A stretch of DNA of 64,000 bases from Clostridia bacterium (GTDB lineage: Bacteria > Bacillota > Clostridia > Oscillospirales > CAG-382). The notes under the pieces are model-generated. The model had not been told where the DNA came from, ran no database searches, and saw nothing but the letters and a program-made list of their open reading frames with translations. The position numbers and the translations under genes are program-made. Where the stretch lies: assembly GCA_017434845.1 (NCBI GenBank), contig JAFSGD010000023.1:1631-65630 (forward strand), given 5' to 3'. The stretch's first letter is position 1. Each line of letters starts with the position of its first letter. Shown here in pieces: positions 1 through 64,000 of this stretch.

Positions 1-2
1 TT

Positions 3-1475
3 GAATCCGAAAGAGAAGAGCTGAGCGAAAAATGCAACCAAGCAGATGAACAGCTCGATTCGCTTCGCGAAACGCTTGCTTCGGCAAACACCTCGCGCGC
101 CGCATACAGCGCAAGCAAAGATTCGCTTTCGGTAAGAGCAACCGAGGAGGGCGAGCGAATAGCATCGCTTTCGTCGGGCGGCGAGCTGTTAAAACAGCTT
201 GAAGCCGAGCTTGAAAGCATCGCCGTTGAGGCGGAGAATATCGCTTCCGCCATTGCGAATGCATCGGCTGTGCGCGACAGCGCCATCAAAAAAGCCGAAG
301 AACTTAAAAAAGAAGAAGAATCGGCGTTCAATGCCGTTAACGAAAAGCGCATGGAGCTTTATGCGGCAAACAACGAGCTTTCGGTTGCGGGCGAAAGATT
401 GGCTATTTCCGCCCGCCGCGAAACCGAGCTTGCGGCAAGAATAACCATCGGCAACACCTCGATAGAAAAATCCGAATCGGTAATACGCGAGCGTATTGCC
501 GAAATGGGCAAGCTTAACGCCGAATGTGCCGAGTGCGATTCGGTTATAGCAAGCTGCGAAAAGCGCTTAAGTGACCTTATCGCAGGCAGAGAAGAAAAGG
601 AAAAAGAGCTTGTTGAAATGCGCTCTAAACAGAAAACGGTTGCTTCGGCAAAGGAAGAGGCGTTCCGCAACGTTACCGAAGCCGAAATGAAGTGCACCTC
701 GGTCAACACCGAGTTCGATACGGTAACGGGCAAGCTTTGGGATGAATATGAGCTAACCTATTCCGATGCCGTTAAATTCCGTCTTCCCAAGGAAAGCATG
801 GATAAGGCACCCTCGCGCCTTGCTTCGCTCAAGGCAAAAATTCGCTCTATGGGCGTTATCAACGTTAACGCCGTTGAGGAATACCGCGTTACCAAGGAAC
901 GCTTCGATTTCCTCACCGAGCAGACCGAGGACCTTAACAAGACCCGTGCAAGCCTCGACAGAACCATCGCCAAGCTCGCTTCCGGCATGAAGGAGACCTT
1001 CCTTGAATGCTTCGAGAAGATAAACACCGAGTTCAACGCGGTGTTCACCGAGCTTTTCGGAGGCGGCAGTGCAAGAGCCGAGCTTACCGACCCGTTGCTT
1101 CCGCTTGAATGCGGCATAGATATCGTTTTGAAGGTGCCGGGCAAGAGTGTTCGCAGTATTTCGCTTCTTTCGGGCGGCGAGCAATCGTTTGCGGCGATTT
1201 CGCTTTATCTTGCGCTTCAAAAGGTTAACCCCTCGCCCTTCTGCGTGTTCGACGAGATCGAGAGCGCGCTTGACGACGTTAACATCGTTAAGCTTGCTTC
1301 CTACGTTCGCCGTAACAGCGATAAAACGCAGTATATACTTATAACTCACCGCCGCGGAACCATGGAGCGAGCGGACACCATTTATGGCATAACCATGCGT
1401 CAGAAGGGTATTTCCGATTATATGAAGCTGAACATGGCGAAGCTGGATGATATTATTAAAGAATACGCCGAATAA
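3..1475 (+). CDS. smc: Chromosome segregation protein SMC, C-terminal part (5' end lies upstream of the window)
   Basis: Frame 3 is open from base 3 with a coiled-coil-like E/L/A/S-rich translation. It ends with the ABC signature LSGGEQ and Walker B FCVFDEIESALD. ftsY follows, as in most Firmicutes. Confidence 0.9.
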   Translation, partial: ESEREELSEKCNQADEQLDSLRETLASANTSRAAYSASKDSLSVRATEEGERIASLSSGGELLKQLEAELESIAVEAENIASAIANASAVRDSAIKKAEELKKEEESAFNAVNEKRMELYAANNELSVAGERLAISARRETELAARITIGNTSIEKSESVIRERIAEMGKLNAECAECDSVIASCEKRLSDLIAGREEKEKELVEMRSKQKTVASAKEEAFRNVTEAEMKCTSVNTEFDTVTGKLWDEYELTYSDAVKFRLPKESMDKAPSRLASLKAKIRSMGVINVNAVEEYRVTKERFDFLTEQTEDLNKTRASLDRTIAKLASGMKETFLECFEKINTEFNAVFTELFGGGSARAELTDPLLPLECGIDIVLKVPGKSVRSISLLSGGEQSFAAISLYLALQKVNPSPFCVFDEIESALDDVNIVKLASYVRRNSDKTQYILITHRRGTMERADTIYGITMRQKGISDYMKLNMAKLDDIIKEYAE

Positions 1476-1509
1476 ATTCGGAGCATAAATTTTCAAGGAG
1501 CAACTCTTT

Positions 1510-2424
1510 ATGAGCTTTTTTGATAAACTTAAAAACGGTCTTAAAAAGACCAAGGATGCGCTTTTAAAGCCGGTTAACGATCTGTTTTCTTCCTATGATA
1601 AGGTCGACGACGACTTTTTTGAGGAGCTTTGCGATCTGCTTATAATGGCAGACGTCGGCGTTGAGACCTCGGATTATCTCGTTAACGAGCTTAAATCGCG
1701 TCTTAAAGAAAAAAAGATAAAAGAAACCGAGCTTGCGCGCGCCGAATTCCGTGAAATTCTCACCGAAGCGGTCGGCGACGGCGAGAATCTAAGCCTCGGA
1801 AACGATCTTTCGATAATTCTTGTTATCGGCGTTAACGGCGTCGGTAAAACAACTTCTATCGGAAAGATATCGCATTGTCTTAAGGAAAGCGGCAAAAACG
1901 TTATGCTCGCCGCGGCAGATACCTTCCGTGCCGCCGCCGCAGAGCAGCTTGCGGTTTGGGCAGACCGTTGCAACGTTCCGATAATTCGTCAGAACGAGGG
2001 CGCCGACCCCGCCGCAGTTGTTTTCGATGCGGTTGCCGCCGCAAAAAAGGCTGATACCAACGTTCTTATCGTTGATACCGCAGGCAGACTGCATAATAAG
2101 AAAAACCTTATCGACGAGCTTGCGAAAATAAACCGCGTTATCGACCGCGAAGCGCCCAACGCAACGCGCGAGACCTTGCTTGTGCTTGATGCATCGACCG
2201 GCCAAAACGCGCTTATTCAGGCAAAGGAATTCGGCAAGGCGGCTGATATAACCGGCCTTGTTCTCACCAAGCTTGACGGCACTGCAAAGGGCGGCATAGT
2301 GCTTGCTATACGCCGTGAGCTCGGCATTCCCGTTAAGTTCATCGGTGTCGGCGAGGGTATTGACGATCTGCGCCCCTTCGATGCAAAGGAATTTATCAAC
2401 GCGTTCTTTGAAGAGGAAAAATAA
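1510..2424 (+). CDS. ftsY: Signal recognition particle receptor FtsY
   Basis: SRP-GTPase motifs GVNGVGKTT, DTAGRLH and TKLDG are present. An SD (AAGGAG) lies upstream. The gene sits in the conserved smc-ftsY position. Confidence 0.93.
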   Translation: MSFFDKLKNGLKKTKDALLKPVNDLFSSYDKVDDDFFEELCDLLIMADVGVETSDYLVNELKSRLKEKKIKETELARAEFREILTEAVGDGENLSLGNDLSIILVIGVNGVGKTTSIGKISHCLKESGKNVMLAAADTFRAAAAEQLAVWADRCNVPIIRQNEGADPAAVVFDAVAAAKKADTNVLIVDTAGRLHNKKNLIDELAKINRVIDREAPNATRETLLVLDASTGQNALIQAKEFGKAADITGLVLTKLDGTAKGGIVLAIRRELGIPVKFIGVGEGIDDLRPFDAKEFINAFFEEEK

Positions 2425-3020
2425 TGAAGATAGTTCTTGCAACGAACAATGCACATAAGCTTTCCGAGTTTAAAAGCTGTTTTGCACAGCTTAACGTCGG
2501 TGCCGAGATCGTTTCGCTTTCCGAAATAGGCTTTTCGGGCGATATCGTTGAGGATGCCGACAGCTTTGAGGGCAACGCATATATAAAGGCAAAAACGATT
2601 TGCGATTTTTCGGGAATGATCTCAATAGCCGACGACAGCGGCTTGATAGTCGATTGCCTCAGCAACGCGCCCGGCGTTTATTCGGCGCGCTATGCGGGCG
2701 AAAACGCAACCGACCGCGAGAATATCGATAAGCTTCTTTATGAGCTTTCGCTTCGTCCCGACGAGGCGAAAACCGCGCGCTTCGTTTGCTGTATTTGCGT
2801 GTGCCGTCCCGACGGCGAGCATATTTTCGTTCGCGGCGAAAGCGTCGGCGAGATAATAAACGAGCTTCGCGGAGAGGGAACCTTCGGCTACGATCCCGTG
2901 TTTTATTATCCGCCGCTTAACAAAACCTTTGCCGAAATGGACTCTGTCGAAAAGAATTCGGTCAGCCATCGCGGCGCGGCGATCGCAGAATTGCTTAAAA
3001 ACAGAGAATTTTTCGAATAG
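2424..3020 (+). CDS. rdgB: Non-canonical purine NTP pyrophosphatase (Ham1/RdgB family)
   Basis: N-terminus MKIVLATNNAHKLSEF, plus SARYAG and GTFGYDPVF motifs. The ATG overlaps the ftsY stop. Confidence 0.88.
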   Translation: MKIVLATNNAHKLSEFKSCFAQLNVGAEIVSLSEIGFSGDIVEDADSFEGNAYIKAKTICDFSGMISIADDSGLIVDCLSNAPGVYSARYAGENATDRENIDKLLYELSLRPDEAKTARFVCCICVCRPDGEHIFVRGESVGEIINELRGEGTFGYDPVFYYPPLNKTFAEMDSVEKNSVSHRGAAIAELLKNREFFE

Positions 3021-3035
3021 AGAACCGCTGTCTCC

Positions 3036-3065
3036 TTGACAACGGCAGATAGCGTGTGGTAAAAT
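3036..3065 (+). promoter_or_regulatory. Candidate sigma-A promoter for cdaA (TTGACA-18-TAAAAT with TG extension)
   Basis: TTGACA at 3036-3041 and TGgTAAAAT ending at 3065, about 38 nt upstream of the cdaA ATG. Confidence 0.5.
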
Positions 3066-3102
3066 ATTTTATTAAAACGATTCACCGAAAGGAGAACGGA
3101 AA

Positions 3103-3978
3103 ATGAACGAGATCCTTGATTATTTTGAATATGTCGGGAATCAGTTTGTCGGCATCGGAGTAATCGATATTATCGACATTCTGTTGGTCGCGCTTTTGTT
3201 CTATTGGACCTTTAAGTTCGTTCGCGACCGCCGTGCAGGCAAGCTGCTTGTGGGCCTTGTGCTTCTCGTTGCCGTTTTGTTGCTTAGCGAACTGCTTGAA
3301 ATGCGTGCGCTGAATTTTATTCTCACAAATCTGTTCTCGATCGGTCTGATTGCGATAATCATAGTTTTCCAGCCCGAGCTTCGAAGCCTTCTTGAAAAGG
3401 TGGGCGGCGAATCGCTCAAGAATTTCAGAGGTAAGCTCGACAGCGACACCGCCGCAACCATTCGCTCGGCTATCGGCGAGATATGCGTTGCCGCCGAATC
3501 GCTTTCGGCAAGCAAAACCGGCGCACTTATCGTTTTCGAGCGCTCCACTAAGCTCGGCGATCATATCAGAACCGGCACCATCATCGATGCCGTAACCTCT
3601 TCGTTCCTGCTCGGCAATATTTTCTGGAACAAGGCTCCGCTTCACGACGGTGCGGTCATTATCCGTCAGGGCAGAGTTCACGCGGCGGGCTGCTTCCTTC
3701 CGCTTTCCACCAATAACGAAATCGTTAAAGAGCTTGGAACCCGCCACCGCGCCGCTATCGGAATGAGCGAAAACAGCGATGCCGTCGTGTTGGTCGTTTC
3801 GGAAGAAACGGGCACGATCTCGGTTGTTGTCGACGGCGTGCTTAAGCGCGGATTTACCCGACAAACACTTGAAGAATATCTGACTCCGCTTCTCATCGGC
3901 GACGATAAGAATATCGCAGGCAGAATGAAGGGCAAATTCTTCGGAAAGGGCGGCGATAAAAAGGATGAGCGCAAGTAA
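3103..3978 (+). CDS. cdaA: Diadenylate cyclase CdaA (membrane-anchored DAC domain)
   Basis: Three N-terminal hydrophobic helices are followed by DAC-domain motifs HDGAVII, GTRHRAAIG and VSEETG. Confidence 0.9.
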   Translation: MNEILDYFEYVGNQFVGIGVIDIIDILLVALLFYWTFKFVRDRRAGKLLVGLVLLVAVLLLSELLEMRALNFILTNLFSIGLIAIIIVFQPELRSLLEKVGGESLKNFRGKLDSDTAATIRSAIGEICVAAESLSASKTGALIVFERSTKLGDHIRTGTIIDAVTSSFLLGNIFWNKAPLHDGAVIIRQGRVHAAGCFLPLSTNNEIVKELGTRHRAAIGMSENSDAVVLVVSEETGTISVVVDGVLKRGFTRQTLEEYLTPLLIGDDKNIAGRMKGKFFGKGGDKKDERK

Positions 3979-5278
3979 TTCTTCAAACGCATCGCTCCGC
4001 AAGGGGAAAATGACCCGCTTGGGAAAAATATTCGGCCTTATCGGCGCTCTTATCGGCGCGCTGCTGCTTTGGCTTTATGCCATCGGCTATGACAGCACCC
4101 TGTTCGAGCGCACCTTTGACGGCGTTGAAATAACGCTTGAGGGCGCAGAAGCGCTTGCAAGCGAAAAGGGCTTTACGCTTTTGGAGGAGCAGAGCTTTTC
4201 TTCGATAACGGTTGTTGCAAAGGGAAAAAGAAGCGAGCTTAACGAGCTTGATTCTTCCGATTTCAAGGCGGTTGTCGATCTTTCGATGGCAGACCGCGCA
4301 GGCGAGCAAACGCTTAATATAGTTGTGTTCTCGCCCAACGGAATCGAAATAGTTTCGCAGTCCTCTGCAACCGTAACGGTTTTCGTTGATGAATTCACTC
4401 AGCGAAACGATCTGCTTTCGGTTTCGGTCGAAACGGGCGACGGCTACATAATGACCGACGGTGTAACCTCTGTTGAGGCAACACCCAATCCGCTTTCCGT
4501 GCTTGTTTCGGGCCCTAAATCCGAGCTCGAAAAAATCGAGGGTGCGTACGTTCGTTTCGATCTCGACGGCCACACCGTAAGCGATAATATTTACGGTTAC
4601 GGTGCGATCGAGCTTCGCGATAAGAACGGAAACGTTATAGATAATCCCTATATTTCGGTTTCCGATACAACAGCCTACGTTTCGGTTTCGGTTAAAAAAC
4701 AAAAAACCGTTCCCGTAAGAGTAATGTTCGTCGGCGGAGTGTTCGATCCTTCGCAGGTTTCGGTTTCGCTCTCGCATTCCTCAATAACCGTTTCGGGAAC
4801 TCCGAGCGCTGTCGCTTCGTTCACCGAGCTCGTTTTAGAAATCGACGAAACAACGGTTGAAGGCTCAAAGGAATTTGAGTTTGCCATAAGCCCGATGCTT
4901 CCCAAGGGGCTTTCTAACGAAAGCGGCAATTCGAAGATAGACGTTAAGGTAACTCTGCCCGAAATGTCGGTTCGTTCATATCATATAACCAAAGAGGCTA
5001 TCAGCATTATCAATTTGCCCGAGGGCGTTGATTATAAAATAAACAGCGGCATTTCGGTGAAGGTTATCGGCCCGCGCGAAGCTTTCGAGCTTATCGACCC
5101 GAGCGCCGTAACCGCGGTTGCCGATTTCGATAACGTTACCGTTGAGCCCGACGGAAGCTATACCGCTTCCATAAAGGTTTCGCTCGGTGATAACGCTTCA
5201 ACTGTTTACGTTCAAAACACAGATTATAAAATCAATTTCACTATCGAAGCAACCGAAGCACAAACACAAGAACAGTAA
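3965..5278 (+). CDS. cdaR: CdaA regulator CdaR (YbbR-like repeat protein)
   Basis: One N-terminal TM helix is followed by repeated beta-rich V/S/T segments typical of YbbR domains. It overlaps the cdaA 3' end. The cdaA-cdaR pairing is conserved. Confidence 0.75.
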   Translation: MSASNSSNASLRKGKMTRLGKIFGLIGALIGALLLWLYAIGYDSTLFERTFDGVEITLEGAEALASEKGFTLLEEQSFSSITVVAKGKRSELNELDSSDFKAVVDLSMADRAGEQTLNIVVFSPNGIEIVSQSSATVTVFVDEFTQRNDLLSVSVETGDGYIMTDGVTSVEATPNPLSVLVSGPKSELEKIEGAYVRFDLDGHTVSDNIYGYGAIELRDKNGNVIDNPYISVSDTTAYVSVSVKKQKTVPVRVMFVGGVFDPSQVSVSLSHSSITVSGTPSAVASFTELVLEIDETTVEGSKEFEFAISPMLPKGLSNESGNSKIDVKVTLPEMSVRSYHITKEAISIINLPEGVDYKINSGISVKVIGPREAFELIDPSAVTAVADFDNVTVEPDGSYTASIKVSLGDNASTVYVQNTDYKINFTIEATEAQTQEQ

Positions 5279-5301
5279 ATTTTAAAACAAGGGGTGAGCT
5301 T

Positions 5302-7392
5302 ATGAATAACCGAGAATGGCAGTTCCGCGAGATAGATGAGGCGGCTTGCGCTTCCATCGCGCGCGAATGCGGCTTGCGTCCTTTAACGGCACGCTTGCTT
5401 GCAAATCGCGGTTTATTCGAAAAAAGCGATATCGAAAGCTTTATCAATAAGGATTCCATGCCCCTCTACGATCCTTTTCTTTTAAAGGATATGGATAAGG
5501 CTGTTTCGCGTATTGAAGAGGCAATAGAGAAAAAGCAAAGGGTTTGTATCTACGGCGACTATGACGTCGACGGCGTTACCAGCACGGTCTTGCTTTATCT
5601 TTATCTGCGCTCGCGCGGCTTGGAATGTGAATATTTCATTCCCGAGCGCATTTCCGAGGGCTATGGTTTAAGCTTGCCCGTTATCGAGAAAATGAAGGGT
5701 AGGGTCGACCTTATAATAACGGTCGATACCGGCGTTACCGCCGTTGCCGAGGCTGAATATGCCAAAAGCATCGGCATCGACATGGTAATAACCGACCACC
5801 ATTCCTGCCGCGAAACGCTTCCCTCGGCAACCGCTGTGGTAAATCCCCACCGCGAAGACAGCGCCTATCCCTTCCGCAATCTTGCGGGTGTCGGCGTTGT
5901 ATTCAAGCTGCTTTGCGCGCTTGAGGGCAACACCGAAAAAATACTTGAGCTTTATTCGGATATTATTGCGGTTGGCACGGTTGCCGACGTTATGCCGATA
6001 ATCGATGAAAACCGCCGAATAACAGGCGAGGGCTTAAAGCGCCTTGCTTCAACCGACAACTATGGCCTCGTTGCGCTGATGCGCCGTGCGGGTATAGTTA
6101 AATACGGCAAAATTGCCAAAAAGATAACCTCTGCAACCGTTGGTTACGTGCTCGCACCGCGAATTAATGCGGCGGGCAGAATCGCCTGCGCCTCGCGCGC
6201 GGTCGAGCTTCTTTTAACCCGCGACGAAGCCGAGGCCGACGTTATTGCCGAAGAGCTTTGCGAGATAAACAAGCTTCGCCAGGCAACCGAGCAGAAGATA
6301 TACGAGCAGGCTGTTGAGCTTATTAACAGCTCGGGCAGCGACGACCGTTTTCTCGTTCTTGCCTATGACGGTTGGCATCAGGGCGTTATCGGGGTGGTTG
6401 CCTCGAAGATCGCCGAAAGATATTCGCGCCCCTGCATTCTTTTCTCGCTTGACGGCGATATCGCAAAGGGCTCGGGCAGAAGCATAAAGGGCTTTTCGCT
6501 TATGGATGCGCTTTCTGCTTGCGGCGATCTGTTAACCGAATACGGCGGTCATGAGCTTGCGGCAGGTCTTTCCATTGAAAGATCGAAAATCGATGAATTC
6601 CGCAAACAGCTTAACGAATATGCCGCACCGCTTCTTATAAAGAGCGACGATGCATTTCCGATAGAAATCGAATGTGAGGCTTCCTTCGCCGATCTTGACG
6701 AAAAGGGTATTGATGAAATGCTTCGTCTTGAGCCGTTCGGGCTTTCGAACCCCCAGCCCGTTTTGGTTATGAAAAACGTTGAGCTTCGAGATATCGTTCC
6801 GCTTTCTCAGGGCAAGCATATCCGCTTCCGTGCCGTCGGCACCGAAAACGGAAAAACTCAATCCATAAACGCGGTAAGCTTCGGCACTGCATTCGACAGC
6901 TTTCCCTATGGCGAAGGCGACGTTTGCGATATCGCATTTACCGTTGATATGAACGAATATATGGGCATGCGCACGCCTCAAATGTTTGTTAAGGCGCTTC
7001 GCCCGGCAGAATCGGCGGCAAGCATTATTGACGATTGCGACCGAAAGTATTCGCTTCTTGTTTCGGGCACGGGATATTCCGATTGCGAAAAGGATATTCC
7101 CGATCTTTCCGATTTCAGAAATATATTCCGCTATATTCGCCGCGAAAGCGGCCACGAGGGCGAGAAGATCTCGCTCGTTTCGGTTTGCCGAACGCTTAAC
7201 GAAGAATATGAAATGAACGTTTCGCTCGTTAAGCTTAAGGTTATTCTCGAAGTGCTTTGCGAGCAAAAGCTTATAACGCTAACCTACCGCGCTGGAGGCA
7301 TTTCGGCGTTCATTAAGCTGAATCCCGCGGCGGGCAAGATCAACATCGATGAATCGCCGTTGTTAAGGTCGGTTCGCAGCGCCAAAAAATAA
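5302..7392 (+). CDS. recJ: Single-stranded-DNA-specific exonuclease RecJ
   Basis: DHH-family motifs (GDYDVDG, VDTG, ITDHH) and DHHA1 GGHELAAG; 696 aa. Confidence 0.92.
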   Translation: MNNREWQFREIDEAACASIARECGLRPLTARLLANRGLFEKSDIESFINKDSMPLYDPFLLKDMDKAVSRIEEAIEKKQRVCIYGDYDVDGVTSTVLLYLYLRSRGLECEYFIPERISEGYGLSLPVIEKMKGRVDLIITVDTGVTAVAEAEYAKSIGIDMVITDHHSCRETLPSATAVVNPHREDSAYPFRNLAGVGVVFKLLCALEGNTEKILELYSDIIAVGTVADVMPIIDENRRITGEGLKRLASTDNYGLVALMRRAGIVKYGKIAKKITSATVGYVLAPRINAAGRIACASRAVELLLTRDEAEADVIAEELCEINKLRQATEQKIYEQAVELINSSGSDDRFLVLAYDGWHQGVIGVVASKIAERYSRPCILFSLDGDIAKGSGRSIKGFSLMDALSACGDLLTEYGGHELAAGLSIERSKIDEFRKQLNEYAAPLLIKSDDAFPIEIECEASFADLDEKGIDEMLRLEPFGLSNPQPVLVMKNVELRDIVPLSQGKHIRFRAVGTENGKTQSINAVSFGTAFDSFPYGEGDVCDIAFTVDMNEYMGMRTPQMFVKALRPAESAASIIDDCDRKYSLLVSGTGYSDCEKDIPDLSDFRNIFRYIRRESGHEGEKISLVSVCRTLNEEYEMNVSLVKLKVILEVLCEQKLITLTYRAGGISAFIKLNPAAGKINIDESPLLRSVRSAKK

Positions 7393-7410
7393 ACAAAAGG
7401 AAAACCCAAA

Positions 7411-9615
7411 ATGCTGAAACAGGCTGAAGACCTGCTTGCGCGAATTAAAAGCGCCGGCAGCTATGATTATGATAAAATTTATAAAGCCTATGAATATGCC
7501 GAAAAGCTCCACGAGGGCCAAAAGCGAATTTCGGGCGAGGATTATATAATTCATCCGCTTTCGGTGGCAGAGATCGTTCTCGATCTTCAGCTTGACACCG
7601 ATTCTGTCTGTGCGGCCTTTTTGCATGATACTGTTGAGGATTGCGCCGATAAGATCGACCTTGCGGTCATAAAAAAAGAATTCGGCTCTAACGTTGCCGA
7701 GATCGTCGATGGCGTTACCAAGCTTGTTCATATTCCCTTCGAGACCAAGCAGGATGAAAGCATAGAAAATTTGCGCAAAATGTTCCTTGCAATGAGCAAG
7801 GATATTCGCGTTATATTCATAAAGCTTGCCGATAGATTGCATAATATGCGCACGCTTTCGGTGCGCCGTCCCGAAAAACAGCGTTCTATCGCGCTTGAAA
7901 CGATGCACGTTTATGCGCCGCTTGCTCACCGCTTGGGTATTCAAAAGATAAAGCAAGAACTCGAAACGCTTGCACTTTTGTATCTCGATCCGATAGGCTA
8001 TAACGAGGTTTACGAGGATATAAACAAGCGCTATGGCGAGAATAAAGACTTTCTCGACCACGCCACCGAAAAGGTTAAGGAATGCCTGCGCTCCTATAAC
8101 GTTAAATTTACTCTTTCGGGCAGAGTTAAAACGATTTACAGCATCTATAAAAAGATGTATAACCAAAGCAAAAAGTTCGATGAGATCTATGATTTTTATG
8201 CCGTTCGCATTATCGTCGATACCGAGCTTGATTGCTATACGGCGCTCGGTATAATCCACGAGCAGTTCAACTCGATTCCCGGCAGATTCAAAGATTATAT
8301 CTCTACCCCCAAGCCCAATATGTACCGCTCGCTTCACACAACCGTTATCGGAACCGAGGGCATTCCCTTCGAGGTTCAGATCAGAACCTGGGAGATGCAC
8401 CGTGTTGCGGAATACGGTCTTGCGGCACATTGGAAATATAAATCGGGCGAGCAGGCAAAGCAGGATATAGACGCTAAGCTTCAGTGGATCAGAACCCTTC
8501 TCGAAACCGAAAAGGATACCGACGATCCCGATGAATTCTTCCGCCCGCTTAAGATCGACCTTTTCGAAGACGAAATATTCGTCTTCACTCCCAAGGGCGA
8601 CGTTGTAAACCTTCCCAACGAAAGCACCCCGATCGATTTTGCCTATGCCATTCACTCTGCCGTCGGCAATAAGATGGTCGGCGCAAAGGTCAACGGCAAC
8701 ATCGTTCCCATCGATACAATTCTCGAAACGGGCCAGATCGTCGAGGTTCTCACCAGCGCCTCCTCGAAGGGTCCCAGCCGCGATTGGCTTAAGATAGTTC
8801 GCTCGGGCGAGGCAAGAAACAAAATAAGGCAATATTTCAAAAAAGAAATGCGCTCCGAGAACATTGCCGTCGGAAAAACCGAACTCGAGCGCGAAATTAA
8901 AAGATTCGGCAAGCAATATACCGAATCACAGAAGAACGAGGTTATGCGTAACCTTGCAAACCGCCTTTCTCTGCCCGACGTTGACGATCTTTTCAACAAT
9001 ATCGGCTATGGCGGTCTTTCGGTTTCGAAAATTGCGGTAAAGCTGCGCGAGGAATTCATGCGCGTTGTTGCACCTCAGGCAGAAACGCCCGTTGTTCCCG
9101 TAATCGAGCCGAGCGCACCCTCGCGCTATGAAAGAAGCTCTCGCTCCAACGCCGAAAGCGTTATCGTCGACAGTGTCGAGGGCTGTACCGTTAAGTTTGC
9201 AAAATGCTGTAATCCTCTGCCGGGCGATAACATTATTGGCTATATAACCAGAGGCTACGGTGTTTCTATTCATAAATACGATTGTCCCAACGCACAGCTC
9301 GGTCTCAGCAAGGAAACCGATAAGGACCGCTGGGTCGTTGCTTCTTGGTCGGAAAAGATCGATAACGGCAGATTCGGAAGCTTCGAAGCGGTGCTTAGCA
9401 TTTACGCCGTTTATTCGCCGCATCTTATTGCCGATATAACGCTTGCGTTAAACGATATGAAGGTTGCCGTAACCTCTATCTCAACGCGCGAAAACGATGG
9501 CGATATGCTTATAACCGTTGGAATCAAATGCAGCGGTGTCGACCATTTAAAGAATATAATCGGCGGTCTTCACCGTATTAAGAACGTCCGCGAAGTATCA
9601 AGAGGTAGCTTATGA
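7411..9615 (+). CDS. relA: Bifunctional (p)ppGpp synthetase/hydrolase (RelA/SpoT homologue)
   Basis: HD hydrolase motif (HDTVED), synthetase core (YRSLHTTV, QIRTWEMH), and TGS and ACT-like C-terminal regions; 734 aa. Confidence 0.93.
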   Translation: MLKQAEDLLARIKSAGSYDYDKIYKAYEYAEKLHEGQKRISGEDYIIHPLSVAEIVLDLQLDTDSVCAAFLHDTVEDCADKIDLAVIKKEFGSNVAEIVDGVTKLVHIPFETKQDESIENLRKMFLAMSKDIRVIFIKLADRLHNMRTLSVRRPEKQRSIALETMHVYAPLAHRLGIQKIKQELETLALLYLDPIGYNEVYEDINKRYGENKDFLDHATEKVKECLRSYNVKFTLSGRVKTIYSIYKKMYNQSKKFDEIYDFYAVRIIVDTELDCYTALGIIHEQFNSIPGRFKDYISTPKPNMYRSLHTTVIGTEGIPFEVQIRTWEMHRVAEYGLAAHWKYKSGEQAKQDIDAKLQWIRTLLETEKDTDDPDEFFRPLKIDLFEDEIFVFTPKGDVVNLPNESTPIDFAYAIHSAVGNKMVGAKVNGNIVPIDTILETGQIVEVLTSASSKGPSRDWLKIVRSGEARNKIRQYFKKEMRSENIAVGKTELEREIKRFGKQYTESQKNEVMRNLANRLSLPDVDDLFNNIGYGGLSVSKIAVKLREEFMRVVAPQAETPVVPVIEPSAPSRYERSSRSNAESVIVDSVEGCTVKFAKCCNPLPGDNIIGYITRGYGVSIHKYDCPNAQLGLSKETDKDRWVVASWSEKIDNGRFGSFEAVLSIYAVYSPHLIADITLALNDMKVAVTSISTRENDGDMLITVGIKCSGVDHLKNIIGGLHRIKNVREVSRGSL

Positions 9616-10076
9616 GAGCAGTTGTTCAGCGTGTTCACAGTGCCGAATGCGTTGTTGACGGCGAGGTAGTCTCGCGAATAGAAAAGGGTCTGGTTGCCTA
9701 TATCGGCGTTTTTGATGACGATACCGATGAAGACCTTAAAAAAATGGCAAACAAAATTCAGGGTCTGCGCGTTTTCATCGATGAGGCGGGCAAGCTTTCG
9801 CTTGATGCAAAGGCTGTCGACGGAAGCGTTATGCTTATTTCCAACTTTGTCCTCGCGGGCAGAGTGAACCGCGGCTTCCGCCCCGATTGCACCCACGCCG
9901 CAAAATATGAAGAGGGCAAGAAAATGTTTGATGCTCTCGCAGAGGAGGTTGGCAAGATCTTGCCGACGGTAACCGGCGTTTTCGGCGCACATATGGATAT
10001 TTCGGTGCATAACGATGGCCCTATCAACGTTATAATAGATACACGGGAAATGAGAAATGAAGCTCGAAATAGATAA
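9612..10076 (+). CDS. dtd: D-aminoacyl-tRNA deacylase
   Basis: Characteristic MRAVVQRV N-terminus, about 150 aa. It overlaps the relA stop, and the relA-dtd pairing is conserved. Confidence 0.88.
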   Translation: MRAVVQRVHSAECVVDGEVVSRIEKGLVAYIGVFDDDTDEDLKKMANKIQGLRVFIDEAGKLSLDAKAVDGSVMLISNFVLAGRVNRGFRPDCTHAAKYEEGKKMFDALAEEVGKILPTVTGVFGAHMDISVHNDGPINVIIDTREMRNEARNR

Positions 10077-11550
10077 CAGAACCCCTTATTTAAACGATTA
10101 TTATTTCCAAACGCTTGCCTTGCTTTATTTTCCCGGTGAAAAATTCCGTGCCGACGATTCTGGCGAGAACTTCGCCTATTTTCTGCTTGAAGAGACCGAT
10201 GCGCAAAACCATATCTTTTATTCAAAGGTAAGGCTTGCCTCGGGCTCTGCCTTTGCGGAGGCGGAATGGAGCGGCGGCTATGAGCCGACCATTCCGATGA
10301 ACGACGATTTCTATGCTATGAACGCGCTCGGAAAAGCCTTTCTCGAGGCGGGCAGAAGGCTTTTCGGCTTCGGCTTGCCTTGGGGCTATATAACGGGTCT
10401 GCGCCCGGTTAAAAGAGCAAAATATTATCTCGATCGCGGCTATTCCGCCGAGCAGGTAATGGGGCTTTTTGAAAGGGACTATGACGTTTCGTTTGAAAAA
10501 GCCGATCTTTCGGTTGAAACCGCGCTCGTTCAGCAAAAAATGCTTGCCGATATCAAGCCCAACGATTGCGGTCTTTACGTTTCGATACCGTTTTGCCCCA
10601 CAAGATGCGATTATTGCTCTTTCGTTTCATACAGCAACGCAAAGCTGTTTGCGCTTATTCCCGATTATCTCGAAAAGCTAATGCGCGATATCGCCGCGAC
10701 GGGCGAGCTTATAAGGCGGTTGGGAATGCGCGTTCGCGCAATTTATATCGGCGGAGGAACGCCCTCGATATTAGAGCCCGACCGGATCAACCGTCTGCTC
10801 GGCTGTATTTCCAAAAATATTGAAATCAGCGAAAACACAGAATACACCTTCGAGGGAGGACGCCCCGATACCTTAAATAAGGCAAAGCTTGCCGCCGTTA
10901 AAGCAAACGGCGTTAAGCGCATGAGCATCAACCCTCAAACAACCAACGATGCCGTTCTCGAGCGCATCGGCAGAAAGCATTCTTCGGCGCAGTTCTTCAA
11001 GGCGGCGGAGGAGGCTTTTGCGTTCGGGTTTGATACTCTGAATGCCGATCTTATCGCCGCGCTTCCGGGCGACAGCGCTGAAAGCTTTGCGAAAAGCCTT
11101 GATGACGTTATCGATCTCGGTTTTCAGAATATTACCGTTCACACGCTTTCTATCAAAAACGCGGCGACCATAAGGTTCACCGAAGACGGCTATTACGATC
11201 CCGAGGGTGAATTTGCGCGCAACAGCGTTGCCTATGCAAGAAAACGCCTGAAAGAAGCCGGGTTAAGCCCCTATTATCTTTATCGCCAAAAGAACACCGT
11301 CGGCAACGCGGAAAATACGGGCTATTCGGTTTGCGGAAAAGAGAATCTTTATAACGTTATAATGATGGAAGAGCACTCCACGGTTTTCGCCTGCGGAGCG
11401 GGCTCTATAACCAAGCTTGTCAGCCCCTCGCGAAGCGAGATATTGCGCCATGCATATCCCAAATATCCCTTTGAATATCTTCGTGAAGAAAAGGGAATCG
11501 GCGAGGACGAGGCGTTTGCCTTTTTCAACAGAAAGGAAGAAACAGTTTGA
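10057..11550 (+). CDS. hemZ: Radical SAM enzyme, HemN/HemZ-like coproporphyrinogen dehydrogenase family
   Basis: Radical SAM cluster motif CPTRCDYC with a HemN-like core; 497 aa. It lies downstream of dtd, as in many Clostridia. Confidence 0.7.
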   Translation: MKLEIDNRTPYLNDYYFQTLALLYFPGEKFRADDSGENFAYFLLEETDAQNHIFYSKVRLASGSAFAEAEWSGGYEPTIPMNDDFYAMNALGKAFLEAGRRLFGFGLPWGYITGLRPVKRAKYYLDRGYSAEQVMGLFERDYDVSFEKADLSVETALVQQKMLADIKPNDCGLYVSIPFCPTRCDYCSFVSYSNAKLFALIPDYLEKLMRDIAATGELIRRLGMRVRAIYIGGGTPSILEPDRINRLLGCISKNIEISENTEYTFEGGRPDTLNKAKLAAVKANGVKRMSINPQTTNDAVLERIGRKHSSAQFFKAAEEAFAFGFDTLNADLIAALPGDSAESFAKSLDDVIDLGFQNITVHTLSIKNAATIRFTEDGYYDPEGEFARNSVAYARKRLKEAGLSPYYLYRQKNTVGNAENTGYSVCGKENLYNVIMMEEHSTVFACGAGSITKLVSPSRSEILRHAYPKYPFEYLREEKGIGEDEAFAFFNRKEETV

Positions 11551-12398
11551 ACCCAACTATCAACGAAATGATAAAAAAAGATGAGTTTTCCTATGAAAAA
11601 ACGCTTTCGGAAATAACAAACCGCATCTGCGGCGACCGCGAGATAAAGGTTATTCTTATCGCGGGCGGCTCTTGCGCCGGCAAGACCACCACAACGCGAA
11701 AGCTTTCCGAGCTTATAACCGCTTCGGGCAGAGTTGCCCATACGGTTTCGCTTGATGATTATTACCGTAACCACGATGAAAGCGTTTATCTTCCCGACGG
11801 AACAAGAGATATCGAATCGATAAACAGCCTGCGCGTTGATCTTATAAGAGAATCGCTCGGCGATCTTATCGCGGGCAGAGAAGCCAAGATACCCATGTTC
11901 GATTTCAAAACCGAATCGAGAACCGACGATTACCGCCGCATAAAGCTCGGCGATGACGACGTTGTGCTTATCGAGGGTCTTCATGCGCTTTCTCCCGAGC
12001 TGTTTGCCGTTGCGCCTCCAGAAAGCGCAATATACAGAATTTATCTTTATGCATCTGCGGGCGACGGAGCCGATTGCCGCTTTGTTCGCCGCCTCGTGCG
12101 CGATTCGCGCCATCGCAACGCCGATGCCGAAGAGACCTATAATCTTTGGGATAACGTAAAAAGCAACGAATATGCCTCCATCGAGCCGTTCAAGAAATAT
12201 GCCGACGTTACAATCAACACCTTTTTCGTTTATGAGCGCTCGATCCTTAACGACGATGCCGTAAGGCTTTTAAAAACCGTTCAGCCCGAAAGCGAGCATT
12301 ACGAATCGGCATTAAGGCTTATATCCATTCTCGAGCCTGCCGAGTCCATAACCGACGACTACGTTCCCGAAAATTCGCTTCTTAGGGAGTTTATGTAG
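11547..12398 (+). CDS. P-loop nucleoside kinase, uridine kinase/phosphoribulokinase family
   Basis: Walker A GGSCAGKTTT and overall Udk-like length. The TTG start overlaps the hemZ stop; ATG 11568 is an alternative. Confidence 0.6.
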   Translation: MNPTINEMIKKDEFSYEKTLSEITNRICGDREIKVILIAGGSCAGKTTTTRKLSELITASGRVAHTVSLDDYYRNHDESVYLPDGTRDIESINSLRVDLIRESLGDLIAGREAKIPMFDFKTESRTDDYRRIKLGDDDVVLIEGLHALSPELFAVAPPESAIYRIYLYASAGDGADCRFVRRLVRDSRHRNADAEETYNLWDNVKSNEYASIEPFKKYADVTINTFFVYERSILNDDAVRLLKTVQPESEHYESALRLISILEPAESITDDYVPENSLLREFM

Positions 12399-12403
12399 AA
12401 GAA

Positions 12404-14113
12404 ATGAGTCAGGAAGTAAAAAAAGGCAAAAGCTTCTTGCGCGAGGCGGTTATTTTAACCGTAGCAAGCTTTGCCGTTAAAATAATCGGCGTTGTTTTTA
12501 AAATACCGCTAACCAATATTCTCGGCGAGAATATCGGTGTTTTCACCGCCGCTTATTCTATTTATGCAATGCTTTTCATGCTAAGCACCAGCGGCTTGCC
12601 GGTTGCGGTAAGCAAAATGGTTGCCGCAAGCAACGAAAAGGGAAGAGGCTTGGAGGCAAAGCGCATTTCCTTCCTCGCTTCGATAGTTTTCGGCATAATC
12701 GGCTTTGTGTTTATGGTGCTGCTTATTGCCTTTGCGCCTGCCGTTGCCGAATTTACGGGCCACGCCGAAAGCGCGCTCGCAATGCGCGTTATCGCGCCCT
12801 CGCTGTTTTTTATTTGCATTTGTGCCTCGGTTCGCGGCTATTTTCAGGGGCTTCACAATATGTATCCGACTGCGATTTCGCAGTTTATCGAGGCGTTCTT
12901 TAAGCTAACGGTAGGTCTCGGCGCGGTAATGGTTGCCGATTCTATGGGTGCTTCGGTTGCGGTTCAGGCGGCGTGTGCGATAAGCGGTGTTTCGGTCGGA
13001 ACGCTGTTTGCAACGATTTTTATCGTTATTTATCGCAAATTCTCTAAAAAGTGCCTGCCGAACGATAGCGATCAAACGGTAAGAAGCAACAAAACGCTTT
13101 TAAAGCTTATAGTGCTCGTTGCGCTTCCCGTAACATTAACCGCCGCGGCGCTTTATTTTTCGCAGTTTCTCGATACGCTTATCATCGTTAACTGCCTTGT
13201 TTCCTCGGGCGAAAGCAACGAAACCGCACAAACGCTCTATTCGGCATATACAGGGCTTTCGGTTCCTATCTACGACCTATTGCCCGCAACCCTCGTTTTC
13301 CCGATAGCAACCAGCATTCTGCCCGCCGTTTCGGGTGCGCTCGCCGTTAAAAAGAAAAAGCTTGCATCTAAGCTTACCGCGCAGGCGATAAGAATTTCGG
13401 GCATTATCGCCGTTCCCTGCGGCGCGTTTCTGCTCGTAACGGGCAAATCCTGCATTTCCTTGCTTTACGGTGCAAATAAGTGGTCAACTCCGTTAACCAT
13501 GGCAAACGGAAGCGAACTTTTGCCGCTTGATGCCGCCTCTGTCTCGCTTTGCATACTTGCGTTTGCGGTGTTCTTTATTTCAATAGTTTCAACCTGCAAC
13601 TCGCTTTTGAACGCATACGGCAGACCGCACCTGCCCTTTATTTCGGTGCTTGCCGGCATAGTTATACTTATCGGCTCCGAAATCGCCCTTCTTTACAGCC
13701 CTCTCGGCATTCAGGGCGCACCAATGAGCTCGCTTATCTGCTATTTGATAGTTATGCTTGCTGATATTTGGTTTTTAAGAAAATGTTGCGGTATTCGTTT
13801 GAAGCTTGTGGGTATGTTTGCAAGACCGGTCGTTTGCGGTGTTATATCCGCCGCCGTTACATACGTTGTTTATAAGAGCGCGCAGGTGCTTTGGACAATG
13901 CTTGTAGGGGGCTCGCTTTACACCCGCGCGGCTTCGTTCTTTATTCTGCTTGCATCGGGCATTGCACTCGTTATCGCCTATGCGGCGTCGATTTTGGCGC
14001 TTAAGGCGATCAAGGAGGATGAGGTTCGCTTGCTTCCCTGCGGAAACAGAATTGCCGATCTTTTGATAAAGCACAAGCTGCTAAAGGCTTCGCAAAAGAG
14101 CGATGAGGAATAA
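12404..14113 (+). CDS. MOP-superfamily flippase (MurJ/SpoVB/YabM-like polysaccharide biosynthesis protein)
   Basis: 569 aa and hydrophobic throughout (about 14 TM helices). It occupies the yabM position upstream of mazG. Confidence 0.7.
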   Translation: MSQEVKKGKSFLREAVILTVASFAVKIIGVVFKIPLTNILGENIGVFTAAYSIYAMLFMLSTSGLPVAVSKMVAASNEKGRGLEAKRISFLASIVFGIIGFVFMVLLIAFAPAVAEFTGHAESALAMRVIAPSLFFICICASVRGYFQGLHNMYPTAISQFIEAFFKLTVGLGAVMVADSMGASVAVQAACAISGVSVGTLFATIFIVIYRKFSKKCLPNDSDQTVRSNKTLLKLIVLVALPVTLTAAALYFSQFLDTLIIVNCLVSSGESNETAQTLYSAYTGLSVPIYDLLPATLVFPIATSILPAVSGALAVKKKKLASKLTAQAIRISGIIAVPCGAFLLVTGKSCISLLYGANKWSTPLTMANGSELLPLDAASVSLCILAFAVFFISIVSTCNSLLNAYGRPHLPFISVLAGIVILIGSEIALLYSPLGIQGAPMSSLICYLIVMLADIWFLRKCCGIRLKLVGMFARPVVCGVISAAVTYVVYKSAQVLWTMLVGGSLYTRAASFFILLASGIALVIAYAASILALKAIKEDEVRLLPCGNRIADLLIKHKLLKASQKSDEE

Positions 14114-14114
14114 T

Positions 14115-14921
14115 ATGACAAAACAAGAGCTTTTAAATAAAACCGAATACGGCTTCGATGATCTCGTTGCCGTTATAAAAATACTTCGCGCTCCCGGCGG
14201 TTGCCCTTGGGATGCCGAGCAAACACACAAAAGCATTCGCCGCGATCTTCTTGAAGAGACCTATGAGCTTATCGAGGGAATCGACAAGGACGATGCCGAA
14301 ATGCTTCGCGAGGAGCTTGGCGACGTTTTGCTTCAGGTTGTTTTCCATGCCGATATTGCAGAGGATGAGGGCAGATTCGGCATTTCGGAGGTCTGCACGG
14401 ATATCTGCAAAAAGCTTATCGTGCGCCACCCTCACGTTTTTGGCGACGTAACTGTTAGCGGAACCGAAAACGTCTTGGCAAATTGGGATTCTATAAAGCG
14501 CGAGACCAAGCACCAAAAGAGCGATACCGAGGTTCTTCGCTCTGTTTCGCCTGCCATGCCCGCGCTTATGCGTGCCGACAAGCTCGGCAAAAAGGCGCGT
14601 AAGATGGGCTTTGATTTCGATGATTCCGAAGAAGCTATGCAAAAGGTTTTCGAGGAAGCAAAAGAAGCAAGCGAGGCTTACGCCTCGGGCGATAAGGCGG
14701 CAACCGAAGAGGAATTCGGCGACCTTTTGCTCGCCGTTGTGAACGCCGCGCGCCTTGCGGGTGTTGATGCCGAACGGGCACTTTATAACGCAAACGAGAA
14801 ATTTTTGGCAAGATTCGAGCGCGTCGAAGCGATTTGCAATGCCGAAGGAAAGACGCTTTCTTCCGCAACTCGCGAGGAAAAAGAAGAATTTTGGCAAAAA
14901 AGTAAGCAAAAACAGCTATAA
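14115..14921 (+). CDS. mazG: Nucleoside triphosphate pyrophosphohydrolase MazG
   Basis: Two MazG repeats (EETYELIEGI...EELGDVLLQVV and EEFGDLLLAVV). I prefer ATG 14115, which has an SD GAGGA, over the upstream ATG at 14103 that heads the tracked ORF. Confidence 0.88.
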   Translation: MTKQELLNKTEYGFDDLVAVIKILRAPGGCPWDAEQTHKSIRRDLLEETYELIEGIDKDDAEMLREELGDVLLQVVFHADIAEDEGRFGISEVCTDICKKLIVRHPHVFGDVTVSGTENVLANWDSIKRETKHQKSDTEVLRSVSPAMPALMRADKLGKKARKMGFDFDDSEEAMQKVFEEAKEASEAYASGDKAATEEEFGDLLLAVVNAARLAGVDAERALYNANEKFLARFERVEAICNAEGKTLSSATREEKEEFWQKSKQKQL

Positions 14922-14967
14922 TATTGCATAAAAACGCCATTATTGCCCTAAAAAATGCAAAAAACCC

Positions 14968-14996
14968 TTGCGAATGGGGAAAAATGGTGATATAAT
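14968..14996 (+). promoter_or_regulatory. Sigma-A promoter for hup (TTGCGA-17-TGaTATAAT)
   Basis: The -35 TTGCGA is at 14968-14973, the spacer is 17 nt, and the extended -10 TATAAT is at 14991-14996. Confidence 0.65.
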
Positions 14997-15034
14997 AATT
15001 TCACTAATAATTTTCATTTTGAAAGGAATTACTC

Positions 15035-15310
15035 ATGAACAAGTCCACTCTCGTAGAATTTGTAGCAAATAACGCAAACCTCAAGAAGAAGGATGCTGAA
15101 GCAGCTGTTAACGCAATGTTCAATGCTATCGAAACCGAACTCGCTACCGGCGGTAAGGTTCAGATCGCAGGCTTCGGTTCTTTCAAGGTTAAGGAAAGAG
15201 CTGAAAGAGTCGGCCGTAACCCCAAGACCAAAGAAACCATCACCATCCCCGCATCCAAGACCCCCGCTTTCGTTGCAGGTAAGGATCTTAAGGAAGCTGT
15301 TAACAAATAA
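15035..15310 (+). CDS. hup: Nucleoid-associated DNA-binding protein HU
   Basis: 91 aa with typical HU/IHF sequence (FGSFKVKERAERVGRNPKTKETITIPA). Confidence 0.95.
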   Translation: MNKSTLVEFVANNANLKKKDAEAAVNAMFNAIETELATGGKVQIAGFGSFKVKERAERVGRNPKTKETITIPASKTPAFVAGKDLKEAVNK

Positions 15311-15324
15311 GATTACCGATTTTG

Positions 15325-15350
15325 CAAGGCAGGGCTTAACCCCTGCCTTG
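15325..15350 (+). terminator. Stem-loop after hup
   Basis: CAAGGCAGGG / CCCTGCCTTG, a 10-bp stem. The T-tract after it is weak. Confidence 0.4.
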
Positions 15351-15373
15351 TTCTCCCCGAAGGAAATATATTA

Positions 15374-15616
15374 ATGAGATTAGATAAATATCTTAAGGTT
15401 TCGCGTATTATCAAGCGCCGCACCGTTGCAAACGAGGCGTGCGGCGATAACCTCGTTTTCGTTAACGGCAAAGCCGTTAAGCCCTCTTACGACGTTAAGA
15501 TCGGCGACGTTATCGAGGTTCATTACGGAACTCGCATAACCAAATTCCGCGTTGTTTCGGTTGCGGAATCAGTCAGAAAGGCAGAAGCAGCCGAAATGTA
15601 TGAGGTTGTGGAATAA
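15374..15616 (+). CDS. yabO: S4-domain RNA-binding protein (YabO/RqcP-like)
   Basis: 80 aa with an S4 motif MRLDKYLKVSRIIKRR. It sits in the yabO position of the conserved yabM-yabR block. Confidence 0.8.
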   Translation: MRLDKYLKVSRIIKRRTVANEACGDNLVFVNGKAVKPSYDVKIGDVIEVHYGTRITKFRVVSVAESVRKAEAAEMYEVVE

Positions 15617-15667
15617 ATCTCGCTTCGTTAGCATATTTTTGAATATGCACGAACGGAGGATTTGTCC

Positions 15668-15928
15668 ATGAACTCAAAAAAGCACACCATAGCTCTTGAA
15701 TCACGCGCCCTGCTTAACGTTACCGCAGTTGAAGAGGTCGTTTCGTTTGACGAAGGCTTAGTCAGCCTCTCTCTCGGCGAAACCGTTCTTAATATCAGCG
15801 GTGAGGGGCTTTCGGTTAAGAACCTTTCGCTCGAAAACGGCGAAATAACCGTTATCGGAAAAATAGATGCCGTTGTTTATTTCGAAGATACGCCCCGCAA
15901 AAAGCGCTTTGGGCTGTTCGGTAAATAA
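15668..15928 (+). CDS. yabP: Sporulation protein YabP
   Basis: YabP-like beta-rich sequence (LESRALLNVTAVEEVVSFDE...ITVIGKIDAV). SD GGAGG lies 8 nt upstream of ATG 15668. Confidence 0.8.
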   Translation: MNSKKHTIALESRALLNVTAVEEVVSFDEGLVSLSLGETVLNISGEGLSVKNLSLENGEITVIGKIDAVVYFEDTPRKKRFGLFGK

Positions 15929-15929
15929 G

Positions 15930-16418
15930 GTGCAGATAGATTATTCGCTTCATACCCGGCTTGCCTTGTGGTCGGTCGCTCTCGGCGCGGTGCTTTGCGC
16001 GGCATACGACATATTCCGCCTGTTCCGTCTGCGCAAGAAGCAAAACGCAGTTCTGCTTTTTGTTTGCGATGTTGCGTTTTGCGTTATCGCGGCGGTTTCG
16101 GTGCTTTTGTTGTTCTTTAATCTGTCGTTCGGAAGAATGAGAGCATATTCGTTTGTGCTCATTGCCGTCGGCTTTGCGGCATGGCGTTTAACGGTCAGCC
16201 GTTTCGTTATCGCAATGATGCAAAAGCTTATTGCCTTTACCGAAAGGCTTATAAATTCGATAATAACCCGCGCTAAAGCAAAGCTTAAGCTTTTTGCGCG
16301 GAAAATATACACAAAACACTATTGCAAAAAGACCGAATCGCTCGCCAAAGCGGGATTCGGCATGAAGCTGAAACGAAAGGAAATTAAAAATGCAGAAGAA
16401 AACAATTCGCCGCAGTAA
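15930..16418 (+). CDS. yabQ: Spore cortex biosynthesis protein YabQ-like membrane protein
   Basis: Hydrophobic protein directly after yabP. The GTG start at 15930 follows the yabP stop; the track ORF start at 15867 is an overextension into yabP. Confidence 0.6.
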   Translation: MQIDYSLHTRLALWSVALGAVLCAAYDIFRLFRLRKKQNAVLLFVCDVAFCVIAAVSVLLLFFNLSFGRMRAYSFVLIAVGFAAWRLTVSRFVIAMMQKLIAFTERLINSIITRAKAKLKLFARKIYTKHYCKKTESLAKAGFGMKLKRKEIKNAEENNSPQ

Positions 16419-16680
16419 CCTTGTTATCAGGGCGGCATTCATTTTAATATTAATATTCCTTTTTGTTTCGGTTATTAACCTTCAGGTGCAAATGAACGAG
16501 CTCCGCGGCGAGCTTGATGCCCGCATCGAGAAGGCGCAGCTTATTCAGGATAACATCGACGAGCTCGAGCTCAGAATAGCCGCGCCCATCGACGAGGAAT
16601 ATATCGAGCGCGTTGCACGCGATCAGCTTGGCTATCGCAAGCCCAACGAAATTATTTTTGTTAACGATATTGCAAAATAA
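16390..16680 (+). CDS. divIC: Septum formation initiator (DivIC/FtsB family)
   Basis: One TM helix followed by a coiled coil (LQVQMNELRGELDARIEKAQL) and the C-terminal motif ERVARDQLGYRKPNEI. Confidence 0.8.
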   Translation: MQKKTIRRSNLVIRAAFILILIFLFVSVINLQVQMNELRGELDARIEKAQLIQDNIDELELRIAAPIDEEYIERVARDQLGYRKPNEIIFVNDIAK

Positions 16681-16700
16681 ATTAAAGAGGTTGAGGATAT

Positions 16701-17087
16701 ATGGCATATTCGCTCGGCGAGACTGTTAGCGGAACCGTAAGCGGCGTTGTTGATTACGGTGCGTTTGTGCGCCTTGAAGACGGCACGAGCGGAATGATAC
16801 ACATTTCGAAGCTCTCGCGCGAATACGTTTCTGATATCCACAGCGTTATCAAAAAGGGCGACGTTGTTACCGCAACCGTTATTTCGGTTGAAAACGGCAA
16901 GATCGCGCTTTCGCTTATCGGTGATTCCCCAAAAAAGTGCGCTTCGCGTGAGGAACGCTTCGAGAAAAAAAGCGAGCCTAAGGATTTTGAATCTATGCTT
17001 TCTTCTTTTAAAAGCGCAAGCGAAGAAAAGCTTGCGGGCATAAACCGCGCAAGCCGCGGCGACCGCGAACGCAGAAGACGTAAATAA
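16701..17087 (+). CDS. yabR: S1-domain RNA-binding protein (YabR-like)
   Basis: S1 motif GTVSGVVDYGAFVRLEDGTSGMIHISKLS with a basic C-terminal tail. Confidence 0.82.
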   Translation: MAYSLGETVSGTVSGVVDYGAFVRLEDGTSGMIHISKLSREYVSDIHSVIKKGDVVTATVISVENGKIALSLIGDSPKKCASREERFEKKSEPKDFESMLSSFKSASEEKLAGINRASRGDRERRRRK

Positions 17088-17099
17088 AACGAATAAAAC

Positions 17100-17140
17100 A
17101 AACGCTTTCCGAGCAAAATAAAGGAAAGCGTTTTTGTTTT
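17100..17140 (+). terminator. Rho-independent terminator after yabR
   Basis: An 11-bp perfect stem AAACGCTTTCC / GGAAAGCGTTT followed by TTGTTTT. Confidence 0.75.
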
Positions 17141-17201
17141 GCCATAAAAATGCACTAATTGTAAAAAATAAACAAATTGATTTTGGTGGGATAAGAAATT
17201 G

Positions 17202-17230
17202 TTGACAAATATGTATGGATATGATATTAT
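17202..17230 (+). promoter_or_regulatory. Sigma-A promoter for hpf (TTGACA-17-TGaTATTAT)
   Basis: TTGACA at 17202-17207, a 17-nt spacer, and TATTAT at 17225-17230. Confidence 0.65.
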
Positions 17231-17276
17231 ATATTTAGACAGAGATACTGTCAATTATATAAAAGGAGATGGCGAT

Positions 17277-17798
17277 ATGAAAACAAGGATCATCACCAAA
17301 AAGTTCACTCTTACCGATGACGTTCGGGACTGGATCGAAAAAAAACTTAAAAAGTTCGATAAGTTCTTTCCCGAGGATACCGAGGCAACCGTTGCCTTAA
17401 GCAGCAACCGTCTCGGCGAGAGAATCGAGCTTACCATCTACCGCAACGGTTCGATATTCCGTTCGGAAGTATCCGATAAGGATTATAAATGTGCACTCGA
17501 CACCGCGATGGAAAATATCGAACGTCAGATCAGAAAGAACCGCACGCGTCTCGAAAAGAAAATTCACGTTAAAAAAGAGGTGTTTGCCGAGGCAGAGCTC
17601 GCCGAAGCAGAGGATACCATCACCGTCGGCAAGGTAAAGCGGTTCGAAATGCATCCCATGTCGGTTGAGGAAGCAATACTTCAAATGAATCTGCTGCAGC
17701 ATAATTTCTATATGTTCCTTAACTCTGAAAACGGCAGATACAACGTTGTTTATAAGCGCGACGATAACGATTATGGCGTTATCGAGCCCGCTGAATAA
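17277..17798 (+). CDS. hpf: Ribosome hibernation promoting factor, long form
   Basis: The N-terminal S30AE/RaiA fold sequence and the C-terminal dimerisation domain (KRFEMHPMSVEEAILQMNLLQHNFYMF) are both present. SD AAAGGAG precedes ATG 17277. Confidence 0.88.
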   Translation: MKTRIITKKFTLTDDVRDWIEKKLKKFDKFFPEDTEATVALSSNRLGERIELTIYRNGSIFRSEVSDKDYKCALDTAMENIERQIRKNRTRLEKKIHVKKEVFAEAELAEAEDTITVGKVKRFEMHPMSVEEAILQMNLLQHNFYMFLNSENGRYNVVYKRDDNDYGVIEPAE

Positions 17799-17810
17799 GA
17801 ATTAATATAC

Positions 17811-17846
17811 AAAAGGGGGCTTTTTGAAAAAAGCCCCCTTTTAAAA
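17811..17846 (+). terminator. Rho-independent terminator after hpf
   Basis: AAAAGGGGGC / GCCCCCTTTT 10-bp stem with a 12-nt loop. Confidence 0.75.
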
Positions 17847-17899
17847 TCCCCCAAAAACTTTAAATGATAAATAAATTAAAAAGTTTTGCGGGTGGGTTA

Positions 17900-17933
17900 A
17901 AGGGAGGGCGCTTTTTCAAAAGCACCCTCCCTT
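17900..17933 (-). terminator. Stem-loop terminator for the minus-strand gene 17958-18626
   Basis: AAGGGAGGGCGC / GCACCCTCCCTT, 11 of 12 bp paired, just downstream of the gene on the minus strand. The T-tract is weak. Confidence 0.45.
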
Positions 17934-17957
17934 ATAAAATATAAAAATTCTTTAAAG

Positions 17958-18626
17958 CTAATTGCCCGAGGTGTCGGAAACGTCGGTGTAGTATTTATAC
18001 GAATCGGGGAAATACGATTTTTCCATTTCGTCGGGAAGCAACAGCTTCAGCGCAACGTTGGTTTTGCCGATATCGGAAGCAACGCTGCAAACCATTTTTT
18101 CGTCGTCATAGGTAACGTCGATTCCGTTTATGTAGTTTTCGAGCAGAACCACGGGAATCATATATTCATCGTTCTGGTAAAGTATCGGTGCCGAAATTCT
18201 TATGGGGTTATCGTTAATAACAATAAGCGAAGAATTCTTTTTGCATTCTATTCTGTTGTCGGTACCGATTATAAAAAGTGTTACGTCGTCGCCCGAGCCC
18301 GCAATTCCGAAAGAGCCGATCTCGGTAAGATAAGAGAAGGGAATATAAAGACCGTATTCGTTGTTGGCGTCCTGCGCATCGATCTTATGAAGCGTTTTTT
18401 CGCCGTAAACAATGCCGATCGAATAGATTTCGGTGTTTTTCGCCGTGTCGTTAAAGGAATAAATGATCAATCCGCCGACAAAAAGAGTAATAACAATATA
18501 AAATGCCAAGAATACAATAAAGTAAGCGAGCGCCTGAGTGAACATTCCGCTTTCGCGTTTTTTCTTTATCGGCTTTTTCGTTGGCTTTTTCACCGGCTTT
18601 GCGGTTTTAACCGCCTGCTCTGCCAT
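17958..18626 (-). CDS. Membrane-anchored hypothetical protein with a copper-amine-oxidase-N-terminal-like (stalk) domain
   Basis: Lys-rich N-terminus, one TM helix, then a pattern (VINDNPIRISAPILYQNDEYMIPVVLLENYINGIDVTYDD) resembling the stalk domain. Visibly more AT-rich than its neighbours. Confidence 0.4.
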   Translation of the reverse strand: MAEQAVKTAKPVKKPTKKPIKKKRESGMFTQALAYFIVFLAFYIVITLFVGGLIIYSFNDTAKNTEIYSIGIVYGEKTLHKIDAQDANNEYGLYIPFSYLTEIGSFGIAGSGDDVTLFIIGTDNRIECKKNSSLIVINDNPIRISAPILYQNDEYMIPVVLLENYINGIDVTYDDEKMVCSVASDIGKTNVALKLLLPDEMEKSYFPDSYKYYTDVSDTSGN

Positions 18627-18757
18627 TGCGCTCCCTCCTTTAAAATCGTGTTTTAAGCATTATAACACATAAGCATAAAAAAATAAAGGGGTAGAATTAA
18701 CCTTTTCACGTTTTTTTACATATTCTGTTGTTGCTTGGTTTTTTGGGGCAACGCTTA

Positions 18758-21031
18758 ATGAAAGGGGAACAGATATCATTGAGTGATATAACGAAACGAT
18801 TTTCCGAAGGAGCAAAACGGGTTATAACCTCGGCGATTTTAAGCGCAAAGGAGCTTGGGCACACCTATGTCGGAAGCGAGCATCTGCTTTTGGGCATTCT
18901 GCGCGAGAGCGAAAGCACGCCGGTCAGGCTTCTTTCAGAGCGTGGGCTGGACCTTGCCTCTGTTCGCGAGCGGCTTGTTGCCTTGGTGGGAATGGGCTGT
19001 AAAACTATGCTCTCGGGAGATGACATGACCCCCGTTTGCCGAAGAATAATATTGCGTGCTTCGTTTATTGCGGGCGCCGGCGACGCCGTAAGCGTAGGCA
19101 TAGAGCATTTGCTTATGGCAATGCTTAAGGAAGAATGCGTGGGCACGCGAATTCTCGAAGAGATGGGCGTTGAGACCGACGAGCTTTTAACCGTTATCGA
19201 AGAGCTTTATTGCGAAAGCGAAGATTCCGTGTCGGAGCCCCGCCGCAACGCTTCGCAGAAGGAAACGGCGCGCAAGCCCCGCCGCAAGGAAACACCGCTT
19301 TTGGACGCAAACGCCGTTGACCTTACCGAAAAGGCGAAAAACGGCGGCGTTGACCCTGTTATCGACAGAGAAAAGGAAGAAGAACGGCTTATAGCGGTTT
19401 TGCTCAGGCGTTCGAAGAACAACCCCTGCCTTATCGGCGAGGCGGGTGTTGGAAAAACGGCGGTTGTTGAATCGGTCGCCTCGCGCATTGCAAGCGGCAA
19501 CGTGCCCGATGAGCTTAAAGAAAAAAGGATAATGGCGCTTGAGATAGCCTCGGTGGTTGCGGGCACGAAATATCGCGGCGAGTTTGAAGAAAAAATCAAA
19601 AATATTCTTGAAGAGGTGCGCCTGTCGGGCGACGTCATTCTGTTTATCGATGAGCTTCACACCATTGTCGGCGCGGGCGGCGCAGAGGGCGCGATAGATG
19701 CATCGAATATTCTTAAGCCTGCGCTTGCAAGAGGTGAAATAAGAATAATCGGTGCAACGACGGTTAAGGAATTCCGCGGAAGCATAGAAAAGGATAAGGC
19801 GCTTGAGCGTCGATTTCAGCCTATAACGGTTGCCGAGCCGAATAAGGCATCCTGTATAAAAATGCTTATGGGACTTAAAAAGAAATATGAAGAATATCAC
19901 GGAATAACAATTTCCGATTCGGCTATAGAGGCAAGCGTTGCGATTTCCTCGCGCTATATTGCCGACCGATTTTTGCCCGATAAGGCGATCGACCTTCTTG
20001 ATGAATCTGCCGCGGAACTAAAAATGCAAAAAAGAGGCAGGCAAAAGCCCTGCCTTTCGGCAGAAAACGTTGCGTTTGCCGCCGAAAGAAAAACGGGAAT
20101 TCCGATTTCGGCGGTCTCCTGCGACGAAACTCAAAGGCTGAATACGCTTGAAAATAAGCTGAAAAAGCGAATTGTCGGTCAGGATAAGGCGATAAACGCG
20201 CTTTGTCCTGCGGTAAGGCGTGCTCGATTGGGTGTTCGCGACGTAAATCGTCCCAACGGCTCGTTTTTGTTTATCGGCAGGGCGGGCGTTGGAAAGACCG
20301 AGTGCGCAAAGGCGCTTGCCGATGCGGTTTTTTGCTCGGATAAATCGTTTATTAGGCTTGATATGTCCGAGTTTTCGGAACCGCACAGTATTTCGAAGCT
20401 TATAGGCTCGCCACCTGGCTACGTGGGCTTCGGCGAAACCGAGGGATTAACCGAACGTATAAAGCGAAACCCTTATGCACTGGTTCTTTTTGACGAGATA
20501 GAAAAGGCGCATCCCGACGTGCGCTCGCTTTTGCTTCAAATATTGGATGAGGGAACGCTTACCGATTCGTCGGGCGAAACGGTAAGATTCGATAACACGA
20601 TTATAATAATGACGGCAAACAGCAGTTCATCTGCGGGAGGGATCGGGTTCGGCGCAAGCGAAGATAATGCGTTCTCCGAGGCATTGAAGCTTCTTTCACC
20701 CGAGCTTGTCGACCGTGTAGATGAGGTTATTGCGTTTGGCGACCTTGGCTTCAACGAGCTTTGCGAAATAGGCAACCGAAGAATAGCGCTGTTTTGCGAA
20801 AAGCTTGAAGAAAGGGGCTTTAACGTTTGTGCTTCGGAAAGCTTTGTTGAAAATGCGGTTGCGCTTTCGCGCGGAAAAAGTGCACGAACGGTAACGCGAA
20901 CCGTTTTAAGACTTGCCGAGGATGCTCTTTCGGGGCTTATTCTGGGCAAGCAGCATAATGATGCCGAAAGCGTTGAATTGCATATAGAAAACGGTAAAGG
21001 AATTGCGAAAATAAAGCAAAAAAGCTATTGA
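18758..21031 (+). CDS. Double-AAA+ Clp ATPase, ClpC/ClpA-like but lacking the middle domain
   Basis: Two Clp_N repeats. D1 has GEAGVGKT / ILFIDELH; D2 has GRAGVGKT / LVLFDEIEKAH. A GGIGFG ClpP-docking loop is present. The start is uncertain (ATG 18758 or TTG 18779). Confidence 0.8.
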   Translation: MKGEQISLSDITKRFSEGAKRVITSAILSAKELGHTYVGSEHLLLGILRESESTPVRLLSERGLDLASVRERLVALVGMGCKTMLSGDDMTPVCRRIILRASFIAGAGDAVSVGIEHLLMAMLKEECVGTRILEEMGVETDELLTVIEELYCESEDSVSEPRRNASQKETARKPRRKETPLLDANAVDLTEKAKNGGVDPVIDREKEEERLIAVLLRRSKNNPCLIGEAGVGKTAVVESVASRIASGNVPDELKEKRIMALEIASVVAGTKYRGEFEEKIKNILEEVRLSGDVILFIDELHTIVGAGGAEGAIDASNILKPALARGEIRIIGATTVKEFRGSIEKDKALERRFQPITVAEPNKASCIKMLMGLKKKYEEYHGITISDSAIEASVAISSRYIADRFLPDKAIDLLDESAAELKMQKRGRQKPCLSAENVAFAAERKTGIPISAVSCDETQRLNTLENKLKKRIVGQDKAINALCPAVRRARLGVRDVNRPNGSFLFIGRAGVGKTECAKALADAVFCSDKSFIRLDMSEFSEPHSISKLIGSPPGYVGFGETEGLTERIKRNPYALVLFDEIEKAHPDVRSLLLQILDEGTLTDSSGETVRFDNTIIIMTANSSSSAGGIGFGASEDNAFSEALKLLSPELVDRVDEVIAFGDLGFNELCEIGNRRIALFCEKLEERGFNVCASESFVENAVALSRGKSARTVTRTVLRLAEDALSGLILGKQHNDAESVELHIENGKGIAKIKQKSY

Positions 21032-21056
21032 CAAGAGGGAATTAATATTGTATAAT
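21028..21056 (+). promoter_or_regulatory. Sigma-A promoter for ylxM-ffh operon (TTGACA-17-TATAAT)
   Basis: TTGACA at 21028-21033 overlaps the clp stop codon. TATAAT is at 21051-21056. Confidence 0.6.
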
Positions 21057-21058
21057 AC

Positions 21059-21098
21059 GGCCTGTAAAGAAAATCGCTTTACAGGCCATCGCGTTTTT
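21059..21098 (+). terminator. Stem-loop terminator of the clp-like gene
   Basis: An 11-bp perfect stem GGCCTGTAAAG / CTTTACAGGCC. The T5 run is 6 nt downstream of the stem. Confidence 0.45.
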
Positions 21099-21118
21099 CG
21101 GGAAAGGAGCCTGCCGAC

Positions 21119-21436
21119 ATGAACGAGGATAGGGCATATATAAGCCGTCTTATCGACGTATACGGCAACGCGCTTTCCGCGAGGCAAAAAGACGTTGTTG
21201 ACCTATATTATAACGAAGATCTGTCTCTCGCCGAGATCAGCGAGAATTGCGGAATAACCCGTCAGGGTGTCCGCGATGCCATACGCCACGGTGTAGAGGC
21301 TCTTCTTTCCTTAGAGCGCTCGCTCGGCTTTAACGCCAAAAGCGAGAAAATCGCGGCAATCGCCGCCCAAATCGCCGAATCTTCCGATCTCGCCGAGGCA
21401 AAACGCCTTGCCGAATCGATAACAGGAGAGCTTTAA
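21119..21436 (+). CDS. ylxM: YlxM (UPF0122) helix-turn-helix protein of the ffh operon
   Basis: 105 aa with a sigma-70 region-4-like HTH (LSLAEISENCGITRQGVRDAI), immediately upstream of ffh. Confidence 0.85.
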   Translation: MNEDRAYISRLIDVYGNALSARQKDVVDLYYNEDLSLAEISENCGITRQGVRDAIRHGVEALLSLERSLGFNAKSEKIAAIAAQIAESSDLAEAKRLAESITGEL

Positions 21437-22758
21437 TGTTTCAAAGTCTTGTCGAAAAGATGTCCAACGCCTTTTCGAAGTTCCGCAACAAGGGCAAGCT
21501 AACCGAAGCCGACGTAAAGGCAGGTATGCGCGAGATAAAGCTCGCGTTGCTCGAGGCAGACGTAAACTTCAAGGTCGTTAAGGAATTTGTTGCACGCGTT
21601 TCCGAGCGTGCGGTTGGCAACGAAGTGCTCGAAAGCCTTCTTCCCGCACAACAGATCGTTAAAATAGTTAACGAAGAGCTTATTGAGCTCATGGGCGGAA
21701 CCAACCAAAAATTGAATATAGCATCCAAGCCCCCCACGGTAATTTTAATGTGCGGTCTTCAGGGCTCGGGTAAAACCACCCATTGCGGCAAGCTGGCAAG
21801 AACCTTTAAAAAGCAGGGCAGAAACCCGCTTCTCGTTGCCTGCGATATTTATCGTCCCGCCGCTATAAATCAGCTTCAGGTAGTCGGAGAAAAGGTTGGC
21901 GTTCAGGTTTTCGAACGCGGAACCGCAGACCCCGCCGAAACCTCAAAGGAAGCTATTAAGCATGCTATAAAATACGGCTTTGATACCGTTATCATCGATA
22001 CCGCGGGCAGACTTCACGTTGATGAAGAGCTTATGGCAGAGCTTAAGCGCGTTAAGGAGGTTACACAACCTACTGAGATCCTGCTTGTTGTCGATGCAAT
22101 GACCGGTCAGGATGCGGTTAACGTTGCTCAAAGCTTTAACGATCTTTTGGATATAACCGGTGTTATTCTCACCAAAATGGACGGCGACACCCGTGGCGGC
22201 GCCGCGCTTTCGGTAAAATATATCACCGGTAAGCCCATAAAATTCATCGGTACGGGCGAAAAGCTCGATTGTCTCGAGCCCTTCCATCCCGACCGTATGG
22301 CATCGCGAATTCTCGGCATGGGCGACGTTTTAACCCTTATCGAAAAAGCCGAACAGCAGATCGACGAGAAAAAAGCGCTTGAAATGGAGCGAAAGTTCCG
22401 CGAGCAAAGCTTCACTCTAACCGATTTTCTCGATCAGCTTGCAACCATTAAGGATATGGGCTCGATGGATTCCTTGCTCGGCATGATGCCCGGAATCAAG
22501 CCTTCGGCATTAAACAATGCCCAAATCGACGAAAAGGCGCTTGCGCACACCGAGGCTATCATCCTTTCAATGACACCCTATGAACGCAACCACCCCGACG
22601 TTCTCAATTCCTCTCGCAAAAAGCGCATTGCCGCCGGCAGCGGAAGAAGCGTTGAGGAGGTTAACCGTTTGCTTAAGCAATATGAGCAAACAAAGGCCCT
22701 CATGAAGCAATTCATGGGTAAAAAAGGTAAAAGAGGAAGATTTAAATTTCCCTTTTAA
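21436..22758 (+). CDS. ffh: Signal recognition particle protein Ffh
   Basis: GLQGSGKTT, DTAGRLH and TKMDGD motifs, plus a Met-rich M domain (LLGMMPG). Confidence 0.95.
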   Translation: MFQSLVEKMSNAFSKFRNKGKLTEADVKAGMREIKLALLEADVNFKVVKEFVARVSERAVGNEVLESLLPAQQIVKIVNEELIELMGGTNQKLNIASKPPTVILMCGLQGSGKTTHCGKLARTFKKQGRNPLLVACDIYRPAAINQLQVVGEKVGVQVFERGTADPAETSKEAIKHAIKYGFDTVIIDTAGRLHVDEELMAELKRVKEVTQPTEILLVVDAMTGQDAVNVAQSFNDLLDITGVILTKMDGDTRGGAALSVKYITGKPIKFIGTGEKLDCLEPFHPDRMASRILGMGDVLTLIEKAEQQIDEKKALEMERKFREQSFTLTDFLDQLATIKDMGSMDSLLGMMPGIKPSALNNAQIDEKALAHTEAIILSMTPYERNHPDVLNSSRKKRIAAGSGRSVEEVNRLLKQYEQTKALMKQFMGKKGKRGRFKFPF

Positions 22759-22800
22759 ATAAAAAATAATTTTATATTAAATTTTCGGAGGAAACCCAAA

Positions 22801-23046
22801 ATGGCAGTAAAAATGAGACTCAGAAGAATGGGTGCAAAGAAGGCACCTTCCTACAGAATCGTAGTTGCAGATTCCCGCTATCCCCGCGATGGCAGATTCA
22901 TCGAAGAAGTAGGCTTCTACAACCCCATGACCAACCCCGCAGAAGTTAAGATCGATGCAGAAAAGGCAAAGAAGTGGATCAGCAACGGCGCTCAGCCCAC
23001 CGAGACCGTTAGAGCTCTTCTTAAGAACGCAGGGGTTTTGGATTAA
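22801..23046 (+). CDS. rpsP: 30S ribosomal protein S16
   Basis: [26 protein letters not shown]. Confidence 0.95.
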
Positions 23047-23273
23047 TGAAACAGATTCTTCTCGATATTACGAAAGCGATCGTGGAGGATCCCGATTCGG
23101 TATTCGTTACCGAAAAGGTCAGCGGTGATACCGTTGTTCTCGAGCTTTCGGTGGCTAAGCACGATATGGGCAGAGTCATCGGTAAGGAAGGCAAAATTGC
23201 CAAAAGCATCCGCACGGTTATGCGCGCGGCGGCTTCGAAAGAGAACAAGCGCGTTATCGTTGATATTATCTGA
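23046..23273 (+). CDS. khpA: KH-domain RNA-binding protein (YlqC/KhpA)
   Basis: 75 aa with the KH GxxG motif VIGKEGKIAKSIR, in the position between rpsP and rimM. Confidence 0.85.
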   Translation: MKQILLDITKAIVEDPDSVFVTEKVSGDTVVLELSVAKHDMGRVIGKEGKIAKSIRTVMRAAASKENKRVIVDII

Positions 23274-23767
23274 TGAAGCGTTTTCTTGAAGCAGGAAGGC
23301 TTAATTCCCCGCGCGGAATAAAGGGCGAGCTTCGCTTTGATTGCTGGTGCGACAGCATCGAGTTTTTAAGCGGAGTTAAGCGCCTTTACCTCGATTCCGA
23401 GGGCAAACGTCCGTTGGAGGTTAAAGCCTTCCGCGAAACCGTTTCGACAGTTACCTTTGTCGGCTATGAGGACCGTAATTCAGCCTCTGCTCTGACGGGA
23501 AGAACTGTTTATTTCGACCGCGAAGATATCCCCTTGCCCGAGGGCGTGTTCTATAACGATGATCTTATCGGGCTTTCGGTTACCGATGAGCTTTCGGGCG
23601 AGACGATCGGTGTTCTTAAGCGGATCGAAGAGGGCGCGGCTTCAAACATTTATTTCGTTGAAGGCGCCGACAAAAAATATATAATTCCCGATGTTAAAGA
23701 ATTTATCGTTCGGAGAGATCCGAACGAAGGAATAACAGTTCGTCTTATCGACGGCTTGGAAGCGTAG
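23273..23767 (+). CDS. rimM: 16S rRNA processing protein RimM
   Basis: GRLNSPRGIKGELR N-terminus with a PRC-barrel C-terminus, in conserved operon position. Confidence 0.88.
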   Translation: MKRFLEAGRLNSPRGIKGELRFDCWCDSIEFLSGVKRLYLDSEGKRPLEVKAFRETVSTVTFVGYEDRNSASALTGRTVYFDREDIPLPEGVFYNDDLIGLSVTDELSGETIGVLKRIEEGAASNIYFVEGADKKYIIPDVKEFIVRRDPNEGITVRLIDGLEA

Positions 23768-23774
23768 GTGCGAA

Positions 23775-24464
23775 ATGAATTTCGAAGTGCTTACGCTTTT
23801 TCCCCATTCTCTCGAACCGATATTTGAATCGAGCATTATAGGCAGAGCCGCCGAAAAGGGCGTTATATCGATTAAATGTACCGATATACGCGATTACACA
23901 AAGGATAAGCACCGCCGTGTTGACGATTCGCCCTATGGCGGCGGATACGGCATGGTTATGATGTGTCAGCCGGTCGTTGATTGCATTCGCGCGGTCAAAG
24001 CGCGTTGCGAGGGCACGACCAGGGTTGTTTATATGTCGCCCCAGGGCTCGCTTTTCAATCAAAAAAAGGCAGAAGAGCTTAAGGAATACGATAACTTGAT
24101 TCTGCTTTGCGGTCATTATGAGGGCATCGATGAAAGAATTATCGAGCTTGAGGTGGATGAAGAGCTTTCGGTCGGAAATTACGTTCTGACGGGCGGCGAG
24201 CTGCCCGCGGCAATCGTTGTCGATTGCGTTTCAAGGCTTATCGACGGTGTTCTTCCCGCGCCCGAATGTTATTCCGAGGAAAGCTTGCAAAACGGCTTGC
24301 TCGAGCATCCTCAATATACGCGCCCGCGTGTTTTCGAGGGGCTTGCTGTTCCTGAGGTTTTGCTTAACGGCGACCATGCAAAGCAAATGGCTTGGAAACA
24401 AGAGCAAAGCGTTTTGAGAACCGAGAAAAAACGCCCCGATTTAATAGGAGCAAAAGAAGAATAA
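23775..24464 (+). CDS. trmD: tRNA (guanine37-N1)-methyltransferase TrmD
   Basis: FEVLTLFP, DDSPYGGGYGMVM and GHYEGIDERI motifs. Confidence 0.95.
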   Translation: MNFEVLTLFPHSLEPIFESSIIGRAAEKGVISIKCTDIRDYTKDKHRRVDDSPYGGGYGMVMMCQPVVDCIRAVKARCEGTTRVVYMSPQGSLFNQKKAEELKEYDNLILLCGHYEGIDERIIELEVDEELSVGNYVLTGGELPAAIVVDCVSRLIDGVLPAPECYSEESLQNGLLEHPQYTRPRVFEGLAVPEVLLNGDHAKQMAWKQEQSVLRTEKKRPDLIGAKEE

Positions 24465-24494
24465 CCTTTGTTTTTCTTTGTTTTGGAGTTTAAA

Positions 24495-26246
24495 ATGAAC
24501 AGATCCCGAAAAAAAGAGAATAGCTACGGAACGTTAAAACGGCTTGCGCGCGAGAGCATGGTGCTTTCGGCAACCCGTTTTGTTTCGTCGCGCCTTAACC
24601 GTCTTTTTTCTTCGGGATTTGCTTCTCCTCTTTTTGCGTCTGCCGAAAAGGTCGATGATTTCGCAAGTAAAAAGATAACCGCTCCTATTAATAAAAAGCT
24701 TGATATACGTAAGAAATTCGCGATGCCTGCCCGAAACGCCGTTGCTTCTTTCTTTTCACGTAATGCGATAATGAAATGGCTTGCCGCGTTCAAAACCGCG
24801 TTTCTTAACACGTCGCTTCGCTCTGTGGGCATTTTTCTTTTAACCTTCGGCATTTATGCTGCGGCAATATTTCTTTTAAAAAGCTATGTTTCCTTAACCA
24901 TCGGTGTGGCAAACCCCGATGATCTTTCTGTCGCCGCAGTAACCTTTATCGTCGGATTGCTTTTAACCGCGTTCGGCGAGAAGAGTATTCTCTCGGCGTT
25001 GGGAAACGGACGCATAACCGGCGCTTTGCTTTCGGGCTGTCTCGGCGTGAACGATTCTTCGATCGACCGCGCAAAAAACGGCTCTTCGGGCACGGCGGTC
25101 GGCATCAGCTTCCTGTTGGGGTCGCTGTTGGGCGTTCTGACGTTGTTTTTCACCCCCGCGAGTGTACTTTTCATTTTCCTTTCGATTCTTGTTTTCGTTG
25201 CGATATTGAACGTTCCCGAATTTGGGCTTTTGCTTTCGGTTGCAACGGTTTCGTTCGTTCATGTCGGCTATCTTGCCGTTATTGCGGGCGTAACGCTTGT
25301 TTCCTATCTGCTTAAATGTCTTGTGCTGAAGCGCAACCTTCGTTTTGGCAGTGCCGACGCCGCAATGCTTTTGGCATATGTCGTTTTGTTCGTTGCCTGC
25401 GCCGCTTCAAACGGCGGGTTCGATAGAGGCGAGCTTTATTTGTTGGCGTTCGTTTCGCTTTATTTTCCCGCAAAGAACCTTATTTGCTCCCGAAAGCTTA
25501 TATATCAAACCTTTAATGCGCTCTGCCTTGGCTTGTTTGTCGGAATGTCGCTTTATCTTCTTGATGAATACAGCGAGTTTATTTCGCATTCACAGCTGCG
25601 CATGGCGGCACAATGGTTGACCCGCTATACCTTAAGCGCAGATATGCTGACCGTTCTTGCCTCGGCAACGCTTCCGTTCGCGTTTTATTCATTGCTGTTC
25701 GGCAAAAAGCGCGGAATGTTGATGACGTTGTTGCTTTCGATCGCCTGCGCGGTAATAACCGATAGCTTTTGGTTCTATGCACTTATTATGATAGCACTGT
25801 TTATCTTCGTTGCGTTTGCCTATAAAGCGCCTGCGGGTGCAACGCTCGGCGCGGCTGTTCTTTTGCCGCCCGCGTTCGTTTTCGCTTCCGATTACACAAA
25901 TTCTGCCGCCGTGAGCATCGGCATCGAGGCATCATACGATTCGGCGTTCGTTTTTTCGGGCGGGGTCGTAAGCTTTTGGGGCGGTGTTATGGATATCGGC
26001 GGAATCTTGGTGCTGATAACACTTGCTCTCGCGCTTGTTTTGGTTATACAGCGCACTTTTTCGGGAATGCTGATGAATACCGCAAAGGGCATCGTTGCCG
26101 TAAACGGAACGGTTGCTGCATCGGCGGTGGTTATGATAATCTGCTCGTTTATTTTCAATCCATTTTCCGATATTCGCATAATCGGCATTATGTGGTTCGT
26201 TTTCGGAATATGCGGCTCGGTTTATAAATTAAATTCGCGTTCATAG
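24495..26246 (+). CDS. Polytopic membrane protein of unknown function
   Basis: About 583 aa with a basic, roughly 110-aa N-terminal region followed by many hydrophobic helices. SD GGAG precedes ATG 24495. I recognised no family motif. Confidence 0.55.
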   Translation: MNRSRKKENSYGTLKRLARESMVLSATRFVSSRLNRLFSSGFASPLFASAEKVDDFASKKITAPINKKLDIRKKFAMPARNAVASFFSRNAIMKWLAAFKTAFLNTSLRSVGIFLLTFGIYAAAIFLLKSYVSLTIGVANPDDLSVAAVTFIVGLLLTAFGEKSILSALGNGRITGALLSGCLGVNDSSIDRAKNGSSGTAVGISFLLGSLLGVLTLFFTPASVLFIFLSILVFVAILNVPEFGLLLSVATVSFVHVGYLAVIAGVTLVSYLLKCLVLKRNLRFGSADAAMLLAYVVLFVACAASNGGFDRGELYLLAFVSLYFPAKNLICSRKLIYQTFNALCLGLFVGMSLYLLDEYSEFISHSQLRMAAQWLTRYTLSADMLTVLASATLPFAFYSLLFGKKRGMLMTLLLSIACAVITDSFWFYALIMIALFIFVAFAYKAPAGATLGAAVLLPPAFVFASDYTNSAAVSIGIEASYDSAFVFSGGVVSFWGGVMDIGGILVLITLALALVLVIQRTFSGMLMNTAKGIVAVNGTVAASAVVMIICSFIFNPFSDIRIIGIMWFVFGICGSVYKLNSRS

Positions 26247-26258
26247 GAGGTGTCGGCA

Positions 26259-26687
26259 ATGCAAAAAAGAAAATTTAAGCTTAATATACTCGATATTGCA
26301 ATTTTCGTTGCCGTTATCTGCGCTATCGCAACACTTGTTTTCCGCGATACGATACACGAAGCCTTCAGCGAGCCCGAGATAGGAACGCTTTCGCTGACTG
26401 CCCATGCAAGCAATGCCGACGAATCGCTTAAGGCTGAATTCGAAAACCAAACCGCCGAGTTTTTCGTCAACAACGGCAACGGCGGCACCATTTCGGTTCC
26501 GATAACCAAGCTTGAGCTTTCGGGCGAAACGAACGGGGCTGTGATCTCGTTCACCTGCCGCGGCTATAAAAAGCTCGGAAGGTTTTATACCGAAAACGGA
26601 GAAAGATTGAGCATCGAGGGCGAATGCAAATTCACCGTCGGCGAGAAAACGCTAAGCTGTGTTATCGACAGCGTATCCGTTTCGTAG
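26259..26687 (+). CDS. Small single-pass membrane or secreted protein of unknown function
   Basis: SD AGGAGG lies 8 nt upstream of ATG 26259. The protein has an N-terminal TM helix (ILDIAIFVAVICAIATLVF). The start follows the stop of the preceding membrane protein by about 10 nt. Confidence 0.5.
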   Translation: MQKRKFKLNILDIAIFVAVICAIATLVFRDTIHEAFSEPEIGTLSLTAHASNADESLKAEFENQTAEFFVNNGNGGTISVPITKLELSGETNGAVISFTCRGYKKLGRFYTENGERLSIEGECKFTVGEKTLSCVIDSVSVS

Positions 26688-26761
26688 CCTTGATAGATAT
26701 TATCGACAAAAAACAAGGCGTGTTTGTTGGGTATTTCGTTGATTCGCCCATTAAATTCCTA

Positions 26762-26790
26762 TTGATTTGAAAGCGCGTCTTTGATATAAT
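26762..26790 (+). promoter_or_regulatory. Sigma-A promoter for ptsH (TTGATT-17-TGaTATAAT)
   Basis: TTGATT at 26762-26767, a 17-nt spacer, and TATAAT at 26785-26790. Confidence 0.65.
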
Positions 26791-26811
26791 AATCATGTAT
26801 GGGGGTATATT

Positions 26812-27075
26812 ATGACTACTAAGAATATTGAAATACAGAACGAAGTCGGGCTTCACGCAAGACCCGCAACATATTTCATACAGAAAGCCAACTCCTACCG
26901 CAGCTCTATCTGGGTTGAAAACAGCGACCGCAGAGCAAACGCAAAGAGTCTTCTCGGTGTGCTTTCCCTCGGCATATCCAAAGGTGATATTATAACCATT
27001 CTTGCCGACGGTTCCGATGAAGAAGCCGCAGTAGACGGTCTCGTCGCGCTTATTCTCGGCGGCTTTAACGAATAA
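26812..27075 (+). CDS. ptsH: Phosphocarrier protein HPr
   Basis: His15 context GLHARPA and Ser46 context NAKSLLGV; 87 aa. Confidence 0.9.
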   Translation: MTTKNIEIQNEVGLHARPATYFIQKANSYRSSIWVENSDRRANAKSLLGVLSLGISKGDIITILADGSDEEAAVDGLVALILGGFNE

Positions 27076-27092
27076 TTTAATTTCAAAACATC

Positions 27093-27122
27093 GCCTTGAG
27101 CTTTTTGTTCAGGGCATTTTTT
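27093..27122 (+). terminator. Rho-independent terminator after ptsH
   Basis: GCCTTGAGC / GTTCAGGGC stem (9 bp including 2 G-U pairs) followed by ATTTTTT. Confidence 0.6.
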
Positions 27123-27135
27123 GTAGGTGTATGTA

Positions 27136-28998
27136 ATGACTCGCGAAGAGCTTTTCGAAAAGGCGCGCCTTCTTCCCGCAACCCCCGGCGTTTATATAAT
27201 GCGCAACAAATCGGGCAGAATAATCTACGTTGGCAAATCAAAGGCGCTTAAAAACCGCGTTTCGAGCTATTTTTCCCCCTATTCCGACCATCGCGGAAAA
27301 ACCAAGCGAATGGTTGAGTCGGTTAACGATTTCGAGGTTTATTATACCTTAACCGAGCTTGAAGCGCTCATTCAGGAAAACCAGTTCATCAAGCAGTTTC
27401 AGCCCCGCTATAACATAAAGCTAAAGGATGGCGGCGGTTACCCATATATAAAGCTTTCAAATTCCGATTATCCCGATTTTTCAATCGTTTATAAGCGCAC
27501 CGCGGGCAACGACCGCTATTTCGGCCCATATTCATCGCATAACGTTGCGCGCAACATTCTTGAAACGGTTCGCAAGGCGTTTGCCTTGCCCTCCTGCGCA
27601 AAGGAATTCCCCAAGGATATCGGAAAGGGAAGAGCCTGCCTTAATTATCATATCGGCCGTTGCTGTGCGCCCTGCGTTAAGGGTAACGTTTCGTCCGATG
27701 AATACCGCGAGCTTTGCGCCCGCGCGGCAACGCTTTTGCGCGGCGACGGCAAAAAGCTTATTTCTCAGCTCGAAGAGAATATGAAAACCGCATCCGAAGG
27801 CTTGAATTTCGAGCTTGCGGCAAAGCTTCGCGATTGTATCTTTGCGGTCAAGAAGCTTTCCGATAAACAGCAGATCGTTTGTGCTCCGAACGTTGAAGCC
27901 GACATAATCGGCATTTATGCCGACGATCTCGGAAGCGCGCTTTCGCTTTTGTTTGTTCGCGGCGGTGCAATAGTCGATCGCGAAAACTTCTTCTTCGGCG
28001 CCGATGAGATAATAAGCAGCTCGGCGTTGGTTTCGTTTCTTCAGCGTTATTATGAGCTTCGCGGCTATATCCCGAAGCGAATTAATATCGATTATGAGCT
28101 CGAAGAAGCCGATAGCGAGCTTCTTTCCGCTTGGCTTAACGAACATGCGGGCTATAAGGTTTCGCTTTCGCGCCCCGAAAGAGGCGATATGCGTGCGTTA
28201 ACGCTTCGCGCATCGGAAAACGCAAAACAGCTTCTTATCCACAAGCGCAGTCAGGATGATAAGAAAAAGGATTTTCTCGTTTCGCTGGCGGGGCTTTTGG
28301 GGCTTGAGGTGGTTCCCGACAGGATCGAATCCTATGATATATCGCATTCTGCCGGCGAATACACAAGCTGCGGAATGATAGTTCTTGAGCACGGAAGCTT
28401 TGCGAAGAAAAAATACCGTTCGTTTAATATAAAAACAGTTAGCGACGGCAACGACCTTGCCGCGCTTGAGGAGTGCATACGCCGCAGATTTGCTCACGAT
28501 CCCGATGAGGCGGGCTGGGAATATCCCGATCTGTTGCTTATCGACGGCGGCGCAAACCAGGTAAATCGCGTAAGATCGGTGCTTTCGGAATTCGGAATCG
28601 TTATTCCGATTTTCGGCATGATAAAGGACGAGCACCATAAAACGCGAACCCTAACCGACGGCGATGGCGAAATATCGCTTATAACCCGTCAGGATGCGTT
28701 CGTTTTCATATATAAAATTCAGGAAGAGGTACACCGATATTCGCTTTCGCTGATGGATGCAAAACGCAGAAGCGCGGTTAAAAAAAGCAGCCTTACCGAA
28801 ATAAAGGGCGTTGGTGCAAAGCGCGCAAACGATCTTATGCTTCATTTCGGAACGCTTTCAAGCCTTAAAGCCGCCGATAAGGAATCGCTTTTGCAGGTTA
28901 AGGGCATTACTTCAGAGATAGCCGATTCTATCATCGAATACTTCGGAAAGGAAGAAAATGAGAATAATAACAGGAACGGCACGGGGAACCAAGCTTAA
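27136..28998 (+). CDS. uvrC: Excinuclease ABC subunit C
   Basis: GIY-YIG N-terminus (PGVYIMRN...IYVGKS), UVR-like region, RNase-H-like endonuclease domain and a C-terminal HhH. Confidence 0.93.
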   Translation: MTREELFEKARLLPATPGVYIMRNKSGRIIYVGKSKALKNRVSSYFSPYSDHRGKTKRMVESVNDFEVYYTLTELEALIQENQFIKQFQPRYNIKLKDGGGYPYIKLSNSDYPDFSIVYKRTAGNDRYFGPYSSHNVARNILETVRKAFALPSCAKEFPKDIGKGRACLNYHIGRCCAPCVKGNVSSDEYRELCARAATLLRGDGKKLISQLEENMKTASEGLNFELAAKLRDCIFAVKKLSDKQQIVCAPNVEADIIGIYADDLGSALSLLFVRGGAIVDRENFFFGADEIISSSALVSFLQRYYELRGYIPKRINIDYELEEADSELLSAWLNEHAGYKVSLSRPERGDMRALTLRASENAKQLLIHKRSQDDKKKDFLVSLAGLLGLEVVPDRIESYDISHSAGEYTSCGMIVLEHGSFAKKKYRSFNIKTVSDGNDLAALEECIRRRFAHDPDEAGWEYPDLLLIDGGANQVNRVRSVLSEFGIVIPIFGMIKDEHHKTRTLTDGDGEISLITRQDAFVFIYKIQEEVHRYSLSLMDAKRRSAVKKSSLTEIKGVGAKRANDLMLHFGTLSSLKAADKESLLQVKGITSEIADSIIEYFGKEENENNNRNGTGNQA

Positions 28999-29515
28999 AA
29001 CCCTTGCCGGAAACGATACAAGACCCACCACCGAGATCTGCAAGGAAGCGGTTTTCTCGGCAATCCAGTTCGACCTTCACGACAGAACCGTGCTCGATCT
29101 TTTCAGCGGATGCGGTCAAATGGCGCTTGAGGCGCTTTCGCGCGGCGCCGAAAGAGCGGTTATGATCGATTCATCCCGCGCGGCTTGCGAGATCATCAAG
29201 GAAAACGCGCTTAAAACAAAGCTTATGAAGCAATGCCGTGTTGTTACTGCCGATTGGAAGGAATATCTTCGCGGCGCATCGGGCAAGGAAAGCTTCGGCT
29301 TGGTATTCCTCGATCCCCCTTATGCCGAAGGAATCTTGGATGAGGTTCTTTTAAAGCTTAAGAATTCAAACGTTTTGGCGAAAAACGCAATAATCGTTGC
29401 CGAATCGGGCAAAGAGGGAATTCCTGCGCCCATCGACGGCTGGAATTCAAAGCTCTATCGATATGGTAAAACCTACGTAACTATAATCCGCATCCCCGAA
29501 AACGAGGAGGAATAG
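28958..29515 (+). CDS. rsmD: 16S rRNA (guanine966-N2)-methyltransferase RsmD
   Basis: MRIITGTARG N-terminus and the DPPY motif (FLDPPYA). It overlaps the uvrC 3' end by 41 nt. Confidence 0.88.
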   Translation: MRIITGTARGTKLKTLAGNDTRPTTEICKEAVFSAIQFDLHDRTVLDLFSGCGQMALEALSRGAERAVMIDSSRAACEIIKENALKTKLMKQCRVVTADWKEYLRGASGKESFGLVFLDPPYAEGILDEVLLKLKNSNVLAKNAIIVAESGKEGIPAPIDGWNSKLYRYGKTYVTIIRIPENEEE

Positions 29516-29518
29516 ATT

Positions 29519-29998
29519 ATGAGAACGGCAATCATTTCGGGCACCTTCGATCCCATCACTCATGGCCACATGGACGTTATAACCCGTGCGGCTATGCTTT
29601 TCGAAAAGGTCGTTGTTGCCGTTTCCTCAAATTCGGCAAAAAAAGGCTTTTTAACAAACGAGGCGCGCGTTAAGGCGGTTAAGGCCTCGGTTGCGAAGCT
29701 TAATAACGTTTCCGTTGAGCTTTGCGAGGGCCTGCTTGCCGATTTTTGCCTAAGATTTGAAAACCCCGTTATCGTTCGCGGCGCGCGAAGCGGAAGCGAT
29801 TTTGATTATGAGCGCAGTCTTTATATAATCAATAAATCGTTCGGCGTTCCCGAAACGATAGTTTTGCCCGCAAGCAGCGGCTTGGATCACATAAGCTCAA
29901 CCTATGCGCGCGAGCTTATGCGTTATAACAAAAGCCTCGAAAGCGCAATTCCCGACGAGGCTGTAAGAGTTATTAAAGAATATCTTGAAAATGATTGA
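29519..29998 (+). CDS. coaD: Phosphopantetheine adenylyltransferase
   Basis: GTFDPITHGH nucleotidyltransferase motif; 159 aa; conserved rsmD-coaD pairing. Confidence 0.93.
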   Translation: MRTAIISGTFDPITHGHMDVITRAAMLFEKVVVAVSSNSAKKGFLTNEARVKAVKASVAKLNNVSVELCEGLLADFCLRFENPVIVRGARSGSDFDYERSLYIINKSFGVPETIVLPASSGLDHISSTYARELMRYNKSLESAIPDEAVRVIKEYLEND

Positions 29999-31298
29999 TA
30001 TAAGAATAAAAAAGGCGTTGCTGAACTTTCAACGCGAGCCGTTAACCGCGCCCTTCGGCTTCAAGGGCAAATATTTAACAGAGCTTTGGCAAACCGTCGT
30101 TTATATCGAAACCGAAAACGGCGTAAGCGCCGCCTGCCCCGGAACCATATCGGTGCTTTGGTCGGATGCGAACGTTTTCGGTGAGCATTCGCCCGATGAA
30201 TCAAGCGCGCTCATGCGCGACGTTACCGCAAGGGCACTCGATATAATAAGAGGCGAAAGCTTTAAATATCCGAATGAGCTTATAAATTCGCTCGTTCCCG
30301 AGCTTAAAAAATATGCCGACGTCATTTGCGGCAGAAGCGTTGCCGAAACCTTTGTGCTGAATGCGCTTGTGGGGCTTGATTATGCGCTCTGGTCGGTTTT
30401 TGCAAAAGAGAACGGCCTTGCGGGCTTTGATGATATAATCCCCGAATTTGCGCGTTCTGCGCTCTCCTGCAGGCATGAGCGCTTGGCGCATATTCCGCTT
30501 GTAAGCTATGCCGTTGACGAAAACGGATTAAAGCGGCTTCTCGATAACGGAACCGCGCTGTTGAAAATAAAAATCGGCAAATCCTGCGGCGATGGGCTTA
30601 CCGAGCAAGAGGATATGCGCTCTATGCTCGAATGGGATAAAGCTCGCCTTACCGAGATACATTCGGTTGCAAGTCGATATACCACCGAGCTTTCCAAAAG
30701 CGGAAGGATCCGTTATTATCTCGATGCCAACGGAAGATACGATAGCCTGCAACGGCTTGAGGCTCTGCTCGACCATGCCGACAAGATCGGTGCGCTCGAC
30801 ATGATAGAGCTTATTGAAGAGCCGTTTGCGCCCGAAAAGGAAATTTTTGTGGGCGATCTGCCCGTAACGCTTAATGCCGACGAATCGGCGCATTCGCTTG
30901 CCGACGTTGAAAAAAGGCTTTCGCTCGGCTATAAAGCCGTTGCATTAAAGCCTATCGCAAAAACGATGTCGGTTTCGTTTGATATGGCGGCGGCAATTCA
31001 CAAGGCGGGCGGTGAATGCCTTTGTGCCGATTTGACCGTTGTGCCTCTGCTTGCCGAATGGAACAAGCAATTTGCCGCAAGAATCGGCGCGCTTTCGGGA
31101 ATGAATTGCGGCTGTATTGAAATTAACGGTAACCAAAACTATAAAAATTGGGAATCGCTCGGAAAGCTTCTTCCGAAAGGGCTTGAATTCAAGGCGGAAC
31201 ACAACGGTGCATTCGAGCTCGGACGTGATTATTACCAAACAGGCGGAATGCTTTTTGAAAATAACGGATATTGCGAATATTTCAAAGAAAGGTTTTGA
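29991..31298 (+). CDS. Enolase-superfamily enzyme (muconate-lactonizing/dipeptide-epimerase-like subgroup), substrate unknown
   Basis: KxK motif (LLKIKIGK), metal ligands in LDANGRY / IEEPF / NADESAH, and a second-strand Lys in ALKPIAK. The start is ATG 29991 or TTG 29985, and overlaps the coaD end. Confidence 0.6.
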   Translation: MIDIRIKKALLNFQREPLTAPFGFKGKYLTELWQTVVYIETENGVSAACPGTISVLWSDANVFGEHSPDESSALMRDVTARALDIIRGESFKYPNELINSLVPELKKYADVICGRSVAETFVLNALVGLDYALWSVFAKENGLAGFDDIIPEFARSALSCRHERLAHIPLVSYAVDENGLKRLLDNGTALLKIKIGKSCGDGLTEQEDMRSMLEWDKARLTEIHSVASRYTTELSKSGRIRYYLDANGRYDSLQRLEALLDHADKIGALDMIELIEEPFAPEKEIFVGDLPVTLNADESAHSLADVEKRLSLGYKAVALKPIAKTMSVSFDMAAAIHKAGGECLCADLTVVPLLAEWNKQFAARIGALSGMNCGCIEINGNQNYKNWESLGKLLPKGLEFKAEHNGAFELGRDYYQTGGMLFENNGYCEYFKERF

Positions 31299-31301
31299 AT
31301 T

Positions 31302-32288
31302 ATGAAGATTGCACTTATAATGAACCCCGGCACACGCAACATGGTTTTCAACCAAAAATGCCTTAAACGTCTTGAAAACAGCGGCGAGGTGGTTATTAAC
31401 GAAGGCGGAACCGATTTTGATTCGATTGCTTCGCTTATCAAGGATGCCGATGCCGTTGTTACCTCTTGGGGCAACAACCCTATCGACGAAAAATGCCTCG
31501 AGCTTTGTCCGAACCTTAAATTGCTTGTTCATGCCGCAGGAAGCGTTAAGCCCGTTGTTTCCGAAGCACTTTGGAAAAAGGGCGTTCGCGTTACCGCAAG
31601 CGCAAACGTTTTAAGCATGGGCGTTTCCGAAACCGCGCTCGGATTCACTATTGCCGCTTCGAAAAACTTCTTTGCCCACAACGAAAATATACATAACGGC
31701 GGCTGGGCAGAGGGAAAAGAAAACATCCGCGAGCTTTATGATCTTACGATCGGCGTTATCGGCGCAGGCTGGGCAGGCAGACATTATATCGAGCTTATGC
31801 AGGCTTTCGACGTTGATATCCTTCTATATGACCCGTTCGTTTCCGAAGAAAAGGCGGAAGCAATGGGTGCGAAGAAGGCAAGCTTGGAGGAGGTTTTAAA
31901 GGCAAGCGATATAATCTCTATACATGCACCTCAAATTCCCGAAACCTACCATATGTTCAACGCCGAAACCCTGGCGCTTATGAAAAAGGATGCGGTTCTT
32001 ATAAACACCGCACGCGGAACCATAATTGACGAAAAAGCGCTTTATGAGCACATGAAAGCAGGAAACCTTAAATATGCCTGCCTCGACGTTACCGACCCCG
32101 AGCCTCCCGCAGAGGATAACCCGCTTCGTACCCTTAAGAACTGCATTATGACACCGCATCTTGCAGGTCTTGCAAACAACGGCTTGAAAAAGATCGGTCA
32201 GCACGTTTGCGAAGAAATCGAATCGTTCCTTGCCGATTCCTCGCTTTCAACCGAGGTTACCGAAGAAATGCTTGCCAGAATGGCATAA
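31302..32288 (+). CDS. D-isomer-specific 2-hydroxyacid dehydrogenase family, NAD-binding
   Basis: GVIGAGWAGRH Rossmann motif, NTARG, and the catalytic His context TPHLAG. Confidence 0.8.
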   Translation: MKIALIMNPGTRNMVFNQKCLKRLENSGEVVINEGGTDFDSIASLIKDADAVVTSWGNNPIDEKCLELCPNLKLLVHAAGSVKPVVSEALWKKGVRVTASANVLSMGVSETALGFTIAASKNFFAHNENIHNGGWAEGKENIRELYDLTIGVIGAGWAGRHYIELMQAFDVDILLYDPFVSEEKAEAMGAKKASLEEVLKASDIISIHAPQIPETYHMFNAETLALMKKDAVLINTARGTIIDEKALYEHMKAGNLKYACLDVTDPEPPAEDNPLRTLKNCIMTPHLAGLANNGLKKIGQHVCEEIESFLADSSLSTEVTEEMLARMA

Positions 32289-32304
32289 AGAAAGGAAAGA
32301 TATC

Positions 32305-33141
32305 ATGAAAAAGATCATTGCATTTTCACTTGCAGCTCTTCTTTGCGTGGCTTTCGCCGTTTCTGCATCGGCAGATTACAGCATTGCCGAAAACGGCGAT
32401 GCCGTTTATGAAACCGCAGTAGGATACACCTTTACCATCAACGACATCAACGGCAAGATCGATGGCGAGGATGCAACCATTCTCACATCTGCTTCCGGCC
32501 TTGATAACTGCGGCGTTTGGGCTATTTGGTTCGTTGCCGAAAAGCTTTCAACCAACGTTTATGAAGCAAAAACCAACGGCGCAGGCATGGGCGGAACCAA
32601 GCCGAGCGTTGATCTCAAAAAGGATCAGATAATCGTTGTCGTTCATTCTTCGACCTCTAACCCCGACAGAGCCGGAGAATTTCCCAACTGGGAAGATAAA
32701 GTTGCCGCACTTGCCGTTAAAGCAGGCGATTGCCTTAAGCTCGAGGCGATAGATATTGCTTCCGGCACTTGCAACAACGGCAAAATGACCGTTATCACCA
32801 AAAAGGAAGCGGGCAATATCGGAGATGAGCCCGAAGAAAGCAGTTCTCCCGCTGAAGAAAGCTCCGAACCCGAGGTCAGCGAAGAACCCGAGGTCAGCAA
32901 AGAACCCGAAGTTAGCAAAGAGCCCGAGGCAGACGAAAGCTCTGAAGCCGAAGTAAGCTCCGAAGCGGTAGTCGAGACTTCTTCCGAGCCTGCCGAAACT
33001 TCTGAAGAGAGCGATTCCGATATCAAATCTTCGAATATTACCCGCGGCGGTATCGACGGCTGGATATGGCTTGTTATCGGCGTTGTCATCGGTGCGCTTG
33101 CGGTTGTTATAATCGTTGTTGTTCTTAAAAAGAAAAAATAA
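32305..33141 (+). CDS. Secreted, C-terminally membrane-anchored protein of unknown function (paralogue A, with acidic EPEVS linker)
   Basis: Signal peptide MKKIIAFSLAALLCVAFAVSASA, a roughly 190-aa domain, an acidic low-complexity linker, and a C-terminal TM helix plus KKKK. SD AAAGGAAAG precedes ATG 32305. Confidence 0.7.
   Translation: MKKIIAFSLAALLCVAFAVSASADYSIAENGDAVYETAVGYTFTINDINGKIDGEDATILTSASGLDNCGVWAIWFVAEKLSTNVYEAKTNGAGMGGTKPSVDLKKDQIIVVVHSSTSNPDRAGEFPNWEDKVAALAVKAGDCLKLEAIDIASGTCNNGKMTVITKKEAGNIGDEPEESSSPAEESSEPEVSEEPEVSKEPEVSKEPEADESSEAEVSSEAVVETSSEPAETSEESDSDIKSSNITRGGIDGWIWLVIGVVIGALAVVIIVVVLKKKK
32866..32937 (+). repeat. Four tandem 18-bp repeats encoding EPEVS(E/K)-type units
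   Basis: GAACCCGAGGTCAGCGAA / GAACCCGAGGTCAGCAAA / GAACCCGAAGTTAGCAAA / GAGCCCGAGGCAGACGAA. Confidence 0.85.
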
Positions 33142-33180
33142 GCATTTTGGCATAAAGACATAAAGAAAGGAAGGTTAACC

Positions 33181-33813
33181 ATGAAAAAACTTATTGCGTT
33201 GACTCTTGCAGCGATTCTTTGCGTTGCTTTCGGTGTTTCTGCATCGGCAGATTACTCCATTGCCGAGAACGGTGATGCCGTTTATGAAACCGCAGTAGGA
33301 TACACCTTTACCATCAACGACATCAACGGCAAGATCGAAGGTGAGGATGCGACCATTCTTACTTCCGCTTCGGGCCTCAATAACTGCAGCCCTTGGGTAG
33401 TCTGGTTCGTTGCCGAAAAGCGTTCGGACAACGTTTATGAAGCAGTAACCAACGGCACGTGGATGGAAGGAACCAAGCCGAAAGTTACTCTTAACAACGA
33501 TCAGATAATCGTTGTTATTCATTCCGCAAGCTCAAATCCCGACACTGCCGAATACTATCCCAACTGGGAGGATAGGGCTGTTGCGCTTGCAATCAAGGCA
33601 GGAGATTGGCTCAAACTCGAATCGATCGATATTGCTTCGGAAACCTGCGATAACGGCAAAATGACCGTTATAACCAAAGAGGAAGCCGACGAGCTTATTA
33701 CCGGCGACGGTATCGACAGCTGGGTCTGGATCGTTATCGGCGTTGCGATCGCCGCTATCGCGATCGTTGTATTTGTTGTTATCAAGGGTAAAAAGAAACA
33801 AACGGCTGAATAA
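33181..33813 (+). CDS. Secreted, C-terminally membrane-anchored protein of unknown function (paralogue B)
   Basis: Same signal peptide, domain and C-terminal TM architecture as 32305-33141 (MKKLIALTLAAILCVAFGVSASADYSIAENGDAVYETAVGYTFTINDINGKI...). It lacks the acidic linker. Confidence 0.7.
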   Translation: MKKLIALTLAAILCVAFGVSASADYSIAENGDAVYETAVGYTFTINDINGKIEGEDATILTSASGLNNCSPWVVWFVAEKRSDNVYEAVTNGTWMEGTKPKVTLNNDQIIVVIHSASSNPDTAEYYPNWEDRAVALAIKAGDWLKLESIDIASETCDNGKMTVITKEEADELITGDGIDSWVWIVIGVAIAAIAIVVFVVIKGKKKQTAE

Positions 33814-33824
33814 TAAAAAACACA

Positions 33825-33861
33825 AAAAGGATATGCTTTTCTTTGAAAGGCATATCCTTTT
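33825..33861. terminator. Bidirectional terminator between convergent genes
   Basis: A 12-bp perfect stem AAAAGGATATGC / GCATATCCTTTT with A/T runs on both sides. Confidence 0.75.
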
Positions 33862-33875
33862 GCTATATATAAGAT

Positions 33876-34097
33876 TTAAACCGCAGAAACGGTACCGTTA
33901 ACGATCTGTGCGATTACTGCGTTTATAACGTCTTCGGGTGAAGGCTCTTTTCCGTTTTGAGAAAGCTGTTTCCAAAACAGCTGTGCTTCGGGCGAAGGAT
34001 CGTTCATCGCGGCTCTGATCGCAATTTTGATCTGGTCTTCAACTTCGTAAGGGGTGGTTTTGTTTTCTTCTGCAATAGCTTTGTAAAGGTTTTTCAT
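33876..34097 (-). CDS. 73-aa protein resembling the distal half of the Spo0A C-terminal domain
   Basis: LYKAIAEENKTTPYEVEDQIKIAIRAAM...LF...KEPSPEDVINAVIAQI lines up with B. subtilis Spo0A [28 protein letters not shown]...LF...AKPTNSEFIAMVADKL. SD GGAGG is upstream. Confidence 0.55.
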   Translation of the reverse strand: MKNLYKAIAEENKTTPYEVEDQIKIAIRAAMNDPSPEAQLFWKQLSQNGKEPSPEDVINAVIAQIVNGTVSAV

Positions 34098-34145
34098 GAT
34101 TATCCTCCGACAATGAATATTGGTGTGTTTTTAACTCCGTGAGTT

Positions 34146-34170
34146 ATTATATCACGGCAATATTGTCGAA
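34146..34170 (-). promoter_or_regulatory. Candidate promoter (-10 TGaTATAAT) with a perfect Spo0A-box heptamer in the -25/-31 region
   Basis: Minus strand reads TTCGACA-12 nt-TATAAT. On the plus strand, TGTCGAA is at 34164-34170. No canonical -35 is present. Confidence 0.35.
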
Positions 34171-34230
34171 GAAACGCAAAGCGTGTCATTTAAACGAAAT
34201 AAAACTAAATTCAGGAAGATTTTTTTGATT

Positions 34231-34566
34231 TTATGGCTGAATATGCTTTGTATGTCGAATAAACACGTCAACGATATCATAAATCTTTTTTCTGTCATCG
34301 GAAGAAAGCTTTTCAAGCTTTTCGCCGAAAAGCGAATCCTTTACGGTATATCCAACGTCTACAACGTCATTTAAAACCATATCTGCGGATATTTGCAAAG
34401 CGTTAAGAATGGCAATCAGCGTTTCCAAAGAAGGAACCTTTTCGCCGCGCTCTATCATTCCGATATAATTTGCAGTCAGGTCTGCTTTTTCCGCAAGATC
34501 CTCCTGACGCATCTTTTTTGCGAGACGGTATTTTCTGATATTCTGTCCGATTGTATCAAGCCGCAT
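34231..34566 (-). CDS. XRE-family helix-turn-helix transcriptional regulator
   Basis: IGQNIRKYRLAKKMRQEDLAEKADLTANYIGMIERGEKVPSLETLIAILNAL; 111 aa. Confidence 0.85.
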   Translation of the reverse strand: MRLDTIGQNIRKYRLAKKMRQEDLAEKADLTANYIGMIERGEKVPSLETLIAILNALQISADMVLNDVVDVGYTVKDSLFGEKLEKLSSDDRKKIYDIVDVFIRHTKHIQP

Positions 34567-34576
34567 AATAAACCCT

Positions 34577-34603
34577 CCGATAGTGTGTGCCTATTACTAT
34601 CAG
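34577..34603. promoter_or_regulatory. Candidate operator: inverted repeat CCGATAGT-N11-ACTATCAG, with a third site ACTATCGG at 34634-34641
   Basis: GATAGT/ACTATC half-sites lie directly between the putative -10 (TATACT on the minus strand) and the SD of the XRE gene. Confidence 0.4.
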
Positions 34604-34657
34604 TATAGGTGATTGTTTTACTTAAATGAACAAACTATCGGTATTATAAGATTACTA

Positions 34658-35524
34658 TTAGGCATTATCTCGAAGCGCAACCGTGATTTTTACCGTAAGC
34701 TTATCATCTTGCTCATCCTTGCACCAATCGGCGTTAATTCCCGAGGCGGTAAGTATTCCAACCGCCTTATCGATAGTGTTGTAAAGAAAGCGAATGTCTT
34801 TTATCGCGCCCTTGACGCTTTTAACCTTCTTTTTTCTTTTTGGGGAAGGTTTGAAGGTTTTGTTGCTGTTTAAATGCAGATCAACGAGCCGTTCGGCATC
34901 GGGGGCGGAAAGATGGTTATTGATTATTTCAAGCATGATCGGTCGGCGCTCGCGTTCGCTTTCGATTCTTACGAGTGCGCGCGCATGGCGCTCGGAAAGA
35001 CCGTTTTCGGCGATCATAAGCCGTTCGCGCTCCGAAAGCCTTAACAGCCTGAGCTTGTTCGAAAGGGTCGATTGCGAAATCGAAAGCGTGCTCGCAAGCT
35101 CGGTTTGCGATTTTCCGCTAAGAAGCATAAGGTTTTGCATTGCCAACGCCTCTTCGAAAAAAGAAAGGTCGCTTCGCTGAAGATTTTCTATCAAAGCCAT
35201 CATTGCGCTTTCCTGGCGGTCGGCATCGTGAATTATACAGGGTATATGCGTTAACCCTGCCAGCCGCGCGGCGCGCCAGCGGCGCTCGCCTGCGATTATT
35301 TCATATTTGGCTTTTGGCTGAGGCATCGGAAAGGGAAGCGGTTCGATTCTTTTAACGGCAATAGGCTGAATGACGCCAAACTGCTTTATGCTTTCGCAAA
35401 GCGCGATCATTTCGGCTTCGTCAAAGCAACGCCGCGGCTGCATTGGGTTGGGCATAAGCTCGCCCAGGGGCAATAAAACGGTGTTTTCTTTTTTTGTCGG
35501 CTTAAAAATGCTTGATATGCTCAT
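34658..35524 (-). CDS. Orphan ParB-family protein of the Noc (nucleoid occlusion) type
   Basis: ParB N-domain with IIAGERRWRAARLAG, the HTH SQTELASTLSISQSTLSNKLRLLRL, LSERHARAL, and a Noc-like C-terminus DIRFLYNTIDKAVGILTASGINA. No parA/soj gene is adjacent. Confidence 0.75.
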   Translation of the reverse strand: MSISSIFKPTKKENTVLLPLGELMPNPMQPRRCFDEAEMIALCESIKQFGVIQPIAVKRIEPLPFPMPQPKAKYEIIAGERRWRAARLAGLTHIPCIIHDADRQESAMMALIENLQRSDLSFFEEALAMQNLMLLSGKSQTELASTLSISQSTLSNKLRLLRLSERERLMIAENGLSERHARALVRIESERERRPIMLEIINNHLSAPDAERLVDLHLNSNKTFKPSPKRKKKVKSVKGAIKDIRFLYNTIDKAVGILTASGINADWCKDEQDDKLTVKITVALRDNA

Positions 35525-35536
35525 GTTCCACCGCCT

Positions 35537-35574
35537 AAAAAAATAAGGATGTGCATATATGATAGCACATCCTT
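35537..35574 (-). terminator. Rho-independent terminator ending the nusA-infB-truB operon
   Basis: On the minus strand, a 10-bp stem AAGGATGTGC / GCACATCCTT is followed by ATTTTTTT. Confidence 0.8.
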
Positions 35575-35580
35575 AATGTC

Positions 35581-36498
35581 TTATTTTGTTGATTCGCGGT
35601 CGAAGAACAATTTCTTTTGACGGAAATATTTTATCCCGTCGCTTTCGGTTATTTCTCCAAGCGAATAAAAGCCGTTTTCGTCATAAATCCGAAACAGCTC
35701 GCCGACCTCGCCCTTAATTCCGCGAAGCTTTGAAAGCTTGATTTTTTCGCCGTGGAAATAAAGACGGTTAAAGAAGGGGTCGAGCCTTGCCTCGCGCAGA
35801 TGCATAAACATTTTTTCAACGGGAATAAGGTGTGAAAGAATCTCTTCCTTGCTCATGCCGTTTAAATCGTCGAAAACTATTGCATCACTTTCCTTGAAAA
35901 CGTCAACCTCGGTTCGCCTTAACGAGCACATAACTGCACCGCAGCCCAGCTTTTCGCCGATATCCGCGCAAAGAGTTCGAATATAAGTTCCGCGCGAGCA
36001 GGCAACGTCAAGATAAAACCCGTCGTCGCGCTCGATTGGGTTGCAAAGATAAATGCTAACCTTGCGCGCCTTTCGTTCAACGGTAACACCCTCTCGGGCA
36101 AGGTCGAGAAGCTTAATTCCTCCAACCTTAAGCGCAGAATACATCGGCGGTGTTTGCATTATCTCGCCCTCGAAGGATTTTGCAACAGAAGCAAATTCGG
36201 CAAAAGAGGGCAGTGAACCGCTGTGCTGAGTTAAAACGTTGCCGCTGATATCCTCGGTGTCGGTGGTTATTCCGAGCTTAATACCGGCAAAATAACGCTT
36301 GTCGTGGTCAACAAGATATTCGCTTGCTTTAACCGCACTGCCGATCATTATGGGCAGAATACCGCTTGCCATGGGGTCAAGCGTTCCGCAATGGCCTATC
36401 TTGCGCTCCTTTAAAAGATAGCGAAGCTTCGAAATGCAGTTGTGGCTGGTTATTCCGCTCGGCTTGTCAATAATTATAATTCCGCTGGGTGAGTTCAT
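35581..36498 (-). CDS. truB: tRNA pseudouridine(55) synthase TruB
   Basis: IIIDKPSGITSH and the catalytic-Asp motif GHCGTLDPMASG. Confidence 0.93.
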   Translation of the reverse strand: MNSPSGIIIIDKPSGITSHNCISKLRYLLKERKIGHCGTLDPMASGILPIMIGSAVKASEYLVDHDKRYFAGIKLGITTDTEDISGNVLTQHSGSLPSFAEFASVAKSFEGEIMQTPPMYSALKVGGIKLLDLAREGVTVERKARKVSIYLCNPIERDDGFYLDVACSRGTYIRTLCADIGEKLGCGAVMCSLRRTEVDVFKESDAIVFDDLNGMSKEEILSHLIPVEKMFMHLREARLDPFFNRLYFHGEKIKLSKLRGIKGEVGELFRIYDENGFYSLGEITESDGIKYFRQKKLFFDRESTK

Positions 36499-36499
36499 A

Positions 36500-37444
36500 T
36501 TAAAGCTCCGAAAATAACTTTCTAACCTCGGCTAAAGCATCCTCATAGCCGCAATCGAGATTAAAGCCCGCTGCGTGAAAATGTCCTCCGCCGCCATAGC
36601 GCTTTGCGAGTTCGGCAACGTCGATATCGGCGTTCGAGCGAAGCGAAACCTTAATGCTGTCGTTCTTCATTCGAATAACCGCCGAAGCGGCAACGCCGTT
36701 TATCTCGCGCGGAATGTGGTTGATGCAATCGAAATCGTTTTCGTCTGCGCCGCATTCCAAAACCTCTTCGGGCGAGATTCCAACCATGGCAAAACGGTTG
36801 CCGTTTAAAAGCTCTAAGTTGCGGTAGGCAACTCTTGTGAGCGCAACCTGTGCCGGCGTTTTGCATTCAAAAAGCCTGCGGTTTATTTCGGCAAAATCAA
36901 TTCCCGTTTCCAAAAGCTCGGCGGCAATGCGATGTGTGTCTGCCGTTGTTGCCGAATAACGGAATCCGCCGCTGTCAGAGCTTATCGCCGCATAAAGCGA
37001 GGTTGCAATATCGCGATCAACAGAAACGCCAAGCTCTTTTAAAAGAATGAAGATTATCTCGCCGCAGGCAATCCTTTCGCTCATGACCAAAAGGCGTTTT
37101 GTGTTGATATCGTTGGTTTTGTGGTGGTCTATCGAAAGCTCAAAACGTTTGTTTTTTGCTTTTCCAAGCGTTTTTGGGCCTGCAACGTCAACGCTTATCG
37201 GAACGAATGCGTCAAGGTTTTCGGGCTCGTTTTCGATAAACAGCGCGGGGTCGTACATAAACGAAAGCTTTTCGGGCACGCCGTCAACCGAAAAAACAAA
37301 AGCTTTTTTGCCAAGCGTGCGCAAGGCTTTTGCCAGCGCGGTCGCCGAGCCGACAGTGTCGCCGTCGGGCGAAGCGTGGGTATATATGAGGTAGCCGTCG
37401 CACCCCAAAAGGAACGCGGCGGCTTGTTTAACGGAAATTTCCAT
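36500..37444 (-). CDS. nrnA: DHH/DHHA1 phosphoesterase (NrnA-like oligoribonuclease / pAp phosphatase)
   Basis: HASPDGD, SIDHH and GGGGHFHAAG motifs. I prefer ATG 37444, which has an SD GAGGA, over TTG 37459. Confidence 0.82.
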   Translation of the reverse strand: MEISVKQAAAFLLGCDGYLIYTHASPDGDTVGSATALAKALRTLGKKAFVFSVDGVPEKLSFMYDPALFIENEPENLDAFVPISVDVAGPKTLGKAKNKRFELSIDHHKTNDINTKRLLVMSERIACGEIIFILLKELGVSVDRDIATSLYAAISSDSGGFRYSATTADTHRIAAELLETGIDFAEINRRLFECKTPAQVALTRVAYRNLELLNGNRFAMVGISPEEVLECGADENDFDCINHIPREINGVAASAVIRMKNDSIKVSLRSNADIDVAELAKRYGGGGHFHAAGFNLDCGYEDALAEVRKLFSEL

Positions 37445-37448
37445 TGTG

Positions 37449-37784
37449 TTATTCCTCAATGTCTTTAAGAATACGCGAGATGCTCATTGCGCGCTCGGTG
37501 TTGTTATCGCGAACGAAGGTCAGCTTGGGAGTGATTCGAAGGTTAAGCCTTTTTGCAAGCTCGCTTCTTATAAAGCCGCTTGCCGAAACAAGTCCCTTGT
37601 CGACGCCCTCGTCGTTGCCGAGAACGCTATAAAACACTCTTGCGGTTGAAAGGTCGGGGGAAACGCTTGCGCCCACAATGCTTACGAACGCGCCCGAAAC
37701 CCTCGGATCCTTTACCTCGCGGATGATAGCGGCGAGCTCGCCGCTGACCGCGTTGTTTAATTTATCCTGCCTGTGTCCGGCCAT
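37449..37784 (-). CDS. rbfA: Ribosome-binding factor A
   Basis: KH-like RbfA sequence (VKDPRV...VSPDLSTARVFYSV) directly downstream of infB. Confidence 0.9.
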   Translation of the reverse strand: MAGHRQDKLNNAVSGELAAIIREVKDPRVSGAFVSIVGASVSPDLSTARVFYSVLGNDEGVDKGLVSASGFIRSELAKRLNLRITPKLTFVRDNNTERAMSISRILKDIEE

Positions 37785-40090
37785 TATCTTTCGATTTCCT
37801 CCATAACAAAGGCTTCGAGAATATCGCCAACCTTAATGTCGTTGAATTTTTCAAGACCGATACCGCACTCAAACGACTGAAGAACCTCTTTTGCATCGTC
37901 CTTAAAGCGCTTAAGCGAAGCGATCTTGTCTTCATAGATAACGATGCCGTCGCGAACGACTCTAACCTGTGCGTTTCTCGAGATTTTGCCGTCCTGAACG
38001 TAAGAGCCCGCAATCGTGCCGACGTTGGGAACGTGAATCGCGTTGCGGACCTCTGCGTGTCCGATAACGTTTTCACGGAACTTAGGCGCGAGCATACCCT
38101 TAAGGGCGGCTTCGATTTCCTCGATGCAGTCATAGATAACGCGGTAGGTACGGATCTCAACCTTATCTCTTGCGGCAATATCAATGGCATTCTTATCGGG
38201 ACGCACGTTGAAGCCGATGATGATCGCGTTGGATGCGTTTGCAAGCATAACGTCGCTTTCGGTTATGCCGCCTGCCGCGGCGTGAAGAACCTGAACCTTG
38301 ACCTCTTCGTTCGAAAGCTTTGCGAGGCTTGCCTTAACTGCCTCTGCCGAGCCCTGAACGTCGGCTTTGATGATGATATTAAGGTTCTTAATACCGCTTT
38401 CGATCTGCGCAAAGAGATCATCAAGGTTGACCTTAGAGCTGCTTTGTGCTTCTTCCTTCTTCTTAGCCTTGCGCTGTTCGGCAAGCTCGCGTGCCATTCT
38501 TTCGTCGGCAACTGCGTTGAAGAGGTCGCCCGCTTCGGGAACCTCGGCAAGACCCATTATTTCAACGGGCACCGAAGGACCTGCGCTTGTAAGCTTTCTG
38601 CCTTTATCATCGGTCATAACGCGAACTCTGCCCACCGCATTGCCTGCGATGAGGATGTCGCCGTGCTTAAGAGTACCGTTCTGAACGAGAAGAGTTGCAA
38701 CCGCGCCCTTGCCTTTATCAAGGCGTGCTTCGATAACAACGCCCTTAGCGGCTCTGTTGGGGTTGGCCTTAAGCTCAAGCATATCTGCAGAAAGGGTTAT
38801 CATTTCAAGAAGCTCGGTTATACCCTGTCTGTGAAGAGCGGAAACGGGAACACAGATAGTGTCGCCGCCCCATTCCTCGGGAACAAGGTCATATTTGGTG
38901 AGCTCGGTTTTGACTCTGTCGGGGTCTGCACCGGGGCGGTCGATCTTGTTGATAGCAACAATGATGGTTACGCCTGCGGCTTTTGCGTGGTTGATAGCTT
39001 CAACGGTCTGGGGCATAATACCGTCGTCTGCGGCAACAACAAGCACCGCAATGTCAGTAATATTCGCACCGCGCGCACGCATTTCGGTAAATGCGGCGTG
39101 GCCGGGAGTATCAAGGAAGGTTATCTCTCTGTCGCCAAGCTTAACGCGGTATGCACCGATGTGCTGGGTAATACCGCCTGCCTCGCCTGCGGTAACGTGT
39201 GTGTCGCGGATGGCGTCGAGCAGAGAGGTCTTACCGTGGTCAACGTGGCCCATAACAACAATAACGGGTGCACGGGGAACGAGGCTTTCTTCGCTGTCTG
39301 CGCTTTCGTCGAAGAGACGGTCTTCAAGCGTTACAACAACCTCTTTTTCAACCTTTATGCCGAATTCGTCGGCGATGAGATAAGCGGTATCGTAATCGAT
39401 AGATTCGTTAACGCTAACCATCATTCCCATAACCATAAGCTTTTTAATAACCTCAGCCGCTGCGGTCTTCATACGCGAAGCAAGCTCGGTAACGGTTATG
39501 GTATCGGGAACGGTAATTTTAAGCTGAACGGGCTTGGGCTTCTGAGCATTCTTCTGCTGTTGCTGCTGTCTGCTCTTATCAAACTGCTTTTTGCCCTTCT
39601 GCTGTTCTGCAAATTTGTTCTTTTTCTTGATCTTTTGAACGTTTGTCTGGGTTTCGGGAGCGATAGAGTCATATTTGAGGATCTTTTCGTCGTATTTCGA
39701 AAGATCAACGTTTGTTGTACCGCGGGTATCAACAACTCTGACCTCGTCTCTCGAGCGCTTTTTCTGAGGCTGCTGGGGCGCACCGTTAGCCGCCTTTTTC
39801 TTGCGCTTTTCTTCATCGGCAGCGGCGCGCGCGGCTTCCTGAGCCTTGCGCTCCTCTTCCTTCTTTGCTTTCTTTTTGTCGTCATATTCCTTAAAGAAAG
39901 CGGTAATATCAACGGGGTTCTGCTGGGTGATGGTTTCAAAGAGAATGCTTAATTCCTCTTCGTCGAGAACCGCCATGTGGGTCCTGCCGGCAAAACCGGC
40001 ATTGTCAAGAATGGTTATAAGGTCCTTGCTCTTCATATCGAAGTCTTTTGCAAGGGCATTGATCCTATATTTCTCACTCGTTGTAGCCAT
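37784..40090 (-). CDS. infB: Translation initiation factor IF-2
   Basis: [17 protein letters not shown] and NKID GTPase motifs with a charged K/E/Q-rich N-terminal region; 768 aa. Confidence 0.96.
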
Positions 40091-40102
40091 ATGTCATATC
40101 CC

Positions 40103-40429
40103 TCATTTCCGGTCGGCTTTGATTTGGTCGCCAAGGCTTTTTTCATAAGCCTTAACAAAATTGGCATCGGTAAAGGCAATAGCCGCTGTTGTGCTATGTC
40201 CGACCGCCTTTCCAAGCTCTGAAGCGGTTATATCAAGCTGTTGATAACTAACCGAATAATATGTTGCTTTATCGGTAAGCGTTTTTAAGGTGTTTGCCGA
40301 AACGTCGGCGGCAATAAGCACCAGCAACGCCTTTCCTCCGCGCACAGCTTCAAGCACCTGATTGGTGCCTATCGAAATTCCTCTTGCGCGCGCCGCAAGG
40401 CCGATAACGCCCAAAGTGTTGTTTTTCAA
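40103..40429 (-). CDS. ylxQ: L7Ae-family RNA-binding protein YlxQ
   Basis: L7Ae-like core (GISIGTNQVLEAVRGGKALLVLIAADVS), in the position between ylxR and infB. The in-frame TTG at 40429 has an SD AAAGGA. The 178-aa track ORF overextends into ylxR. Confidence 0.7.
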   Translation of the reverse strand: MKNNTLGVIGLAARARGISIGTNQVLEAVRGGKALLVLIAADVSANTLKTLTDKATYYSVSYQQLDITASELGKAVGHSTTAAIAFTDANFVKAYEKSLGDQIKADRK

Positions 40430-40445
40430 GCCTTGATTTCCTTTC

Positions 40446-40715
40446 TCAGCATTCCTGCGCAAGCTTTTCTCGAAGCTCTGAATATATTTCTTCGGGAATT
40501 CTTCCCTTAAATGTCTTTTCAAGACGTTTGCTTTTAACCGCCAGATCGAAGCATTCAACGCATTTGCAAATATATGCCCCTCTGCCGGGAAGCTTTCCGA
40601 CAGGGTCAACGCTGATAACACCTTCGTTGTTTTTAACAATGCGGATCAACTGCTTTTTTTCTTTCATTTCGTTACAGCCGATGCATTTTCTGAGCGGTAT
40701 TCTCTTTTCGGTCAA
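40446..40715 (-). CDS. ylxR: YlxR (DUF448) RNA-binding protein
   Basis: IPLRKCIGC...GRGAYIC motif; 89 aa; directly downstream of nusA. Confidence 0.88.
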   Translation of the reverse strand: MTEKRIPLRKCIGCNEMKEKKQLIRIVKNNEGVISVDPVGKLPGRGAYICKCVECFDLAVKSKRLEKTFKGRIPEEIYSELREKLAQEC

Positions 40716-40733
40716 GGTTGTTCGCCTCCCGAT

Positions 40734-41783
40734 TTATTCTTCGCTAACGCTTCTGCTGCTTTTAATATCGATCTTAAAGCCGGTTAGCTTAGCCGCAAGT
40801 CTTGCGTTCTGGCCTTCCTTGCCGATAGCAAGCGAAAGCTGATCGTCGGCAACGGTAACGCGGTATGCTCTGTCGGTATCGGGAATCTTGGTAACCGATT
40901 CAACGGTAGCGGGAGCGAGCGCTGCGCTGATAAATGCTTCGGTATCTTCGCTGTAGGGAATGATATCGATCTTCTCGCCGAAAAGCTCTGCGGTTATGTT
41001 GTTTTTTCTTGCGCCCTTGGGGCCGATGCAAGAGCCGATAGCATCAACACTTTCGTCGTTGCTGACAACAGCGATCTTGGTTCTGCTGCCTGCTTCGCGT
41101 GCAACGCGCTTTATCTCGACGATTCCGTCTTTAATTTCGGGAACCTCAAGCTCGAACAAGCGGCTTACCAAGCCGGGATGAACGCGCGAAAGAACGATGC
41201 TCGGGCCGCGTGTCTCTTTTTTGATCTCGGTGATAAATACCTTTATTCTGTCGCCGACCTGAAGTGTTTCGCCGGGGATCTGTTCGTTGCGGAAAAGAAC
41301 CATTTCGTTCTTGCCAACCTCTAAGGTTGCGTTTGCGGTGGTGGGGTCAACGCGAACAACAACCGCAGAAACGATTTCTTCCTTCTTTTCTTCATATTCG
41401 CGAATCATGTTTCCGCGTTCTGCCTCGCGAATGCCCTGAATGATAACCTGCTTTGCTGCCTGAGCCGCGATTCTGCCGAAGGTTTTGGTCTTCATTTCGA
41501 TCTCATAAACGTCGCCGATCTTATAGCGCTTTGATTTAAGATGAGCATCGGTAAGCGAAATCTCGGTCTGAGGGTCGATAACCTCTTCAACAACCGCAAG
41601 CTGCTTATAAAGCTTAACGTCCTGCTTAACGGGGTCGAGCTTAACTCTGGCGTTTTCGTTGCCGCCGCTTTCTTTTCTGAAAGCCGAAAGCAAAGCCGCC
41701 TCGATGCGCTCTGTCATGTATTCCTTGGGAATGCCTTTTTCTTTTTCGAGCACTTCAAGAGCCTCAAAAAGTTCCTTGTTCAT
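40734..41783 (-). CDS. nusA: Transcription termination/antitermination factor NusA
   Basis: N-terminal RNAP-binding domain, S1 domain, and two KH domains (GPKGARKNNI, GKEGQNARLAAKLTG). Confidence 0.95.
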   Translation of the reverse strand: MNKELFEALEVLEKEKGIPKEYMTERIEAALLSAFRKESGGNENARVKLDPVKQDVKLYKQLAVVEEVIDPQTEISLTDAHLKSKRYKIGDVYEIEMKTKTFGRIAAQAAKQVIIQGIREAERGNMIREYEEKKEEIVSAVVVRVDPTTANATLEVGKNEMVLFRNEQIPGETLQVGDRIKVFITEIKKETRGPSIVLSRVHPGLVSRLFELEVPEIKDGIVEIKRVAREAGSRTKIAVVSNDESVDAIGSCIGPKGARKNNITAELFGEKIDIIPYSEDTEAFISAALAPATVESVTKIPDTDRAYRVTVADDQLSLAIGKEGQNARLAAKLTGFKIDIKSSRSVSEE

Positions 41784-41798
41784 CGAAATTCTCCTTAA

Positions 41799-42299
41799 TT
41801 ATTCTGCCGAATCGTCGTCAATTTCTTCAGTTTCGAATTCGGCGTTTATCTTAGAAATCTGTTTCATGGTAAAGTTGCGCGAAACGCCTTCGCTTAAAAG
41901 CGTTACCGATTCGCTGTCGAAAGCCTCGATAATGCCTTTAAATTCCTTGCTTCCGTCAACCGCAACGTAAAGCCCGAGCGTTACGGGCAGGCGGTTGGCG
42001 CAGGCAAAATCAAGATGCTCGCTCTTGTCAAGCGGGCGAACCGTTCCTGCCGAGGCAACCTGAAGGCAATAGCTTTCTTCGATAGGGTCGAGCTCGTCGA
42101 TAATAGGCTCAACAAGCCTTGTAACCTCAGAGCAGTCGTTTATCGAAATGCCGTTTTCGCTGTCGATGGCTATTTCGAGGATCATTTCGGGACCTTCCTT
42201 GTAATAGGTAACGTCCCAAAGCTTATATCCCGCATCTGTAATAACCGATTCAACGGCATTTCTTACCTTTGCGGCGATATTGGTTTTTCTGTCTGCCAT
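41799..42299 (-). CDS. rimP: Ribosome maturation factor RimP
   Basis: About 165 aa with a RimP-like N-terminus (GYKLWDVTYYKEGPEMILEIAID). First gene of the nusA operon. Confidence 0.88.
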   Translation of the reverse strand: MADRKTNIAAKVRNAVESVITDAGYKLWDVTYYKEGPEMILEIAIDSENGISINDCSEVTRLVEPIIDELDPIEESYCLQVASAGTVRPLDKSEHLDFACANRLPVTLGLYVAVDGSKEFKGIIEAFDSESVTLLSEGVSRNFTMKQISKINAEFETEEIDDDSAE

Positions 42300-42318
42300 A
42301 AAAACCTCCTATCAAGAT

Positions 42319-42348
42319 TCAAGAGAGGGTCTTGCAACCCTCTCTTGA
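42319..42348 (-). promoter_or_regulatory. 12-bp perfect stem-loop in the rimP-nusA 5' leader (candidate attenuator)
   Basis: TCAAGAGAGGGT / ACCCTCTCTTGA with a 6-nt loop, between the promoter and the rimP SD. An interrupted U-tract (AUCUUGAU) follows it on the minus strand. Confidence 0.5.
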
Positions 42349-42372
42349 TAAATAACTGTTCTTTATGCGGTT

Positions 42373-42401
42373 ATTATACCACATTATCTTTGCATTTACA
42401 A
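42373..42401 (-). promoter_or_regulatory. Sigma-A promoter of the rimP-nusA-infB operon (TTGTAA-17-TGgTATAAT)
   Basis: On the minus strand: -35 at 42401-42396, a 17-nt spacer, and -10 at 42378-42373. Confidence 0.65.
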
Positions 42402-42424
42402 TAGCTTTTGCGAAAAAATCGTGC

Positions 42425-43231
42425 TTATTCTTCGCTTTTTTCGCTGAAAAGCATTGATTTTTCGGCTTTTTCCCAATCAACGAACAACAGCTTTTCCTTT
42501 TTTCCTTTAGATCCGGTTCTTCCGGCGGCGATAGTGCGTTCCGAAATAACGTCGTTTTCCATAAGCGTTTTCATTGCGTTGGCAATGCTTTGCTTTGATG
42601 CACTTCCGCGGCTTTTTTTAAGCGCGAAACTTATCGCCTCGTTATAATTGGGACTTCGGCTTGTTTTAAGATAATCGAAAATATAGCCATAGAAGCTTTC
42701 GTTAATATCCTGCTCGGTCGGCAGAGTATAGAAAACGTTTGCCGTTTCCTGAAGCTGCTTCGAAAAAGAGCCGTTAACGCCGTAGATAACGACCTGCTTA
42801 TGATAAAAATTCTTCAAAAACGACGTAACCGAGCTGAAATGGCCATCGCCCGAGAAAAGAATGAAAACGTCGATATCCTCGGAAGAAAGCGCCTTTTGAT
42901 ACATATTATCAAGAATGATAAAATCGGTAAAATCCTTTTGCACGCCGTTGGGGCTTCTTGTATCGATTATCTTGTTCGAGAAAAGGCGTATGCGCCCGAT
43001 CTCGTCTGCAAGGCTTTTGTGTGAGAAATCGGCAAAAAAGTTAACTTCCGCAAGGTTGAATTTGGAATTAAGATCCTCAAACCAAGCTTTTATATTGGGG
43101 CGCAAGCCATAGTTGGTCTTAAGCGATATGTACCAATGCTCATAATCAACAAACGCCGCGGCTTTGGGCAGAGCGTTTTGCTGTTTGCCCGTGTCTTCCT
43201 TTGCCTGATCACGTTTAAAGAAGCTTAAAAT
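42425..43231 (-). CDS. NYN (LabA-like, PIN-related) domain protein; probable non-canonical ATT start
   Basis: NYN core FILFSGDGHF. The N-terminal strand AAFVDYEHW lies upstream of the first canonical start (TTG 43105). The frame is open back to 43251, and ATT 43231 sits 7 nt after a GGAGG. Confidence 0.6.
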   Translation of the reverse strand: MLSFFKRDQAKEDTGKQQNALPKAAAFVDYEHWYISLKTNYGLRPNIKAWFEDLNSKFNLAEVNFFADFSHKSLADEIGRIRLFSNKIIDTRSPNGVQKDFTDFIILDNMYQKALSSEDIDVFILFSGDGHFSSVTSFLKNFYHKQVVIYGVNGSFSKQLQETANVFYTLPTEQDINESFYGYIFDYLKTSRSPNYNEAISFALKKSRGSASKQSIANAMKTLMENDVISERTIAAGRTGSKGKKEKLLFVDWEKAEKSMLFSEKSEE

Positions 43232-43274
43232 ACTTTTGCCTCCTTTCGTTTAATAATATTTATATACACCTTTT

Positions 43275-43302
43275 ATTATACTCTTTTTGCGATTTATGTC
43301 AA
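43275..43302 (-). promoter_or_regulatory. Sigma-A promoter for the NYN gene (TTGACA-16-TATAAT)
   Basis: On the minus strand, TTGACA (43302-43297) overlaps the sigE stop. TATAAT is at 43280-43275. Confidence 0.6.
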
Positions 43303-44030
43303 TAGTTTTGGCTTTTTAGCGATTCCTTAAGCTGAACGATAATTTTCTTTTCAAGCCTTGAAATATAGCTTTGCGATATCCCCAAAATATCGGCAACCTC
43401 CTTTTGTGTAAGCTCTCTTCCGCCTCGGTTTATGCCGTAGCGAAGCTCGATTATTTCTCGGTCGCGCTTGCAAAGGGTTGAAATTGCGCGCAAGATCATC
43501 TTTCGCTCTTCGCTTTCCTCTATGCTTTTATAAACATAGTCGCTTTCGGTGCCGAGAACGTCGCAAAGCAAAAGCTCGTTGCCGTCGTAATCGATGTTCA
43601 GAGGTTCATCAAGCGAAAGCTCGCTTCGTGTTCCCGTGTTTTTGCGAAGAAACATCAATATTTCGTTTTCTATACAGCGCGAGGCATAGGTGGCAAGCTT
43701 TATCTGCTTGTCGGCGCGAAAGGTGTTAATTGCCTTTATAAGCCCTATCGTTCCTATCGAAACAAGGTCTTCAATACCAACCGAGCTACTTTCGAACTTG
43801 CGCGCAATATAAACCACAAGCCTTAAATTATGCTCGATAAGTCTTTTCTTCGCGCTGTCGTCGTGCTCGATAACGGCTATAAGCTCGGCTTCCTCTTCCT
43901 TGGGCAAAGGGGGCGGAAGCGTTTGCGGGCCGTTTATATAAAACAGCTCGTCGCCGATACCCAAAACCTCCTTGATCCAATGTATAACCGGAACGTACAA
44001 TTTTGTCATTAATGCCTCTCCTTTTTTCAT
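43299..44030 (-). CDS. sigE: Sporulation sigma factor pro-sigma-E
   Basis: Near-colinear with B. subtilis SigE: pro-sequence, then [53 protein letters not shown]. It lies directly after spoIIGA. Confidence 0.93.
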
Positions 44031-44830
44031 AGCAAGCTTGTCGGGATAATTCCGTCATAGCCCGAATAGCTTTTGTTTTGTGTGTCGATGCCGATATATG
44101 CGTCGATAATATGCGGCTTTTGCGCAAGCCCGCCAAGCTCTATTTTGTCGGGGCGAAACCCCAAAAAGCAGGCGCTTCCCGCGCTTGTGCTGAACGGAAT
44201 TGCGCGTATGGGGTGGGGAAACAGCTCGCTCTCGGGCGAATCGTAGGGCGGCGGAAGCGAAGCCGAGCTGACTATTATAACGGGAAGCGAAGAGAAGGGC
44301 TCGGTAACGAGATTTCCGCTGTCGGCAAGCAGATTAAGCGAAAAACGGTTTCCGTTCGCAAAAATGCGGATGCTTGCGGTTTTTGTGTGAATCTTTTTTC
44401 GACATATCAGTCCGTAGGCAAGCGCAATAAACGCCGAAAACACGCAGATGATGCAGAATGACAACGCCGTTATGCTGTCGGAACGTGCCGAAAGGCTGTA
44501 TGCCGCGGTTATAAGCCCGCCGAGCAGAGCAGCAGAGACCATAAAAGTTGCCCAAAGCAAAAGCAGCTTTTTTATGCCGCGCTTGCCGAACGCAATAAAG
44601 ACCATTAAAAAAGCAAAGGCAAGGTTGATGGGAAGCGAAAGCAACGTCGGAAGAATTATAAGATAGGGCAAAAATGAATACAGTCCGCCCAACACGGCGC
44701 TTATAAGCAACCGCAAAACCCTGCCGCCGCAATTCAAAACCCTGCCCGCGATGAAAAGACAGAGATAATCGAGCGAAAAGTTTATCAAAAACAGAATATC
44801 GGAATAAATAACCGTTTCCTCGGCATACAT
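44027..44830 (-). CDS. spoIIGA: Sigma-E processing aspartic peptidase SpoIIGA
   Basis: N-terminal TM helices ([15 protein letters not shown]...) and the catalytic motif [13 protein letters not shown] prefer ATG 44830, which has an SD GAGGTG, over GTG 44839. Confidence 0.88.
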
Positions 44831-44855
44831 AGAAAACACCCACCTCGCAAGAATG

Positions 44856-44891
44856 ATTATAATCGGGCGGGGCGGGAATATTTTGTCGCAA
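44856..44891 (-). promoter_or_regulatory. spoIIG-type promoter: TTGCGA-24 nt-TATAAT with a 0A-box-like heptamer over the -35-like element
   Basis: On the minus strand, TATAAT is at 44861-44856 and TTGCGA at 44891-44886. On the plus strand, TGTCGCA at 44884-44890 matches TGTCGAA at 6 of 7 positions. Confidence 0.45.
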
Positions 44892-44913
44892 CCGATAAGG
44901 CGGTGAGCTTTTT

Positions 44914-45108
44914 TTGAAAAAACCTTTTATTCTGCTTAAAAAGCCGCGTGAGCTTTTAAAGCTTTTGTTTTGTATTGCGCTTTGCGTATGGGCGTTAACG
45001 CTGTTTTACGGCGAAGACAGCGTGCTTGTGTTCGCGCAGAAGGATGCAAAGAACGCAGAAGGACTGTTTCGCCTGGTTAAAAGGGTGGCGGATAGCTTAT
45101 GTTTATAG
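44914..45108 (+). CDS. 64-aa single-pass membrane protein, hypothetical
   Basis: TTG start with an upstream AAGGCGGTG. One TM helix (LLFCIALCVWALTLFY). The 3' end overlaps the start of the M50 protease gene. Confidence 0.35.
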   Translation: MKKPFILLKKPRELLKLLFCIALCVWALTLFYGEDSVLVFAQKDAKNAEGLFRLVKRVADSLCL

Positions 45109-45686
45109 TGTTTCCGCGGTTCAGGCTGAGGCTTTCCGTGCTTGCTCTGCCGTCATTTTTGCTTATGCTTTGGCTCGAAGGCGTCCTTCCGCTTGCGCTT
45201 ATGCTGTTTTCGGCGGCATTTCATGAGTTTGGGCATCTTGCGGCGCTTAGGCGGTGCGGCAGAAGAGCAAGGCGAATAGATATTTTACCAATGGGCGCGC
45301 TTATCGTTTGCCCCGAGGGCATACCCGATGCCGATGAATGCGTTATTGCGCTTACGGGTCCTTTGTTTTCCCTGTTTCTGTTTGTGCTTTCGGCATTGCT
45401 CTATCTCGCTTTCGGCTCAACCGTATTTTTGTTTTCGGCGGTTATAAACCTTGTGCTCTCGCTGTTTAATCTTCTGCCCGAGCGCAAGCTCGATGGCGGA
45501 AAAGCCCTGCTTTGCTTTTTGCTTTGCAAAACAAATAAAGAAACGGCAGAGCAAATCTGCTCTGCCGTTTCGTTCGCCGCAACCCTGCTTTTGTCGGCGG
45601 TAATGCTGTTTTTGATTTATCTTTCGGGATTTAATGCGGGAGTTATTTTGCTTTCGGGCACGTTGCTTATTCAGCTTTTTAATTGA
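45099..45686 (+). CDS. Short site-2 (M50) family intramembrane metalloprotease, SpoIVFB-like core without CBS domain
   Basis: HEFGH zinc motif and NLLPERKLDGG motif within TM segments; 195 aa. Confidence 0.75.
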   Translation: MFIVFPRFRLRLSVLALPSFLLMLWLEGVLPLALMLFSAAFHEFGHLAALRRCGRRARRIDILPMGALIVCPEGIPDADECVIALTGPLFSLFLFVLSALLYLAFGSTVFLFSAVINLVLSLFNLLPERKLDGGKALLCFLLCKTNKETAEQICSAVSFAATLLLSAVMLFLIYLSGFNAGVILLSGTLLIQLFN

Positions 45687-45690
45687 TATG

Positions 45691-45820
45691 GGGCAGTCGA
45701 AGTTTTTATTTCAAGCTCTTGAAAATACAATAAAAAATAATTCCTTATAAAAATAAGCTTCCCGTATATAACGAGAAGCTTATTTATATTTAAAGTATTA
45801 TTTCAAGAGCGTAAATAACG
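45691..45820. repeat. 130-bp AT-rich structured element, copy 1
   Basis: 127 of 130 nt identical to 45886-46015. It contains an 11-bp perfect stem AAATAAGCTTC / GAAGCTTATTT (45751-45785) flanked by T/A runs on both strands. Confidence 0.9.
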
Positions 45821-45885
45821 CATATCAGGAGAAGTTGGGAAACTCGTTAGTTTGAAAGAAAAACGAGCGTCGCCCTACAAGAGTA

Positions 45886-46015
45886 GGGCAGTCGAAGTTT
45901 TTATTTCAAGCTCTTGAAAATACAATAAAAAATAATTCCTTATAAAAATAAGCTTCCCGCGTTTAACGAGAAGCTTATTTATATTTAAAGTATTATTTCA
46001 AGAGCGTAAATAACG
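45886..46015. repeat. 130-bp AT-rich structured element, copy 2
   Basis: Direct repeat of copy 1 with a period of 195 bp. The same hairpin is at 45946-45980. It lies 14 nt downstream of the minus-strand SBP gene stop. Confidence 0.9.
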
Positions 46016-46028
46016 AGTTTCCAACAAT

Positions 46029-47915
46029 TTAATCAGCAGTGCGCTGTGCGAGGATCTCTTCTTCTTTAGAGTTGACCTCACGCCAATCCTTAAGCTTAAG
46101 GTTGGTCATATCAACGTAGCCGAACCAGCTGTCGGTTTCAAAGCCCGAGATCTCGTCGCTTGCAACGAAGCTTCTGGAATACCAGAATACCATGGTTGCG
46201 GGGCAGAGGTCAACAAGCATCTGCTCAGCCTCGTGAAGCTTAGCTGCTCTGTCGGCACGGTTGCCTGCGTTGAGTGCGTCGGTGATGAGGGCGCTGTATT
46301 CGCTGCTGTCGATGTTGGTGTAGTGGGTGTTGAAGATCTCTTCAAGCGCCGCAACGGTGTTGTCTACAACAACGCTCGAGCCGCTGTATTCCTTAGCGAA
46401 GGGTGCAAGGTAAGAGAACGCATCAACAGAGCCCTGAAGCATGTTAATACCGATGATATCGTAATCTCTTGCAACGAGAGCTGCCTTGAACGCATAGGGA
46501 TCAAGTCCGCGGTAATCGATCGAGAAGCCGAGGCCTTCCCAATATTCGCCCGCCTTCTTTGCGATCTCTTCATAAACATTAGCATAGTTTATCTTGCGGC
46601 CATAGGTCTTATAGGTGTAATCGTTCTGAGGAATAAGATAGGTTACGGTAAGCTTGCCCGATTTCTTGGAAGCCTTGGAAAGAAGCTCTTTTGCGGCATC
46701 GGGGTCTGCGCCGGTCTTATAAAGATCGCCGCCGACATTACGGAAATCGGTCTTATAATCGGTATCGAACACGCCGTTGGGAACATAGCCGGTTGCGGCA
46801 ACCTCGCCGGTGCCGGTAACCTCGGAAACGATAGCGTTTCTGTCGAGAGCGGCAGAGAGAGCCTTGCGCACGTTAGCATCCGAAAGGATTTCGTTTGCGG
46901 TGTTAAAATAGAACGAGAAGCCGTTTAAGGTCTTTGCGGTTTCGAGATCGTAATCCTTGTTGCCGTTGAAGTGCTCGTATGTACCCTTATCGAACGAAGA
47001 GAGATAATAGAGCTCGTTTGCGAGGAAACGGTTAGCCTGGAACTGCTCCTGAGTAAGCTCGGTCTCGTTTTCGTAGTAATCGGTCTGACCTTCATAGTAA
47101 TAGCAGGTTATACGGTAAGGAGTAACGTATTTGTCGGCGGCATCGTCTTCCTCGCGCATATAATATGCGTTACGCTCGAGAACGAGCTTGCAGGCGAACT
47201 TGCCGCTGAAGTCCTGTTCGTCTTCCTTCTGTTCGCGAGGCATATCCATCGACTGAACTCTGAATTTGCCGTTACAAACGATATCGCCTGCGCTTGCCGC
47301 CCAGTCATCGCCTGCTTTTTCGCAACGGGTAACGATATCCTCACGGCAGGGTGCAAGGTGAATGTTGGCAACCTGCTCTGCGAAGAGATCAACGTCGTAT
47401 TCATGCTCAAAGGTTACTTCGAGGAGGGTATCGTCAACTGCGGCGAGACCGAGGTCGTCGATAGTACCAACGCCCGATTTAACGTCTCTTGCGCCCTTGA
47501 TGGGGTAGAGAAGCGAAGCATAGGGGCTATCCATTGCAGGATCGAGAATTCTTCTCCATGCATAGATAACGTCGTCTGCGCTAACGGCGCGGTTATCGCT
47601 CCAAGAGGTAGTCTTAAGCTCAAAATACATTCTGTGAAGCTGATATATATCGTCGTATTTATAGTACCATTCGGTAGCGAGGGCAGGCTGAACCTTGCCG
47701 TCTTCGTCAATGGTGGTGAGGGGCTCGAAGATCATAGAGAGGATCTGTTCAACGTCGCTGTTGATCTGAACCACTGCAGGATCGAGCGTGTAGGGGAAAT
47801 CGGTTAAATAGACACGAACGTTTGCGCCTTTTTCGTCTTCTTTAAGGCTGCTGCAGCCTGCGAAAACCGAGACGCAGAAAAGAAGACAAAGAACGAGAGA
47901 GAGAATTTTCTTCAT
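46029..47915 (-). CDS. ABC transporter substrate-binding lipoprotein, family 5 (OppA/DppA-like)
   Basis: Lipoprotein signal LCLLFCVSVFAGCSS and a 628-aa family-5 SBP-like sequence. There are no adjacent permease or ATPase genes. Confidence 0.8.
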   Translation of the reverse strand: MKKILSLVLCLLFCVSVFAGCSSLKEDEKGANVRVYLTDFPYTLDPAVVQINSDVEQILSMIFEPLTTIDEDGKVQPALATEWYYKYDDIYQLHRMYFELKTTSWSDNRAVSADDVIYAWRRILDPAMDSPYASLLYPIKGARDVKSGVGTIDDLGLAAVDDTLLEVTFEHEYDVDLFAEQVANIHLAPCREDIVTRCEKAGDDWAASAGDIVCNGKFRVQSMDMPREQKEDEQDFSGKFACKLVLERNAYYMREEDDAADKYVTPYRITCYYYEGQTDYYENETELTQEQFQANRFLANELYYLSSFDKGTYEHFNGNKDYDLETAKTLNGFSFYFNTANEILSDANVRKALSAALDRNAIVSEVTGTGEVAATGYVPNGVFDTDYKTDFRNVGGDLYKTGADPDAAKELLSKASKKSGKLTVTYLIPQNDYTYKTYGRKINYANVYEEIAKKAGEYWEGLGFSIDYRGLDPYAFKAALVARDYDIIGINMLQGSVDAFSYLAPFAKEYSGSSVVVDNTVAALEEIFNTHYTNIDSSEYSALITDALNAGNRADRAAKLHEAEQMLVDLCPATMVFWYSRSFVASDEISGFETDSWFGYVDMTNLKLKDWREVNSKEEEILAQRTAD

Positions 47916-47955
47916 GTTGACCTCCGGACATTATATTCCAGCATTAGTTATCGTA

Positions 47956-47984
47956 ATTATACCACCGAAAAGCAGAATAATCAA
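47956..47984 (-). promoter_or_regulatory. Sigma-A promoter for the SBP gene (TTGATT-17-TGgTATAAT)
   Basis: On the minus strand: -35 at 47984-47979, a 17-nt spacer, and -10 at 47961-47956. Confidence 0.6.
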
Positions 47985-48122
47985 GAAGCTTTTATCTATT
48001 TGTTGAAAATTACAAAACGGGCACTTCGTAATTGTGCAAAACATCGAATAAGGCGTCGCCGTTAATGATAAAGGGGCTGTCGTTCGGCGTTTGTTTATGA
48101 ACTTTAGTATATTTATACTAAA

Positions 48123-48923
48123 TCAAAGCTTCAAAAGGCGTTTTGCGTTACCCGAAAGTATCATTTCGCGGCTTTCGCTTGAAAGACCGAGCCTGTCTAT
48201 GAATTCAAGAACCTCGCTCGGCGAAGCCCAGGGCGCATCCGAGCCGAAAAGTATTTTATCATGCGGGTGGGCATCGAAGATACGCTTGCCCTGCTCGATC
48301 GTAATTCCGATGCGCTCACAGCAAAATGCCGTGTCGAGATAAAGGTTCCTGCCGCAAAGCTTTTTGAACGCCTCATCCCAGCAGTTAACGCCGCCGAGGT
48401 GTGCGGCGACGAGAATAAGGTTTGGAAATTCCGACAAGACGTTAAGTATAACGTCGGGCGGGGCGTGCATTTTGTTGGGCGAAACGGGATCGAAGCCCGC
48501 GTGGATTATAACGGGCAAGCCGAGCTTTTCAGCCGCCGAAAGAATCGGCTTGAAGGCATCGTCGTCAAACATAACGCCGATGTAATCGGGGTGAAGCTTA
48601 ATTCCTTTAATTCCCGCCGCAATAAACTCCTCAAGCAGTCTTTCGGGCTCTTGCGTAAGGGGATGAAGCGAGCAAAAGGGGATAAGCTCGGGGTGGTTGT
48701 TTTTGGTTTCGAGCGCAAAGGCGTTAACCTTGCCCACCTGACGTTCGTTGGTAACCGTGTTTAAAACAACGGAGCGGTCAACTCCGTCGTTTTTCATTAA
48801 TTTCAGCAATCCGCTTGCTGTCCCGTCGAACCTAACGGGGATCCCTGCGGTTGCCTGAAGCGATGCAACCGCCTTTGGCGCAAGTGAATCGGGGAAAATA
48901 TGTGTGTGAAAATCGATTATCAT
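48123..48923 (-). CDS. Metal-dependent amidohydrolase (amidohydrolase-2/TIM-barrel family)
   Basis: MIIDFHTHIFPD N-terminus and later HAGFD / AHLGG metal-ligand contexts; 266 aa. Confidence 0.75.
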   Translation of the reverse strand: MIIDFHTHIFPDSLAPKAVASLQATAGIPVRFDGTASGLLKLMKNDGVDRSVVLNTVTNERQVGKVNAFALETKNNHPELIPFCSLHPLTQEPERLLEEFIAAGIKGIKLHPDYIGVMFDDDAFKPILSAAEKLGLPVIIHAGFDPVSPNKMHAPPDVILNVLSEFPNLILVAAHLGGVNCWDEAFKKLCGRNLYLDTAFCCERIGITIEQGKRIFDAHPHDKILFGSDAPWASPSEVLEFIDRLGLSSESREMILSGNAKRLLKL

Positions 48924-49003
48924 GTTCCTGATTCCTAACGGTATTTAAATTTAAATGCTATCAAATATTATATCACCGATTCTTCGGATAATCAATAAGG
49001 CAA

Positions 49004-49038
49004 TAAAAAAACGCGGCAGCTATTTCAGCCGCCGCGTC
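49004..49038 (-). terminator. Rho-independent terminator after hppA
   Basis: On the minus strand, a GACGCGGCGGC / GCTGCCGCGT stem is followed by T7. Confidence 0.75.
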
Positions 49039-49048
49039 TTGTTTTTAA

Positions 49049-51328
49049 TTAAAGACCGAGCCAAGAGAGGAGGTTATTGTTTGCGAAGGTCGAAACAGTA
49101 ACGAGCGAGATGGTCGACATGATCTTGATAAGAATATCAAGAGAAGGACCAACGGTATCCTTGAGGGGGTCGCCGACGGTGTCGCCTACAACGGCGGCAT
49201 CGTGAGCGGCAGAGCCCTTCTTGTTACCTTCAACGCCGGTAACCTCAATATACTTCTTACCGTTATCCCAAGCACCGCCTGCGTTACCGCAGAAGAGAGC
49301 AAGCATGATAGCGGAAATGGTTGCGCCTACGAGAACGCCGCCAACGAATTGAGCACCGAATATGAAGCCGCAAACAACGGGGAATGCGATACAGAAGATA
49401 GCGGGGAGACGCATTTCCTTAAGAGCGCCCTGAGAGGAGATCTCGATACAGGTCTTGTAGTCGGGAAGAACCTCGCCCTCGAGAAGACCCTTGATCTCTC
49501 TGAACTGACGGCGAACCTCTTCAACCATCTTTCTTGCGGCCTTAGCAACGGCGTTGATAAGCATACCGGAGAACATGAAGGGAAGAGCTGCACCGACAAC
49601 GCAACCAACGAGAACCGCGGGCTCGATAGCGTTGAGGGAGATGTAGTCAAGAGCACCCTTAGCATAGTCTGCTGCGTTTTCGATCTCAACAGCAGGAGTA
49701 TAAGCGAAGATGTAAGAGGTCATCATCGAAAGGGTTGCAAGAGCAGCCGAGCCGATAGCGAAGCCCTTACCGATAGCAGCAGTGGTGTTACCGACAGCAT
49801 CGAGCTCGTCGGTGATCTCACGAACGCTGGGATCGAGGTAAGACATTTCTGCGATACCGCCGGCGTTATCAGAGATAGGACCGTAGGAGTCAACAGAAAC
49901 GGTTACTGCAACGAAGGAAAGCATACCGATAGCGGCAGCAGCAACGCCATACATACCGGAAAGGAGATAAGAACCGAAGATTGCAACGCCGAGAACAACG
50001 CAGGGAAGCATGCAGGAGATCATACCGAGTGCAAGACCCTGGGTGATGGTGAGTGCAGAGCCCTCGATGGAAGCGTTTGCAAGCTCTTTGGTGGGCTTGT
50101 AGTCATAGCTGGTGTAGTATTCTGCGAGCTTGCCGATAACGATACCGGCGATAACACCGATAACTGCGGCAACCCAAGGAGAAAGCCAGCCGATCTTGAA
50201 TTCAACGGAATCGAGAACGGTTACACCGCCCGAGCCTTCGATAACTGCTTTGAAAGCATCGTTGCCGAAAGAGAAATATGCAACAACTGCGCCGAGAACA
50301 ATGGTGAGAACGGCGGAAATGTAGGTTGCACCGTTGAGTTCCTTGTGGGGGTTATCGGAAAGCTTCTTGCGGATGAAGAGCGAAGCGATACCGAGAATAC
50401 AGGAAATAAGACCTACTGCAGCGAATGCAAGAGGGAACATGATCATCGACTTGAGGATAGCAGTGTCTGCATAAACGCCCTGAACGAAGAGCTCGATTGC
50501 AAGGATGGTGCCCGAAAGAAGAGCGCCAACGTAGCTTTCGAGAAGGTCGGAGCCGAGACCTGCAACGTCGCCGACGTTGTCGCCAACGTTGTCTGCGATG
50601 GTAGCGGGGTTTCTGGGGTCATCTTCGGGAATGTGAGCTTCGGTCTTACCAACAAGGTCAGCGCCCATGTCAGCAGCCTTGGTATAGATACCGCCGCCGA
50701 TACGAGCGAAGATTGCGATTACCGAGCAACCGAGAGCATAACCCGAAAGAGTCATGGTGAACGAGGATTCGAGGCTGCCTACGCCGCAAATAGCAAGGAT
50801 GCTCTTGCAGGAAGAAGCAAGCGCAACTGCAGAATCCTTAGCGGCTGCAGCGTCGATCTGCTTAAGGGCAACACCGAAAACGATGAATACGATGAAGATA
50901 CCGAGCAAAGCACAGCCGGAAACGCAAAGACCCATAACCGAACCGCCCTTGAAGGCAACCTTGAGGGTGTCGGAAAGCGATTTGGTGGTGCGTGCGGTGT
51001 TGGTAACACGAACGTTTGCGAAGGTTGCGATCTTCATGCCGACCCAACCTGCGGAAGCACTCATGGTTGCGCCGATGATGAATGCAACTGCGGCAGACCA
51101 AGAGATAACGAGAGCGAGCAAGATAGCAACTACGATCGCAACGATCGCAACAATCTTATACTCATAGGTGATGAAGGCGTTTGCGCCGACACGGATTGCA
51201 GAAGCGATTTCCTGCATTCTTTCGGTGCCTTCTTCGAGTTTCTTGACCGAGAAATAGTTGAACGCCGCGTATGCGAGACCGCCGAGCGCCGCAACGATTA
51301 CAAGGCCAAGGACGAGAGAAATGTCCAT
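49049..51328 (-). CDS. hppA: Membrane-bound ion-translocating pyrophosphatase
   Basis: 759 aa and polytopic, with the signature motifs GDNVGDNVGDVAG and DTVGDPLKDT. Confidence 0.95.
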   Translation of the reverse strand: MDISLVLGLVIVAALGGLAYAAFNYFSVKKLEEGTERMQEIASAIRVGANAFITYEYKIVAIVAIVVAILLALVISWSAAVAFIIGATMSASAGWVGMKIATFANVRVTNTARTTKSLSDTLKVAFKGGSVMGLCVSGCALLGIFIVFIVFGVALKQIDAAAAKDSAVALASSCKSILAICGVGSLESSFTMTLSGYALGCSVIAIFARIGGGIYTKAADMGADLVGKTEAHIPEDDPRNPATIADNVGDNVGDVAGLGSDLLESYVGALLSGTILAIELFVQGVYADTAILKSMIMFPLAFAAVGLISCILGIASLFIRKKLSDNPHKELNGATYISAVLTIVLGAVVAYFSFGNDAFKAVIEGSGGVTVLDSVEFKIGWLSPWVAAVIGVIAGIVIGKLAEYYTSYDYKPTKELANASIEGSALTITQGLALGMISCMLPCVVLGVAIFGSYLLSGMYGVAAAAIGMLSFVAVTVSVDSYGPISDNAGGIAEMSYLDPSVREITDELDAVGNTTAAIGKGFAIGSAALATLSMMTSYIFAYTPAVEIENAADYAKGALDYISLNAIEPAVLVGCVVGAALPFMFSGMLINAVAKAARKMVEEVRRQFREIKGLLEGEVLPDYKTCIEISSQGALKEMRLPAIFCIAFPVVCGFIFGAQFVGGVLVGATISAIMLALFCGNAGGAWDNGKKYIEVTGVEGNKKGSAAHDAAVVGDTVGDPLKDTVGPSLDILIKIMSTISLVTVSTFANNNLLSWLGL

Positions 51329-51431
51329 AATCTGTCCCTTTCATATTTTTTCGGCTTTTTGCCGATATTTAATGATTATGCAGTGTAAAACACGGCGTAT
51401 TCCGCCAATGCCCACACTCCGCATGCTACCT

Positions 51432-51460
51432 ATTATATTTATATAAAGCAAGCCCGTCAA
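51432..51460 (-). promoter_or_regulatory. Sigma-A promoter for hppA (TTGACG-17-TATAAT)
   Basis: On the minus strand: -35 at 51460-51455, a 17-nt spacer, and -10 at 51437-51432. Confidence 0.65.
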
Positions 51461-51642
51461 GGAAGATTTTGCCCCAAAAATAAAGTTTGTAGGTTTCGGC
51501 AAAAAAGGGCATTTATCGATTCTGTTTTTTGGGCAAAGTTAAGAAACAACTAAGAAAGTTTGTTTTCGTTTAAAATGCGGCAAAGAAAAGCTTTAATCTG
51601 TCAACTGTCAAAAAAGTGCTTTCGCAAAACCTTTCCTTTATA

Positions 51643-51671
51643 TTGACATTTGCTTTTCGGTGTGGTAAAAA
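51643..51671 (+). promoter_or_regulatory. Candidate promoter for the GH20 gene (TTGACA-17-TGgTAAAAA)
   Basis: TTGACA at 51643-51648. The -10 is weak but carries a TG extension. Confidence 0.4.
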
Positions 51672-51709
51672 GGATATGAATGTAAAAATACACCAATAAG
51701 GAGAAAGCT

Positions 51710-53512
51710 ATGAATATCCTTCCGCAACCCAAAAAGCTTAAAAAATCTCAGGGCGTAGTCGCAACAGCGGGCCTCGATATCGTTCTTACCTTCAAGTGCG
51801 ATTACCGTATCTTCAAGGCTGCTCAAAAGCTCGCCGCAGATATTTATGAAGAAACCGGTATCGATCCCGTTATCACCAAGGTTCTCGGAACACCGGATCC
51901 CAAGGGCAAAATCGTTATCGACTGCCTCGGCAAAAAGAGCGGCGAAGCTTATAAGCTCTCTGCACGCGAAGACGGCATCGTTATCACCGGCGATACCCTT
52001 GCGGGCACCTTCTACGGCATCCAAACTCTCCGCCAGATGCTTGAAACCTGCGGCGAGGATATCGAATGCTGCGAGATCGAAGATAAGCCCGATATGAGCT
52101 ACCGCGGATTCTATCACGATGCATCCCGCGGCCGTGTTCCCAATATCGACGGCGTTTTCAAGATGATCGATTTTCTTGCTTATTATAAGCATAATTCCTA
52201 TCAGCTCTATATCGAACACACCTTTGCTTTCGATGAATACAAGGGTATTTATAAGGCTTTCGGTTATATGACCGCCGAAGAGATCCTCGAGATCGATCAG
52301 TATTGCTATGATAACTTCATCGATTTCGTTCCCTCGCTTTCCTCGTTCGGCCATCTCTTCCGTCTGCTCGAAAGCAACAAGTATAAGCACCTTTGCGAGC
52401 TCGACAGCTTCGAGCCCACCAAAAACCCCTGGCATAACTTTATGCTTCACCACACCATCAACGCAAGCGATCCCGCAAGCATCGAGCTTATAAAATCGCT
52501 TATCGATCAATACGTTCCTCTCTTCCGCAGCAAATATTTCAATATCTGCTGTGATGAAACCTTCGATATCTGCAACGGCAAGAACGCGGGCAAGGATAAG
52601 GGCGAGCTCTATCTTGATTTCACACTTAAGATAATCGATCACCTCAAATCCCTCGGCAAGACCGTTATGATGTGGGGCGACGTTGTTCTCAACCACCCCG
52701 AAACAATGGAACGCTTCCCCGATGATATGATAATGCTCAACTGGTGCTATGATTGCAACCCGATCCTCGAAAACGTTGAAAAGTTTGCTTCTCAGCGCTT
52801 CGGTCAGATCGTTTGCCCCGGCACAAGCTGTTGGAACCAGTTCTGCGAATGCGTTGGCTATGCAGAGCTTAACATCAGTAAGATGGTTCAAAAGGGCGGC
52901 GAATGCAAGGTAATGGGTATGCTCAACACCTCTTGGGGCGATTATGGCGCGGTTTGCCCGATGTCCTGCACTCTTTACGGCGTTGTTCTCGGCGGTGCTT
53001 TGGCTTGGAACCGCAAAACCAAGGTTATGTGCGAGAAGTTTGACAAAGCAGTTTCCGAGCTCGTTTACGGCGATGCTTCGGGCGAGACCGTTAAGCTTAT
53101 TCGCAAGTTTGATGAATACGAGCGCGTTCTCTGCTGGGGTCAGTATTGCAACGCTGTGTTCGATAACCGCTTCGCAACTTGGGGCAACACCGAAATGCCC
53201 ACCGACGCGGCACCCTTTATCGAAAACGCAAAGAACTGCTATGCGCTTGCCGAATCCTTCCGTCGACTGCCCGTTCAAAGCGACCTTACCGTTGATCTCA
53301 GAATTCAGGCAGAGGGCGAGGCTATTATCAACCTCCGTCTTGCAAACCTTATCGACGGCGTAACCGTTGTTGATGAAGCAAAGGTTGAAAATTGGATCGA
53401 GCGCTACACCGAAAGCTGGTTGCGCGATGATAAATACGGCGAGCTTGATGCAGTTATCGCGGCAATGCGCGGCAAGAAGTTCAGCTATAAAGACCTTCTC
53501 ACCAACGCTTGA
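51710..53512 (+). CDS. Glycoside hydrolase family 20-like (beta-N-acetylhexosaminidase family)
   Basis: N-terminal ILPQPKK...FYGIQTL domain, then IEDKPDMSYRGFYHDASRG and a D-E pair context (ICCDETFD). Confidence 0.7.
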   Translation: MNILPQPKKLKKSQGVVATAGLDIVLTFKCDYRIFKAAQKLAADIYEETGIDPVITKVLGTPDPKGKIVIDCLGKKSGEAYKLSAREDGIVITGDTLAGTFYGIQTLRQMLETCGEDIECCEIEDKPDMSYRGFYHDASRGRVPNIDGVFKMIDFLAYYKHNSYQLYIEHTFAFDEYKGIYKAFGYMTAEEILEIDQYCYDNFIDFVPSLSSFGHLFRLLESNKYKHLCELDSFEPTKNPWHNFMLHHTINASDPASIELIKSLIDQYVPLFRSKYFNICCDETFDICNGKNAGKDKGELYLDFTLKIIDHLKSLGKTVMMWGDVVLNHPETMERFPDDMIMLNWCYDCNPILENVEKFASQRFGQIVCPGTSCWNQFCECVGYAELNISKMVQKGGECKVMGMLNTSWGDYGAVCPMSCTLYGVVLGGALAWNRKTKVMCEKFDKAVSELVYGDASGETVKLIRKFDEYERVLCWGQYCNAVFDNRFATWGNTEMPTDAAPFIENAKNCYALAESFRRLPVQSDLTVDLRIQAEGEAIINLRLANLIDGVTVVDEAKVENWIERYTESWLRDDKYGELDAVIAAMRGKKFSYKDLLTNA

Positions 53513-53550
53513 TTTACAGCGAACGAAAAAACGCAAAATATATAAGACAA

Positions 53551-53580
53551 AAAACGGAGCGAGCGCTCCGTTTTTTGCGT
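53551..53580 (+). terminator. Rho-independent terminator after the GH20 gene
   Basis: AAAACGGAGC-GAGC-GCTCCGTTTT followed by TTGCGTTTT. Confidence 0.8.
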
Positions 53581-53659
53581 TTTCATACAAAATAACGTTC
53601 CCGTCTGTTCGTGGGTTTTAAAAAACGCGCTGTTGCATGTTAACAAACGAAAGTTTTTC

Positions 53660-53688
53660 TTGATAAAGTGTAACTGATATGATAGACT
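53660..53688 (+). promoter_or_regulatory. Candidate promoter (TTGATA-17-TGaTAGACT)
   Basis: TTGATA at 53660-53665 and TAGACT at 53683-53688. Confidence 0.45.
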
Positions 53689-53727
53689 AAACACGAGGAA
53701 TATTACACGAAAGGAGTGTATCTATCC

Positions 53728-56187
53728 ATGACATTAAGAAAACGTTATTTTGCAATGGTTCTCTGCCTTTGCTTGTTGGCGGTAAGCCTTTTCGGCTGCG
53801 TCAGCGGAGGCGGCGAATCATCCGTTGCCGAATCCTCGGCGATTTCCGAATCGAGCGAAGTATCGGAGGTAAGCACCGAGCCTCAAAAAATCGACGGTAA
53901 AGAGCCCTACGAAAAGGCTGTGAAGGCATTTAAAGAATTAAAGGATTTTACCGTTGAATATAAGAGTAACGTAACTATTCAGGCAACATCCTTTACAACC
54001 ACCGAGGAGATTGAAGCAAGCGAAACCGTTTTAAACAACGGAACGCAGGATATGCGTGCGCTTTTTGAATATAAGACGGTTTTTGACGGCGAACGCGAGG
54101 TTGAAGAACGCTATATATACGGCTACGGAAAACTGTTTCTTGAATACGACGGCTATTCGTTTATGTCCAACGTATCATATTCCGATTTTTCCGAGTATTA
54201 TGTTTTCGGCAGCTATCGCGAACACGTCAGCGGTTATCTTGATTCCGAAAATTACGCAGATATTTATATTTTGGATGAATCGACCGAAGAAGAAAGCAGA
54301 AAGATCTATTTTTCCGAGCCGAAAGCGCCTGAAGATTGGGTTGATTACGATAACGACAGGCTTTTGGAATGCGAGGCGAGTGCGGTTATAGATGCCGAAG
54401 GTATGCTTTCGGCGATAACCTATTATGTAAAGCTCGATAATGATGAGTTTATAACCGAATATTCGGCTGAATATAAATTTGCGGAAATTAAGGGCGAAAA
54501 ACCCAAAATATCACTTCCCGAAGACGAAAAGCTCTTTGAAAAAGTGGATTACGTCGATGCAATTCCTATTCTCGATAAGGTTCTCACTAATTATAAAAAC
54601 CTTAAAATATATGAAACAAACAGGCATTCGGTGCTTATCAGCGAAGCATTGGGATATTTCGAGCAGAGCGACTCGAACGTTCAGTTCTTTGATTATGATT
54701 CCGAATTTGCATATTCAAACACCTTGACCAAACGATTCAATATATATAGCTTTGAAGATAAAAAGTATCATGCCTACGCCAACGCATCTCAATTTAAGGT
54801 CATCGGCGATGAACGAACAACGCTTACCGATTCCGGCGAGATTACCGATAAGATCAGCAAAGAGGATATAGAATCGGTAAAGAAGAACGAGGATTATTCG
54901 TTTGAATTCGGAATACCCGATCTGGCAGATATTGCAAACATATCCTACGATTTTATTGATGGCTACGTTTCCTTGCGGATCGTTGCAACGGAGGCGGCTG
55001 CCGATACCTTCCTCAAAGAGCTTTATTCGGTTACTGCCTATGATCTTTCGTTGGTCGAGACCGTTGCCGATGAATTCAGAAACAACGTTTTTGAGTATCA
55101 TATAACGGCGGATTATAAAACATATATGCCCACCGGAATATATACCCATTTTCTCGGAAGGTATATCGACGATAAAAACGAAGGAAAGTTTGAATTTGAT
55201 TGTACTTCCGCTATCGTCTCTCAAAGTCCCGAAACCTACTATAATATAACCGAAAAATATTATCCCGCGTTTGATCAAGAGCCCGATGATGAAGAAAAGG
55301 CAAAGCCTTTGCTTTATAAGGTAACAGGCGAAAACGGGGAAGAACTTTGGCTTTTCGGAACGATACATGCAGGTGATAACCGAACCGCTTATCTGCCCGA
55401 AGAGGTATATTCGGCGTTTGATTCCGCCGATGCGGTTGCGTTTGAAGTTGATATTATTGATTTTACCGAAAAGGTCAAAAATGACCCCGAAATGGCAGAA
55501 AAATATATCAGAACGTATTTTTATACCGATAACACTATATTTTATGAACATATCGACGAGGATCTGTTTTGGGAAGCCTACGGTATAGGTGTCATGCTGG
55601 GGTATTTATCGGATTCGGCAGAATACAGTGCCGCGTATATGACCATGAAGCCCTATGCATTCTCAAATCTGATTACCGATCAATACCTAAAGCACACTCA
55701 GCGCTACGGAAGCGGTAAGGGCGTTGACGTCAGGCTGTTGCGTCGGGCAAAGGAAAACGGCAAAAAGATATACAACATTGAAAAAGTCGATCGCGAGTTT
55801 AATTTGATCGGATCTTTCTCGGATGAGCTTCATGAAGTTCTGCTTAAAGAGACTGTCAACAGCGGCCGCGAAGGCTACGTTGAGGATTTTAAAAAGCTTT
55901 ATCGAATTTGGCTTAACGGTGATATCGAAGCGTATAGAGAATATATGAAAGAGGCTCAGGACACAGAGGGGTATACCGAAGAGGAGCTCAAAGCCCTGGA
56001 AGAGTATACCAAAGCGCTTATGCAAGACCGCGATGCTCAGATGCTTGAAAAGCTCAAAGGCTATCTCGAAAGCGGCGAAACCGTCTTTGCGGCGGTGGGT
56101 CTTACCCATCTTCTTAATGAGGATACCGGCCTTGTCGAAACCCTTGCGGAAGCAGGCTATACCGTTGAGCTCGTTGAATATAAATAA
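53728..56187 (+). CDS. Large lipoprotein with C-terminal TraB/GumN-family domain
   Basis: Lipobox LAVSLFGC. A roughly 500-aa N-terminal region with no family I recognise. The C-terminal part has the GumN/TraB motifs LWLFGTIHAGD and AAVGLTHL. Visibly more AT-rich than its neighbours. Confidence 0.65.
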   Translation: MTLRKRYFAMVLCLCLLAVSLFGCVSGGGESSVAESSAISESSEVSEVSTEPQKIDGKEPYEKAVKAFKELKDFTVEYKSNVTIQATSFTTTEEIEASETVLNNGTQDMRALFEYKTVFDGEREVEERYIYGYGKLFLEYDGYSFMSNVSYSDFSEYYVFGSYREHVSGYLDSENYADIYILDESTEEESRKIYFSEPKAPEDWVDYDNDRLLECEASAVIDAEGMLSAITYYVKLDNDEFITEYSAEYKFAEIKGEKPKISLPEDEKLFEKVDYVDAIPILDKVLTNYKNLKIYETNRHSVLISEALGYFEQSDSNVQFFDYDSEFAYSNTLTKRFNIYSFEDKKYHAYANASQFKVIGDERTTLTDSGEITDKISKEDIESVKKNEDYSFEFGIPDLADIANISYDFIDGYVSLRIVATEAAADTFLKELYSVTAYDLSLVETVADEFRNNVFEYHITADYKTYMPTGIYTHFLGRYIDDKNEGKFEFDCTSAIVSQSPETYYNITEKYYPAFDQEPDDEEKAKPLLYKVTGENGEELWLFGTIHAGDNRTAYLPEEVYSAFDSADAVAFEVDIIDFTEKVKNDPEMAEKYIRTYFYTDNTIFYEHIDEDLFWEAYGIGVMLGYLSDSAEYSAAYMTMKPYAFSNLITDQYLKHTQRYGSGKGVDVRLLRRAKENGKKIYNIEKVDREFNLIGSFSDELHEVLLKETVNSGREGYVEDFKKLYRIWLNGDIEAYREYMKEAQDTEGYTEEELKALEEYTKALMQDRDAQMLEKLKGYLESGETVFAAVGLTHLLNEDTGLVETLAEAGYTVELVEYK

Positions 56188-56203
56188 AACTAATCAATAA
56201 AAA

Positions 56204-56233
56204 GAAAAATCGGGGCAAGACCCCGATTTTTCT
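56204..56233 (+). terminator. Rho-independent terminator
   Basis: AAAAATCGGGG-CAAGA-CCCCGATTTTT. Confidence 0.85.
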
Positions 56234-56262
56234 TTACATAATGGGCATAAATGTGGTAAAAT
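56233..56262 (+). promoter_or_regulatory. Candidate promoter for the PHP gene (TTTACA-18-TGgTAAAAT)
   Basis: TTTACA at 56233-56238 and TAAAAT at 56257-56262. Confidence 0.5.
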
Positions 56263-56298
56263 ATCTATGCTGTAATATAAACTTCAAGGAGCAAAGCA

Positions 56299-56997
56299 AT
56301 GGGATATATTTATGATCTTCACGTTCATTCAAAGGAATTAAGCGGCTGTTCTTCAAGCGCGGTTCGCGATATGGTAAGGGCATATAAAGAATCGGTCTAT
56401 TCGGGTTTCGTTCTCACAAATCATTTTTCGGGAAGGACCAATCCGCTTCTCGGCGAGGTTTCGTGGGAAGAAAAGGTAACTGCATATTGGAACGCCTATC
56501 TCGACGGCAAACAGCTTGCCGACGAGCTTGGGGTTGATATGTTTTTCGGCTTGGAATACGGCTACGGCATGGCGCAGGAGATTTTGCTTTACGGCATCGA
56601 CGTCGATTTTCTTCTTGCGCACCCCGACCTTTGCGATAACACGCCCGAACAGCTCACTGCGCTGGTTCAAAATTCGGGCGGCTTCGTATCTCATGCCCAC
56701 CCGTTCCGCAATAGGTTCTATGTTCCCAAGGACTATAAGCACATGGACTTGACCTGCCTTGACGCGATTGAGATATTCAACGCGGGTAACATGGAGCTTG
56801 ACGATGCAAAGGCGGTTATTCGTTGCAACGAGCTCGGTTTGAAAATAACCGCGGGCAGCGATATGCACCATTGCGAGCTTCTTGCAACCACCCTAAACGG
56901 CGGAATCGAGTTCCCCGAGCGCGTAACCACCAACGCCGAGCTTGTTGCCGCGCTTAAATCGGGCGAGGGCAAGCTTTATCGCCACGGAACCAGATAA
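56299..56997 (+). CDS. PHP-domain metal-dependent phosphoesterase
   Basis: N-terminal YDLHVHS and the later HAHPFR and GSDMHH His clusters. Confidence 0.75.
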   Translation: MGYIYDLHVHSKELSGCSSSAVRDMVRAYKESVYSGFVLTNHFSGRTNPLLGEVSWEEKVTAYWNAYLDGKQLADELGVDMFFGLEYGYGMAQEILLYGIDVDFLLAHPDLCDNTPEQLTALVQNSGGFVSHAHPFRNRFYVPKDYKHMDLTCLDAIEIFNAGNMELDDAKAVIRCNELGLKITAGSDMHHCELLATTLNGGIEFPERVTTNAELVAALKSGEGKLYRHGTR

Positions 56998-57022
56998 ATT
57001 ATCGAAAAACGATAAAAAACTA

Positions 57023-57051
57023 TTGACAAACATTAATATGCGTGGTAATAT
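57023..57051 (+). promoter_or_regulatory. Sigma-A promoter (TTGACA-17-TGgTAATAT)
   Basis: TTGACA at 57023-57028 and TAATAT at 57046-57051. Confidence 0.6.
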
Positions 57052-57092
57052 AGGGATGAAACGGAAATCAATTCGAAAAACGGAGGTCTGTT

Positions 57093-57575
57093 ATGCCCAA
57101 GATTTCTAAAAAGGCATCGGTGATGCTTTCGATCGTTTTAGCCTCGGCTTTCATTGCAATAATTGCCGCGCTTGCGGTGGTTATGCCGTTTGCGCTTTCC
57201 GATTCAAGCCCCACGCGTGATTTTATCGACGTTCTCGCAAGCGAAAGGCTTGGCGCCGAAAACGTTGTTGCGGTATTTCTTGTTTGGGGCTATTGCGTTC
57301 TTGCCGATGCGCTTGCCTGCTGTGTTGCGGTGCTGTTTTTGCTTATTCGCGTGCGCAACGGGCTTGTTTTCACCGAAATAAGCGTTTCTATCATTCGCTT
57401 TGTTTCTTGGTGCTGTTTAATTCTTGCAGCGATAATCCTTTTTGCTCAGGTTTTCCACCCGACAGCGTTTATTTTTGCACTTGCCGTTGCGTTTTTGGGA
57501 ATCTGCCTCAGAGTTGTTAAAAACGTTATCGAGGCGGCAACCGCGATAAAGAACGAAAACGATCTTACGGTTTGA
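57093..57575 (+). CDS. Four-helix membrane protein, DUF2975-like
   Basis: 160 aa with four hydrophobic segments, immediately upstream of a YozG-type HTH gene. This pairing is recurrent in Firmicutes. Confidence 0.55.
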   Translation: MPKISKKASVMLSIVLASAFIAIIAALAVVMPFALSDSSPTRDFIDVLASERLGAENVVAVFLVWGYCVLADALACCVAVLFLLIRVRNGLVFTEISVSIIRFVSWCCLILAAIILFAQVFHPTAFIFALAVAFLGICLRVVKNVIEAATAIKNENDLTV

Positions 57576-57588
57576 GAGGTGGCGTTTT

Positions 57589-57804
57589 ATGATCATAATC
57601 AACCTCGACGTTATGATGGCAAAGCGAAAAATGTCGCTTAACGAGCTTTCCGAGCGCGTCGGAATAACTCTTGCCAACCTTTCGATATTAAAGAACAACA
57701 AGGCGAAAGCAATTCGCTTTTCAACGCTTGATGCAATCTGCCGTGCGCTTGATTGCAGTGTTGAGGATATTATCGAATACAGAAAGGAGCAGGGTAATGA
57801 ATAA
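57589..57804 (+). CDS. Small XRE/Cro-type HTH regulator (YozG-like)
   Basis: NLDVMMAKRKMSLNELSERVGITLANLSILKNNKAKAIRFSTLDAICRALDC; 71 aa. Confidence 0.85.
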   Translation: MIIINLDVMMAKRKMSLNELSERVGITLANLSILKNNKAKAIRFSTLDAICRALDCSVEDIIEYRKEQGNE

Positions 57805-59392
57805 CGATTTCAACCCGATCTACACTCCCTCGCCTTCCGAAAGCGAGCCCGTGCAAAGCCGCTTTACCGTCGGCGAAAGCTTTTTTGCATGGTTCTGCGT
57901 GCTTGCGGGCTATTTGTTCTGCCGTGCGTTTCCGCCAACCGAAAATCCGATCGGAATGTTTCTTGTTTTCATAATCATCTTGATCGCAACCGTTATAGTG
58001 CTTGCAACAAGAAAATTCAAATTCGGCTCTTCGGCTGTTGTTTCGGCGATCATGTCGGCAATAACGGCAGGTGCGGCGGTATTCACCTCGGTGGATTTCG
58101 TTCAGATAATCGGTTTTCTCTGCTCGGGAATAGCCTATGCCTATTTCATTTATTCGGCAACTGGCAACCGCTTGGAAAACGGAATGTCCGATCTTCTGCC
58201 CATTGATCTTCTTAAAGCGCTGTTCCTTCTTCCGTTTTCCTGCTTTGTAAGGCTTTGGGTTGCAATGTTTTCGGGAAGACGCGTCGGCTGGAAGTTCGTT
58301 TTAAAGGCTTTTATCGGCTTTGCCGTTGCAATAATTCCCACAGCAATAGTAATTTCGCTTCTTTCCTACGACAGCGCGTTCACCGAGCTTTTCGATAAAA
58401 TTTTCTCGTTCATCGAGGATTTCAACGTTTTCTCGCACATGGGCTCGCTTCTTCTCGGCGGCGTGGTCGCAATGTACGTTTTCGGTCTTTATTCGGCATC
58501 CGCAACCAACAAGCTGAAGGATGCATTCAAAGCCGAAAGCTGCCATAATGCCGCTTCAAAGCTTCATTTTGCACCGGTTTTAACGGTTGGTGCGGCGCTG
58601 TTGCCCTTGGCTTCGGTTTATGTAATTTTCTTTATCTCGCAAATGGATTTCTATCTTTCGGCGTTCAAGGGTGTTCTTCCCGACGCTATCGGTTATGCCG
58701 ATTATGCCCGCAACGGCTTTTTCGAGCTTTGTGCGGTTTCGGCGATAAACCTTGTGGTTCTTGCGGCGGTTTCGATGTTCGTTCGCCGTGAGGGCAGGGG
58801 CGGAAAGCTGTTTTTGAAGATAGCATCTGTGGTTCTTTCGCTGATGACGCTTGCACTTATTGCGAATGCCGCGGCAAAGATGGTTCTTTATATCAAGCGC
58901 TACGGCTTAACCGAGCGCCGCGTTGAAGCATCGTGGTTTATGGTGCTGTTGGCGTTGATATTCGTGCTTATCATCTTCAAGCAGATATTCGCACAAATGA
59001 AAATCATTTCCGCTTCTGCGATATCAACCGCGCTTATGCTTTCGGTTTTGCTTTTCTCCGATTATAATGCGATCATCGCCGATTATAACGTTGATAATTA
59101 TATTTCGGGCGATTTGCAGGAGGTTGACGTCGATGCGCTTTACGAGCTCGGCTCGCCCGCTGTTCCGGCACTTGTTCGCCTTGCCGAATATAACGATTCC
59201 GAATTCGGAACCGATATCGCAAACGATGTGAATAATTGGCATTTCTTTGTCGAGCATCCCGATCATTATGAGATAGTGTTCTATATCAGAGCATTTAACA
59301 ACGATATCGATATCGAAAACACACCGTTCACCGCGTTAACCGTTTCCGATATAAAAGCGAAAAAGGCATTGAACGATTATTTGAACAAATAA
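57797..59392 (+). CDS. Polytopic membrane protein (DUF4153/DUF4173-like)
   Basis: About 531 aa and multi-TM. ATG 57797 overlaps the HTH gene stop. The family assignment is from memory of typical neighbours and is not verified. Confidence 0.5.
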   Translation: MNNDFNPIYTPSPSESEPVQSRFTVGESFFAWFCVLAGYLFCRAFPPTENPIGMFLVFIIILIATVIVLATRKFKFGSSAVVSAIMSAITAGAAVFTSVDFVQIIGFLCSGIAYAYFIYSATGNRLENGMSDLLPIDLLKALFLLPFSCFVRLWVAMFSGRRVGWKFVLKAFIGFAVAIIPTAIVISLLSYDSAFTELFDKIFSFIEDFNVFSHMGSLLLGGVVAMYVFGLYSASATNKLKDAFKAESCHNAASKLHFAPVLTVGAALLPLASVYVIFFISQMDFYLSAFKGVLPDAIGYADYARNGFFELCAVSAINLVVLAAVSMFVRREGRGGKLFLKIASVVLSLMTLALIANAAAKMVLYIKRYGLTERRVEASWFMVLLALIFVLIIFKQIFAQMKIISASAISTALMLSVLLFSDYNAIIADYNVDNYISGDLQEVDVDALYELGSPAVPALVRLAEYNDSEFGTDIANDVNNWHFFVEHPDHYEIVFYIRAFNNDIDIENTPFTALTVSDIKAKKALNDYLNK

Positions 59393-59396
59393 AGCG

Positions 59397-59426
59397 AAGC
59401 CCGAGGAAAGCGCTTTCCTCGGGCTT
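59397..59426. terminator. Bidirectional terminator between convergent genes
   Basis: A perfect 15-bp palindrome arm pair AAGCCCGAGGAAAGC / GCTTTCCTCGGGCTT. Confidence 0.8.
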
Positions 59427-59434
59427 GAACTCTT

Positions 59435-60130
59435 TTATAGAATATTTTTAATTTCGCCGAGCGATGAAACGGTATAATCGGGCTTCGGCTCCTTTGAAAG
59501 ACCGAGTTTTTCCGAAATAACGATCTTGCCGTAATTGAACCAGCAGGTCTTGAAGCCGTTTTCGGCACCGCCGATGATATCTGCGGTGAGCGAATCGCCG
59601 ATAATGATTATCTCCTGCCGCGAAAGCTCGGGCAGAAAAGCCATACAGCCGTTGAAAAAATCTTTCGAGGGCTTCGGGTGTCCGATAAGCCCCGATGTGA
59701 AGATGCTCTCAAAATATTTCGCCAATCCCGCAAGCTCAAGTCGGTTTGTCTGTTGGCTGTGCGGTGCGTTGCTCGTAACGAAAAGTCGGTATTTTCCCGA
59801 AAGGTATTTTAAAATATCCTCGGCACCGTCAACCTTTTCGGAGCTTATCGAAAGCGCTTCTTGGAAATCCCGCTCGAACTCTATTCCGTCGAGCTCAATT
59901 CCAAGCTCGGCGAAAATGAGGTTGAACCTTATTTTTTGAAGCCCCTCTCGCGTAAGCTCACCTTTCTCGATTCTGCGCCAAAGGCAATCGTTTATACGAA
60001 CGAAAACCTGCTGTAATCGGGCGGGGCTTTTCATTCCGCGTAATTCGAACGCCTTTTCCATCGAGGTAAAGGCGCATTTGTTAAAATCGAGCAGAGTGTT
60101 GTCAATGTCGAAAAAAACGGCTTTTATCAT
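59435..60130 (-). CDS. HAD-superfamily hydrolase (YjjG/nucleotidase-like)
   Basis: The DxDxT motif FFDIDNTLLDF and later SN...K...GDS motifs. The ATG overlaps the ung stop (TAATG). Confidence 0.8.
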   Translation of the reverse strand: MIKAVFFDIDNTLLDFNKCAFTSMEKAFELRGMKSPARLQQVFVRINDCLWRRIEKGELTREGLQKIRFNLIFAELGIELDGIEFERDFQEALSISSEKVDGAEDILKYLSGKYRLFVTSNAPHSQQTNRLELAGLAKYFESIFTSGLIGHPKPSKDFFNGCMAFLPELSRQEIIIIGDSLTADIIGGAENGFKTCWFNYGKIVISEKLGLSKEPKPDYTVSSLGEIKNIL

Positions 60131-60804
60131 TATTCGATCTCCCAGTTGATCTCTTTTTGCCCTACCGAGCGCAAAAATTCGTTGCATTTGGAAAAATGAC
60201 CGCAACCGAAAAATCCGTTATAGGCAGAAAGCGGGCTCGGATGGGGTGCTTCGAGAATTAAATGGTGCTTTGCGGTGATAAGGCTTTTTTTCGCCCGAGC
60301 ATAGCCGCCCCAAAGAATAAAGCATATAGGCTCCTTGCGCTCGTTTAAAAGCGAAATAGCCTTGTCGGTGAAGGTCTCCCAGCCTTTTCCGCGATGGCTT
60401 CCCGCCGAAGAGGCGCGCACGGTCAGAACGCTGTTAAGAAGCATAACGCCGTTTTGTGCCCATTGCGTAAGCTCGCCGTGGTTGGGCGGCGTGATGCCGA
60501 GGTCGCTTTGAAGCTCCTTGAATATGTTCACCAAGGAGGGCGGCTTTTCAACGCCCTTTTTAACCGAAAAGCAAAGCCCGTGCGCCTGACCTGCGCCGTG
60601 GTAGGGGTCCTGCCCGAGAATAACGGCACGAACCGAATGGTAATCGGTATATTTGAATGCGTTGAAAATATCGTTCATTTCGGGATATATCGGAACGCCC
60701 GAGGCAAGATATTCCTTTTTTAAAAACGCGCGAAGCGTTTTGTAATATTCTTTTTCGGCTTCGGGAGCAAGAAGCTTATCCCACGAATTATCGAATTTAA
60801 ACAT
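60130..60804 (-). CDS. ung: Uracil-DNA glycosylase
   Basis: GQDPYHGAGQAHGLCFSV and HPSPLSA motifs. Confidence 0.95.
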   Translation of the reverse strand: MFKFDNSWDKLLAPEAEKEYYKTLRAFLKKEYLASGVPIYPEMNDIFNAFKYTDYHSVRAVILGQDPYHGAGQAHGLCFSVKKGVEKPPSLVNIFKELQSDLGITPPNHGELTQWAQNGVMLLNSVLTVRASSAGSHRGKGWETFTDKAISLLNERKEPICFILWGGYARAKKSLITAKHHLILEAPHPSPLSAYNGFFGCGHFSKCNEFLRSVGQKEINWEIE

Positions 60805-60875
60805 GGCACGCTCCGTTTTAACTTTATTGTTATTATATTATATCATTATCTATGGCAAAATCAATAGAAAAATCG

Positions 60876-60904
60876 TTGACAAACGGCTTGATTTTAGGTA
60901 TCAT
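60876..60904 (+). promoter_or_regulatory. Sigma-A promoter for mgtE (TTGACA-17-TATCAT)
   Basis: TTGACA at 60876-60881 and TATCAT at 60899-60904. This implies a leader of roughly 165 nt. Confidence 0.55.
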
Positions 60905-60942
60905 AAATATAATACCGAATTTATAAGAGAGGTGAACTATCA

Positions 60943-61005
60943 ATGGATAACCCGCGAAGTCAAGGCATTAAACCAAAAAGTATCTGCGCGGGCGGAATCC
61001 GTTGA
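60943..61005 (+). other. Candidate 20-codon leader ORF (MDNPRSQGIKPKSICAGGIR) in the mgtE 5' leader
   Basis: The ATG is preceded by GAGGTGA at 8-nt spacing. The ORF runs through both arms of predicted leader helices. There is no other support. Confidence 0.2.
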
Positions 61006-61037
61006 TGTTTTTTCTGTCCGCGTGAATTTGGTGTAAT

Positions 61038-61070
61038 GCCGTGCTTCCTAAAAAAGAAAGGAGGGACGGC
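61038..61070 (+). promoter_or_regulatory. SD-sequestering hairpin in front of mgtE
   Basis: GCCGTGCTTCCT (61038-61049) pairs with AGGAGGGACGGC (61059-61070): 11 of 12 pairs, including 1 G-U, with a 9-nt A-rich loop. The 3' arm contains the mgtE SD, and the ATG is at 61076. Confidence 0.5.
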
Positions 61071-61075
61071 GTTTT

Positions 61076-62431
61076 ATGGAGATAAAACAGCTTTATGAAC
61101 AGGTCGCCGAATATCTTGAACAGGGCGACTATCAGGCTCTGCGCGCGCTTCTTGCCGAGCAAGAGCCCTTTGATCTTGCGCTCGTTTGCGAGGAGATCGA
61201 AGAGGAAAAGCTTCCTCTTGTTTTCAGACTTATGTCTAAAACCCTTGCGGCAGAAAGCTTTTCCGAAATGTCGGCGGACATTCAGGAATCGCTTATCCGC
61301 CGTTTGAGCGATACCGAGCTTAAAAGCGTGTTGGATGAGCTTTATATCGACGATACAGTTGATATTATCGAAGAAATGCCCGCCAACGTCGTTAAGCGAA
61401 TTCTTGCAAACAGCGATCCCGATTCTCGCGAGCAGATAAACACGATCCTAAACTACCCCAAAAACAGCGCGGGCAGTATAATGACGGTGGAATATATCCG
61501 TTTGGAACGCAATATGAGCGTTGCCGACGCCTTTGTGCGCATTCGCCGCCAGGGCACCGAAAAGGAAACGATATACACCTGCTACGTTACCGATTCCAAC
61601 AAAACTCTTGTTGGCGTCGTTACCGCCATGCAACTTATGCTGAGCGATACCGATATGCTCATTTCCGAAATAATGGAAACCAACGTTATTTCGGTAACCA
61701 CCGATGAGGATAGGGAAGAGGTTGCCCGAATGATGAGCAGCTACGACTTCCTCGCAATGCCGGTTGTCGACCGTGATAACCGCTTGGTCGGCATTGTAAC
61801 CATCGACGACGCGATCGACGTCGTTTTGGAAGAGGCCACCGAAGACGTTGAGATAATGGCAGGTATAACCCCTTCCGATAAGCCTTATCTTAAAGCGGGG
61901 GTTTTCGAAACCTGGATAAAACGCATTCCCTGGCTTATGCTTTTGATGCTTTCGTCAACCTTCACGGGCGCAATAATATCCAACTACGAGGAATCTCTTT
62001 CAAAGCTTGTTATTTTAACCGCATTTATTCCGATGTTGATGGGAACCGCGGGTAACGCGGGCGGTCAAACCTCGGTAACGGTTATTCGTGCGCTTTCGCT
62101 CGGCGACGTAGCTCCCGGTGATATATTGCGCATTCTTTGGAAAGAATTTCGCGTTTCGTTTCTTTGCGGTGTTTCGCTTGCGATCGTCGGCTATGGCAAG
62201 GCGGTCTGGCTCGACGGCGCCGATCCGCTCGTTGCGCTGGTCGTAAGCTTAACTCTTCTTGCAACCGTTATTGCCGCAAAAACGGTCGGTTGCTGCTTCC
62301 CCGTGCTTATAAAACGCCTTGGGTTCGATCCCGCCGTTGTTGCAAGCCCGTTTATAACAACGGTTATCGACGCTTTGGCGCTCGTTGTATATTTTGCGGT
62401 GGCAACCGCGCTTATTCCCGCTTTGAATTAA
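61076..62431 (+). CDS. mgtE: Magnesium transporter MgtE
   Basis: MgtE N-domain, tandem CBS domains, and a 5-TM C-terminal domain (PMLMGTAGNAGGQT, ASPFITTVIDA). Confidence 0.93.
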   Translation: MEIKQLYEQVAEYLEQGDYQALRALLAEQEPFDLALVCEEIEEEKLPLVFRLMSKTLAAESFSEMSADIQESLIRRLSDTELKSVLDELYIDDTVDIIEEMPANVVKRILANSDPDSREQINTILNYPKNSAGSIMTVEYIRLERNMSVADAFVRIRRQGTEKETIYTCYVTDSNKTLVGVVTAMQLMLSDTDMLISEIMETNVISVTTDEDREEVARMMSSYDFLAMPVVDRDNRLVGIVTIDDAIDVVLEEATEDVEIMAGITPSDKPYLKAGVFETWIKRIPWLMLLMLSSTFTGAIISNYEESLSKLVILTAFIPMLMGTAGNAGGQTSVTVIRALSLGDVAPGDILRILWKEFRVSFLCGVSLAIVGYGKAVWLDGADPLVALVVSLTLLATVIAAKTVGCCFPVLIKRLGFDPAVVASPFITTVIDALALVVYFAVATALIPALN

Positions 62432-62447
62432 ATTTTCGGAGGTAATA

Positions 62448-64000
62448 ATGTCCGTAATCTACGATTCCCAAACAAAACAGTTTGCGCTCCACACCAAAAG
62501 CTATAGCTATATAATGCAGGAAAAAGAAGGCTTTTTGTTGCATTTATATTGGGGCAAAACAATAATGGGCGATTGCTCTTATATGTTTCGCGAGCAGGGC
62601 AGAGCCGCTTTTTCTCCCCGCATGGAAAACTGCGACGGCTTTATTCTCGATGACGTTCCCCTTGAATATCCCTGCTGGGGCAGAGCAGATATGCGAACCC
62701 CTGCGCTTGAGATAACCAACCCCGACGGCTCGGTTATCGTTGACCTTCGCGTTTGCGGCCACCGAATCGAAAGCGGTAAGCCCGCAATTAAAGGCTTGCC
62801 CGCCGTTTATTGTGAAAGCGAAAGCGAATGTGAGACCCTTGTTATCGAGCTTATCGACAGCGTGAGCAAGGTTAAAGCCGAGCTTTATTATTGCGTTCTC
62901 GAGGATTATGATATTATTACTCGTTATACAAAAATAATCAACGGCGGAACCGAATCGGTTCAAATTGACCGCGCCGCTTCGGCATCGGTTGATTTCGACC
63001 ATATCCGCTATGACGTTATCTCAAACTACGGAACCCATTGCCGCGAGCGCAACATCGAGCGTGCGCCTCTAAAGAGAGGCAGATATATTATGTCCTCGCG
63101 CCGCGGTGCTTCCTCTCACGTTCACAACCCGTTCCTTATCCTAACCTCGCCCACAGCCGATGAAACCTCGGGCGATGCTTACGGCTTCGTTCTCGTTTAT
63201 TCGGGCTCGTTTACCGCCGAGATCGCGGCAAACCAGTTTGATTCCGCCCGCGCAATAATCGGCCTTAACCCCGAGGCTTTCTCTTGGAAGCTTGAAGCGG
63301 GCGAAGAATTCACAACCCCCGAATGCGTTATGACCTATTCGCCCAACGGCTTGGAGCAAATGTCCGAAAGCTTTGCGCGCGTTTTCCGCGAAAGGCTCTG
63401 CCGCGGCAAATTCCGCGATGTCAGACGTCCCGTTCTTCTTAACAGCTGGGAGGCTTGCTATTTCGGCTTTGATTCCGAGCGCTTAATGAAGATCGGCGAT
63501 TCCTGCGCCGAATTGGGCATTGAGCTTATGGTTATCGATGACGGCTGGTTCGGCAAGCGCGATGACGATCGCTCGTCGCTCGGCGACTGGTTCGTTAACG
63601 AAAAGAAGATGCCCGGCGGCATCAAGCGCATTTCCGACCACCTTGCCGCAAAGGGCGTTAAACTCGGCATTTGGTTTGAGCCCGAAATGATCTCGCCCGA
63701 CAGCGAGCTTTATAAGGCTCACCCCGATTGGTGCTTGCATTATAACAACCGTCCGCGCTCCGAGGGCAGATATCAGCTTATTCTCGACCTTACCCGTCAA
63801 GACGTTTGTGATTATATTTTCGAATCCGTTGCAAAGATATTGCGTGAGGGCGGAATCTCTTACGTGAAATGGGATTTCAACCGCAACATGAGCGAGGCGG
63901 GCGGCTCTTTGCTTGGTGCCGACCGTCAGCGCGAGGTCGATTTCCGCTATTACCTCGGTCTTTATTCGGTGCTCGAGCGTCTTAATCAAGAATTCCCCGA
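62448..64000 (+). CDS. Alpha-galactosidase, GH36 family (3' end beyond window)
   Basis: SD GGAGG precedes ATG 62448. My own translation stays open to the window end and contains LNSWEACYF, VIDDGWFGKRDDD and YVKWDFNRNM. The gene is not in the ORF track because no stop falls in the window. Confidence 0.88.
   Translation, partial: MSVIYDSQTKQFALHTKSYSYIMQEKEGFLLHLYWGKTIMGDCSYMFREQGRAAFSPRMENCDGFILDDVPLEYPCWGRADMRTPALEITNPDGSVIVDLRVCGHRIESGKPAIKGLPAVYCESESECETLVIELIDSVSKVKAELYYCVLEDYDIITRYTKIINGGTESVQIDRAASASVDFDHIRYDVISNYGTHCRERNIERAPLKRGRYIMSSRRGASSHVHNPFLILTSPTADETSGDAYGFVLVYSGSFTAEIAANQFDSARAIIGLNPEAFSWKLEAGEEFTTPECVMTYSPNGLEQMSESFARVFRERLCRGKFRDVRRPVLLNSWEACYFGFDSERLMKIGDSCAELGIELMVIDDGWFGKRDDDRSSLGDWFVNEKKMPGGIKRISDHLAAKGVKLGIWFEPEMISPDSELYKAHPDWCLHYNNRPRSEGRYQLILDLTRQDVCDYIFESVAKILREGGISYVKWDFNRNMSEAGGSLLGADRQREVDFRYYLGLYSVLERLNQEFP

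Follow-up and report, generated by a model that had tools for sequence, protein, structure and literature searches.

The three genes that follow truB on the minus strand of the window (the whole 64,000-nucleotide stretch of Clostridia bacterium DNA analysed here) are probably a composite of two independent units: a truB-linked gene for a Noc-type protein and a cassette of mobile-element origin that pairs a gene for an XRE-family regulator with one for a 73-aa Spo0A_C-like protein (the mini protein). An earlier note had placed three minus-strand ORFs of 288, 111 and 73 aa between two hairpins, an arrangement that we confirm at the coordinates below, and had read them as one accessory module; the term accessory suits the XRE and 73-aa genes but not noc, which is linked to truB in eight lineages. 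HMM searches supported ParB_N and HTH_ParB, HTH_3 and Spo0A_C in the respective products.

35581-36498, minus strand: truB (TIGR00431 TruB, 225.8 bits against a cut-off of 151 bits)
35537-35574, minus strand: truB-noc intrinsic terminator hairpin, with an 11-bp stem and a 10-nt loop followed by 7 U
34658-35524, minus strand: 288-aa ORF 3' of truB, predicted Noc-type ParB-family CTPase (domains, specificity residues, tree)
34567-34657, minus strand: promoter/leader of the XRE gene, with a promoter-like match at 34593-34565
34231-34566, minus strand: 111-aa ORF, XRE-family regulator with an N-terminal HTH_3 domain and a C-terminal helical extension
34253-34259, minus strand: distal exact 0A-box sequence TTCGACA (gene strand), inside the 3' end of the XRE gene
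34146-34170, minus strand: promoter of the 73-aa gene, with TTCGACA at 34170-34164, a 12-nt spacer carrying TG, and TATAAT at 34151-34146
33876-34097, minus strand: 73-aa ORF, stand-alone mini-Spo0A_C protein of four helices, pI 4.7
33825-33861: bidirectional terminator hairpin common to the 73-aa gene and a convergent 210-aa gene

It is very unlikely that all three genes make up one co-functional accessory module, a ParB-type DNA binder and two regulators that were acquired together. They do lie adjacent on the same strand between two terminators. Against this, we found that: (i) five lineages have noc but neither of the other genes, and two have it with the mini gene alone; (ii) the XRE and mini genes occur together on ICE-like contigs that lack any ParB; (iii) the two parts differ in GC content, such that the AT-richness ascribed to the whole block applies to the XRE/73-aa part (0.36-0.39 at 33800-34600, with flanks at about 0.48) but not to the ParB gene, which at 0.44-0.51 is flank-like; and (iv) each of the small genes has a promoter-like region of its own. 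The single-module view is contradicted because synteny separates noc from the cassette. No ParA, integrase or second ParB was present among the genes called in about 17 kb around the locus, no att repeats or transfer or structural genes of an ICE or prophage were seen around it, and an Rfam scan of 33000-37000 gave no credible match.

The Noc-type protein and its position after truB

Judged by its sequence, the 288-aa protein is a Noc-clade ParB-family CTPase of this clostridial lineage. The HMM matches (ParB_N, 8.7e-28; HTH_ParB, 8.6e-24), the sequence motifs and an alignment to TIGR04285 (noc) over positions 5-253 of 255 bear out the earlier description of a ParB paralogue with a CTP box, an HTH and a Noc-like C-terminal domain. 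The CTP-binding and hydrolysis motifs, GERRWRA at 79-85 and ENLQR at 113-117, are shared with Noc and are invariant in ten family members. The residues expected to set NBS specificity are Q151, K157, R162 and R179; three of them do not vary in the family and R162 hardly does, the signature reading QKRR in nine of the ten members and QKKR in the other. In Noc the signature is QK(K/R)R at Q173, K179, K184 and R201 (Caulobacter numbering), where either K or R is tolerated at 179 and 184 (PMC7383237). The best matches among solved structures were Noc (130-137 bits), followed by Spo0J (117). In a neighbor-joining tree of 119 sequences, built without bootstrap, the truB-linked proteins were monophyletic, nested among gidB-linked clostridial Noc proteins and inside a clade that is Q-K-x-R throughout; the second ParB of noc-soj-spo0J loci has R at the first specificity position in all cases and G at the fourth in almost all. 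The noc gene has a dN/dS of about 0.1. PGAP labels its product 'ParB/RepB/Spo0J family partition protein'.

The protein also departs from the Noc of B. subtilis and Geobacillus (TIGR04285; PDB 7ol9, 7nfu, 7ng0 and 6y93). Identity is about 40%, the TIGR04285 score of 247.3 bits is below the 315-bit family cut-off, and an insert of nine residues, lying within EPLPFPMPQPKAK, precedes the GERR box. Relative to B. subtilis Noc the N-terminus lacks about 15 residues, and it has no clear membrane-targeting helix; it carries a motif, MDIxxxLKxxKKEK, that is conserved in the family, and its hydrophobic moment is 0.21-0.65, as compared to 0.60 in Noc and 0.58 for the 90th percentile of the background. 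A role in tethering DNA to the membrane is uncertain. Otherwise the protein would be expected to load at NBS-like 16-bp sites, to close as a CTP-dependent clamp and to spread in the manner of Noc.

The PGAP name and the sub-cut-off Noc score would both fit a parS-binding ParB/Spo0J, that is, a centromere protein whose ParA has been lost, but we give this alternative very little weight. The protein has Q and R where parS binders carry R (173) and G (201), it is nested in the Noc clade with a Noc-type C-terminus, parS was not found nearby, and ParA is missing from the genes called around the locus. Searches of the window and of about 160 kb of lineage DNA revealed neither NBS nor parS with three or fewer mismatches; B. 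subtilis has about one NBS per 57 kb, a density at which the NBS result is uninformative. None of the perfect palindromes in the window was NBS-like. A ParA fragment on contig L005 was considered as a possible partner and set aside as a chimeric assembly because the ParA joins nrnA at a short shared k-mer and the sequence upstream is unrelated.

truB is the final housekeeping gene of a rimP-nusA-ylxR-L7Ae-infB-rbfA-nrnA-truB cluster whose gene order is the same in all relatives examined. The ParB gene lies directly 3' of truB in 8/8 species-level relatives examined (56-77% identity), and the order is kept even where the downstream flank is different. The hairpin between the two genes was found in eight species, with compensatory changes in eight of its 13 pairs. 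Given the truB linkage in all eight relatives and the covarying hairpin, we conclude from comparative sequence data that noc at truB is a core gene of the lineage, in place of the ancestral gidB/origin position; the earlier suggestion of an accessory gene or mobile remnant therefore fails for noc, which keeps its position with or without the other two genes. Synteny also revealed that the three genes do not occur together in all relatives; had they done so, this would have counted against the reading in the earlier note. The gene thereby lies outside the gidA-gidB-noc-soj-spo0J origin cluster expected of Noc; for the Firmicutes ancestor, Garcia et al. infer a gidB-noc-soj-spo0J origin cluster (PMC8136486). 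Outgroups for our tree came from a search of genome contigs with the ParB family alignment; the matches listed were all at or below 45% identity, none of them a family member, and the nearest among them were gidB-linked or within noc-soj-spo0J loci.

The hairpins of both terminators inferred previously are real. The truB hairpin (35574-35537) folds at -18.1 kcal/mol with a z-score of -4.4; for the hairpin at 33861-33825 the z-score is -5.1 when the minus strand is folded and -5.8 for the plus strand. A consensus terminator scanner scored neither, probably because the loops exceed its 8-nt limit. The noc ATG is 12 nt beyond the T-tract, which, as had been noted, leaves no room for a conventional promoter. 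One plausible scenario is that some transcripts read through the conserved truB terminator into noc, which would step expression of noc down from that of the translation genes. In addition or instead, transcription may start from an extended -10 element embedded in the hairpin, where the junction of the 5' arm and loop, TGCTATCAT, contains an extended -10-like motif.

The XRE and mini-Spo0A_C cassette

The identification of the 111-aa protein as an XRE regulator was upheld by its HTH_3 match (3.5e-16, 59.4 bits, threshold 23). Its length, architecture and full-length alignment resemble those of RstR (NF041951; 58.5 bits, below 80) and CapH (PDLC04142; 52 bits, sub-threshold), both of which have C-terminal oligomerisation helices. 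It differs from them in these sub-threshold scores and in context: there is no CTX-phage setting, no CapP-like protease gene was present among the genes called nearby, and the partner gene is the mini-Spo0A_C gene. The XRE leader contains an inverted repeat, CCGATAGT...ACTATCGG, and a stretch, CCTATACTGATAGTAATAGGCACACACTA, that is common to an ICE-like homologue (L095).

The 73-aa protein had been described as a Spo0A-C fragment equivalent to only the last helices of Spo0A. The first part of this stands, as PF08769 (Spo0A_C) matches at 33.1 bits (cut-off 25) over profile positions 38-103 of 104; the second does not, since the HTH and the two helices after it are covered. The homology thus extends over helices C-F of the Spo0A effector domain (PF08769; 1fc3, 1lq1), which comprise the HTH, the sigma-A-contact helix and the C-terminal helix. 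The receiver domain is missing, as are helices A-B of the six-helix effector domain, and the full-length Spo0A model TIGR02875 matches with only 17.4 bits (below 200) over positions 190-254 of 262. An AF2 model (pLDDT 90.5) had Spo0A-C as its top Foldseek matches (TMq 0.63-0.70, rmsd 2.2-2.5 Å). phmmer with the single sequence found no match in the PDB; Spo0A was reached only with the family profile (1fc3/1lq1, E 2e-7).

On the sequence evidence, the protein is a member of a family of mini-proteins that are stand-alone, mostly acidic and so far uncharacterised. The family numbers 149 clusters, mostly of 65-115 aa with no match of full Spo0A length, and unlike Spo0A its members are encoded by stand-alone genes, typically beside an XRE gene on mobile elements. 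The pI is 4.7 for the 73-aa protein and 5.4 for the family median, compared to 9.9 for the equivalent stretch of Spo0A. Where the recognition helix of Spo0A reads S-R-V-E-R-A-I-R the family consensus is p-e-e-V-e-e-e-I-k-k, mostly acidic or variable, and the base-contact positions of Spo0A are not conserved. The protein had no PHROG or PADLOC family and no plasmid match, scans of viral contigs with two family members found nothing, and its phage matches were to UNVERIFIED virome scaffolds only. We found no functional study of Spo0A_C-only proteins in the literature. 

The restriction of the match to profile positions 38-103 might be expected of a decaying spo0A fragment. Such a pseudogene origin is contradicted, and is the least credible of the alternatives considered here, given that stand-alone proteins of the same length make up the 149 clusters, the gene has its own conserved promoter and RBS, a four-helix fold is predicted with confidence, and dN/dS is 0.18-0.28. 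Because this ratio is about 0.2-0.28, the 73-aa gene is, as far as substitution patterns indicate, under purifying selection.

There is support at the sequence level for the XRE and 73-aa genes being a two-gene regulatory cassette of mobile-element origin, based on (i) their low GC content, (ii) the lack of both in the five examined relatives that are more distant (ParB identity 57-66%) and (iii) the occurrence of the two genes together on ICE-like contigs. L007-L010, L098 and L099 do not have the pair. The gut contigs MT835621 and MT837604 carry it beside genes for CHAP/lysozyme, sortase, restriction-modification, integrase, SpoVG-like and prepilin-peptidase proteins, and the XRE proteins of the window and MT835621 are 67% identical. 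The two-gene cassette is all that the locus has in common with the ICE-like contigs. The pair was also found in 67 of 78 gut metagenome loci; as these 67 fall in only two related subfamilies, the number of independent lineages is about four. PF08769 has been reported to be enriched on mobile elements of gut Firmicutes (bioRxiv 10.1101/214213). The idea of a mobile-element remnant in the earlier note is thus supported for the XRE/Spo0A_C-like pair, with its low GC, patchy distribution and ICE-like relatives, but not for the Noc-type gene, given its synteny.

The cassette probably inserted at the junction, itself variable, that separates noc from the convergent coaD-side genes, and did so in an ancestor that this species shares with its sister species. 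The XRE repressor has probably become dispensable since then, and its gene is decaying: one strain has lost 120 bp of it in frame, and in the sister species (L091/L092) it is deleted except for its last 35 nt or so. Selection nevertheless continues to preserve the mini gene and its promoter. The two terminators have an arm in common (AAGGATGTGC vs AAGGATATGC). A target-site duplication flanking an insertion, which this arm might suggest, was rejected because the truB hairpin is also present in relatives without the cassette, the cassette begins 3' of noc, and the distal terminator varies between strains and species.

0A-box sequences upstream of the mini gene

The promoter region of the mini gene has only two differences in 32 nt across three species, compared to about 60% difference at synonymous coding sites. 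The distal 0A box, 162 nt upstream of the gene, is kept in L091/L092 despite the XRE deletion. TTCGACA also occurs upstream of the mini gene in L095, which has the same box-N12-extended -10 geometry, and in L096, where the boxes are in tandem in a 10-bp register; in a fourth lineage (L129) TGTCGAA lies in the interval between the mini gene and an XRE gene that diverges from it. Spo0A-C dimers use tandem boxes in this register (the 1lq1 binding mode). The motif was noticed post hoc, and TGTCGAA is not enriched across the window (10 found vs 10.25 expected). The host carries spoIIGA-sigE. We propose that host Spo0A~P binds the exact 0A boxes by the extended -10 promoter and thereby controls the mini gene.

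Two other explanations for the boxes were considered. TTCGACA could be an operator half-site of XRE that is unrelated to Spo0A, making this an ordinary mobile-element repressor/target switch, as might be thought from XRE accompanying the mini gene in 4/4 lineages. This we find improbable, as both boxes and the promoter are kept in L091/L092, where XRE is lost, a different repeat (GATAGT/ACTATC) lies upstream of XRE, and the boxes are direct rather than palindromic repeats. Somewhat less improbable, but still unlikely in our estimation, is that the 73-aa protein itself binds TTCGACA, in which case it would be a minimal Spo0A-type HTH that regulates its own gene and, at 0A boxes, either rivals Spo0A or takes its place. 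It does retain the Spo0A HTH and its gene has boxes upstream in four lineages, tandem and in 10-bp register in one; set against this are the acidic or variable residues at recognition-helix positions, the acidity of the protein and the loss of the first two helices of the domain. Because the mini protein is acidic and without the basic recognition-helix residues of Spo0A, we infer that contacts with proteins are its more probable mode of action, rather than binding to 0A boxes. It might make such contacts by mimicking the surfaces that Spo0A presents to sigma-A, Spo0A or XRE.

There is precedent for mobile elements of spore formers touching Spo0A-controlled development. Phage phi29 carries 0A boxes. 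Elements of the type of phi29 and ICEBs1, with its DevI protein (PMC8032392), sense Spo0A~P by means of 0A boxes or else disturb the entry into sporulation. They use unrelated proteins, whereas the candidate effector here is a truncated Spo0A homologue and, unlike theirs, is now fixed in the chromosome without the rest of an element.

Implications for Noc and for sporulation

In Firmicutes, noc is counted among the genes of a strongly conserved origin cluster, and a whole clostridial lineage that keeps it after truB offers a natural test of whether the chromosomal position and expression coupling of Noc matter, as well as of how Noc functions with a truncated N-terminus.

A more speculative reading, which we hold to be rather doubtful, is that mobile elements carry a family of acidic proteins that mimic the Spo0A effector domain, are switched by Spo0A~P and feed back on Spo0A-dependent transcription, and that the 73-aa protein is one of these, now fixed in the chromosome. 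Spo0A~P would turn the gene on or off through the '0A box - N12 - extended -10' promoter, the mini proteins would occupy the protein-contact surfaces of Spo0A, and an (A/T)AGACA-N11/12-TAnnAT geometry in the truB-noc hairpin would place noc under related control. If so, entry into sporulation would be tuned in this way both by ICEs of gut spore formers and by this host. The locus presents a model that can be tested, in which an XRE partner is combined with exact 0A boxes, set at constant spacing from an extended -10 promoter, and with an acidic four-helix Spo0A mimic retained under selection after loss of the repressor. Confirmation would mean that, in gut anaerobes, mobile elements can read or manipulate the decision to sporulate by a new route.

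Separate origins of the genes downstream of truB

ORF calling placed three minus-strand genes next to truB where the earlier note had put them, and folding bore out both of the hairpins described there:

35574-35537, minus strand: truB terminator (11-bp stem, 7 U, z -4.4)
35524-34658, minus strand: noc, the 288-aa ParB paralogue
34566-34231, minus strand: XRE regulator, 111 aa
34097-33876, minus strand: small Spo0A_C-like gene, 73 aa
33861-33825, both strands: bidirectional hairpin (z -5.1 and -5.8, one value per strand)

The domain assignments were upheld by HMM searches, with ParB_N and HTH_ParB in the 288-aa protein, HTH_3 in the 111-aa protein and Spo0A_C in the 73-aa protein (33.1 bits, over the cut-off of 25; profile positions 38-103 of 104). 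Exact-protein look-up, applied to the ParB paralogue and to homologues at 56-77% identity, yielded relatives from eight species-level lineages. In all eight the ParB gene is immediately 3' of truB, at the end of rimP-nusA-ylxR-L7Ae-infB-rbfA-nrnA-truB, and this linkage is kept in two distant relatives (L098 and L099) despite a wholly different downstream flank; the gene has therefore been inherited vertically within the lineage, in linkage with truB. Neither the XRE nor the 73-aa gene was found in the five more distant lineages (L007, L008, L009/L010, L098 and L099), the two closest (sister species L091 and L092-94) have the 73-aa gene and lack XRE, and only the window species has both. These two genes are later arrivals where noc meets the convergent coaD/rsmD/uvrC side, a junction that differs between species. 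The proposal of a three-gene module thus fails, since the ParB gene is linked to truB with or without the other two; the finding was real, but its three genes were wrongly joined into one unit. We are confident that the locus is a composite of separate origins. The reported AT-richness is confined to 33800-34600 (XRE and 73-aa genes, GC 0.36-0.39), the ParB gene having the GC of its flanks.

The noc-coaD junction is a variable hot spot (window 29985-34657; L007 8862-9143; L008 8868-9678; L009 8856-12086) that holds from one 78-aa ORF up to six genes, the six being XRE, mini-Spo0A_C, two surface-protein paralogues, a 2-hydroxyacid dehydrogenase and a 437-aa protein of unknown function. The window has a paralogous tandem pair:

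32230-33141, plus strand: 303-aa copy, with an acidic EPEVS-type repeat
33181-33813, plus strand: 210-aa copy, absent from strain L002

Their N-terminal parts are 74-78% identical over about 170-180 residues. Both start like a signal peptide, carry a hydrophobic anchor at the C-terminus and lack a Pfam family; relatives have a single 255-278-aa copy or none.

The Noc-type gene and its hairpin

Among solved structures, the 288-aa protein scored highest against Noc (130-137 bits for 7ng0, 7nfu and 7ol9) and lower against B. subtilis Spo0J (117 bits). Specificity for parS versus the Noc binding site (NBS) is set by four residues, which in Noc are Q173, K179, K184 and R201 (Caulobacter numbering), K or R both being permissive at 179 and 184 (Jalal et al., PMC7383237). 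The aligned residues are Q151, K157, R162 and R179; across ten family members R162 is nearly invariant, and the other three are invariant, as are the CTP motifs GERRWRA and ENLQR. In a neighbor-joining tree of 119 ParB-family proteins from the loci compared, those linked to truB form one monophyletic group nested beside clostridial Noc of Ruminococcus, Eubacterium and Acutalibacteraceae MAGs, in a clade with Q-K-x-R in every member; the 'second' ParBs of noc-soj-spo0J loci have R at the first position in all cases and G at the fourth in almost all. The closest outgroups among the matches listed lie after gidB or in noc-soj-spo0J arrangements, and a gidB/noc-soj-spo0J origin cluster has been inferred for the Firmicutes ancestor (Garcia et al., PMC8136486). 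The gene has a dN/dS of about 0.1.

The protein differs from textbook Noc in that: (i) it aligned full-length to the NCBIfam Noc model but scored under the family cut-off (247 versus 315 bits); (ii) it has a 9-residue insert within EPLPFPMPQPKAK, ahead of the GERR box and (iii) its N-terminus is about 15 residues shorter. A 10-aa amphipathic helix gives Noc its membrane-tether role (PMC8429893); for the shorter N-terminus here the hydrophobic moment is 0.21-0.65, against 0.60 for Noc and a background 90th percentile of 0.58, and this protein may or may not act as a tether. The locus encodes a Noc-clade protein with NBS-type residues and a conserved truB linkage and hairpin, and we think it likely that this is a functional Noc homologue, which would load at NBS-like sites and form CTP-dependent clamps. 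No NBS or parS site with three or fewer mismatches was found in the window or about 160 kb of lineage DNA, from which nothing can be concluded if sites are as sparse as in B. subtilis. Perfect 16-bp palindromes occur at 37729-37744 and 59404-59419 (GCGGCGAGCTCGCCGC and AGGAAAGCGCTTTCCT); neither is NBS-like or parS-like. A plasmid-type ParA fragment in metagenome contig L005 (1-760) was considered as a Noc partner and rejected as most likely an assembly chimera; there, unrelated DNA (a 65-aa ORF and the ParA fragment) is joined mid-nrnA at the short shared sequence CTGACAGCGGCGGATTC.

The noc ATG lies 12 nt past the U-tract of the truB terminator, and a promoter would not fit 3' of the hairpin, as had been pointed out. 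Each of the eight species has a hairpin followed by a T-rich tract between truB and noc, with three distinct stem sequences and compensatory changes at 8 of 13 base pairs; L091 and L092 have a weak T-tract. Most simply read, this is a leaky terminator through which noc would be expressed at a lower level than the translation genes. The junction of 5' arm and loop reads TGnTA(T/A/C)nAT/TT in 8/8 species, an extended -10-like motif with (A/T)AGACA 11-12 nt ahead of it. This motif could be a chance product of an AT-rich loop, or the terminator could contain a promoter. Expression of noc would proceed via terminator read-through, such an embedded promoter or both. A (TTC/A)GACA-11/12 nt-TG-n-TAnnAT geometry is common to this hairpin (35545-35580; 8 species), the mini-gene promoter (34146-34170) and virome scaffold L095 (3320-3345). 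The arrangement is unusual, with a spacer shorter than a sigma-70 -35/-10 pair requires.

The small protein and its XRE partner on ICE-like DNA

The 73-aa ORF had been described as a Spo0A-C fragment. The partial match to Spo0A-C stands, but a gene fragment is ruled out by a confident fold of its own and by 149 stand-alone clusters (50%-identity level, nearly all 65-115 aa) in an exhaustive HMMER search. No member of full Spo0A length was among the family matches, the few long ones matching only short repeated stretches. A 54-member profile matched the Spo0A effector domains 1fc3 and 1lq1 (E 2e-7 and 7e-7; residues 50-114 of 120), and the AlphaFold model (four helices, pLDDT 90.5) had Spo0A-C chains as its best PDB matches (TMq 0.63-0.70, rmsd 2.2-2.5 A). 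The protein therefore corresponds to the HTH and two C-terminal helices of Spo0A-C, and is homologous, judged from profile and predicted fold, to Spo0A helices C-F. Unlike Spo0A, it lacks the receiver domain and the first two effector-domain helices; its family has the recognition-helix consensus p-e-e-V-e-e-e-I-k-k in place of S-R-V-E-R-A-I-R-H, and its pI is 4.7 (family median 5.4) versus 9.9 for the corresponding Spo0A stretch. The acidic small protein may act through protein contacts, mimicking Spo0A surfaces, and not on DNA, a proposal in which our confidence is low.

The same pair, with XRE 5' of the small gene across a gap of about 130-160 nt, occurs on two virome scaffolds labelled 'UNVERIFIED Bacteriophage sp.' in GenBank, MT835621.1 (L095; XRE 67% and small protein 46% identical to the window) and MT837604.1 (L096; 33% and 37%). 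These encode sortase, CHAP/lysozyme, type I restriction-modification, integrase (set between the hsdS genes), DNA methylase, SpoVG-like, pilin and prepilin-peptidase proteins, content that appears conjugative-element-like from the translations; no phage structural genes were evident in the parts read, and both may be ICE DNA instead of phage DNA. The cassette is thus present on ICE-like DNA, and the suggestion of a mobile-element remnant is supported for this pair and not for the truB-linked ParB gene. A metagenome scan gave 80 loci, with XRE 157 nt upstream of the small gene in 67 of the 78 whose upstream sequence was long enough, the 67 representing two related subfamilies only; in a third subfamily the XRE is a homologue (38% identical) that is encoded divergently. 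The window and MT835621 have the XRE leader (CCTATACT...ACACACTA...GGAGG) in common.

Putative control and retention of the small gene

The Spo0A box is TGTCGAA, and two exact copies of its complement, TTCGACA, precede the small gene by 73 and 162 nt; the proximal one is followed after exactly 12 nt by an extended -10 (TGATATAAT). This 32-nt stretch has 2 differences among the window, L091 and L092, their synonymous sites being about 60% different, and is kept in the latter two despite the absence of XRE. In MT835621 the geometry recurs in otherwise unalignable DNA (ATCGACA-N13-TTCGACA-N12-TATAAC, with TG ahead of the -10 hexamer), MT837604 has two tandem boxes in 10-bp register (TTCGACAgagTTCGACG), and the third subfamily has TGTCGAA inside an inverted repeat of the shared intergenic region. 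Over the whole window TGTCGAA occurs no more often than expected (10 copies, 10.25 expected), so the signal of these putative 0A boxes, exact in sequence and conserved in position, is local. The host has spoIIGA-sigE 8 kb away (43299-44839, minus strand), just upstream of the NYN-rimP-nusA cluster (spoIIGA 113 bits, under its cut-off; sigE NF006158 341.9 bits, over the 339-bit cut-off), with the sigma gene in the same position in relatives; its lineage is therefore a sporulating one, and Spo0A is presumably present. We tentatively raise the possibility that Spo0A~P controls the small gene through the putative boxes, which it would bind.

XRE is decaying in the window lineage: in the sister species only its last ~35 nt are left, straight after the noc stop codon, and one strain with 100% identical noc has lost part of the HTH through a clean in-frame 120-bp deletion bordered by a CGGCGAAAAG repeat. 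The small gene (dN/dS 0.18-0.28) and its promoter are under purifying selection. Between L091 (4661-4882) and L092 (8037-8258) its dS is 0.08, far below that of noc (0.87) and truB (0.46), and its 3' half is replaced in one window-species strain with identical noc, which suggests recent lateral exchange between lineages.

PF08769 is reported to be enriched on mobile elements of gut Firmicutes (bioRxiv 10.1101/214213). As far as we could find, the XRE partner, promoter architecture and chromosomal retention of the pair have no prior description. No new kind of system is demonstrated at this locus; the Noc-type gene belongs to a known family, in which its position and sequence are new, and the XRE/mini-Spo0A_C pair is a member of a domain family already reported from mobile elements.
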